DNA of 63,750 bases, filler included, from Octopus bimaculoides (lineage: Eukaryota), in NCBI RefSeq assembly GCF_001194135.2. It is 6 parts of 6 records of this genome, joined end to end, with 100 filler letters (N's around TTAATTAATTAA, not from the genome) between each part and the next. Parts side by side here need not be neighbours in the genome. Positions count along the whole stretch, not along the records: positions 23,878 to 41,795 come from NC_068991.1; 5 more parts are not named here. One strand, written 5' to 3'. The translations under genes and the position numbers were made by a program. The notes beneath the pieces were generated by a model. The model had not been told where the DNA came from. It was given only the letters and a program-made list of their open reading frames with translations, and made no database searches. Position 1 is the first letter of the stretch, and each line of letters starts with the position of its first letter. Below are positions 1-63,750 of this stretch, one piece after another.

Positions 1-8
1 CTCGTTCT

Positions 9-56
9 GCGCGTGTGAGCGCGTGTGAGCGCGTGTGAGCGCGTGTGAGCGCGTGT
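9..56. repeat. 10-bp tandem repeat (GCGCGTGTGA) x4.8
   Basis: Read directly from the sequence. Confidence 0.9.
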
Positions 57-805
57 ATCTGTGTATCTGTAGTTTTCTCATCCGGAAGACATGCTATTTT
101 CTTTCATTTTCTCTTTCTTTTGTAACAGATGAGAAACTTGAAGCGAGGATTTGTAAGATATTATTAACCAAGACAATAATTGAGCGTTTTTATCAAGTCC
201 TTCGAAGATTGAAAATTCCGTCAAATCTAAAATCAGAAACCTTTAAAATATCAAGCCTTCTAACTTGGATTTACATTACGAATGGTAATATCTATGGCGA
301 GAAAGATAACTGACGAAATATTTTTAATTTCTACCTGATGTAAAGATTTCATGACTTCAAAGTTAGTGAAGTTTGCAATTGGACTTTGGTGCACCATCTA
401 CATCATGTGATATTTTCATTAAATCAAATATAAACGGACTAGACATTGAATTCCCGATACCTGTAATCGAGGGACATAATATATGAACAACTTTTGACAC
501 ATGGGCTGACAGCCAGCGTTTAACTATCCTTAGGAGAATCGGAAGAAATCTCCGTAAGTTTGTATGAATATGCATACAGATATATTCACATATACATTAT
601 GTATTTTCATACACACGAACATATACGCAAACACATACACACCGATGACTTAGACAACGACAAGACAACAATATCTGTGATTAATTTTGATGTCAGAGTG
701 ATTTGAAAATTTTGCCAGAAATTTCACCTTCATTAGCTCTGATGCAATGTGTTCATTGGAATAGGTATGTGAAATGTTTTAAAATGCTATTTGCGATGAA
801 CACCA

Positions 806-806
<1 letters not shown>

Positions 807-854
<48 letters not shown>
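807..854 (+). repeat. Poly(A) tract, 48 nt
   Basis: Read directly from the sequence. Confidence 0.95.
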
Positions 855-855
<1 letters not shown>

Positions 856-1020
856 GATATTTTATACTAAATGGCAAAATCATGAGTAGAATTACACTTC
901 TCTTGAACAATGAAACTCAGCTTTGAGGTGCATATGTGATCATAGACATCGATTCCACTACGCTTGGACACAAACCCATTCATACCATATCTTGGAAATC
1001 GAACTTTTCCACTGTTTACG

Positions 1021-1142
1021 TCACACACACACATACACACACACACTCCCATATGCGTATGCATACACACACACATATATATATGTGATTAACAGTTCCG
1101 TTATTGGTGAGAAACTTAGATTCTCAATGTTGATATGTATAT

Positions 1143-1174
<32 letters not shown>

Positions 1175-1488
1175 GCACACATACACAGTTGTTAATTTGT
1201 TNNNNNNNNNNATATATATATATATATATATATGCACACATACACAGTTGTTAATTTGTTGTGATTTTAAAGGAATGTGAAGAATAACAACAGTATATTT
1301 TCCACTGAGGACTCATTACTTAAAGTAAACTGAAATTTTGATTAGAGTAGCAAGTACAAGCTAGCCGGTGTCTCAAGCAACTCAACGGCTAAAGTGAACT
1401 GCAACTTCTGCTAGGTGAACTTCGTGTCCCGTTGAAAGTAATTTTACACACACACACACATACATAGATATAGATATATACATATACA

Positions 1489-1524
<36 letters not shown>

Positions 1525-2947
1525 CATATATATATGCATATAATATATACAAAATATATACGCTAATATATATATGCCTAATCTATATATATATATATAT
1601 ATATATATGCATCTGTATATATATACAGATGCATATATACATATATTTATAACTATATTATATATATGTATAAATATACATATGTTTATATATACATATA
1701 TTTATATGTATAAATATACATATATTTATACATACATAATATATATATGTGTAAATATACATATATTTATACATACATACATGATATATATATAGAGAGA
1801 AAGAGAGATACAGATGCATATATACACATATTTACACATATATACTATATATATGTATAAATGTACATATATTTATACATATATAATATATATATATGTA
1901 TAAATATACATACATCATATATATATATATATATATATATACTTACATCATATATATATATATATATATATATNNNNNNNNNNNNNNNNNNNNNNNNNNN
2001 NNNNNNNNNNNNNNNNNNNNNNNNNNNNNNNNNNNNNNNNNNNNNNNNNNNNNNNNNNNNNNNNNNNNNNNNNNNNNNNNNNNNNNNNNNNNNNNNNNNN
2101 NNNNNNNNNNNNNNNNNNNNNNNNNNNNNNNNNNNNNNNNNNNNNNNNNNNNNNNNNNNNNNNNNNNNNNNNNNNNNNNNNNNNNNNNNNNNNNNNNNNN
2201 NNNNNNNNNNNNNNNNNNNNNNNNNNNNNNNNNNNNNNNNNNNNNNNNNNNNNNNNNNNACATATTATGTATGTATGTACGTACGTACGTATGTATGTTT
2301 GTATATATGCATGCATGCATGTATGTATGTATGTATGTATGTATGTATGTATGTATGTATGTATGTATACATATGCATATGAAAACAATTCGGGATCAAC
2401 CTTCCTTTCATTTCGAATTTGAGTTTAAGAAAATATTCTATGCAAGCTCGATTTTTTAATCAAGAAAAAGGAAGAAACTAACTTGAATTTTCAAAAATAA
2501 GCTTAGTATTGTCTTCATTTCGAATCCCCCCCCCCAAATTGTTATTATTATTATTATTACTATTATTATTATTATTATTATTATTATTTTTCATTATCAG
2601 TAATGTGGTGGCAGATTCGTTAGTGCATCGGATAAAATGTTTAACGTAATTTCTTTCGGCTTTTCGTATTGAGTTCTTATGTCACCGAGATCGAATTTGC
2701 ATTCTATTTCTTTTTTTGTTTTTGTTTTTGGTATCCATTAAACAATTACCAACAGAGAACTAGGATCGAAGTAACTGAGTTTCTCCACACATGAAAATTG
2801 CTAGCTTTGTGCCAAGATTTTCGAAGACTGTTTTCATTGAAACTGACTAATCCAATGCAGTTGTTATTCTTTTCAAAATTGAAAACGTTAGTCTCCGGTT
2901 CACAGAAAAGGAATTGGTAAAAATATACAATCCGAATTATATATGAA

Positions 2948-2983
<36 letters not shown>

Positions 2984-3231
2984 TGTATGTATGTATGTAT
3001 GTATGTATGCATGCATGTATGCATGTATGTATGAATGTACGTATGCATAAATGCATGCGAGTATGTATGTATATTTGTATGTGTATATGTGTATATATAA
3101 ATAAATATATATACATATATATATACGTATACACACAAACACACACGCACACACATATATGTATACATATATATGCACAAATATATATATGTATATATAT
3201 ATGCATATATATATACGTGTAAATATATATG

Positions 3232-3290
<59 letters not shown>
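1021..3290. repeat. Compound microsatellite fields: (TA)n, (CA)n, (TATG)n, (TTA)n, (GT)n, with gaps
   Basis: Read directly from the sequence. These fields generate the spurious YIYI/HTHT ORFs. Confidence 0.9.
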
Positions 3291-3292
<2 letters not shown>

Positions 3293-5863
3293 CCTTCCGC
3301 ATGCTTTTCAAACTCTCTGAATACATTTACGTTTATATATATATATTTTTTCCTTAGATTATATTTTATTTCAAGAGAAAATATTATCATGTTTATTATT
3401 ATTTATTTTGAATTTGATTGATATAGTTTTATCTTGTAGTGTTATATTTTTTTTTATTTATTATTATTATTTTGATCTGATACCTTAAATGCGATTTGTA
3501 AAAAGAAGTGTATATAAAAAATAATGTTAAAATCTAGGAATAAATAAAAATGTTTTATAAATAAAAATATCTCAAATTTGTTTGTGCTGTTTTTCAAGGT
3601 GAATTCTTGTCGGTGACGACGATGAACATTCACTTGTCTGACAGATTGAATTCCTACTAATGGAATTTGCCTATAATTAGTACTTCTCCCTATTTCGTAG
3701 ATATATGTAGCATTAATGTAATTTTCAGTCCAAATCAGCATGAAGCAATATTCGACCATCGAAGCCTGGACCTTCGTGATTCCTGTACAATACAGAGAAA
3801 AAAAAAGAGATAGAGGAGAAAAATCGTTGTCGGCGGAAAGTTGTTATTTTATTTATCGACCACAAAAAATAGACGACAGCACTGATCTCGGTAAGATTTG
3901 AAGTTTCATTTCAGAGAGACGAAAGAAACCTCTTTTTCGTCGTTAGAATTCAATTAATTTGCAATTTTCTTATTCTTGAAGAACATGCAGAATCGAAAAA
4001 TGATTATGCTAGCAAAAAGAAAAGCACTCCATATATATGTAGATAAGTTGGTTCAGAATTTTTTTTTTTTAAGTCCTATTGAAATACATTCTATCAGATT
4101 TCTCTTATTTTTATTTTTATTTATTTTTGCAATTTCGTTTTACTTTTTTTTTGAGACTCGGAATTATAAATAAACAAACTTGAAAATGCTTAAATATATT
4201 AAATTTATATGAAGATTTCATTAAAAGAATAAATTGAAGACATTTGAAATGCATGAAATCAGAAAAGTAGCAATATTAAAATTTACAAGTAATATTATCA
4301 ACAGCTTCGGTGATAACATCAACAAACTCAAAAACGAAAAGCAACAAAACATTTGTAAAACTGAAAAAATTAAGAACAACTCCAAATAAAAAGCAATAAG
4401 AGATCCATATTTTTTTTTAATCTGTCAAGCACACACACACAGAAAAATAGCAGAAAAAACAGATATGACAAAATGAACAGTCAGATAAAAAAAATATGCA
4501 AACGGTTTCAGAAATGTAAAAACAAAAAGAACAGAGCGAAAAAAGTCAAAAAGCTTAACATAAATATATTTTAAAAAATACTAAATTACAACAAATTCAA
4601 CATTGAAACTATCAAACAAATTTGAAAGAAAAATACGCAGTAAGTTGTGTTTTCACTGAAAACTACAAAATGGCGTCTTTACAAGAGGTTTCCTTTGAAA
4701 ATGTTACATTGAAAATATATTTTGCCTGTAGATATAGCTATTGACAGAATGTGAGATATCTTCACATTTTCTGAACACATAGAGATGGTGTTGGAAATAG
4801 ATTTCAAATAAAACTGACCTGTTACTCTTCTTATGTTGCGTCGAAATTCAGCCATGTTTTATCAACAGCAATGTTTGTTTTTTTTTCCTTCACTGGCGAT
4901 TTATTTATTTATTTGTATGTGTGTGTTTATAAAGAAATGTGACTCTACATTTTCCTTTAAACAAAATATTCAATGTACACTTTAATATGATGATTCTGTC
5001 AAATAGCTAACGGTTCACACCATGCAAATACATTGCCAGACGTTTATGAATTGGTATGACATTGGGACTTGGATATGAAGTAGGTTATATTTCTATTGTG
5101 TGTGAATATATACACATATATACATATATACATACATATATACATACATATATATATATACATACATATATATATATANNNNNNNNNNNNNNNNNNNNNN
5201 NNNNNNNNNNNNNNNNNNNNNNNNNNNNNNNNNNNNNNNNNNNNNNNNNNNNNNNNNNNNNNNNNNNNNNNNNNNNNNNNNNNNNNNNNNNNNNNNNNNN
5301 NNNNNNNNNNNNNNNNNNNNNNNNNNNNNNNNNNNNNNNNNNNNNNNNNNNNNNNNNNNNNNNNNNNNNNNNNNNNNNNNNNNNNNNNNNNNNNNNNNNN
5401 NNNNNNNNNNNNNNNNNNNNNNNNNNNNNNNNNNNNNNNNNNNNNNNNNNNNNNNNNNNNNNNNNNNNNNNNNNNNNNNNNNNNNNNNNNNNNNNNNNNN
5501 NNNNNNNNNNNNNNNNNNNNNNNNNNNNNNNNNNNNNNNNNNNNNNNNNNNNNNNNNNNNNNNNNNNNNNNNNNNNNNNNNNNNNNNNNNNNNNNNNNNN
5601 NNNNNNNNNNNNNNNNNNNNNNNNNNNNNNNNNNNNNNNNNNNNNNNNNNNNNNNNNNNNNNNNNNNNNNNNNNNNNNNNNNNNNNNNNNNNNNNNNNNN
5701 NNNNNNNNNNNNNNNNNNNNNNNNNNNNNNNNNNNNNNNNNNNNNNNNNNNNNNNNNNNNNNNNNNNNNNNNNNNNNNNNNNNNNNNNNNNNNNNNNNNN
5801 NNNNNNNNNNNNNNNNNNNNNNNNNNNNNNNNNNNNNNNNNNNNNNNNNNNNNNNNNNNNNNT

Positions 5864-5909
<46 letters not shown>

Positions 5910-6006
5910 TTAATAAATATATTTGTGCATTGGTAGTGGATGGAGTGTTTTTGAGAGAGAAGTCTTCAGAGCTACCTCTACGCATATTAATATGATGGAT
6001 TGTATA

Positions 6007-6615
6007 CAGGGTGTTCAGACTAAATCTGACAATATTTTGTGCCTCCTTTTTTCAGGGACAGCTTGACATATCGGTGAACAGTCAACGGCCTTGGTGAGCG
6101 TAAATACTAGATTTGTGGTTTAGAAAACGTTAACTGACATGGAGAACAGTAGCCATCTGAATATTGGAAGAGAATTTGAGCCGGGTATCAAAATGCTGGC
6201 ATCATGATTGCTGCCCAACGCTCTGTGAACATGGAAAAGACTGTAAAATATGACAGACAGCAGCAACGGAACTTCGGCCAGCGGGAGGGAACGCAGCAGG
6301 CATTCTCACTGCTTCCGCACGCAGGACTTTATCCCACAACTGATGAACAGGATCTTAGGATCAATTCAGACATACATACAGCCGGTGCAGATTATAATCA
6401 ATCCCTACCTGGAGAAGATTGCTGCTGAGAGGTCATATATATGGTCCTAGGATTTGGTTCCTTCGCATACTTCTGACAAAGTCTGAAGTGGTTGTCAGAG
6501 AATTTCTGCTTTACCAGCCAAAGTTTCTAGCCCCCTAAATTCCCCGATTGTAAGCCTGTGGATTACTAAGTGTGGGCGCGTTTGAGAAAGACACCAACTG
6601 CTCTACCTACGACAT
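6007..6615 (+). mobile_element. Degenerate Tc1/mariner (maT/DD37D-like) transposon fragment
   Basis: TA|CAGGGTG terminus. Decayed catalytic motifs YIWS*DLVPSHTS (cf. WQQDSAPSH) and PLNSPDCKPVDY*VW (cf. PPNSPDLNPLDYSVW). Confidence 0.7.
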
Positions 6616-6993
6616 ATATATATGTATGTATATGTGTGTGTGTGCGTATAGTTAGTAAACTGGCAGAGTGACTGCATGACTTTATAAAAGATAGACGTCA
6701 AGCAGATGCAGCTAATGATACCTTCTCTCAGAGAACACAAATTCTGTGTCACGTCCTCCAGGGAACTATCTTCGAGGCATTACTATTCATAATTGCTCAC
6801 TCGGACATGCCCATTGTCATTCACACGGCCACTGTCACTAGCTGCGCCGGTGATAAAAAAATTATCACAGGCAATAAAGAAACCAGACAGTGTCACATAC
6901 TTACTCCGTGACTTTAATGCATTATACAAATGGGCTGAAGAAAATAATAAGCACTTTAATGCTGGAAAATTTCTAGCACATCGCTATCACCTC

Positions 6994-7063
<70 letters not shown>

Positions 7064-7774
7064 AAATGTGTTGTTGAAAATGCACTTAAATTTCAAAAGC
7101 TCGTAAATGTTTAAAATACATTTATTTACATATATACCAAACTAGTTTCAACAATATTCTTTTTGTTTATCAATGGTAAAAGTTTTAAATTAGAAAAACA
7201 TCGTTCAAAGTTTCAATGTTGACAAATCAAAATGTTTCAATGTTGACAAACTAAAATGTTTCAATGTTGATAAATTATCATGTTCAAAACAGAAGGTGTA
7301 AGTTTGAAATTAAAACTGCATATCAATTTGTTAGAATGTACAAGGTTCATTAATTTCAGTGGTAATCGACATGTCATACCGAAAAAAACAAGTGTGAGAA
7401 TTAAAATAGTAAAAAAGGGAATTGGGTTTACGGTTTCTCAGATCTTCTTTGAATAGTCCCTTTCGCTTCTAATGGTATGTTTAAGGATCAGATGTATTTA
7501 TAATTTTTTTTTTCTGCGAGCGGATCTGATTTTTGATTCGTTGAAAAATTGATGACGTTTTTCTTCCGTGGTCAAGCTTGTCATTCTGCTTAGTTGGTTT
7601 CCTTGTGGATGCGGTTATAGGTCGTTCCGGTTGTGAAATTTATGCAATTAAAAGTGAAATTTATGTAATTAAAACCCGTTAGTTGTGAGAATAATCAAAT
7701 TTTGTTCCAAGAATCTAAACATGTTTGTGACATTCTTTCGAATGTGTTCGTGTGTGTGTGTGTGTGTGAGTGTG

Positions 7775-7839
<65 letters not shown>

Positions 7840-8391
7840 TTTAACTTCACTCGATGATTGGATCCTGTTTTGTGAGTTACAGAATCTTGCTGAGTGCGGA
7901 ACAACCTTTTAGCCTCTAGTGTTCTGAGGTGTACTATGACCCGGAGTACCGGAGCAGTAGCACCACTTGTTAGTGGCTCTGATATTAGCATATTTGAATG
8001 TCACAGAATTGCTTCCAGAAAAAGATCATTCACAAATACCGCCAATAGTACCAGAGCAAATGAGGATTACACCGACTAGACTGGGCAAAAGGACGCCCAC
8101 TATAGTAATATTCATAGCACTGCTTGTTCAGCAAACCAAGACACAGGCAATAACACAACCACAGTCTTTTTCTAAGCCCCAGGCAATATGGAAAGTTGTG
8201 TCGGATACCGGTAGAAGATGCTACTGGAAGTCTTCAGCTTAGATTCACACGGAGGCGGCTATAAGGTGGAAAAAGGAAATTCCAGTTCGGTCTTACCGAC
8301 CTCTCATACGTCGAAGTGTCGAGAGAGTCCATCATACATGCATAAAGACATACATACACACACGCATATATTTATGTATGTGTGTATTTGT

Positions 8392-9316
8392 TTGTAACAT
8401 AAATGGCGCGAGACCAGAGTGTCGTTGCTGAGTCTAATGTCTCGTAGGTGCTCCGCGAACCGGTCAGCCAAGCGGTGTCCCGTTTGACCGATATACAGAG
8501 AAGGACAGAAAGAGCAGGGGATGCAGTACATGCCGTTGCTAGAAGTACATGTAAAGGAGTCAGTGATATCATAGTAACGACGATAGGTATCAGTGACGAT
8601 GGTAGTGTAGGAGATGTGGGGGCAAGTGTGGCAGCATGGGCGGGAGCAGGCGGATGAGCCAGGTTAGGAGGTGGGGTTAGGGAAGAAACTGTAGACCAGA
8701 AGGTCACATAGGTTGTGGGCTCGTTTGAAGGAGGTGAGAGATAGGCTGGAGATGATGTGCGAAATGGATGAGACGGACTGGAGTCGTCAGAAGGCTCGGA
8801 GAATGATACGTTGGAGAGGCAGGGTGGAGGAGTGGTAGAAGAGAGAAATGAGAGACGGGTGACGGCGGAGTGGGTGCGTGGAGAGAGAGCAGAAGCACGG
8901 CCCACGGAGCATGCTCTGGCAAGGGCAGTGTGGATAGTGCTGAGGGGATATCCACGAAGGATGAAGTGGTGGACCATGAGTTGAGACTGAGTCTCAAAGT
9001 CATGGTTGTCACTGCAGGGCCTGCGCAGAAGGAGGAATTGGGAGTAGGGGATGGAGAGCTTGGTGTGGGTAGGGTTGGAGGAGGAGAAGTTGAGGTGCGA
9101 GTGTGCGTCGATGTGTTTATAGTGGATGGAGGTAGTGAGACTGGAGTTGTGTATGTTAACCAAAATGTTGAGAAAGGCGATGGAAGTGTTGGAAATGGTA
9201 CAGGAGAATTCGAAGGCAGGATGGAAGGATTGGACAAAAGAGAGGTAGGAGTCTAGTTGTTCGCGGGAGAGCAAGGTCGCACCGATACAGTCATCAATAT
9301 AACGACCGTATAGAAA
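8392..9316 (-). mobile_element. Penelope-like element: RT C-terminal part, Cys linker and GIY-YIG endonuclease (pseudogenised)
   Basis: LYGRYIDDCIG RT motif and IPYSQFLLLRRPCS thumb. CSRPCCHTC linker, then YCIPCSFCPSLYIGQTGHRLADRFAEHLRDI GIY-YIG. RT precedes EN, as in canonical PLEs. Confidence 0.92.
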
Positions 9317-9760
9317 ATTGCTATTTTTAAATATCATAACGTGAGATATTCATCAAGAGTACTTTGTAGTAAAGATTGTTTGCCAACATAACATGGCAGT
9401 CCTGGTTCAGGACTAATGTTGCTGTAATTTATCCCCCAGGAGACATCATCTCCACCTGGTTATACGACATGATCTATATCCTTATATTTTCGAACAAGGG
9501 AATCTTGTACCCCTACTCAGCTCAAAACAATATCTGTGTATCGCGAATTCTGGGTTATTTCCTTTCATCAACATAGAATAATTGTTTGGCTAGAGGTGGC
9601 GCTGCCAAATTCTCGTTCGAAATATATATAGTTTTCAAAGTGACAACTGGTCACTGATTTATAAATTAGAAAAGTACTACTTTTAAATCTCACAACGTGA
9701 GATATTCAGCAACAGTACTTTGGAGTAAAGATTGTTTGCCAACATAACATGGCAGTCCCG

Positions 9761-10020
9761 AGTTCTGTTGGTAAAACTACCCACCGAACGAGAAGCGGTT
9801 GAGGGAGAGAACAAGTTCGGCCAGACAGAGAAGTGTAGACGTGTCAGGTTGGGTGTTGGGTCGAAGGTCTAGGAAGTGTTTGAGGGCAAGAAGTCCTTCG
9901 TGGTGTGGGATCACCGTATATAGAATCTTGATATCAAGAGCGAAGAGAAGTTTAGAGGGGCCAGGAGGGAAGGAGAAAGAGGTGAAAAGATGAAGAGCAT
10001 GGTTAGTGTCGTGGATGTGT
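9761..10020 (-). mobile_element. Penelope-like element RT, upstream part of the same copy
   Basis: LLFALDIKILYTVIPHHEGLLAL...LAELVLSLNRFSFGG*FYQQ corresponds to RT motif A and the approach to motif B. It runs into an N gap. Confidence 0.88.
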
Positions 10021-10121
10021 NNNNNNNNNNNNNNNNNNNNNNNNNNNNNNNNNNNNNNNNNNNNNNNNNNNNNNNNNNNNNNNNNNNNNNNNNNNNNNNN
10101 NNNNNNNNNNNNNNNNNNNNN

Positions 10122-10162
<41 letters not shown>

Positions 10163-10164
<2 letters not shown>

Positions 10165-10921
10165 GTGTGTTTCAAAACAATGGATAACATTTCGCAGTTT
10201 AATAACTTTGCCAGTTTTTGTTCAAATCACTTCAAATTTTATCAGCATGTGTAGAAACAGGTCAATATTTTGTTTAATCGTTGGTATGTTTGTCTTTTCA
10301 GGTATAGAAATGGCATTCATTGGAAGAGAAAAGGCATTTTGTGTTGGAGCAATGCAGATTTGGACTTAGCAGAAGGAATTTAAAGAGGAATGCTGTCTGA
10401 GCAGGGAAAAAAGATCTGGACGACCACTAACATCAGAAGAAACAGTCGAGCGGGTTCGCGAAAAACTCTTGCGAAGCACCAAGTCCATAAGAAGAACAAT
10501 TCTGGAAACCAGATTCCTCCAACGACAGTTTGGCACGTCCTGAGGAACTGCTTGCTAATGAAACCCTACAAGCTGCACATGGGGCTATGTGAAGAGCTAT
10601 GCGCCCCCTCTTCCTGCAAACCTAGCGAAATTCGAGCAGATAATCACTATCGCATTGAAGACTGTTACCCAAGACATGCTGCAGCGTGTTTGGGAGGAGC
10701 TGAACTACCGACTTGACGTGTGCTGTCTTTCAGCTGGTGCGCTTATTGAACATTTGTGAAATCGTTCATGGAATCTACATACCTTTGAATTTCTCATACA
10801 TATTTGGAGGAATAAATCTTACGTTGCTTAACATTAAGCCTGTTTAGTTTCATTTGCTTTGGGTATGTAGTTTCTGTGATATTTACATCTCAAATGATAT
10901 CTAATTTGTTGAAACACCCTG
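10163..10921 (+). mobile_element. Internally deleted Tc1/mariner (rosa/DD41D-like) element
   Basis: Imperfect TIRs CAGTGTGTTTCAAAACAATGGATAACATTT and rc CAGGGTGTTTCAACAAATTAGATATCATTT. Fragments SGRPLTSEETVERVRE, IPPTTVWHVLRNCLLMKPYKLH and DMLQRVWEELNYRLDVC...ALIEHL*. Confidence 0.8.
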
Positions 10922-11964
10922 TATATACACACACACACACGCATACATATATATATATACACACATATATACATACATACATACATATATACATGCATCC
11001 ATTTATATATATATATATATATATATATCTTTTGTTTATATTCGATTACTTTGCTGTGTTGCTTTAACCGAATTCGTCTGTTACTCTTGCGCACTTAAGG
11101 ATCCAATAATTCGAGGAAATACCATTCGTCTTTATCCTTTCCATTTAATTAGGCTGATTGAAATATTTCCTTCGTATGTACCATGCTTTTGGAACTTCAA
11201 ATGAATGACATTTCTGCAGAACTGTGAGCATCTGCTAAGTTCAGCTGTTACTGCTATCTTATAAAGAAGTGGTAAAAAACATTTTAATTCGACCATATTT
11301 TCAGGAAACGTCTAGAAAATATCTAATTTATCATATTTTATTTTACACTATTTTAATAATTATATTTTCTGTCCAAAAAATTTTTAATGCGTTAATTTTC
11401 TTTTTAAGCTAAGTCACCTTCGAGACTCCATTAATATGAGATGCAAAGAAAAAATTAGATGAAAGTTTGTCATAAAGAATTCAACTACTTTGTTAACGTA
11501 TCAAATACTTGTAATAGATATTACTTATACATATGTGCATGCATAAGATTTATACATGCGTGTACAAAAGTGTACATATATGCACATACACATGTGTGTA
11601 TGTAACTTTTCGAAAATCACGTTTTTTCATTGACACGATCTTACAAGTATGGTTGGTTTAAAACAGCCTTCCACTTGTAATGGCGTCTTCTCATTCTGAT
11701 TGAAAGAAAAAATATTTCTGACATTTTCTTTTATTTATTTGTTATTTATATATTCAGAGATCAAATTACAGTTAACATAAAGCCTTGTGGGTGGGTGTTT
11801 GGTTGGATATTGGAGTCTGTACTCATTGCAACGATGAATGTTCCATAGACAAATCTAGGATGCTGTCTTGGAGAAATTGAATCAAGGATTTATGGTGAAT
11901 TCTCTTTATGTTATCGCTATCATCATTATTATTATTATTGTTGTCGTTGTTGTTGTTGTTGCTG

Positions 11965-12500
11965 CTGATTGAGAGAGCAGTGCAGCCATCAAAGTGACAA
12001 TGGGATAAAATATACGAAGCTCCATATACCCATGATGGCTACCCGTCTGATAAGGGTACACCAGGCATATGCATCACAACTATATGTACGCGACAGGGGG
12101 ATCTCGTATCAAGATAAATATCCCATGACCTTCCAGGACGGACCCAGTTAGAATTTTCTTCGGGTTTAGTAGCCTATCCCACTCAAAAGGTCCCTGAACA
12201 AGGGCTGCTTCAGGATGGTGAACAAAACACCTACATTTCCAGAGGTGAATTTATCCAGACCCCAAAGGATTCCTCTTAACACATGGCTATGATGCTCCCC
12301 CACTATTTCTGTTCATGCTCAGAAGTACACATATCATCAACCACGATGAGACATGCTCAACTGGTAGAGGTCAAACAACTGACAAGCAATTCTGTGGTAT
12401 TTGCTGTAGCCTCACTTTTATACCAAGACAAAACATGTACATGATAGCACTTCCAATCAGTTAAGATCAGAAACCATGAGAACCAGAGCCTGCATCATCA
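11965..12500. repeat. Interspersed non-coding repeat (probable LINE UTR or SINE-like family)
   Basis: GC-richer block between microsatellites with no ORF. Recognised only as a repeat type. Confidence 0.4.
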
Positions 12501-12527
12501 TTGTTATTATTATTATTCCTTTTTATC

Positions 12528-12812
12528 ACAGGTTTTGTTGGTCAAAGGGCATGTAGCATCAACTATATAGCACATGTGGTGCGTCTTGTCGACCACCACT
12601 AGGTCCGGTCTGTTATGGTCTAGCACCTGATCTGTTTGCATTAGCAAATCCCAGAGAATTTTGCTAGTCTCCGACTCTGCTACTTTCTACGGTTTGTGTT
12701 CATACAACGTCTTGTCTCTCTCTAGCCCCCACTTTTTGCACATTTTCCAATGTAGCACTTTAGCTACCTGATCATATCGCCACAACTTGTAGTGGTTTTA
12801 GGCAAGTCTAAG
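12528..12812 (-). mobile_element. R4/Dong-like non-LTR retrotransposon, restriction-like endonuclease region
   Basis: RYDQVAKVLHWKMCKKWG...KILWDLLMQTDQVLDHNRPDLVVVDK...CYIVDATCP contains the RHD..H and PD..D motifs. It abuts a (TTA)n array. Confidence 0.85.
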
Positions 12813-12815
12813 AGC

Positions 12816-12881
<66 letters not shown>

Positions 12882-13039
12882 GAAAATTCAACTTTACGAT
12901 GGAAGTAAACAAACAAAGTTTGTCCTTTTTTTTTAGAAGCGTTGAGATGTATTGTAAGATACAGAATTAAATGCGTTGATTATATAGCTTTTCTATGCCA
13001 GATTTTGCGTGGTGCATCCTAAATTTTGTTATTATTTTC

Positions 13040-14190
13040 ATTCTTTTCCTATCTACTTTGATTAGTCCATTAAAGTCCAGTTTTCAATATTGTAGCTGTA
13101 ACTTATAACAGAGACAGCTAGAAGATTGATACCTATTATCTCGTCTTTCGCGTTCAGCCCAGTTTTTAATATTAATCTAACTCGTCCTTTCTTATCTTCT
13201 CTTTCATTTTTGTGCGTCGTATCATATCTAGTTCATTGATTGCTAAGTATTGGTATGCCTGGCTTTGGTCTAATTCTCATATTTCATTTGCTTTATCTAG
13301 CGTCATATTGTTACTCTTAACTATTTTTCCACTTTTCAAGGTTGCTTTAGCACATTATTCTAAACCAAAGTTCATGTTTATTTTTTTGGAAAATTTATGC
13401 ACTGATTGTTGTAATATTTTCAGCTGCTTGTCATTTGCAGTATACAGTTTTAGATCATCTGCATACAAGTGGTGTTTGGTTCTCTTGCCGTAACAGTTGT
13501 ATCCACATCCAGTTCTGTTCAGTATGTCAGATAAAGGTTCAGTACCAAGCTGAAAAGAAGTGAAGGGAATGTGTCTCCCTGGAATATCCCTCTTCTAATG
13601 AGGATCGCTTTGGTTATTATGAGTCCCACTTTTGTCTTGAGCTGTAGCCTTTTTTGCCATTTATTCATGGGATGTTTTATATATTTTATGATTATTGTTG
13701 CTAGTTTGATCATGGCTAGTGTTTGTAGGATTCATGTGTGGAGAAAACTATCAAAAGCCTTTCGCTTTCGATAATCGATCCAAGCCATGCTTAGACTCAT
13801 CTTTTCCCTTCGGCTGTCTTCAGTTATGTCTTTATTAATCAATAGCTGATCTTTACTTGCGGTATCCTTTCTGCTCTTCTGAAAACAACTTATTTTCTTC
13901 CAGATGCCTGCCCATTCTCTGCGATATAATTGCAGTAAAGACATTGTAAATTGTAAAGAGACAAGTTATCGGTGCTGTTCAAGTGGATTTGGGAACTAGG
14001 ATAGTTTTCCCTTCCATGAGCCATTCAGGCGTTATCTATGGCTTTCCTAGTATCTCGTTGAATTTCTCAACCAGCGTTTTATGCATTCCTGTTTTCTTAG
14101 TTTTGCAGTGTCTAGGTGACCTCATCCTTTGTTATAGGAGTCTAGAATTGTTCAGATGACAGTGTTTGTTATTTTGATAGATCGTTTCTG
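13040..14190 (-). mobile_element. R4/Dong-like RT fragment, decayed
   Basis: KDQLLINK...MAWIDYRK(RK)AFDS and IRRGIFQGDTFPSLLF motifs, with multiple stops and frameshifts. Confidence 0.85.
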
Positions 14191-15885
14191 GGGTTGTTCC
14201 TTCACCGACGATATTTCTTTCCAAAATATTTACACTTCTGCTGTCGGTGCTGCATTGATATTTACTTTATCTTTGACAAATTCTTGGTAGAATTCTATTT
14301 TCTCCAGCAACTTCTGTTGTGGCTACATGGAACTGATTGTGTAGTCCTTTCTTGCGTAATTCTTTTTCGTGTCCTTTTTGTATATCTTCCTTTGTTTTCC
14401 CTTTTTTTCTCTACTCTCAATACTTCCTCGTTCCTAACTGTCGCTAGCAAGGTTTCCTTACTTTGGTCTAGGTATTTCATTAACCTCTCGAGTTCGATAC
14501 GCACGCAGTCTTCCACACTTATATCAGTCCCCTTCCTCCATTTGCTCTCTTCATGTATAGGCTATCAGTGTTTGTACGTGGATGATGGACTCCATGCATA
14601 GTTAGGAGCTTTTTTGTCTTCCTGATCATCTCCTTTAGCTCCTCCTCTGTCCACTTCAGGATTCTAGCGCCATGCTGAACTACTGCGACTACGAGCGAGT
14701 TTATTGCCGAACTTATGTTTCTGGTATTCAGCTTTGAAGCCAATATTTTTCTCACTCATTGCAGGTATTCTTCTTTGGCTTTTTCTTCATGTCGTGGTGT
14801 TTGATTCCATCTGACTCAAGTATTCTCAGGTATTTATAGTTGGATTGAGGTTGAATTGTCTTCATCATTTCACCACTTGACAACCATATGCCTTCTGTCC
14901 TGGCAAGCTTTCCTCGTCTCATCACCATCGTAGCACATTTTAAGAGTCCGATTCCATCTTAATATCATTGGAGAAAATCTGCACAGACTGGACTAGGCTA
15001 TCCAGTTTTGCCTCAGTTTTTGTGAATAGCTTCAGGTCGTCCATGAATAGCAAGTGATTTAGTTTTCCCTTACCTTTTTCCAAATCATACCCCAACTTTG
15101 CTTTTACTCAAAGGGATCATCCCATGGAAGATTTCTCTCTTGATTTTCAACTCTTCTAGTACTTGCTTCCCTGCTGTCAATTCCGTTCTCCATTATTTCA
15201 TGCTATTCCATATAAGGTTTCTCATATTCTCTGACGCTCCATACATTTCCATTGTTCATATTATCCAGGAGTGTAGTATCATATCGTATGCTTTGCGATA
15301 GTCAACCCATGCTATGCTCAAGTTTGAATGTCTTGCAGTTCCTGATAATTAGATTATCAATTAAGAGTTTATCCTTCGTTCCCTGCTATTATTTCGGCAC
15401 CCTTTCTGTTCAGTGGGTAGTAGCCCAGTTTTTTCCAAGTATCTGTACAGTTCACTGACCAAAGCACCCGGTATTAGTTTCCACATTGGAAGAAAACATA
15501 TTACTGGTCTAAAGTTGGATGCAGCATTTCCTTTCTCAGGATCCTTGACACATAACAATATCTTCTATTTGTCATCTAGATGGGTACTACGCCTTCCTGC
15601 AAGAACTCATCTAGCTGTTGTGCTAATTCTTTCATGGAGCTCTCTCAGCTTTTTCATCCAATACTCTTGGGCCCCATCCGGTCCTGGGCTCTTCCAATTT
15701 GGGAATTTTTTTAACTGCTTTTCTATCATGTCTGTAGTTATCTTTATGTCTTCTTGGATTTCTATATTTCTTAACCTATCTTGGACTTCATGCAGCCACT
15801 CCGCTTCATCATTATGTTCTACAGGCTGGTTCAAAATCCCTCTCTAGAATGCCTTACCTTCCTCTGCATCTGATATCATTGTTAC
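14190..15885 (-). mobile_element. Second R4/Dong-like RT copy, decayed
   Basis: NWKSPGPDG, SNFRPVICFLPMWKL, AWVDYRKAYD, NHLLFMDDLKLF, YLRILE, ASKLNTRN..AINS and LYMKRANGGRGLISVEDC. Confidence 0.9.
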
Positions 15886-15944
15886 GTGTATTTGCCCTGT
15901 TCCTGAAACAGTTTCTTCTTCTTATTATTATTATTACTATTATT

Positions 15945-16670
15945 ATTGGTTTCAAATTTTGCCACAAGGGTAAAATTTGGAGAGAAGAGGTGAGTTGATT
16001 ACACAGACTTCAGTGTTCAATAGTACTTATTTTATCGACGCCGAAATGATGAAAACCAAAGTCGACCTCGGCGGAATTTGAACTGAGAACCTAGCGACGG
16101 GCGAAATACCGCTAAGCATTTCGTCCAGCGCACTAAAGAAATGCTTAGCGATATATCTTCCGTCGATATGTTCTGAGTTCAAATTCCACCGAGGTCGACT
16201 TTTACCTTTCGTCACTTCGGGGTCGATTTACTCGACTCGTCCTCTCCCGCAAAATTTCAAGCCTTGTGCTTATAGTAGAAAGGATTATTATTTTACGTTC
16301 TGAATTCAAATTCCGCCGACGTTAACATTACATTTCATTGCTTACGTGTCGATAAATTATGTACCACTGTAATACTGGAGTCGATGTAATCGACTAACCT
16401 CTTTCTCCAAATTTCAGGACTTCTACCTTTTGTAGAAAGGATTATTATGAAGGCGGCGAGCTGGCAGAATCGTTAGCAAGCTAGACGAAATGCTTAGCGA
16501 TATTTCACGCGTGGTTACATTTTGGGTTCAAATTCCGGTAAGGTCGACTTTGTCTTTGATCGTTTCGGAGTCGAAAAATTAAGTACCAGTGAAACACTGG
16601 GGTCGATGTGATCGACTATCCACCTCCTCCAAATTTCAGGCCTTGTGCCTATAGTAGAAAGGATTATTAT
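15945..16670. mobile_element. Cluster of about 4 copies of tRNA-derived SINE family A; first copy inverted relative to the others
   Basis: Recurrent core GAGTTCAAATTCC(G/A)CCGAGGTCGACTTT...GGGGTCGAT, also seen at 44090, 47250, 48040-48700 and 49970. Confidence 0.85.
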
Positions 16671-16880
16671 CATTATTTGCGTTGGACGAATTTGAAAATA
16701 GTACATGTTGGACGTATAAATCTACTGCATTGTGTCGGAAATTAAGTACCATACAGTGTGCCAAATGATGATGTTCTGCATTGTGTTATCTAATCTGTAC
16801 TGTACCCTGCGTCAGATAATTATCAAACAACTAACATATATTTTATACTGTATACACAGTCATTCAAATGCATACATTCA

Positions 16881-16929
<49 letters not shown>

Positions 16930-16931
<2 letters not shown>

Positions 16932-17045
16932 GACGGGCTTCTTTCAGTTTCCGTCTACCAAATCCACTCTCAAGCTTTTGGTCGGCCTGAGGCTATAATA
17001 GAAGACATTTGCCCAAGGTACCACGCAGTGGGACTGAACGTGGAA
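16930..17045 (-). mobile_element. SINE family B (GGCTGTGTGGTAAGAAGCTTGCTTCCC head), truncated
   Basis: Homologous to copies at about 20314-20460, 29270-29400, 32500-32620, 33045-33185, 40840-40985, 41255-41410, 44335-44500, 45310-45460, 46965-47065 and 51075-51150. Confidence 0.8.
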
Positions 17046-17440
17046 TCATGTGGAACCATCCTATGGTTGCAGAACTGTTTCAAGAGGGAAACACTATCTT
17101 TCAGGATGATAATGCACCAATTCACACAGCTAAAGTTGTTACTGATTGGCACGAGGAGCATTCTAGTGAAGTTGAACATCTTATCTGGCCACCACAGTCC
17201 CCAGATCTCAATATTATTGAACATTCATGGTGCAGTTTAGAAAAACAAGTAAGGAGTTGATATCCTCCACCATCATTACTACAAGAACTGGAGACTGTTT
17301 TAGCTTAAGAATGGACAAAAATTCAAACTTTGTACGAGCGCATACTTCGTAGAATTCAAGTTGTAATTACTGCCAAGGGCGGTCCTATCCCGTACTAAAA
17401 TAAATTTGTTTGAAATTTTAAGATGTTTCCATTATTTTTC
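17046..17440 (+). mobile_element. Tc1 transposase C-terminal fragment
   Basis: IFQDDNAPIHTAKVV...LIWPPQSPDLNIIEHSW...VVITAKGGPIPY*, with DD34E-type spacing. Confidence 0.9.
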
Positions 17441-17829
17441 ATCCAATTTCGTTAACGCTAGGGACATACATCTCTTATGTTCCAGAGATGGTCATAGATT
17501 CTTCAAATTTTCCATATAATGAGTAATGCTGGTCCTAGGGGATGAAAAAACATTCTCATGGGTAAATAACAAAAAAACAACGATCGTTGCTTCAAGTGAT
17601 ATTACTTTTGATGACGTAGTTATGCTACTTTCACTTCGTCTTCTACTACAGATTTTACAATGTCCATTCACTACAAACCACCGATATTTGTACATTAGCA
17701 CTTCCTTCAGGCAGCCACACAATTTAAATCAACTTTTAATTATTTCGTAAATGCCTCCAGAAATTGAACCATATGATATATATTCTCTGCTTTTACTCAT
17801 ACAAAGTTGTGACAGTTATACAGTTTTTA

Positions 17830-18450
17830 CAATGCCCATTCACTGCCGATACCAGAAGATATTGGGATAACGAAACTCAAGACCAGAGGTCCCACAGACT
17901 GTCCTAGCAGTACACGTACCTGCAACTTTTGCAACCATTAAGACTTGAAAGTCTGAAGAACATCTTGTGGACCGCCGAGCCCATCACGCTGCAACTGTTG
18001 GTGTGTCTTTTCAAAAATGCTTCAGCTACAAGGGCTACCAAGTCAGCTCAACAACGGACTATCCGTTTGGCGCGTCTTGCCAAAAATGCTTCAGCTGCAA
18101 CGACTGCAGACTCTCCACAAGAGCGCACAACCCGAAGGAAGCGCAATGCTGTAATTACTGCTGCTGCAAGGGCTTCACAGTCACCACAACAACGCTCAAC
18201 CCGGAGGGCACGTAATAGTAAAACTGCTGCTGCCGTACATGCGGCAGAGTCACCAGCACGGCGCATCACTCGAAGGAAGCGTAATACTGTCACTACTAAT
18301 GCTGCAGAGGCTGCAGAATCACCAGCATAGCGCAGAAATCGTCAGGCTTTCAAGGGTGCTTTAATGTCCTCTGCAAGGGCTTCAGAAGCGGATGAAGAAA
18401 GGGCAATGCGAATTCAAACCAATGCAAACTTAAAGGAGCACATCAAAGCC
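17830..18450 (+). pseudogene. STPR-like 23-aa repeat ORF remnant, probably the N-terminus of a Helitron Rep/helicase
   Basis: AATTADSPQERTTRRKRNAVITA / AARASQSPQQRSTRRARNSKTAA / AVHAAESPARRITRRKRNTVTTN, with two more decayed units downstream and ETQDQRSHRL upstream. Confidence 0.6.
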
Positions 18451-19629
18451 ATTGGTTAGGCGGTGGGCCTTTTATCATGCATGACTTCCAGTGAAAAAAA
18501 AGCTTCAATGCGGTCAGGTATTACGAGTAACATAACTACATACTACAAAACGCTTCAAGTAAGATATAGGGTTCCTATGTCTACTGCAACTGCGATTGCA
18601 TTTCATGGACTTTCATTAATTACTAACTGCTAAATTTGTTTTCAAAAAACTTTATTCATTACCTAGGTTGCTTAATGCCATATATTAAACTGCTAACAAA
18701 ATTGGTAATTATACATTTTACGACTATCAACTTGAAACGACTTTTAACTGCGGGCTAATTCAAATTAAACTGTCCAAAGGAGTGTGCCATTATAATAAAT
18801 TACACTGTCCAAAGGACGGGAGCGTTTGCTTGTGTCTATCTATGTATTTATATGCATGCATATACATATATACACACGTAAAACACACACATATATATCA
18901 ACCAGCATACACACATAGACACATATACATACTCAAAAATACATAGACACATACCTGTGCATATACATTTATACATATATATCCATACGTATGAACATAA
19001 TACGCATATGCATATATATAGGCAAGCACCTACCTACACAAACGCACACGCCTAACCACAGACACAGACCAAAATACACATATCCATATATTCAAACAAG
19101 CTATACAGCTCAGCCACGTCATAAGTCGATGATTGATACTAACACATCGTTATCAGTAGATTACCCAATCATAATTAAATGTTGACGTGTGAAGGTTATC
19201 TGTTAAGTACGTTACAAATTAGCGGATGTAATTTTAGTATGTTAGATATACTAAATATGCTGAACATAACGTAGTCAGGGGATTGGTTTGGCTTATAACA
19301 TAGTGTTAAAAAAACAATAAGATAACATTAAATATACATACCTTAAATAGGACAGAGAAAATAAATTATAATTACATGACGTATTTTACAGTTACCTCAT
19401 CGTTTACTCAGCCTTTTTTTTATCTCTAGCCCTCTATCTTTATCTTTCTTTTATTTACTCCCTCCTTACCCTTCTCTCACTCTCTCCCACTCTATTAATG
19501 GAGAGGTCGTGGAATGGAGTGACATTGCGTCCTTAAGCAAGGCAATACACTTTATTTCAAATTAGTTCTGCGCATTCAGCTAAAACAAATGAAATGAATA
19601 TCAACAACACACACACACACATATATATG

Positions 19630-19676
<47 letters not shown>

Positions 19677-19679
19677 GAT

Positions 19680-19965
19680 GGATTCTCCCGTCGAAGACGA
19701 GGTATGAATGTTCGACTTTGCCGAACGACCTGCACACGAATGATTTGTTTATAGTGATCAAATGTTCGTGCCGCACATTAGCTCGCTCTCTCCATCAAAT
19801 CGATGTTGTCTAAATAGATCCACACATCAAGTGTCGAAGTGATCACAGAGCAACGTGAGATGAAGGATTTTGCTCAGGAACACAACTGACCACCTGTTCT
19901 GGGAATCGAGATCATGACTGCTAGATCGTGAGTGCAACACCCTGGCCACTAAGCCTTCGCCCTCG
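19680..19965 (-). mobile_element. tRNA-headed SINE family C
   Basis: Head GGCTTAGTGGCCAGGGTGTTGCACTCACGAT...CTCGATTCC with A/B-box-like motifs. Related copies at 52822-53135 (+) and about 29810-30050 (-). Confidence 0.7.
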
Positions 19966-19989
19966 TCTATATGTATGTATGCATGTATT

Positions 19990-20066
<77 letters not shown>

Positions 20067-20459
20067 NNNNNNNNNNNNNNNNNNNNNNNNNNNNNNNNNN
20101 NNNNNNNNNNNNNNNNNNNNNNNNNNNNNNNNNNNNNNNNNNNNNNNNNNNNNNNNNNNNNNNNNNNNNNNNNNNNNNNNNNNNNNNNNNNNNNNNNNNN
20201 NNNNNNNNNNNNNNNNNNNNNNNNNNNNNNNNNNNNNNNNNNNNNNNNNNNNNNNNNNNNNNNNNNNNNCACAAACATATACACACACATACATATATAG
20301 ATATACATATATACGACGAGCTTCTTTCAGTTTCCGTCTACCAAATCCACTCACAAGGCCCGAGACTATAGTAGAAGACACTTGCCCAAGATGCCACGCA
20401 GTGGGAATGAACCCGAAACCATGTGGTTGGTAAGCAAGCTACTTACCACACAGCCGCTC

Positions 20460-21173
20460 CTAGGAAACAAAAAATGGAACAAAAACACAAGAACGTATAA
20501 CAGGTGACAAAAAACATCCGGACAGTAAGACGATACAAAAAAAAGGACAGGAAAAAACAAGGACGGTCATTCGGAGTTTTCTTTCCTCAGTCGAGTTCCA
20601 GATCGTCGTTGCAGTCTCGGCCGGTTACACTCCAAACTGCTCCAATCTGTCCGGCTTCAAGAAAATCTAAGCTAAGAGCACTAGACTCTTTGGAATAAAA
20701 GCAAACTAATGTATACGAAAACAAGGACGAAAAAAAAAACGGAGAATGATACACAATTACAAATACATACAACAGTACATTAACGACAGGTGCCTTTCGA
20801 CTAAGGACAAATTAAATTAAACTGGCGTGTGTGGAAGTGAAGCCTTACAGCAGGGACATAAGAGATAATAATCATGGGAAGGAATATAGATGCTACACGG
20901 ATGGTAGTCAAACTAAGAAAGAAAGCTCAGGCTTGGCGGAACACCGGTCACGTGGAAGGAGAGGAGAGAAATAGAGGCAGTGAGATTGAAGAATTAGGGA
21001 GGGACGAGGAAGAGAGAAAATGAAAGGAGAGGGATAGAGTGAGATAAAAGATGAGGGAAGGTGAGAATTAAGGGAAGACAAAGAAATGTGAGAGAGGGGG
21101 AGCGGAAAAAAGAGAAATGGAGAGAACGCAGAAAGTGTAAAGAGGGATGAGTAGAAGAGTTGTACAGAATTTT

Positions 21174-21258
<85 letters not shown>

Positions 21259-21540
21259 ATATATATATGTAAAGGGAGAATTCACAAACAAAAGCAAAAG
21301 ATGAAGACAGGTGGTGTAGGAAACAATGTATTAGTATAACGCTCGGGAAGTGAAAAAGTCTTTAACGTTTCGAGACTACGCTCTTCCACAGAATGGCATA
21401 CAGAAAGAAACAAGGAGAGAAAAAAAAGCATGTGTAGTGGCTAGCGATCTGATGCATGCACATGTATTACCATCTCTTGAACTATTGTGGTAGTTTTGCT
21501 TTTGTCACAGCCTCGTATTCTTTTAGTATAGTGCGAACCA
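20460..21540 (-). mobile_element. Penelope-like 3' region / pseudo-LTR remnant with a hammerhead-like motif
   Basis: Contains CTGTGGAAGAGCGTAGTCTCGAAACGTTAAAGACTTTTTCACTTCCCGAGCG, shared with 51748-51830, plus a pyrimidine-rich tract. Confidence 0.5.
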
Positions 21541-21559
21541 GGTTTATGTACCTGGTGTT

Positions 21560-22640
21560 CGCTAACATGACAGTGTCATCACTCGCATATTCTGTCGCGT
21601 CCTAGTTCCCAAGATATGTGTCTCAACGCCTTCAATTTTTGTAGCAGCGGCTCTGGAGCCAGGACAAATAAGAGAGACGAAAGGGGACGCCATTAACGGG
21701 CCGAGCACCTGATGATGAGTGGTTCCGATAGGTAACCATTCACCCGAACTACTGAGCAAGAGTCAGTGTACAATGCAGCAATCCAGCCAAGGAAAACGGG
21801 ACCGAAACCAGCCGCCGTAAAAACGGTCTCCAAGTATTGGTAGTGGATCCTATCGAAGGCTTTTGATTAATCCAAACTGATCGGCCACCCATGCCAGCTT
21901 TATTACCCACCCTGACTATGATATATCGCATGAAGTGGCGGTTGTCGTGGATAATTCTTCTTAGCATGGTGCATGTTTGTTCATCAGCAATCAGTTTCTC
22001 GACGACACGCGCTCATCTCTTTGCTATCATTTTGGTCAAAATTTTCGAAATCTAGGCTCAACAGCGTTATGAGCATAAAATTTTGTATTTGATTCCCCTT
22101 GTTAGGGTCCTTTCTTAGCAATTCCACCGTTCGACTCGAAGGAGTAAGAATTACCCAGTTTTGCTGCCAGTTATGGTAGAGGTATGATAAGAAGCCGCCA
22201 AACAAGTATAGCATAGAAAAGTAAATCTTGTAGGGTAGACCATCCATATCAGGCGATTTTCCCTCCGTGCAGTACATTATCGCGTTCCGCATTTTCGTAG
22301 TTACTATTGGCCTTTTGCCGAGAATCATGACATGCCGTCGTGGCATGCACAGAAGTCTATTTTGCGTTCTCGAGTGCCATTCGTCCGAAGTGCTGCTGAA
22401 ATGTCACACACATCTGCTCGGGCTAGAGTACCGTGTACGTATTTTGATCTACCAAAGACCGATTTGTGGTTTATCTGTTACTCTGCGCTTCTTCCACTCT
22501 GGCCCGTCTAGCGGCTTTCGTTCCGTCGTTTCTTGGAGTCCGAGCCTTAGCTCCGAGAATGCATCTTTTGTGCTTAGCATTGAAGAATTATTCCAGGGCC
22601 AGTCTAGATGCAAGCATGTCGGTTGCAATGTATTTCTTGT
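21560..22640 (-). mobile_element. Tx1/L1-clade LINE ORF2 fragment (RT)
   Basis: PEQMCVTFQQHF, GKSPDMDGLPYKIY, ITLLSLDF and IHDNRHFMRYII..VGNKAGMGG, followed by decayed DQ..AFD.VDH, QG.P and YASDD equivalents. Confidence 0.85.
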
Positions 22641-22790
22641 GATACATGTGCCTGGTGTACCTTTATTAGACGAGTAGTCATGATGGGTATACTGGGCTTT
22701 GTATATTTTACCCCAGTGTCACTTTCATGGCATGCCCTGCTCTCTCACTCAATAATGATAATAATGATGATGATGATGATGATGATGATC

Positions 22791-22843
<53 letters not shown>

Positions 22844-22844
22844 T

Positions 22845-23260
22845 AAAGCCAATAAGCCGGGTATAGTTGTCAGAGATCACCAAGAAAAATAATGCTTTCT
22901 AATCGATGTATTACTCCCAACAGATGACAATGTTTCTCTAAAAGAAACGGAGAAACTTTCACAGTACAAAGATCTGGAAATAGAGGTAACTCGAATGTAG
23001 AGCCTAAAAATTAAAACAATTCCTATCATAGTAGGAGCATTAGGTAGGACAAAAAACATTCAGACAAATACAGAACAAAAACACCAGGACATATAAGTCT
23101 ATATAACATACAGAAAATAGCACTACTAGGTACTGCACACATCCTACGTATAACACTTTCAATAAAGTGAAAATAAGAGCACCACAGCAAACACCCAAAT
23201 ACAGTGAATTTAGAGATAATAAGAACAAACCACAGCACATACCCAAGGTTACAGAGCTGC
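22845..23260 (+). mobile_element. R4/Dong-like LINE 3' end (RLE endonuclease plus UTR), 5'-truncated
   Basis: KANKPGIVVRDHQEK*CFLIDVLLPTDDNVSLKETEKLSQYKDLEIEVTRM*SLKIKTIPIIVGALG. Preceded by a (TAA)n array. Confidence 0.85.
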
Positions 23261-23648
23261 GTTGATGAAGGCTCGACTGAAGGTGTCTGTTTTTACTCCT
23301 TTCAGCCTCGTCCGCCGCACAACCTTTCGAGCATAGTCACTAGACAAAGGTACACCGCCTACACCACCTCGTTAAAGGTGGTGTAGGCGGTGGGGTAGCT
23401 TGATCTTTGCCCATTTCAGAAGCGGAGCAGATATCTTACCACAGGCATAAACCATATATTTATGTCTCTTATGAAAAAAATTCAAAATTATAGAAATTTA
23501 AATTTAAAGTATGAACGAGAGCAACCAGCGTCCACACGCTGCTGGAATGACGTCATCAATCTTTAAGTTTCAATTTTATAACAATCGAACCGTGCTCTTC
23601 GTCTTGACTGCTTACCTTTGTGAAGAGTTACGTCAATCCTTTTTAATT

Positions 23649-23712
<64 letters not shown>

Positions 23713-23877
23713 TCCACAATAAGCACAATTTTGGGGCAATCAATTACATCAAACCAGTGCTCGACAGGTACTTATCTNNNNNNNNNNNNNNNNNNNNNNN
23801 NNNNNNNNNNNNNNNNNNNNNTTAATTAATTAANNNNNNNNNNNNNNNNNNNNNNNNNNNNNNNNNNNNNNNNNNNN

Positions 23878-23950
23878 CCTAACCGTAATCCTAAAACTAA
23901 TCCTAACTCTAAAACCCGAACCCTAACCCTAAAACTCTAAAGCTAAAACT
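23878..23950 (-). repeat. Degenerate telomere-like (CCCTAA)n tract
   Basis: cctaaccgtaatcctaaaactaatcctaactctaaaacccgaaccctaaccctaa. Adjacent to a gap. Confidence 0.7.
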
Positions 23951-24404
23951 AGTACAAATGCACGAACGATGTCATAAATAACAGTGACAAACGAAATATA
24001 TACTGCTGATAGTTGTTGTTGACAACGGATAGTTTTTGTTGACAAACAACGGCACTAATTTTATTCAATGGAAAAAATCCCGTAACACCGTTGTTTACAT
24101 TCCACGGCGTAATTGTTTTCACCTCAATAGACGTCAGTGATTGGCTGAAATTACCGAAATACGACAATTTTTTACATGAAATAACTTCGAATACAAAACT
24201 TTTTATCTGTTCTATAACACAAAATATACAAGTATTCGAAGTTTGAAAGTGTTTTGGTACCAAAAACACTACAAAAAAATGTTACCCGTCAAATCCTAAA
24301 GATCCGATTTGGCTATTCTTTGTAGCAGGTCGAACATTCTTTTAGAACAAGGGTCTTCAACCATTAAGTCATTGACCAGTACCGGGTCGCACAGAATCTT
24401 ATCT

Positions 24405-24840
24405 TTTACTTTTTCAGTCATTAGACTGCGGCCATGCTGGGGCACCGCCTTGAAGAATTTTTAGTCGAATGAATGGACATTACTTTTTCTTTTTAAGCCT
24501 GGTTCTTATTCTGTTGATAACTTTTGCCGAACCGCTAGATTACGGGGGATGTAAACACACCAATACTGGTTCTCAAGTGGCGGTGAGAGACAGACATTAA
24601 GACTCATACATACACACACACACACACACATGTGGGTGGGTGTAACGGGTTTGTCCTTCCCCCATACACACCATCGCTTGATAACCGGTGTAGGTGTGTT
24701 TGCGTCCCCGTAAATTAGTGGTTCGGCAAAAGAGGTCGTTAGAATAAGTACTGGAGTCGATTCGTTCGACTAAAGATTCAAGGTGGTACCCCAGCATGGT
24801 CGCAGTCTAACGACTGAAACGAGTAAAAGACAAAAGATAT
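24405..24840. mobile_element. Two opposed copies of abundant repeat family D (CAGTCA..TGACTGCGGCCATGCTGG...TTTGCCGAACCGCTAAGTTACGGGGACGTAAAC)
   Basis: The same family occurs at about 28540-28730, 32270-32460, 32790-32970, 41040-41240, 45060-45230, 45470-45680, 55960-56175 and 63000-63200. Confidence 0.8.
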
Positions 24841-25964
24841 TAGGCACTTTGTCTTTTGTTATGCGTGTGTGAAAAAAATTGTCTTGCATGGACCGCTATT
24901 TTAGAGATAGTTTGCTCACCTTTCGACCGCAATAGGTCTTGTTAGGATTATAGCTGAAAGATAAAGATTATCAAGGGTTTCCTTATAAGTCTTTTTTTTT
25001 TTTTTAGCACCAGGTCAAACTTATGATCAGAAAACTTTTCATCCGTGATCATCATGTCTTTTTTTAAAGATCTGTAGAACTATATTCTCTAACGTGTCTG
25101 TACGGTTAATATGTAGTTAAACTCCCTGGACCAAAAAATAAAATAATAAATATAGGTGTAAAAAAAAAGTGTAGAAAACGAATATGAAAACAAAAATTTG
25201 CGCAAACGAATGACGTGGGGTGTGGCGAGAAGACTTTCAGAAAATTCACACAACCCGATTTTTCCCACATAACTTTCAGGAAAATGGATATATATAAATG
25301 AAATTTTATAGAAATACTGTTCAAATGGCATAACCATCTGTTATTAACTGTGTGTACACTATGTTCGAGAATAAAACATACCGTGTAGACTTAATGTTTA
25401 TATTTGTTGTAACAAACAGTAATCGCCACAAGAAATCCAGATTATCTAGTGGAAGGGAATCCAAGCGATTGTAATATTTATGCTTTGGTACTGTTCATTT
25501 ATCTTAGTCCCTAATTGAATTGATATCGTTGTCAATTTATTGCTGCTGCATGGGACCCTGTGGGGCTTTTTAAAAATTTTTTTGTTTAGCCCTAGGACTC
25601 ATAAGGTCGATTACTCAGTTTCCATGGCCTATAAGTGACCGACATCATAATATTCCCCTCGAACGAGACGCTGGTCCCTTGCAGTGTTCAAGGTCAGTTT
25701 TCAGAGGAAGGGACAAGTCGATTACATTGTCTCTAGTAATTGACTGGTATTTTATTTTATCGACTTTGAAGGAATGAAAGGCAAAGTTAACCTCTCAGAA
25801 CGTTAAAAACCAGAACAGCCGCTAAGCATTTTGACAGACGTATTGACGAATCTGCCAGCATGCCGCTTGTAAGACATCATTACCATGTGTAAATGTCCTA
25901 TCAATATTAGAAGATAAAGGGTGAAAACAAAGCACGAATAACTCATTTCTATCATCAATAAATA

Positions 25965-28140
25965 GTGATACCTCGCAGTACGAGTTTAATTAGTTCCATG
26001 ATTGAGCTCGTTTGACGATTTACTCGTTTTACAAATCAATTTTCCCCATTGAAATGAATTAAAATGTAATTAATCTCTTCCAGCCCATCCATGAATAATT
26101 TTCCTATGGATTTTAAAACAGAAAAGGTGCAGTTACAAGGAAAATGACAATTATAAAAACATAATAAAAGAGAATGCAAAAGAAATATGTAAACTGGTTG
26201 GTACTTTTTGGTTATCTCACCCCCATTAAAAAATTGCCATTAAAAACTGGGTTATCTCACCACTAAAAAATTGAATTTATGTGGCGACGAGATTGGATTA
26301 AAGGTTAGATCCTTTTGATTCAATACTTCAACACATTGTTGACGTTTGACCTCCTCAAGGCATGAGATAACTGAAAAGTACCGATTATTGTTTGGAAGGA
26401 GAATCTCCTTCCATTAAGACTCCAGGAAGAACAGTTTCTGGCGTTTTCTGTCACACTTCACTTAATTTAGGCTTTTGGGACACGCTTTCTTCACTTTTCA
26501 CACTTCCAGGTTGTTACATTAGAAACATATCAAGAGAAGTCTGCTTTTTCCTGCCTTTCAAAATGTTACAAAAATGCGCCAGAGTGTTGTCATTAAATAA
26601 AGCAGCTGCACGAACTGTAGATACTTTTTCAGGTTGATATTTTTCTACAAATTCAGAAACATACTGCCTTTATGTCACTCGTAGAGATAGCCTTCTTCGC
26701 TACACTCTCTTCCTCCAGGGAGTCAGTCTCTTCCACCGCATCCGAATGCTGCTGCTCCTGAAGCTGCAGAAGTTCATCTGTCATCAGCTTCTCTGAGTGC
26801 CAGGCCATATTGGTGATTTTCAGGCAGTTAGAAATGTTGTAGTTCTCCTTCCAAAACTCACGAAGGGTAAGATTTGTATTTTGGGTTTTTGGTGTACGAT
26901 GTCTTAAAATTAGAAATCACCTTTTGGTCCATGGGCTGCAAGATAGGGGTGGTGTTTTGCATGAAAGGTCTAGAACTTTTGTAAATCTAAATTCGTCCAG
27001 GATATCATCTTCGAAGTTTGTAGTGTAAGCAGGAGCATTGGTGAGAATAAGGAGAGCCTTGAGAGGAAGATTGTTCTCCAGAAGATACTTTTTCACTGCT
27101 GGTCCGAAGATAAGGTTGACCCACTCGTTGCAGAATTGCCTGGTGACTCGGGCTTTAACGTTTACCCACACCCCCCACGACCTGCAGCTTCTCCTTCAGG
27201 ATTTTGTGCGACTTGAATGCTCGTGAGTTTTCGGAATGGCAGAGAAGGAGCGGCTTAATCCTCAAGTCTCTACTCGCAATGGCACAAAGAGTTAGTCTAT
27301 CTTTCATAAGCTTGTGGCCTGATGTTTTCTTCTCTGCAGTTAGGTTCTTCTGGGCATTCGTCCCCCCCCCCAAAAAAAAACCCCGCCAGTTTCATCACAG
27401 TTGAATACCTGTTGTGCGGTGTGCTCCTCTGCTGTGATGAGCTGCGTAATTCACGTACGAAATCCTCAGCTGCCTTCGTGTTGGAACTTGCAGCTTCTCC
27501 ATACCTGATGACACCATGAACACCAGTCCTCTTCTTGAAATTATCGACCCTGCCGCGACTGGCCTTAAAATGCGTCTGCTGATGTCTCCTCCGTTGATGT
27601 TCCAGGGTTCTGCTTCAAGAGATCCCAATACAGCACTCGTGCTTTCTCACTGATGATGGTCTCCGTAATCGTACCCCCTTCGAGTTACTTCTCGTTGATC
27701 CACAGAAGAAGCGATTTTCCCATCTCTTCTTGGACAGATGTGCGTTGCTTGGAGAGACTAGAGACACCATTTGCTGTAACGGCCTTGATCTCGTCCTTTT
27801 TCTTCAGGATGGTGCTGATCGTCGACGTGTTTTGGTCGTATTAACGTGCTATATCCACTACATGCACTCCTTTCTCATGTTTATCACTGATTTCAATCTT
27901 CAATTGTATCGTAATCAGTTTATTCTTCTTCTCAGCACTGTCCTTTGCATTAACCTTCTTAGGACCCATGGCTAACGCAACTAATTATTATAAAATAATA
28001 GCAAATACTATACAAAACTAAAAAACAAAACAAAAAACACTTGGAAAACGCAACAGGGATGTGCGAGTTCAGCGCTGACTAGTGATTGCTGGTATGAAAC
28101 TCCTTCGTACTTCAAGACAAAAATTCGCACGAGCCCTGGC
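25965..28140 (-). mobile_element. Tigger/pogo-like DNA transposon (CENP-B HTH plus DDE_1), decayed
   Basis: ATG at 27969 gives MGPKKVNAKDSAEKK..ITIQLKIEI. Further motifs: FKASRG..DNFKKRTG, QQVFNCDETG, MKDRLTL, HSENSRAFK, LPLKALLILTNAPAY and KQTSLDMF. There are stops and frameshifts, and the ends are approximate. Confidence 0.88.
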
Positions 28141-29038
28141 ACGTATAGCAAATTACGATATATTTATGTAGAGTTGCCTCCCCTGGATTATAAATGTAAA
28201 TATATGTTAAATTCGCTTTCTCACTTTCCTTCCTTCCTTCTGTCACATACTGTTATTTCTCCGTCTTTGTATCTACCTGTCTCTCTCATTCCAATGTTTG
28301 AATTTTTTTTGTTTAGTTAAATAGCTAGATAATTGAGTCTTTATTGCAGTTTCCGAGTTGGAGTAGATCATCCAAAAGTAAAATGTTTGTTCCAACATTG
28401 AATTTAAAGAACCAGCCGACCTTATAAATAAGCAGTTTAAAAATGAAGAGGGCGTTCATTCTCACCGTGTGGCAAATGCCTTCCATTATAACTCCTGACC
28501 GGAGACTGTGTGGAAGCCTGTCGTAGATATCTTTTATCTGTTTCACTCATTGAACTACGATCATGCTGGGGCATTGCCTTGAATGATTTAGTCGAACAAA
28601 TCGACACCAGCAGTTACTTTTGTAAGCCTGGTAATTATTCTGTTCGTCTCTTTTGCTGAGCAGCTAAATTACAGGGACGTAAACAAACTTATGCCGGTTG
28701 TCTGGTGGTGAGACAAACTCAGACGCACCCTCACATACACTCACGATGCCTAAAATTTTGTGGGGTGGGGGTTAATCGACTACATCGACTCATCTTATAA
28801 AGGGCAAAGTCAACCTCAGTGAAATTTGAACTTGAAACACAAAACTGGAAGAAATGTTGGTAAGCAGGCTGGCAACAGGAAGGCTTTAGAAAATGTTTCA
28901 GTAAATTCCATCTGCCCCATTCAGGCATTGGAAAGTAGATTTTAAAATGATGACAACGATGGCAATGATGACAATTCAGACATTTTTGCAAACAATGTTT
29001 TACTAAAATGTTTTACTAAATTTTGTTTATATTTTCAG

Positions 29039-29172
29039 AACTGGATTAACTATGGTTATGATTTTGTTGATAAAGACCTGGATCGTTTTATCCATAACAT
29101 GACAATGTTTATCTCCATAACGCTATGTGTTGTGGGCGGAACATATTTGCTAGCATATCTACCTGATGGGAG
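29039..29172 (+). CDS. NDUFB11: NADH dehydrogenase (ubiquinone) 1 beta subcomplex subunit 11 (ESSS), internal exon
   Basis: Acceptor ttttcag| and donor |gtattt. Encodes NWINYGYDFVDKDLDRFIHNMTMFISITLCVVGGTYLLAYLPDG(R), matching the ESSS-family NW-x-YG motif, transmembrane helix and YLPD motif. Ends in phase 2 (AG). Confidence 0.93.
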
Positions 29173-30133
29173 GTATTTCTAATTTTTCAATTTGTCTTTT
29201 TTTTTTTTATGCTTTTATTTTTGACCTTTGTTTCTATAATCTTTGTGGTCTCAATAGCTCTACTATTTGCTTCCCAACCATGTCATCTTGGGTTCAGTCC
29301 CATTGTGTGGCATCTTAGAGGCAAGTGTCTTCTACTATAGCCTCAGGTCAGCCAAAACCTTGTGAGTGGATTTGGTGGACAGAAACTGAAAGAAGTCCAT
29401 TGTGTATAGGTGTGCGTGTTTGTGCATACCCTTGTCCTGACATCATGTGATGGTTGTAAATGAGGATCACTGTCATACAGGTGATGTTAATTTCTAGTCT
29501 TCCATTAAAATCCTGTATGGCCATGGTCCAGTCTTATTTCATTTGGAAACAGGTGAGGGTTGGCAATAGAAAAGGCACCTCAACAAATTCCATCTGACCC
29601 ATGCATGCATAGAAAAGTGAATGTTAAATGATCCTTCCTGAGTCATAAGGCTGGTTTCCTAGTTTTTGTGGCATATACAAGGGGCTGCTGAATAGTTCTT
29701 AGCTTTGGCTAAAAGAAAATACAGGAGGATCAATTATAATTTTTCCCAGCATATTCCTCTCTCAGATTCACATACTTATTGCAGTGGTCCTTCTAAGCCC
29801 TGTGAAAGAACTCAGAAGGTTGGACCTCCAACCTGGCCTTTTGCAATACCCTTAAAGCCAGGAGCTTATCAGCACCCCCTTGTATATTCCTCACTGCACG
29901 GGATGCCAGTCCATTACAGGATTACTCATTTTTGCCAGCTGACTGGACTGGGGCAATGTGAAGTAGTGTTTTGCTCAAGAAGACAACATGTCATCAGGTC
30001 TAGGAATTGATTACGAGTCCCACACCCCAACCACTAAGCCACATACCTTCATAAGTGAATGTTAAAGGATGCTGATGATGATGACAACACATAAACTCAC
30101 ATTTTCACACACAACATTCTAACAAAACATTTA

Positions 30134-31752
30134 TTAGGTTGTCCAGAAAGTTCTGAGCGTTTTTAAGCTAAATCTTTTAACGCTTCATTGAACACACCTG
30201 AAACAAAACACAGTTAAAACTTAGATGTTGCTTGAAGTGGTAGTGTATTTCTTTGTTGCTTACTAAAAATAGATTTATCTTTCATTCTGGTTACCCTTTA
30301 TTGACATTTGAAATGGATGACCAAAAATTTCATATTCATGTTGTAATGCTTTTCTTTTTAAATAAGAAAATGCTGCAAAGATTTGCGTAAACATTTGTGA
30401 AGTTTATGGTGACGATACTATTGGTGAATCAACTGTTTGAAGGTGGTTTGCAAAATTTAAAGCTGGAGAGTTTAGTTTGGGGGATGACAGTCCCAGTAGA
30501 AGATCTTAAAAATTGGATGAAGCTGTTTTGAAGGCAAAAATCGAAGAAACTCAAATAGCACAACTAGAAAACTTACAGAAGAGTTGGACGTTTTTTAAAA
30601 GTATGGCTCATGAATAGCTAGTGAAGCTAGGATACATTTCTTGTTATAAGATATGGGTCCCTCACAAACTCTCAGAAAAGAATTGTTTGGACTGGTATTC
30701 CGTTTATGATATGCTTTTGAAACAAAATTAAAGCATTCCTTCTTTTTGGAACAACTTGTGAGTGGAGATGGAAAATGGATTGTGTACAAAAACGTAATGC
30801 GAAAAAGATCCTGGAGTTTGAGTAAGGATCCCTCAAAACAGCAAGCAAAGATGAATCTATGCCAAAAAAGCTATGCTTTGTGTTTGGTGGGATCATAAAG
30901 GCATTATCTATTATGAGCTTCTCCCACAAAACCAGACCATTAATTCTAATGTGTACTATTGTCAGCTGGCTAATTTGAACCAAAAGATCTAAGAATTGAG
31001 ACTGGAGATTGTCAACAGGAAAGGGGTAATGTTCCAACAAGACAATGCCTGACCACATGTCTTCGGCTACCCAAACAAAGTTACATGAACTTTGCTGGGA
31101 TCTCTTATCCCATCCACCATATTCTCCTGATATTGCGCCATCCGACTACCACTTGTTTTTGTCTTGACAGAACTCATTGCAAGGAAAAACATTGAACAAT
31201 TTAGATAGTCAAAATGCATCTAGATAACTTTACTTCAAAACCAGTCAAATTTTGTTGAAGGAATATTTGAATTACCTGATAGATAGGCAAAAGTCATTAA
31301 TCATCATCATCATCATCATCATCATCGTTTAACGTCCGCTTTCCATGCTAGCATGGGTTGGACGATTTGACTGAGGACTGGTGAAACCGGATGGCAACAC
31401 CAGGCTCCAATCTAAATTTGGCAGAGTTTTTACAGTTGGATGCCCTTCCTAACGCCAACCACTCAGAGAGTGTAGTAGGTGCTTTTACGTGTCACCTGCA
31501 CGAAGGCCAGTCAGGCGATACTGGCAACGGCCACGCTCGAAATGGTGTCTTTTATGTGCTACCCGCACAAGCCAGTCCAGGGGCACTGGCAACGATCTCG
31601 CTCGAAAATCCTACGGAAGCCAGTCAGGCGGTACTGGCAACGGCCGCGCTCATTAATGGAAATTATTTCATTGAATAAAATTTATTGAAAGGTCAATTAT
31701 TTCTATCTCTTTTTGCATATTAAAAACGCTCAAAACTTCCCAGACAACCTAA
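30134..31752 (+). mobile_element. Full-length but dead mariner (DD34D) element
   Basis: 32-bp TIRs TTAGGTTGTCCAGAAAGTTCTGAGCGTTTTTA with 4 mismatches. Motifs MLCVWWDHKGIIYYELL, VMFQQDNA*PH and HPPYSPDIAPSDYHLF. It lies inside the NDUFB11 intron. Confidence 0.93.
31302..31649 (-). mobile_element. RTE-type 3'UTR insertion nested in the mariner
   Basis: (CAT)n tail and an 8-bp duplication TCATTAAT at 31294-31301 and 31650-31657. Same family as 45700-45950, 48740-49200, 58930-59400 and 60985-61217. Confidence 0.85.
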
Positions 31753-33551
31753 TTGAATAGATGACGCATTAAACAAATAGTTATTAAGATTAACATACTC
31801 TGGGGTGTAGGCATGGCACCCTGTACTATGTTTGGCCTGTTTCTTTGTTTCCACTCTGTGGCCCCTTGGCATGTGCCTTCTATAGCCTCAGTTTGACCAA
31901 GGGCATTGTGGGCAGCTGGAAACTAGAAACTTGTTAGATGAACCCATTACTTTTCTTCAGTTGTAAACTTAATTCATCACCTGGCTTAACCCCACCATCT
32001 GACCTTTGGACATAGTTAGTGGACTTCACTTTAGTGTGCATTTGGGTGATTGCTCCAGTTTGTAGTTAATACCCGCCTTTCCTTTCATCACTTTCAGAGG
32101 TGCTGCCTTTAACTTATTCATTTAAACCCTTCACTTCCTGTGGAGTATAGACCATCAATGACATCTCTCCACTGTTCTTGACTCTGTGACTGTCCTTTCT
32201 GTTTCATCCTGTATACAAAGCCCTCCTCTCCCAGGTCTGGTTGGTTTCAAATTGTCACCAATCTTTTATTCTTTTACTTGTTTCAGTCATTTGACTATGG
32301 CCATGCTGGAGCAACACCTTAGAGGGTTTTAGTCAAACAAATCAACCTCGGGACATATTCTTTGTCAGCCTTGTACTTATTCTATCAGTAACTTACAGGG
32401 ACATAAATGCATCGACATCAGTTGTCAAGCAGTGGTGGTGGGACAAACAGACGCAATGAGACACATTAATATATATATATATATATATATATACAGTTTG
32501 TGTCCATCAAATCCACTTACAAGGCATTGGTCAAGTCAAGGCTATAGTAGAAGACCCTAACCCAAAATGTCACACAGTGGGACTGAACCTAGAACCATGT
32601 GGTTGGGAAGCAAGCTTCTGGTCCTCTACCAGGGGTTCCCAACCACTTTTTTTATTTACAGACCCCTTTCATTACTCTTTTACTCTAGTGGACCCATGTA
32701 ATCATTCAATGTTTAAAGACTAGTTTTATAGATACTTCTTTCGAAATTCATATTTTGTTTCTCCCACATTAACTATTCTCTTTTCACTTTTTTACTTGTT
32801 TCAATCATTTGACTTTGGCCTTTAGTTGAGCAAATTGACCCCAGGGCTTATTTTTTATAAGCCTAGTACTTATTCTATCAGTCTCTTTTGCCGAACTGCT
32901 AAGTTACGGGAACGTAAACACACCAGCATCGGTTGTCAAGTGATGTTGGGGGGACAAACACAGACATACAGACATGTCCCCAGTCATACCATCTAACCCA
33001 TGCCAACATGGAAAGCAGATGTTAAATGATGCGACGACATATATACGACGGGCTTCTTTCAGTTTCTGTCTACCAAATCCACTCAGCCCGAGGCTATAGT
33101 AGAAGACACTTGCCCAAGGTGCCACGCAGTGAGACTGAACCCGTAACCATGTGGTTTGTAAGCAAGCTACTTACCACACAGCCACTTCTAGGCCTATGTA
33201 AAATGATAAAGAAACCAAGCTGTTTCTTGCAATAAACATATCTACATCAAGATTATTTTCATGGACCCTTAAACTACTATTGTGGATCCCCAATTTATTA
33301 TTTTACTTGCATGTACCCCCAGGGGTCACATGGACATTGTTTGACAATTGCTGACCTACACAAACCTCTTTTTACTTTGGGGAAGAATTGGCCCAAATTA
33401 GTCTGGCCTCTTTCTTAGGACCTGTCCAGCATGAGGAGCCTTACTAGGAACTTGCACTCTACTGCTGACATAGGTCATTGAGACACAGGTTACCACATTG
33501 TAACAAGGACTGGCCCTTGTGGTAGCCTTCTCTTTAAGATGGAGCCCTTAA

Positions 33552-33994
33552 CCCTTAAGCATTCAGATTAATCTGTTCCGTGAAAAGCTTATTTATTAAT
33601 ATTTTAAATTAATCATGTATTATGTCATAGCGTTGAGATTTCAATGATATGATTGTTTATTTTTAAGATGATATTGTAGGATAGGTGTGAGAGGCCTGAT
33701 CTGATTAGCTTAACCCTTTAGCATTCAGATTACTCTTATCAAATGTAATGCTTATATAATTACATTATTGTGAATTACTCCTACTCCTGCATTGTCTTGT
33801 AGTTTTAAGATTTCAATGATGGTATTCTTTACTTGTGGAATGACATTGTAGGGTAGGTCTAAGAGGCCAGATCTGGCTAGTATGAACATAAGAAGAATAT
33901 TTGGCCCAGGTATGGCTTGTTTAGATGTTAAAGAGTTAAACATAAAGCAAGTAGAATATTTAGGCCAGATATGGCCAGATTAAATGCCAGAGGG
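33552..33994. mobile_element. piggyBac-type MITE: one partial copy (33552-33709) and one complete copy (33714-33994)
   Basis: TTAA|CCCTTTAGCATTCAGATT ... AAATGCCAGAGGG|TTAA termini with TTAA target sites. Confidence 0.75.
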
Positions 33995-34335
33995 TTAAAA
34001 GAAACAAAATTTAATACACCATCTTCTGGCTTGTTGAGAGTATGCAAAGACACAAAAAAAATTTCCCTTCTTCTATCAGTCTTAGGGACCCATCAAAAGA
34101 TTCTTTTACTGAGTAAGCTATCAAAAATGTACTAAATGACTGTTACCTCTAATTTTAAATGAATTCTCTTTTGTTCCTCATTTACTCTTCTCTCCTCTTG
34201 TCTTCTCCCTCTCTCCTGGATTCTCTTGCTCTGTCACCAGTGCACTTGATTCTCTCTTCCACCTTCAGTTACAATTTAACCCCTTCCCTCCACCTCTCTT
34301 CATTCTATGATGTTGTGTTTTGTCTATTTACCTAG

Positions 34336-34483
34336 GTTGAAAGAATGGTCTCTACGAGAAGCTTATCTGGAGCTAGATCGCAGGGAAAGTGAAGGTCTTG
34401 ATTTAATATCACCTGACTTCTTATCACCTGAAAGTATAGAACTGCCGCCAGATGATGAAATAACTCAAGAAATCATAATTTAA
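34336..34483 (+). CDS. NDUFB11: NDUFB11 terminal exon
   Basis: Acceptor cctag|G completes AGG (Arg), in phase with the previous exon. Encodes LKEWSLREAYLELDRRESEGLDLISPDFLSPESIELPPDDEITQEIII*, the typical ESSS C-terminus. TAA at 34481-34483. Confidence 0.93.
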
Positions 34484-36063
34484 CATTGTCCGGCTGAAGG
34501 AGACATACATGATGAAGGGACAAGAGAGTATAGACATATATGTGGTGACAAAATGTCCCTTTACTCTCTTGATTAGTTAAGAAGACTGTGTAAGAGATGT
34601 CAGACATGTTAGCAGGAACGTTGTGTTGTTTTTTGTTTATTTTTTGAAGATTCAAAAGAATTTTTTTTATATATAGTTTTTTTTTTCTTTCAAATGAACT
34701 AAAAAACTTTAAAAATTCACTGCGTTGTTCATTTTCTATTTTTTTCATTAGGTTCTCTTAAAATAAGGTGGCAAATTTGCAGAATCATTAGAATATGTGT
34801 GTGTTATTGTCTCATTGTTTTGACTTCATGTGAGGAAGGACAGCAGGCAGTAGAAAATCTACCTCAACAAATTCTATCCATCCATGCAAACATGTTAAAG
34901 TGGATGTTAACTGTTGAAGATTTTATACATGCATACACACATGCACGCACAAACATACTTTTGTACAGATATATGTTTAATCGGGGGAAGAGCTAGTGTC
35001 TGTCTTGCTACATGCCCTCAAGACTGTTGGTGGGATTAGGGTGGAAGGTATCCTTTAATCCAAAATGAGGTCAAAATGCTTGCTTCAGAGTGGTGGTGGG
35101 GGGAATGAAACTCCACTAGAGGTACCCAAAATAATAAGTGTTTGTGTGAAGCAGGATAATGCCAAATTATTAAAGAATTGTAACCATTATTACATCACGG
35201 GTGAAAATTTTTGCATTAAGTGAATCATTTATATATTAGAGCACTAATTACATTTACGTACACATACATGCAATTATATATAAAGGTCAGTTGCTGGATT
35301 CATTAGAATCAAGGTACTTTAACATATTGGATGCCAGTACTTAACTTATAATACTTTGGAGCAACTTAAAATTGTTTGTTGGTTGTATACTGTATGTATG
35401 GACATATACACTCGTACATGTATCTGCATATATAAATACACATAGATAGGTGCATATATACGCAGGTACTCAATACAATACAAACTGTAGATCCAACTCA
35501 GGGATGGTTCCAAGTGTTACGTATGTATAAAAGAACACAAGTTTCAAAATTCACTTCAGCTGTTTCGGTAGTATTTTGGCTGTGTGGTAAGGAGCTTCCT
35601 TCCCATTCAAACATATATATATATATATATAGTTAATCCAAACACACACCTGCCAGAATACTGCAGAAATGAAATGACACCACAAAGAAAACAGGAGCGG
35701 GGAACACCACAAATCCTAAACAGGTCCACTTACCTCGGCTAAATGCAGTTCGTACGGACGCTCGTGACAAACAAGGATTGATCTTCTCAGTCATCGGGAA
35801 AACCAACATAACGATTAAAAAAGGAAAAGAAGTGGGAAAACATATTCGGAAACGAAGAGTAGCTGCCTACGTCGGCGAGGGCGATGTTTGTGGAGAAATA
35901 TGTATTTGTGTATATATGTTTAAGTGTATTTTGTATGTGTGTATATTGTTTGTGCGTGTGTTGAGTGTGTTCATGTATTTTAAAAGTAAGACTATACCCT
36001 GTATACTCTTACTCTTTTAAAATACTCATGCATTTTAAGAGTAAGACTATATGATATTAGTTA

Positions 36064-36437
36064 CTGTATCCGGTGGCTTATAAGACGCACTTATACTAAA
36101 AAAAAAAAAAAAATCTCAAAGCATTCTCCTCACGCGGGTTTTATTTGCAAAGTTAGTCCTCCTTTAAACCAAGCTTGTCCCTAACACTCACTACTATAGG
36201 CTTATTTTAATCCAGACGGTCTCTTGTACCTAGCCTGACTTATTGCTTTATGTTCAGCTCTGTTGCTAATTTGTTGCTCTATTGCTAAAGTATTTTCATA
36301 ACATTTTGTAATGCACTCTTAAATTGCTTTAAATATTACACGCTTTAGTAAACTAACAACTATTTTTCCTGAAAATGCAATGTTGAATTTGGGGTGCATC
36401 GAATATGCCCATGCGTCTTTTAAGCCATCAAATACAT
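36064..36437. mobile_element. TA-flanked MITE (Tc2/pogo-like)
   Basis: About 26-bp imperfect TIRs CTGTATCCGGTGGCTTATAAGACGCA and rc ATGTATTTGATGGCTTAAAAGACGCA, with TA on both sides. Confidence 0.7.
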
Positions 36438-36749
36438 TATGTCCTCAATGTGATTATGATCCAGTAAAATGTCTAAAGTGTATTTGGTGATTATGGTAAA
36501 ACATCGGATCTAAGATATTGTTCGGTGAAATATCTTGATACTGTCGTCTTGGATTTAGTAGTTATACTACCGCCTATAATAATGTCAGTGTTGGTGTTTG
36601 TCGATGCATGGGAGATATGAAATAACATTTAAAGAACGAAAGGTAATTGTTAAGAAAATATGACCATTATTACTTCATAGCCGAAAAACCTCAAATGTGT
36701 AACAATCGGACATCTTTCACTTGAAGTAATTCGTGTGCTTTGTTAATGG

Positions 36750-38387
36750 CACTGATTTACAAAATTTTCAATTTGCTCTGAGGCAAGGATGTGAATAGGT
36801 GTTTTTTTTTTTTTTTTTTAACTAATTTTGATGTGGTGACTTCAATTTTCTGAACAGAATAGATACAGAACATAGATGGAACTAAATTACTTGGATAATA
36901 CAATACATATAAATCATAGTACAGCAGAGAGTTTTTGTGTACACGATCTTGTGTACTTTACCTCCGGGATGTTACGCAAGAGCATCCAGCAAAAGCCCCC
37001 ATCATGCTGGAGTTCCACTTGTCTTGGTAGTTACTATTCATCTTAGTAATATCTTGGTGGAACTTTTCTCCATGCTCATCACTCACTGTTCTGAGCTTCG
37101 GAGGGAAGAAGTTGTGGTGGGAGGGGAGAAAGTGAATTTTGAATGACATTCGGCATCCCATATCCTCATAAGACTAACAGCTTCCTGATGCACTCTTGGT
37201 AATCTAGTATCCGTGTGTTACCAAGGAAGCCAAGGCGAACTGACTTAAATGTTTCCCTTGTTCTCAGTTCCTTTTATATAAAAAGCTCCTCAAAGTCCTT
37301 ATCCTTCAACACCTCTTGAATCTGAGGTCCGATGAAGATGCCCTCCTTCAGCTTAATAGAACTCAGAGCTGGGAACAGAGTGCACAGGTGTTGGAAGGTA
37401 GTGCCATTTTTGTCCATGGCCTTCACGAAATTCTTCATTAAACCAAGCTTGGTATGAAGAGGAGGAAGAAGCACCTTGTCCATGTCCACCAGAGGATTTT
37501 CTCGGCCTCTGTGTTCACCAGGCATGAAAGTGCTCCTAGATCCCCAGTTCTTCTGCTTGTAGTGCTTGGACACAGCCCGATTGTCTCAGAGACAGAGAAA
37601 GCAACAGTACTTTGTTGAAGCTCGCTTGCATACCCATAAGGAGCCCAATGACCTTGAGGTCCACTAGTACTAGTTGTACTTGACAGCTTCCAAAAGGAGC
37701 TCCATATTGTCATACAACTCCTTCAGATGGACTGAGTAGGCAATGGGAATGCCGGAGTATTTATTCCTATTGTGCTGGAGTACAGCCTTCAGACTTCGTT
37801 TGGAAGAATCTATAAAAAGATGCCAGTCTGAGAGATTGTGTGGGAAACCAAGGAAGGTGAACAAGCCAGAGACATTTGTGCAGTAGCACTCCATGTCGAA
37901 GAATGAAGCAAAGTCCTGGTTCCATGTCCTGAAACTGGTGACCCTTGCCTCTGCCTTGACCAGGTTCCACTGCTTAAGTCAGATGCCAGGAGCTCTGACT
38001 GCTGCTTAGATAGATACGAATCACGGACAAGGTCATTCAGGATTTGTCCTGTTCTCCAATTTTACAGTCAAAATAATGAGAGTAAGCCGTTCTCAGGAGG
38101 AAAGTAATTGTTCAGTGTTGTTCAGTGTTGTGCAACTCTCACACGTAGCAGAATAAATTTGCCTTGTTGATGCACCCTCGGTGTTTTGAAGTCATTGTAG
38201 AGATATGTATCATATGTATCACAAAAATCTGGAAAACAAAATAAGAATTGATCATATACATGGTTACATGAATTGTCGCGAAATCATAATGTAAATCTCG
38301 AAAACTAGAGGTGATGAGTGAAAACTGGTTTTGTATTTGAAATCAACACTATTTTTATGTTTGCCTCAATTTCTCTGTAAACCAGTG
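36750..38387 (-). mobile_element. Chapaev3-like (CMC superfamily) DNA transposon, decayed
   Basis: CACTG termini (CACTGATTTACA and rc CACTGGTTTACA). Motifs WHLFIDSSKRSLKAVL, LLPPLHTKLGLMKNFVKA, KLKEGIFIGPQI and MSFKIHFL.SH...VSDEHGEKFHQDI. The superfamily label is from recollection of these motifs. Confidence 0.75.
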
Positions 38388-39323
38388 TAGTAAACAAAAC
38401 GCTAATTAAATGATGTCTTAAAGGAAATTTGTTATAAGAGAACGAAAATGTATCAAGTATTCGAAAACGAATTTTCTTTTATGTTCAAGACTCGATAACA
38501 TGAAAAAAATGAGGAAAGTAGGAAGAAATGGTATATTAAGGCTTGTATTTTGCAAGTTCTGTGTATCACGTGATACATATGACATATTTTCCTGGTATCC
38601 ATGCACATCATATACGATACATATTCTCAGTTTTTTCATCCTCCTGAGTAACTTGGTATTTATGAAAGGAAAGCTTTATATTACTCAGAACGTATGAAAG
38701 AAGGGCTAACTAAAAGTCTGAAAACAAGCATAGATGTTACAGGCAAAGGTATGAAAATGCTTTCGCCGAGCAAAGGAGTAATTGTAGGTACTAAGAGTGT
38801 ACATGAAATGAAACAACTGCAGCCAGGAGTTTATAAATCATGTTGAATACTCCAGTTGGAATATTCAAAATATTAAATCATATTTGTTTTAAATTTGAGC
38901 ACAAGGTCAGCAATTTTAGGGGTAGGGAGCTAGCCGATTTCAACAGGCCCCAGTGCTAAATTGGTACTTGTTTTATCGACCCCGAAAGAGTGAAAGGCAA
39001 AATCTACCTCGGTGGTATTTGAACACAGAACGTAAAGAACCGGAAAAAATACTAAGCATTTTGTCCAACGTGCTAACAAGTCAACCAGCTTGTCATCTTA
39101 AAAGATTTTTTCTGCTATAGGCACAAGGCCTGAAATTTTATGAGGTGGGGATTAGTCAATTATTAGGTTGTCAAGAAAGTTCTTGCGGAATTTTTGATTT
39201 TGATTTTAAATGATGTATTTTAAAAAGTTAAAGAAGTGATTTTAAATTCTCAATCGCAGAATAATGCTAATAATATAGCCTGAACGGATAAACTACCCCT
39301 ATTTTGCAGAGAAAAGTGTAGGT

Positions 39324-39398
39324 GGCTAGCTGTGGACTCGAACTCACATTCCCGTGATTATATGTCACGATGCTTTGACCGATTAAGCTAAACTACCC
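39324..39398 (-). tRNA. tRNA-like sequence, second copy (TAT at the anticodon position)
   Basis: Inverted paralogue of 39637-39711 with loop CATATAA. Confidence 0.5.
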
Positions 39399-39636
39399 AC
39401 TACAAATTCGTCTGCAAATTAAGATATATAAATCTCGCTTTATGAGACGCTCTCATATGTTAAATTCAAATTACGACAAACGTAAATAAACAAACAAAGT
39501 TTGCTTTTAGAAGCGTTGAGATGTCTTTTAGAAAGTTAAAGAATTGATTTTTAAATTCTCGTAATTTGAATTTAACATATGAGAGCGTTTCATAAAGCGA
39601 GATTTATATATCTTAATTTGCAGAGGAATTTGTAGT

Positions 39637-39711
39637 GGGTAGTTTAGCTTAATCGGTCAAAGCATCGTGACATGTAATCACGGGGATGTGAGTTCGAGTC
39701 CACTGCTAGCC
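39637..39711 (+). tRNA. tRNA-like sequence (TGT at the anticodon position; probably not a functional tRNA)
   Basis: TAGCTTAATCGGTCAAAGC D arm, CGTGA-CATGTAA-TCACG anticodon arm and GTGAG-TTCGAGT-CCAC T arm with one base missing. Position 33 is A rather than U. Confidence 0.5.
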
Positions 39712-40790
39712 TCCTACACTTTTCTCTGCAAAATAAGGGTAGTTTATCCTGTTCAGGCTATATTATTAGCATTATTCTGCGATTCAGAATTTAAAATCAC
39801 TTCTTTAACTTTCTAAAAGACATCTCAACGCTTCTAAAAGCAAACTTCGTTTGTTTATTTACGTTTGTCGTAATTTGATGTATTTTAAATTAATTTTCGT
39901 TAAATTACTTTGACTTCATATATCATTTAAAGCCCATTTTTCGCTCTATCTAATCGTGTTACTCTTTTCTTTTTGAATATTTAGGCCATTTTTTCCGGAA
40001 CGTTGACTACAACATGGACAAAAAGCAAATTCGCACAATTTTCTTATTCCAGTTCAAGCTAGGCCGAAAGCTGCTGAAACAGTTCGCGATATCAACGATG
40101 CGTTTGACCCAGGAAGCACTAATGAACGTACAGCACAATGGTGGACGAGAGTCATGAAGATGATAAGCGTAGTGGTCAGCCATCGGATGTTGACAACGAT
40201 CAACTAAGAGTCTTAGTGGAAGCCAATCCACGCACAACTTGATTGCTTCTGAATTGGATGTAACGTATACGATAATTTCCAACCACTTGAAAGAGATTGG
40301 AAAAACAAAAGTACTTGAGAAATGGGTGCCGCATGAGTTGAACGACAACCAGAAAAAAAAAAAAAGAAAAAAAAACGCCGTTTTGAAGAGTCGTCTTCTC
40401 TTCTTTTACGCAACAAGAACGACCCGTTTCTCGACCGGATTGTGACTTGCGATGAAAAGTGGATTCTTTACGACAACTGGTGACGCTCAACTCAGTTGTT
40501 GGANNNNNNNNNNNNNNNNNNNNNNNNNNNNNNNNNNNNNNNNNNNNNNNNNNNNNNNNNNNNNNNNNNNNNNNNNNNNNNNNNNNNNNNNNNNNNNNNN
40601 NNNNNNNNNNNNNNNNNNNNNNNNNNNNNNNNNNNNNNNNNNNNNNNNNNNNNNNNNNNNNNNNNNNNNNNNNNNNNNNNNNNNNNNNNNNNNNNNNNNN
40701 NNNNNNNNNNNNNNNNNNNNNNNNNNNNNNNNNNNNNNNNNNNNNNNNNNNNNNNNNNNNNNNNNNNNNNNNNNNNNNNNNNNNNNNNNN

Positions 40791-40833
<43 letters not shown>

Positions 40834-41738
40834 CACACATGTGTGGTAAGACGCTTGTTTCTCAACCACATGGTTTCGGGTTCAGTCCCGCTGCGTGACA
40901 CATTGGGCATTTATCTTCTGCTATAGCCTTGGGCCGATCAAAGCTTTGTGAGTGGATTTGGTAGACAGAAAGTGTAAGAAATCCATCGTGTACATACATA
41001 CATACATACATACATATCAACGTGTGAGTGTGTGTGTGCATGTGCATGTGTTTGTCTCCCCCCGCTTGACAACTGGTGTTGGTGTGTTTGTTTCCCCGTA
41101 ACTTAATGGTTCGGCAAAAGACACCAATATAATAAGTACCAGGCTTAAAAAAAAATAAGTACTGGAGTCGATTCCTTCGACTAAAGTTTCTTCAAGGCAG
41201 TGACCCAGCATGGTTGCAGTTTAATGATTGAAGCAAAAAAAATATATATACACGATGGACTTCTTTCGGTTTCCATCTAACAAATCCGCTTACAAGGCTT
41301 TCGTCGGCTTGAAACTTTAGTAGAAGACACTTGCATAAGGTGGCACGCCGTGGAAACTGAACCAAGAACCATATAGTTGGGAACCAAACTTCTTACCACA
41401 CAGCCACGCCTGTCCCTATAGAAAGAGGTAAAAAAGGGAGAAAACCATAATTTATAACTAAACAAGGCCACTGGTGCCCCCCCCAAAAATGTGGTAAAAA
41501 ATGCGATTTGTAGGTCAAGTATTAAAAACATAAAGCCTTTTTTCTTTTATAGTCTACCAGAAAAATAAAAAGAAAGAAAGAAAGGAGTAATTTTGCTTCA
41601 GCTTTCACAATATAATTAACATTCCACTTAACTGGAAAGAACAGTTGATTCATGTGTCTTTCCCTTGGAAATTTAGAATTAAATTACTTTGAAGTACGTC
41701 TGTTTTATTTATTCAGTCAGTGCTGTATTATTCTCAAG

Positions 41739-41795
<57 letters not shown>

Positions 41796-44700
41796 NNNNN
41801 NNNNNNNNNNNNNNNNNNNNNNNNNNNNNNNNNNNNNNNTTAATTAATTAANNNNNNNNNNNNNNNNNNNNNNNNNNNNNNNNNNNNNNNNNNNNGCGTG
41901 TGTGTATATTTTTTGTGCGTGCGTGTATGTGTATATTGTGTGTTTTCGTGCGTGCGTGTGTGTTATGTATGTGAGTGAGTATTGTGTATGTGAGAGGTGT
42001 GTGTGCATGTGTGTATATGTGCATGTGTGTATATGTGTATGTGTGTTGTGTATGTGTGTGTGTGTGTGGTTTTGTGTATGTGAGAGGTGTGTATGTGTGT
42101 GTTTATGTGTGTGAGAGCGTAAGGATGTGTGCCAGGTATGTGTGTTATTTTGTGTGTACACTCCTGTGTGTATGTGTGTGCATGTATATGGTTATTTATA
42201 TATGTGTGTATATATGCAATACACTGCTACCAAATTATTATGTAACTATGTAAGTGCTGTGATATACTTCTTTCCAAATAAATATTATTTCAAAAACGTT
42301 CAGAGTTGGTTATATTATGGGACAACATGATGCAGCTAAACTTTATACCAATCAATAAATACCCATTTATCCAGACAGACACAGAAATCAAAGCAGATGT
42401 GCACCAATCCAAGTTGTAATGGTAACTGTAAAAACATTAAAACAAGATGACACCATTATCACCTGCAAAACTTCATTAGCACTACACCAGTGACAGCTTT
42501 TTTTTTGTACCCTGTATACAAAGAAAGATAGACAGATTCATAAATATATAGTTGCACGGGCACATATAGATATATTTATACATGTGAAGGTATGTCTATG
42601 TATGTATGTGTGTATGTATGTGTGTGTGTATGTATGTGTGTGTGTATGTATGTATGTATGTATGTATGTATGCATGTATGCATGTATGTATGTATGTATG
42701 CATGCATGTATGTGTGTTCTTTTATGATTTTGACTATTTAATTTCTTCCTTTGAAGAGGGAGCTGGTTTTTAACAAAGATACAAAGGTCCATTGCTGGAA
42801 TGTAGATAACGAAAACAATATCATATTTTAAACCTGAGAAAAGTCTTGCGCACTTTTACTGTTCCACTTACAGATTGTATTTGAAATATACGAATCAGTA
42901 AGTTGATTTCTTTTTCTGAAAATCCAAGCTTATCCAGACTGGCAGTTGTATGTGTGTGGTGGGGGAGGGTGTACATATGTATGTATTTATGTATGTACAT
43001 AAGTATGTATGTACATATACAAGTACAGTATATTTAAGAGCTTTTCTTCCTGTTTGTTTAATTCAAGTAGACATAAAGTCATAACACTGACTACTTGTTG
43101 AGTTGAGTTATCAGACAGTTTACCATTGTAAAATAGTGAAAGTAGATAGTTCTCAAAAAAATTAGGGTAAAATGCAATAGAAAATAGAAGTGGCAACAAT
43201 AACGTATAAACAAAGACTGTGACATGTCAGGTAAAAAATACAGGTAACATAACCAACAATATAATAATATATAACACTGTATAACACGATTTTTGTCCTT
43301 GAGCAACAACTGTTATTTCTTATTTGCTTACCCCTAAAAAGTATGCAAAATGGCTAATATTTCCTCCAAATTTTTCTTTTGTTACATTTATTCAAACCCC
43401 AAAGAATCCCACTCAGTACATAGCTATGATGCTCTTCTACTACTCTTGCTCATGGTCAGAGATGCACATATTGTCAGCTACTAAGGAACATGTTGAAGTG
43501 GTTACAGGCAAGCAAATCTGTAGTATTGATCAGAATATTTGTTATAATGATATTTCTGCTTCAGCAACTCAGTGCTAAATCTGTCTGAAATGTAATGGAA
43601 AATAGGTAGTTATTTCCTTTGATTTCCAGATAGAAGCGAATAGGAAATAAGGCAAAAAAAATAATTAATTTTGTTACACAGTGTAATATAACCACACATA
43701 TATTTATATAACATGAAAACAATTACATTTACTAAAAAAATATCAATCGTCAATACATGAAATCAGATTCAAGAATAGTTTTTCACAATCTCCAAATTTC
43801 ATTTGTCTCACATGTTCATGAAGAAATGACGTAAATAAATTATCTCTAGTTCCCCATTGTCATGTAAGTTTCTTCTTGGTGAGCATCATGTCATCACTTC
43901 TACTTTCTTATGCAATTTACTTTTCACTTTTTTTTAACGACTGTAAACTACATGCTAACTGTTGCACTCTCAACTTACAACTATATTATTTAGATGAACT
44001 AAATTGTACTCGTTAGGTTCATGCACATCACACTGCTGTATAAAGCTCCTACCATGTACATATGCATCCCAATATACATACCCCAGCAAGGCGACAAGCT
44101 GGCAGAATCATTAGCACAATGGACAACATGCTTAGTGGTACTTCATCTGTCTTTACATTCTGAGTTCAAATGCCGCCAAGGTGGACTTTGCTTTTCATCC
44201 TTTCAGAGTCAATGAAATAAGTTCCAGTTAAGTTCTGGGGTCAATGTAATCGACTAGCACCCTCTTCTGAACTCACTAGCATTATGCCAAAATTTGAAAT
44301 CAATACGTGTGTGTGTGTGTGTGTGTGTATACCACAGCCTGTATGGCTGTGTGTGGAAGAAATTCACTTCGCAGCCGTGTGATTTGGGGTTTTGTACAAC
44401 TGTGTAGCACCTTGGGAAAGTGTCTTTTACTAAAGTCCTATGCCATCCAAAGCTTTGTGAATGGATCTGGTAGATGAAAATTGAAAGAAACCCAGCGTGC
44501 ACACGCATGTGTGTATGTGTGTTTGCATGTACATGCATGTGTGTTTGTGTGAGTGAGTGAGTTTGTATATCTCCTCCTCTTCACATTTGTTTGCTGCTTG
44601 TAAACAATGACAGTGTCATTCACTTGCAGCCTAGGCTTCTGGGCATGTTATCTTTATCTTATATCTGCACCTATGTTACACCATCTTTGTAAACAGAAAC

Positions 44701-45974
44701 CTCATTTAAATGGTGTTGTTGTTTCCAGTTTTCTTCAGAGCCATGTCTGAGCTGTTTGTTGCTTTGTTGTTCATTTGACTGTGAGGTTTATTACGTCAGG
44801 AAAGGCATCCATCTATAGGAAACTATTCCAACATACTCCTGTCTAATCCATGTAAGCATGGAGAAGTAGACATTAAAACGATGATGATGATGATGATGAT
44901 GGTGATGAGGAGGAGGAGGAGGAGGGCATTCTTAAGCTAATTTTTGCTATAATTCTAAGACTTATTATTTGTCCATGTTGTATGAAGTGACAACTTAGTT
45001 CCTTTCTGTTCATCTTTTTTTTTTTTTTACATGCTTCGGGCATTGAACTGCAGCCATGCTAGAGTACTGCTTTGAAAGATGTAGTCGGTCAAATCAACCC
45101 CAGTACTTATTTTTGTTTATGTCTAATACTTATTTTATTGGTCTATTTTGCCAAACCACTAAGTTAGAGGAATGTAAACAAACCAACTCTTATTGTCAAA
45201 CGGTAAAGTGGAACGACTACAAACCCAAAGACGTGTGTGTGTGTGTGTGTATGTGTGTGTGTGTGTGTGTGTGTGCATGCATGTGTGTGTACATATATAT
45301 ATATATTGGAGCAGGCATGGCTGTGTGGTAAGAAGCTTGCTTCCCAATCACATGGTTCCAGATTCAGTCTCACTGTGTGGCACCTTGGGCATCTTGTACT
45401 TTAACCTCAGACCAACCAAACCTTAGTGAATGGATTTGGTTGACAGAAACTGAAAGAAACTCTGTGTGTGCGTGTGTTTGTCCCCCACTACTGCTTGACA
45501 ACCAATGTTGGTGTGCTTACATTTCCATAACTTAGCGGTTTGCCAGCAGGAACCAATAAAATAAGTACCAGGCTTAAAAGAAAATAAGCACTGGTGTCAA
45601 TTTATTCAGCTAAAATTTATTCAAGCTGGTGACCCAGAATGACCATAGTCTAATGGCTGAAACTAGTAAAAGACAAGAGATAAATGATATACATTATCAT
45701 CATCATCATCATCATCGTTTAACGTCCATTTTCCATGCTAGCATGGGTTGGACAGTTCGACCGGGGTCTGGGAAGCCAGGAGGCTGCACCAGGCTCCAGT
45801 TTGATCTGGCAGTGTTTCTACAGCTGGATGCCCTTCCTAATGCCAACCACTCCGTGAGTGTAGTGGGTGCTTTTTACATGCCACTGGCACAGGGGCCAGA
45901 GGAGGCTGGCAGCGGCCACGATTGGTTGGTGCTTTTTACATGCCACCAAATATATGTATACACACACATATATA

Positions 45975-46022
<48 letters not shown>

Positions 46023-46875
46023 NNNNNNNNNNNNNNNNNNNNNNNNNNNNNNNNNNNNNNNNNNNNNNNNNNNNNNNNNNNNNNNNNNNNNNNNNNNNNN
46101 NNNNNNNNNNNNNNNNNNNNNNNNNNNNNNNNNNNNNNNNNNNNNNNNNNNNNNNNNNNNNNNNNNNNNNNNNNNNNNNNNNNNNNNNNNNNNNNNNNNN
46201 NNNNNNNNNNNNNNNNNNNNNNNNNNNNNNNNNNNNNNNNNNNNNNNNNNNNNNNNNNNNNNNNNNNNNNNNNNNNNNNNNNNNNNNNNNNNNNNNNNNN
46301 NNNNNNNNNNNNNNNNNNNNNNNNNNNNNNNNNNNNNNNNNNNNNNNNNNNNNNNNNNNNNNNNNNNNNNNNNNNNNNNNNNNNNNNNNNNNNNNNNNNN
46401 NNNNNNNNNNNNNNNNNNNNNNNNNNNNNNNNNNNNNNNNNNNNNNNNNNNNNNNNNNNNNNNNNNNNNNNNNNNNNNNNNNNNNNNNNNNNNNNNNNNN
46501 NNNNNNNNNNNNNNNNNNNNNNNNNNNNNNNNNNNNNNNNNNNNNNNNNNNNNNNNNNNNNNNNNNNNNNNNNNNNNNNNNNNNNNNNNNNNNNNNNNNN
46601 NNNNNNNNNNNNNNNNNNNNNNNNNNNNNNNNNNNNNNNNNNNNNNNNNNNNNNNNNNNNNNNNNNNNNNNNNNNNNNNNNNNNNNNNNNNNNNNNNNNN
46701 NNNNNNNNNNNGACTAAAACTGGTTAGTTTCGTTATTTTTTCTTCTTGTTTTGCCTTTGTGAGTTACAAGTATTGCTATCTGTTGGAGACTTATTTTAGA
46801 ATTAGCACTTTAACTGCTATTTCTAAATTTCGGTATGTGGTGAAGCAACTGTTGCTGATCCCTTAATTATGTGTG

Positions 46876-46908
<33 letters not shown>

Positions 46909-47245
46909 ATGTATATGCGTGTGTGTGTATGTATGTATATATATATATATATACACACACACAACAAGCTTTCACACAGTTTCCATATACCAAATCCACT
47001 GATAAGCCATTGGTCTGCCTGGAACTATAATAAAAGACACTTACCTAGGATATTATGTAGTGGGGTCAATCTACATATAAATCATTTCTGATGTCATTAA
47101 CTGCTACTTATGTGGCTAAACGACTAACTGTTATTAGGGCAGTGGTGGTAAGTAGTCACTGAAATCTCTTGGATGTCCTGCAAGGTAACTTCTAGTAAAT
47201 ATTCCCTACTTCCTTTTTGTGAGGTATATTTTAAAGTCCTTTTTC

Positions 47246-47493
47246 TTATTTCTTATTTCTTATTTCTTTATTGCCCACAAGGGGCTAAACATAGAGGAGA
47301 CAAACAAGGACGGACAAAGGGATTAGGTCGATTACATCGACCCCAGTGTGTAACTGGTACTTAATTTATCGACCTCAAAAGGATGAAAGGCAAAGTTGAC
47401 CTCGGTGGAATTTGAACTCAGAATGTAACGGCAGACAAAATGCCGCTAAGCATTTCACCTGGTGTGCTAACGTTTCTGCCAGCTCGCTGCCTT
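47246..47493 (-). mobile_element. Full-length SINE family A copy with target duplication
   Basis: Head GGCAGCGAGCTGGCAGAAACGTTAGCAC and (GAAATAA)3 tail. AGTCCTTTT is duplicated at 47235 and 47494. Confidence 0.88.
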
Positions 47494-47704
47494 AGTCCTT
47501 TTCTGTTTGTTCAATGCACAGAGACAAAAGTTATCACACTGACTACTTGTTGAGCTATTGTGCACTCTCTGGGAATAATATAATTTGTTTCAATGAAATT
47601 AAAATTGTACTTTCTATATCCAGCTACCTCTATCAATCTACTTCTTTATAAATGTGTGCGTGTGTGTGTGTGTGTACATGGGTGTATATATGCATGTGAA
47701 CATG

Positions 47705-47763
<59 letters not shown>

Positions 47764-48042
47764 ACATGTATGTATATACATATATGTGTGTGTCTGTATA
47801 TGTGTTACCAATAAAATATAAGAACTAGTTGAATTTTGCTTCAGTATCAATCAATTAGATAATTAGTAAATGAAGAAATTTTCTCATTGGTTTGTCAAAC
47901 TTCTTCCATTAAAACTGGTAATCTTATTGATGATGATATATGCACCTCCTTTGTGCTAACACTCACTTCTTGCTCCCTGTTGGTATCTCAGATTCTGATG
48001 GAGTATTTTATTCATTTTGTTATTAATATTTACATACATTCA

Positions 48043-48700
48043 GGTGGCATGCTAGTAGAATCCTTCGCGCACCCGTCCAGATCCTGAGTTCAAATTCCAC
48101 TGGGGTCAATTTTGCTTTTCATCCTCTTGGGGTGGGGTCAATAAAATAAGTACCATTTGAGTATTGGGGTCGATGTAATCAACTTAGCCCCACCCTTGAA
48201 CTTGCTGGCGTTGTGCCAAAATTTGAAACCAGTATTTACGTACATCAAGCTGGCAAGCCAGCAGAATCATCAGCATGCCAAGCAAAATGCTTAGTGGCGT
48301 TTGGTTTGACTTTACATTCTGAATTCAAATTCTACCAAGGTTGATTGTGCCTTTCATCCTTTTGGGGTTGATAAAATAAGCACCAGTTGAGCACTGGGGT
48401 CATTGTAATCGACTAAGCCCTTTCCCCAAACTTGCTGACCCCATACCAAAATTTGAAATCCATTATAATTATTTTTATGTTAGCAAGTTGGCAGAATCAT
48501 TAGCACACCAAGCAAAATGCTTAGCAGTATTTCATCTGTCTTTACATTCTGAGTTCAAATTCCACAGAGGCCAACTATACCTTTCATCTGTTTGGGATCA
48601 ATAAAATAAGTACTAGCTGAGCACTGGGGTCAATGTAATCAACTTCCTTTTCCCCAAAATTACTGGCCTTGTGTCAAAATTTGAAACCAGTATTTACATA
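48043..48700 (+). mobile_element. Three head-to-tail SINE family A copies
   Basis: Each copy has TTCTGAGTTCAAATTC...CACTGGGGTC...CCAAAATTTGAAA. Confidence 0.8.
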
Positions 48701-49757
48701 CATTGGATGTCAATGTATGTGTGTATATCATCACTGTCATCATCATCATTTAATATCTGTTGTCCATGCTGGCATGGCTTGGACAGTTTGACCAGGGTTG
48801 GTAAGCTGAGGGGGTTGCACCAGACGCCAGTCTGATTTGGCATGGTTTCTATGGCTGGATGCCCTTCCTAACACCAACCACTGCAAGAGTGTAATGATTG
48901 CTTTTGTTTACTTCTGTTTACTACTGGCCAGATGTGTGACTCCAGAATCTGCCATGACTACAATTTCACTTGGTTTGATGGATCTTCATCTCAAGCACAG
49001 CATTTTGCCAAAAGTCTGTCATTTGTCATTGCCTCCATGAGACCCAATGCTTGAAAGGTGCTTTTTACATGCCACCAGCACAGGTGCCAGTTATGTGACA
49101 CCAACAATGGATACAGCCATGACTTCACTTGGTGTGACAAGTCTTCTCAAGCATGGCAAGTCGCCAAAGATCTTGGTCACTATCTAAGACTTAATCAGGG
49201 GAAGGTGGGCATTACTGCTGTATTCTTTTGTATATGGCAGTGAATGCCTTTTTATATGTGCATACAGCTTCTGTGTTTTGTTGCACTTCAGACTTTACGT
49301 TTCATTACACTTAAATGTATGTCTATGTATATACACATGCATGTATGCACGTGATTTCTTTCATCTCCAATCTTCCGTGAAATTATCTCTAGCCATGGAG
49401 AAATATTACTTTACTCTGAAAGAAGTGAAAGTTGGTGACAAGAAAGGTATGTGTATGTGTATGTATATGTATATGTATGTATGTGTGTATGTGTGTTGTA
49501 GTTGCTATGTTCTGTTCTTTAAAGAGGTTTGGGGCTTGGCATTTGATCCATTAATGTGTCTTAGCTTTTAGTAACAGGTGGCTTCTCATAAATACTTATG
49601 CATGCTTTATCTTCATACACACACTCAAACATACACACAAACACACATGCACACATACACACACGCACAAATAAATACACTCACCCCCACACCTACATGT
49701 AGGTATGTTTGTATGCACATATATATGTAAGGATATGTATGTTTGTATGCACTAATG

Positions 49758-49801
<44 letters not shown>

Positions 49802-49969
49802 TATATGTATGTATATATGTGTATATATATATATATNNNNNNNNNNNNNNNNNNNNNNNNNNNNNNNNNNNNNNNNNNNNTTAATTAATTAANNNNNNNN
49901 NNNNNNNNNNNNNNNNNNNNNNNNNNNNNNNNNNNNACACACACACACACACACACATATGTACTTTAC

Positions 49970-50203
49970 GGCGGCGAGCTGGCAGAAACGTTAGCACGCC
50001 GGGCGAAATGCTTAGCGGTATTTCGTCTGCCGCTACGTTCTGAGTTCAAATTCCGCCGAGGTCGACTTTGCCTTTCATCCTTTCGGGGTCGATTAAATAA
50101 GTACCAGTTACGCACTGGGGTCGATATAATCGACTTAATCCGTGTTTGTCTGTCCTTGTTTGTCCCCTCTGTGTGTAGCCCCTTGTGGGTAGTAAAGAAA
50201 TAA
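49970..50203 (+). mobile_element. Full-length, young-looking SINE family A copy
   Basis: GGCGGCGAGCTGGCAGAAACGTTAGCACGCCGGGCG head, B-box-like GAGTTCAAATTCC and the same tail as 47246-47493. Confidence 0.88.
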
Positions 50204-50420
50204 CACACATATGTACTTATGTACATGTACGTACATTAATGTATGTATGTATGTATGTATGTACAATATACATACATTAAAGTCATTTAGTAGTTTGATA
50301 GAAACCTTGTATCGGCCAATGCTAAAGACACAAGTTGTCTTCACTCACTGTTGTATCAAGATACAATGATGTTTCAGCACGCTCGCGCACACGCACGCAC
50401 ACACATACACACACAGACAG

Positions 50421-50451
<31 letters not shown>

Positions 50452-50939
50452 TATACAAGCATGTACTTACACACGTTCAAACACATGCGTAGTACACGGG
50501 TGAGTGAGCAAAATGTAGAAAGTAGCACTTAACGCATTTAGTTGATATCATGCGTAAATAACACTTTTACTCACGTTTGTATTACCTAAAGTTTTATTTT
50601 GTAGAATACGTCCTTCATATTAGACGTTCAAAGTCGACATCATTAGATGTGGACTTGTTTACGCCTACCAAATCTTTAAGTAACGAGGGGCAGAGTCAAA
50701 CGGTTTTGAAATGCATATAACTCCAACTAAACGTGTTGAATGCTACTTTGTTTCGTATGTTTACTCGTGAAATCACTCCACTTCCTTTGTCAGTCTTGCA
50801 TCAAACAAAAAAGAAGAAAGAAAAAAAGAAACCTCTTCAAAAATCTTTGACGGTTTTTAATAGGGAATAACTTTGGTACTATTTAAGCGCGCGGTCTACT
50901 GTAGTATCAGTAGTTTACACCGTGAAATGACATGATCTA

Positions 50940-51068
50940 GATTAGGATTAGGTTTAGGGTTAGGGCTAAGTGTTAGGGTTACAGTTTAGGGTTAGAGTTA
51001 GAGTTAGGGTTTAGTGTTAGGACAAGGATTTAAAGTTAGGGTTAAGTTAGGGTTAAGAGTTAAGGTTT
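50940..51068 (+). repeat. Degenerate telomere-like (TTAGGG)n tract
   Basis: ttaggattaggtttagggttagggctaagtgttagggtt...ttagggttaag. Confidence 0.75.
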
Positions 51069-51254
51069 TGGTTGGTTCGAGGCTATAGGAGAAGACACTT
51101 GCCCAAGGTGTGCCGTGCAGTACGATTGAATCCAGAACCATGCGGTTAGGAAGCAAGCACTGGGGTGGTGTGCTTGACTAAACCATTTCAAGGCGGTGCC
51201 CAAGCATGCTTGTAGAACAGTGACTGAAACAAGTTTAAAAAAAAAATTACTCAC

Positions 51255-51595
51255 CGGTCTTTCGCCTTTCTTAAAAGAAGGGGGCAACATCAATGGCGGG
51301 TCGAAACCGAGTTTTATTCTGAGCTTTTCTTCAACTACAGAAAAATCGTTGTTCCATTTTGGAACTGGCCATATATATGGTGAACAAGAGGCTTTGAGGA
51401 GCAATATGTAGTTTTCTACAATAGTTTCAGGTGAGTCACAGGTTTTCGAAAGAATCTTTTTCACGACACGTGGTATCTGGGCGTAGATAATTCCTGGATT
51501 GTCTACCATGAAAGTTGATTTGAAATTCTCAAGGTGCAAAAAGACAATGGCCGTATAGAAGACGCTCTCTCTGGTATTGAACTTGCCTCTTTTGG
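51255..51595 (-). CDS. Next exon of the same minus-strand gene (EFCAB3-like, tentative)
   Basis: Acceptor attattctag| and donor |gtgagt. Phase 1 joins the 54332-54530 exon (G+CC = Ala). 113 open codons follow (KRGKFNTRESVFYTAIVFLHLENF...DNPGIIYAQIPRVVKK...PPSFKKGERP), ending in phase 0. Confidence 0.75.
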
Positions 51596-51892
51596 CTAGA
51601 ATAATGTAAACAATATACAAATATAAACATGTAGATACATATACATAAGCACGCATATACCTACATAATGTGGAAATATATATAATGCCGACACATCTTT
51701 TTCTCTCTCCGTTTTTTCTTTTCTCTTCATTTTTTTGTCTCTCATCCCTTTCTGTCCAAGAGCGTGGACTCGAAACGTCAAAGACTTTTCCATTTTCCCG
51801 AGCGTCAAACTAATACACTTGCTTGTTGTTCCTTCACTTGTCTCTGTCTTTTATGTTCTGTATGAATCATACATACATACATACATACATAA

Positions 51893-51953
<61 letters not shown>

Positions 51954-63750: not shown

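What the first reader, a model, noticed from the sequence alone, without database searches (positions are those of the whole stretch)
39211..39889. Inverted, circularly permuted dimer of a ~308-bp tRNA-bearing unit inserted into a mariner
Seen: the left part (39224-39560) is about 1.1 units, with AAGTTA recurring at 39225 and 39533 (period 308). The right part (39561-39878) is one full unit on the opposite strand starting at a different point of the same circle, with GTAATTTGA recurring at 39561 and 39870 (period 309). About 250 bp can pair at about 96% identity around an 86-nt loop. A 14-bp duplication (TGATGTATTTTAAA) flanks the insert, and the target resembles the unit (GATGT.TTTTA.AAAGTT). 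Inference: two different permutations in opposite orientation with a long duplication suggest retrotransposition from a circular or multimeric RNA with twin-priming-like inversion, as known for Penelope pLTRs and retrozymes. Here the cargo is a tRNA-like module and I see no hammerhead, so this may be an undescribed non-autonomous retroelement class.
Basis: partly seen in the sequence, partly recalled or inferred. Interest (0 to 1): 0.8.

Follow-up and report, generated by a model that had tools for sequence, protein, structure and literature searches.

The report
Inverted retroelement dimer in octopus mariner
A dead mariner transposon in an octopus genome carries a real, old insertion of a roughly 308-bp repeat with a tRNA-like module, laid down as two opposed copies; this looks like the usual footprint of reverse-transcriptase-driven insertion, probably by a Penelope-like element, and not a new class of element.

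Summary
Positions 39225-39559 carry about 1.1 units on the minus strand and 39556-39875 carry about 1.04 units on the plus strand. The unit is 308-309 bp and the arms are about 96% identical. Each arm has a tRNA-like module. An exact 14-bp repeat flanks the insert.

Seven paralogous mariner copies from Octopus sinensis, O. bimaculoides and one ENA assembly carry that 14-mer only once. It is therefore a true target-site duplication.

The left duplicate matches the unit in register at 11 of 13 bases (p about 2e-5). This is what twin priming predicts.

I found a second, truncated copy in O. bimaculoides. It also has an inverted 5' arm, it sits in a (TA)n microsatellite, and its 3' end lies within 9 nt or less of the window copy's 3' end.

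No hammerhead or any other Rfam ribozyme is present.

Best reading: a target-primed, 5'-inverted retro-insertion of a multimeric transcript from a dispersed, non-autonomous octopus repeat family. The tandem-plus-inverted layout, the (TA)n target and the lack of a hammerhead match Penelope-like (Naiad-type) integration. A circular RNA template is possible but not needed. The mobilising enzyme was not identified, and no genome-wide census could be made.

The parts
39163..39190 (+). 5' inverted terminal repeat of the host mariner, which is the insertion target
   Evidence: It is a unique match in the window. It aligns to the ITR of paralogous mariner copies in L001-L008.
39211..39224 (+). Left copy of the 14-bp target-site duplication TGATGTATTTTAAA. 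It also looks like the top-strand primer, because 11 of 13 bases match the unit in register.
   Evidence: D8, D3. The site is present once in seven paralogous mariners. The in-register match has p about 2e-5.
39225..39559 (-). Inverted (antisense) arm of about 1.09 units. It runs without a break through the unit boundary ...GTAATTTGA|ATTTAAC...
39321..39398 (-). tRNA-like module of the inverted arm, anticodon TAT
   Evidence: ARAGORN. Rfam tRNA 32.6 bits.
39556..39560 (.). Inversion junction. TTCTC can belong to either arm, giving 4 of 5 bases of microhomology.
   Evidence: D11. Alignment.
39561..39875 (+). Direct (sense) arm of about 1.02-1.04 units. It ends at ...CGTAATT(TGA), where TGA is shared with the target-site duplication.
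39637..39714 (+). tRNA-like module of the direct arm, anticodon TGT
   Evidence: ARAGORN. Rfam tRNA 26.3 bits, below the cut-off.
39612..39737 (+). Leader/trailer stem (TTTGCAGAG...CTCTGCAAA) that encloses the tRNA-like module
   Evidence: I6. With its flanks the fold has z = -3.7 and -4.3, against 0.1 and -1.2 for the tRNA-like part alone.
39720..39723 (+). TTTT lying 5 nt after the tRNA-like module. It is the only run of four or more T on the sense strand of the unit and looks like a Pol III terminator.
   Evidence: The same site is T6 in the O. bimaculoides copy.
39876..39889 (+). Right copy of the 14-bp target-site duplication
   Evidence: D8..
40016..40503 (+). N-terminal half of the mariner transposase pseudogene. 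It has frameshifts and is cut by the assembly gap at 40504-40790.

Best explanation
The insert is one old retro-insertion made by target-primed reverse transcription into the 5' UTR of a decayed mariner in an octopus genome.

The template was a multimeric RNA, with a circular RNA less likely. It came from a dispersed, non-autonomous repeat of about 308 bp that carries a degenerate tRNA-like module.

Proposed steps:
1. Staggered nicks 14 bp apart opened the target.
2. The bottom-strand end primed a cDNA at the unit's ...GTAATTTGA end, using 3 nt of microhomology. This cDNA ran about 320 nt and became the direct arm.
3. The top-strand end ...GATGTATTTTAAA-3' annealed to the internal RNA site CUAAAAGACAUC, matching 11 of 13 bases. 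It primed a second cDNA of about 335 nt, which became the inverted arm.
4. The two cDNAs were joined at TTCTC.
5. Gap repair produced the 14-bp duplication.

What is shown: the anatomy, the true target-site duplication, the microhomologies, the absence of a ribozyme, and a second copy built the same way.

What is inferred: the RNA intermediate, twin priming, and the enzyme. I consider a Penelope-like (Naiad-type) reverse transcriptase/GIY-YIG endonuclease the most likely driver (about 0.35), ahead of a LINE.
For: - The 14-mer occurs once in seven paralogous mariners from O. sinensis, O. bimaculoides and ENA assembly ERZ21867824. It is therefore a real target-site duplication, of a length typical of target-primed reverse transcription.
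- The left duplicate continues in register into the unit with 11 of 13 matches, p about 2e-5 (D3). The two mismatched bases carry the mariner's sequence, as expected if the target DNA itself was the primer.
- Both arms exceed one unit, and the inverted arm crosses the unit boundary. The template was therefore multimeric.
- The ends of the insert are not inverted repeats of each other. This argues against a cut-and-paste element.
- A second copy lies in O. bimaculoides at L006 11711-11946. Its 175-nt sense arm is 93% identical to the unit and ends at ...CGTAATTTGAATTT. It also has a 61-nt inverted 5' arm. (TA)n flanks it on both sides, and the outer end of the inverted arm again falls where the unit (CTATATTA) resembles the target.
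- PMC8557442 describes Penelope-like insertions as partial tandems that often have an adjacent inverted 5'-truncated copy and variable target-site duplications. It reports that Naiads prefer (TA)n, lack hammerheads and occur in Octopus spp. as old remnants. It also describes non-autonomous Penelope-like derivatives with head-to-tail insertions.
- The arms differ by 3-4% in both copies and the two copies differ by 7%, which fits old events.
Against: - Only two copies were seen. About 220 kb of other cephalopod DNA gave just one.
- No sequence link to any Penelope-like element or LINE 3' end was shown. The only reverse-transcriptase element in the fetched loci looks like an ordinary LINE, because its upstream ORF ends in an endonuclease-like motif; this is my reading of the translation and no domain search was run.
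- The window target is AT-rich unique sequence, not (TA)n.
- There is no poly(A) or simple-repeat tail.
- Classical twin priming on a single RNA needs a template of about 2.3 units here. In the O. bimaculoides copy it would need a 61-nt duplication, which a snap-back explains more simply.
- The scaffold comes from a gapped assembly, so tandem units may have been collapsed.
Confidence: 0.55

Rival explanations
1. The unit is an ordinary tRNA-derived SINE, or a SINE-derived tandem repeat, mobilised by a LINE reverse transcriptase. On this reading the 5' inversions are L1-style twin priming that happened to occur in both copies sampled.
For: - A tRNA-like module is present.
- There is a 14-bp target-site duplication.
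- The two copies have nearly the same 3' end.
- LINE-type reverse-transcriptase genes are common in the fetched octopus loci.
Against: - The tRNA-like module is not at a fixed 5' end.
- It is followed after 5 nt by TTTT, or T6 in the second copy. That run would stop a Pol III transcript before it reached the body of the unit.
- There is no A-rich or simple-repeat tail.
- Both arms are longer than one unit.
- Two of two copies being inverted, and one sitting in (TA)n, fits Penelope-like elements better.
Confidence: 0.2
2. Unit-length circular RNA was copied by rolling-circle reverse transcription. The tRNA-like module stands in for the hammerhead as the processing and ligation signal, which would make the element a hammerhead-less analogue of a retrozyme.
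For: - Each arm is slightly longer than one unit and has a different start phase.
- The overlap at the start of the inverted arm is identical to the direct arm.
- The unit RNA is moderately structured, with z = -2.3 to -3.3.
- Animal retrozymes are 170-400-nt tandem units, are circularised by a tRNA ligase, and have target-site duplications longer than 4 bp (PMC7229834).
Against: - No ribozyme of any Rfam family is found at E<=10. The two arms between them cover every circular phase. No CUGANGA core is present.
- The two ends of the inverted arm differ at 2 of 27 positions, which hints at non-identical neighbouring monomers.
- The near-coincident 3' ends of the two copies suggest a linear RNA with a preferred end.
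- There is no expression evidence.
Confidence: 0.12
3. The insert arose at the DNA level as a templated insertion. A replication fork or a break end switched template (MMBIR/FoSTeS-type) into a tandem array of the unit elsewhere, switched strand, and returned 14 bp upstream of where it left.
For: - Microhomology is present at all three junctions: 11 of 13, 4 of 5, and 3 nt.
- An inverted duplication with a flanking short duplication is typical of such events.
Against: - A second, independent locus in another species has the same topology and nearly the same 3' end. This points to a mobile element, not a one-off repair accident.
- No array of the unit lies within the 18-kb piece.
Confidence: 0.1
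4. The structure is an assembly artefact, or a foldback/MITE-type DNA transposon.
For: - The scaffold has an N gap 600 bp away.
- The long hairpin superficially resembles a foldback element.
Against: - The arms differ by 4% and are offset in phase.
- Exact target-site duplications bracket a site that is intact in seven paralogues.
- The termini are not inverted repeats.
- A 14-bp duplication is atypical of cut-and-paste families.
- A second copy is present in a chromosome-level assembly.
Confidence: 0.03

Closest known systems
Non-autonomous derivatives of Penelope-like elements, such as MRC1 of the Chlamys clade, and Naiad-type insertion architecture
   Same: - Partial-tandem (pseudo-LTR-like) structure with an adjacent inverted 5'-truncated copy.
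- Target-site duplication of variable length.
- (TA)n target in the second copy.
- No hammerhead.
- Naiad remnants are reported in Octopus spp. (PMC8557442).
   Different: - No similarity to the 3' end of any Penelope-like element has been shown.
- The unit carries a tRNA-like module.
- The window copy is not in a microsatellite.
Metazoan non-LTR retrozymes (PMC7229834; bioRxiv 10.64898/2026.07.22.740005)
   Same: - Small AT-rich unit within the 170-400 nt range.
- More than one unit per insertion.
- Target-site duplication longer than 4 bp.
- Proposed mobilisation by Penelope-like elements.
   Different: - The defining type I hammerhead is absent.
- No circular RNA evidence.
- A tRNA-like module with a T-run terminator is present.
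L1-type twin priming
   Same: - The order is target-site duplication, inverted 5' segment, direct 3' segment, target-site duplication.
- The inverted segment starts where the target's top-strand end is complementary to the RNA.
   Different: - No poly(A) and no TTTT/AA target.
- Unusually long primer homology (11 of 13).
- Multimeric template.
tRNA-derived SINEs of cephalopods (OK, OR1 and OR2, Ceph-SINEs; named from my own knowledge, not compared here)
   Same: - tRNA-like module.
- Dispersed copies.
- Target-site duplications.
   Different: - The module is internal to a repeating unit.
- A terminator follows it directly.
- No tail.
- No sequence comparison was possible.

Membership tests
Metazoan non-LTR retrozyme | A type I hammerhead ribozyme in every unit | tested here: not met
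   An Rfam scan at E<=10 over 38800-40300 on both strands found no ribozyme family. No CUGANGA core is present in either copy.
Metazoan non-LTR retrozyme | Tandem arrays of 170-400-bp units | tested here: inconclusive
   The arms are 1.09 and 1.04 units long. No longer array was seen. The gapped assembly could have collapsed one.
Metazoan non-LTR retrozyme | Unit-length circular RNA is expressed | not testable with these tools
   No transcriptome access.
Penelope-like-element-dependent (non-autonomous) insertion | Partial tandem (pseudo-LTR) with an adjacent inverted 5'-truncated copy | tested here: met
   The window copy shows it. The O. bimaculoides copy has the inverted arm but no tandem part. 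The feature is as described in PMC8557442.
Penelope-like-element-dependent (non-autonomous) insertion | Insertion bias for microsatellites, (TA)n for Naiads | tested here: inconclusive
   The O. bimaculoides copy lies inside (GT)n(TA)n. The window copy lies in AT-rich unique mariner sequence.
Penelope-like-element-dependent (non-autonomous) insertion | 3'-end similarity to an autonomous Penelope-like element of the same genome | not tested
tRNA-derived SINE | A tRNA-related head with A and B boxes at the 5' end, driving Pol III transcription of the whole element | tested here: not met
   The tRNA-like module is detected. But it sits inside a repeating unit and is followed after 5 nt by TTTT or T6.
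tRNA-derived SINE | An A-rich, simple-repeat or LINE-derived 3' tail | tested here: inconclusive
   No A-rich or simple-repeat tail is present. A LINE-derived tail could not be checked.
tRNA-derived SINE | Fixed ends among copies | tested here: inconclusive
   The 3' ends of the two copies lie within 9 nt or less of each other. The chance of that is about 0.06. The 5' ends differ.
Foldback or MITE DNA transposon | Terminal inverted repeats at the element's ends and a short target-site duplication of fixed length | tested here: not met
   The left end is AAGTTAAAG... and the right end is ...GTCGTAATT. They are not complementary, because the arms are offset by about 85 nt. The duplication is 14 bp.
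Satellite DNA | Long head-to-tail arrays | not testable with these tools
   No octopus genome search was available. There is no array in the 18-kb piece or in about 220 kb of fetched loci.

The most novel reading that the evidence does not exclude
The unit could be a hammerhead-less counterpart of animal retrozymes. On this reading, multimeric transcripts are cut to unit length at the tRNA-like module by the cell's tRNA-processing enzymes. They are then circularised by the tRNA ligase. A Penelope-like reverse transcriptase copies the circles or multimers back into DNA, leaving permuted and inverted insertions.
Probability: 0.1. Interest if true: 0.75.

Novelty: new member of a known kind. Interest (0 to 1): 0.4.

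Why it matters
If a genome-wide census confirms it, this would be a non-autonomous cephalopod retroelement family that inserts in the Penelope-like tandem/inverted manner while carrying a tRNA-like module and no hammerhead.

The locus would also be a useful natural record of how such insertions form. The target-site duplication, the 11-of-13 primer homology and the junctions are all still legible.

It would add to the evidence that hammerheads are dispensable for elements that depend on Penelope-like reverse transcriptases.

For genome annotation, the long near-perfect hairpin (about 268 bp of stem) is likely to be mis-called as a microRNA or hairpin-RNA precursor. Rfam microRNA models did hit it below their cut-offs.

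Tried and rejected
- Other copies in the 18-kb piece: none by BLAST or by Smith-Waterman tiling.
- Protein-space searches for ORFs of the unit:
  - The exact 49-aa ORF is not on record.
  - The 57-aa frame has no homologue sharing 5-residue words.
  - A full HMMER scan of 1.84 billion representatives gave only repetitive, unrelated proteins.
- DNA pattern scans with three conserved stretches of 24-26 nt found nothing. They covered metagenome contigs, viral contigs and prokaryotic genomes. These collections do not hold octopus genomes, so the result says little.
- A full-text literature search for four sequence strings of the unit gave no hit.
- I tried to fetch the whole Nup188 gene and its O. 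sinensis orthologue, to obtain the empty site of the second copy and more octopus DNA. A query made of concatenated L006 ORFs scored nothing.
- A window ORF lookup meant to identify the source record found nothing on record.
- Site-specific recombination of a DNA circle at the 13-bp homology was considered and rejected. The right junction is not in register with the unit.
- A Helitron or Helentron was rejected because a true 14-bp target-site duplication is present.
- The Rfam microRNA hits (MIR4208, MIR9563) are far below their cut-offs and only reflect the hairpin.
Full report
**1. The observation**

- Positions 39212-39559 hold about 1.1 units of a 308-bp repeat in one orientation.
- Positions 39556-39878 hold about 1.04 units of the same repeat (309 bp) in the other orientation.
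- The repeat finder pairs 39286-39479 with 39556-39749 (194 nt, 96%), 39212-39285 with 39751-39824 (74 nt, 96%), and 39466-39554 with 39790-39878 (89 nt, 97%).
- A circular-aware alignment gives 12 mismatches and 2 single-base indels in 349 columns.
- The paired stem is therefore about 268 bp around a 76-nt centre.

ARAGORN finds a tRNA-like sequence in each arm, at 39321-39398 (-) and 39637-39714 (+). The anticodons differ, TAT against TGT. Rfam's tRNA model scores them 32.6 and 26.3 bits against a cut-off of 29. They are degenerate tRNA-like modules.

The 14-mer TGATGTATTTTAAA flanks the insert exactly, at 39211-39224 and 39876-39889. Nothing else in the 18-kb piece resembles the unit.

**2. 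Host and target**

The insert sits between a mariner 5' ITR (39163) and the start of a frameshifted mariner transposase (40016 onward; HTH_48 domain).

The best protein matches to that transposase are proteins annotated in Octopus sinensis and O. bimaculoides, plus ORFs from ENA assembly ERZ21867824. The window is therefore octopus DNA.

I fetched nine loci around such mariner copies. The empty site, reconstructed as the left flank, one copy of the 14-mer and the right flank, aligns without a break across the junction in seven of them. Each of the seven carries the 14-mer once. The flanking repeat is therefore a true target-site duplication and not a feature of the mariner.

**3. Junction anatomy**

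Read in the tRNA-sense orientation, the direct arm starts at (TTCTC)GTAATTTGAATTTAAC... and ends at ...CGTTTGTCGTAATT(TGA). The TGA is shared with the right duplicate.

The inverted arm starts at AGAATTTAAAAATC... It runs without a break through the ...GTAATTTGA|ATTTAAC... boundary and ends at ...CTTTAACTTT.

- That end is followed in register by the left duplicate, which reads TTAAAATACATC in this orientation. The unit has CTAAAAGACATC at the same place.
- On the plus strand, the 13 target bases GATGTATTTTAAA match the unit's GATGTCTTTTAGA at 11 positions in a fixed register. Given the local base composition, the chance of this is about 2e-5.
- At the two mismatched positions the sequence is the mariner's, as the paralogues show. 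The stretch is therefore target DNA that resembles the unit, not unit DNA.

This is the arrangement expected if the 3' end of the nicked top strand annealed to an internal site of an RNA and primed an antisense cDNA. That mechanism is known as twin priming; here it is an inference.

The two ends of the insert are not inverted repeats of each other, because the arms are offset by about 85 nt. A cut-and-paste or foldback element is therefore unlikely.

Each arm is longer than one unit, and the inverted arm crosses the unit boundary. The template must have been a multimer or a circle. On a single linear RNA about 2.3 units would be needed.

**4. No ribozyme, and an odd tRNA context**

An Rfam scan at E<=10 over 38800-40300 on both strands found no hammerhead, twister, HDV-like or other self-cleaving family. 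The two arms between them present every circular phase of the unit. The only hits were the two tRNA matches and sub-threshold microRNA-precursor hits caused by the long hairpin. No CUGANGA core exists in either copy.

The tRNA-like part alone folds no better than shuffled sequence (z = 0.1 and -1.2). With 29 nt of flank on each side it forms a long leader/trailer stem (z = -3.7 and -4.3). The whole unit is only moderately structured, with z = -2.1 to -3.3.

The only run of four or more T on the unit's sense strand lies 5 nt after the tRNA-like module. It is T6 in the second copy. A Pol III transcript started at the module should stop there. The unit is therefore not built like a canonical tRNA-derived SINE.

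**5. A second copy**

Among about 220 kb of fetched cephalopod DNA, one further copy turned up. It is in O. bimaculoides chromosome CM046601.1, inside the annotated range of a Nup188 gene model, at L006 11711-11946.

- It has a 175-nt sense arm, 93% identical to the window unit. The arm runs from the 3' acceptor strand of the tRNA-like module to ...CGTAATTTGAATTT.
- It has a 61-nt inverted arm that forms a palindrome with no spacer (97%), centred on AGCT.
- (TA)n flanks the whole copy on both sides.
- The outer end of the inverted arm lies at the unit's CTATATTA, the stretch that most resembles the (TA)n target. This is the same logic as in the window.
- Its sense 3' end lies within 9 nt or less of the window copy's 3' end. 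The chance of that on a 309-nt circle is about 0.06.

Two independent loci in two genomes therefore share the layout: target, inverted 5' arm, direct 3' arm ending near GTAATTTGA, target. This makes a mobile family more likely than a one-off repair accident. It also suggests a preferred 3' terminus, not free permutation.

The arms differ by 3-4% in both copies, and the two copies differ from each other by 7%. The events are old.

**6. Mechanism and comparison with known elements**

The best-supported reading is a target-primed reverse-transcription event with a 5' inversion, on a multimeric transcript of a non-autonomous repeat.

The closest described behaviour is that of Penelope-like elements. 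According to PMC8557442:

- Their insertions are partial tandems (pseudo-LTRs), often with an inverted 5'-truncated copy next to them.
- Their target-site duplications vary in length.
- The Naiad clade lacks hammerheads, prefers (TA)n targets, and is present in Octopus spp. as old remnants.
- Non-autonomous Penelope-like derivatives that make head-to-tail insertions are known, for example MRC1.

Animal retrozymes are small tandem units with target-site duplications longer than 4 bp, and they are thought to depend on Penelope-like elements (PMC7229834; bioRxiv 10.64898/2026.07.22.740005). They are defined by a type I hammerhead, which this unit lacks. It is therefore not a retrozyme by definition.

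I could not show any sequence link between the unit and a Penelope-like element or a LINE. The one reverse-transcriptase element I inspected in the loci looks like an ordinary LINE; this is my reading of its translated ORFs, and no domain search was run. The Penelope-like driver remains an inference, at about 0.35. A LINE-driven event is the main rival.

**7. What could not be done**

None of the searchable collections holds octopus genomes. No census of copies, permutation points, arrays or target sites was possible.

- Protein-space searches with the unit's ORFs found nothing real.
- Pattern scans of metagenomic, viral and prokaryotic collections found nothing.
- A literature string search found nothing.
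- An attempt to fetch the Nup188 orthologue, to recover the empty site of the second copy, failed.
- The scaffold has an N gap 600 bp downstream, so additional tandem units could have been collapsed by the assembler.

**8. Verdict**

A circular RNA template is allowed but not needed.

The element is best filed as a new, unannotated member of the non-autonomous elements that insert in the Penelope-like manner. It is not an undescribed class.

The most novel reading still open treats the tRNA-like module as the processing and circularisation signal of a hammerhead-less retrozyme analogue. I give that reading about 10%.

Noticed in passing
window 38900-39160: A degenerate repeat lies directly upstream of the mariner ITR. 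It looks like a tRNA-derived SINE, and from memory it resembles a very abundant octopus SINE. I did not check it against any database.
   Followed up: no
window 40840-40999 and 41242-41402: Two copies of another SINE-like repeat lie in inverted orientation (73-81% complementary, about 240 nt apart). They sit immediately after the assembly gap and a (CT)n run (I3 and I5). The mariner's 3' half and 3' ITR are missing from the piece.
   Followed up: partly
window 40504-40790: A run of 287 N (an assembly gap) interrupts the mariner transposase. A 23-nt A-rich run at 40353-40375 also disrupts the ORF, which has several frameshifts.
   Followed up: partly
window 30128-30154: A 27-nt match (93%) to the mariner ITR region, with no further similarity. 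It is probably the end of a different mariner-type element.
   Followed up: no
window 26920-27195 (-): An ORF fragment with a weak DDE_1 (pogo/Tigger-type transposase) match, below Pfam's cut-off. Neighbouring ORFs at 27158-27646 look like parts of the same decayed element.
   Followed up: partly
window 37277-37978 (-): Two adjacent ORF fragments (...LLPPLHTKLGLMKNFVKAMDK...) look like remnants of a transposon protein but have no Pfam match.
   Followed up: partly
window 23902-23946 and 31478-31607: A 20-nt tandem repeat contains CCTAACCCTAA, which resembles a telomere repeat. A separate 65-nt tandem repeat has two copies.
   Followed up: no
window 31304-31504 and L006 39435-39634: A 201-bp stretch is 96.5% identical between the window and O. 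bimaculoides. It is another dispersed repeat, and its high identity suggests the window's species is close to O. bimaculoides.
   Followed up: no
window 39409-39627: Rfam microRNA-precursor models (MIR4208, MIR9563, MIR8007) hit the centre of the hairpin at E of about 1e-8, but far below their gathering scores. The hits are an effect of the long AT-rich inverted repeat.
   Followed up: yes
L001 14368-16542: A LINE-type element, with an ORF that ends in an endonuclease-like motif followed by an RVT_1 ORF, lies 4 kb from the mariner copy in ERZ21867824. It shows no similarity to the unit.
   Followed up: partly
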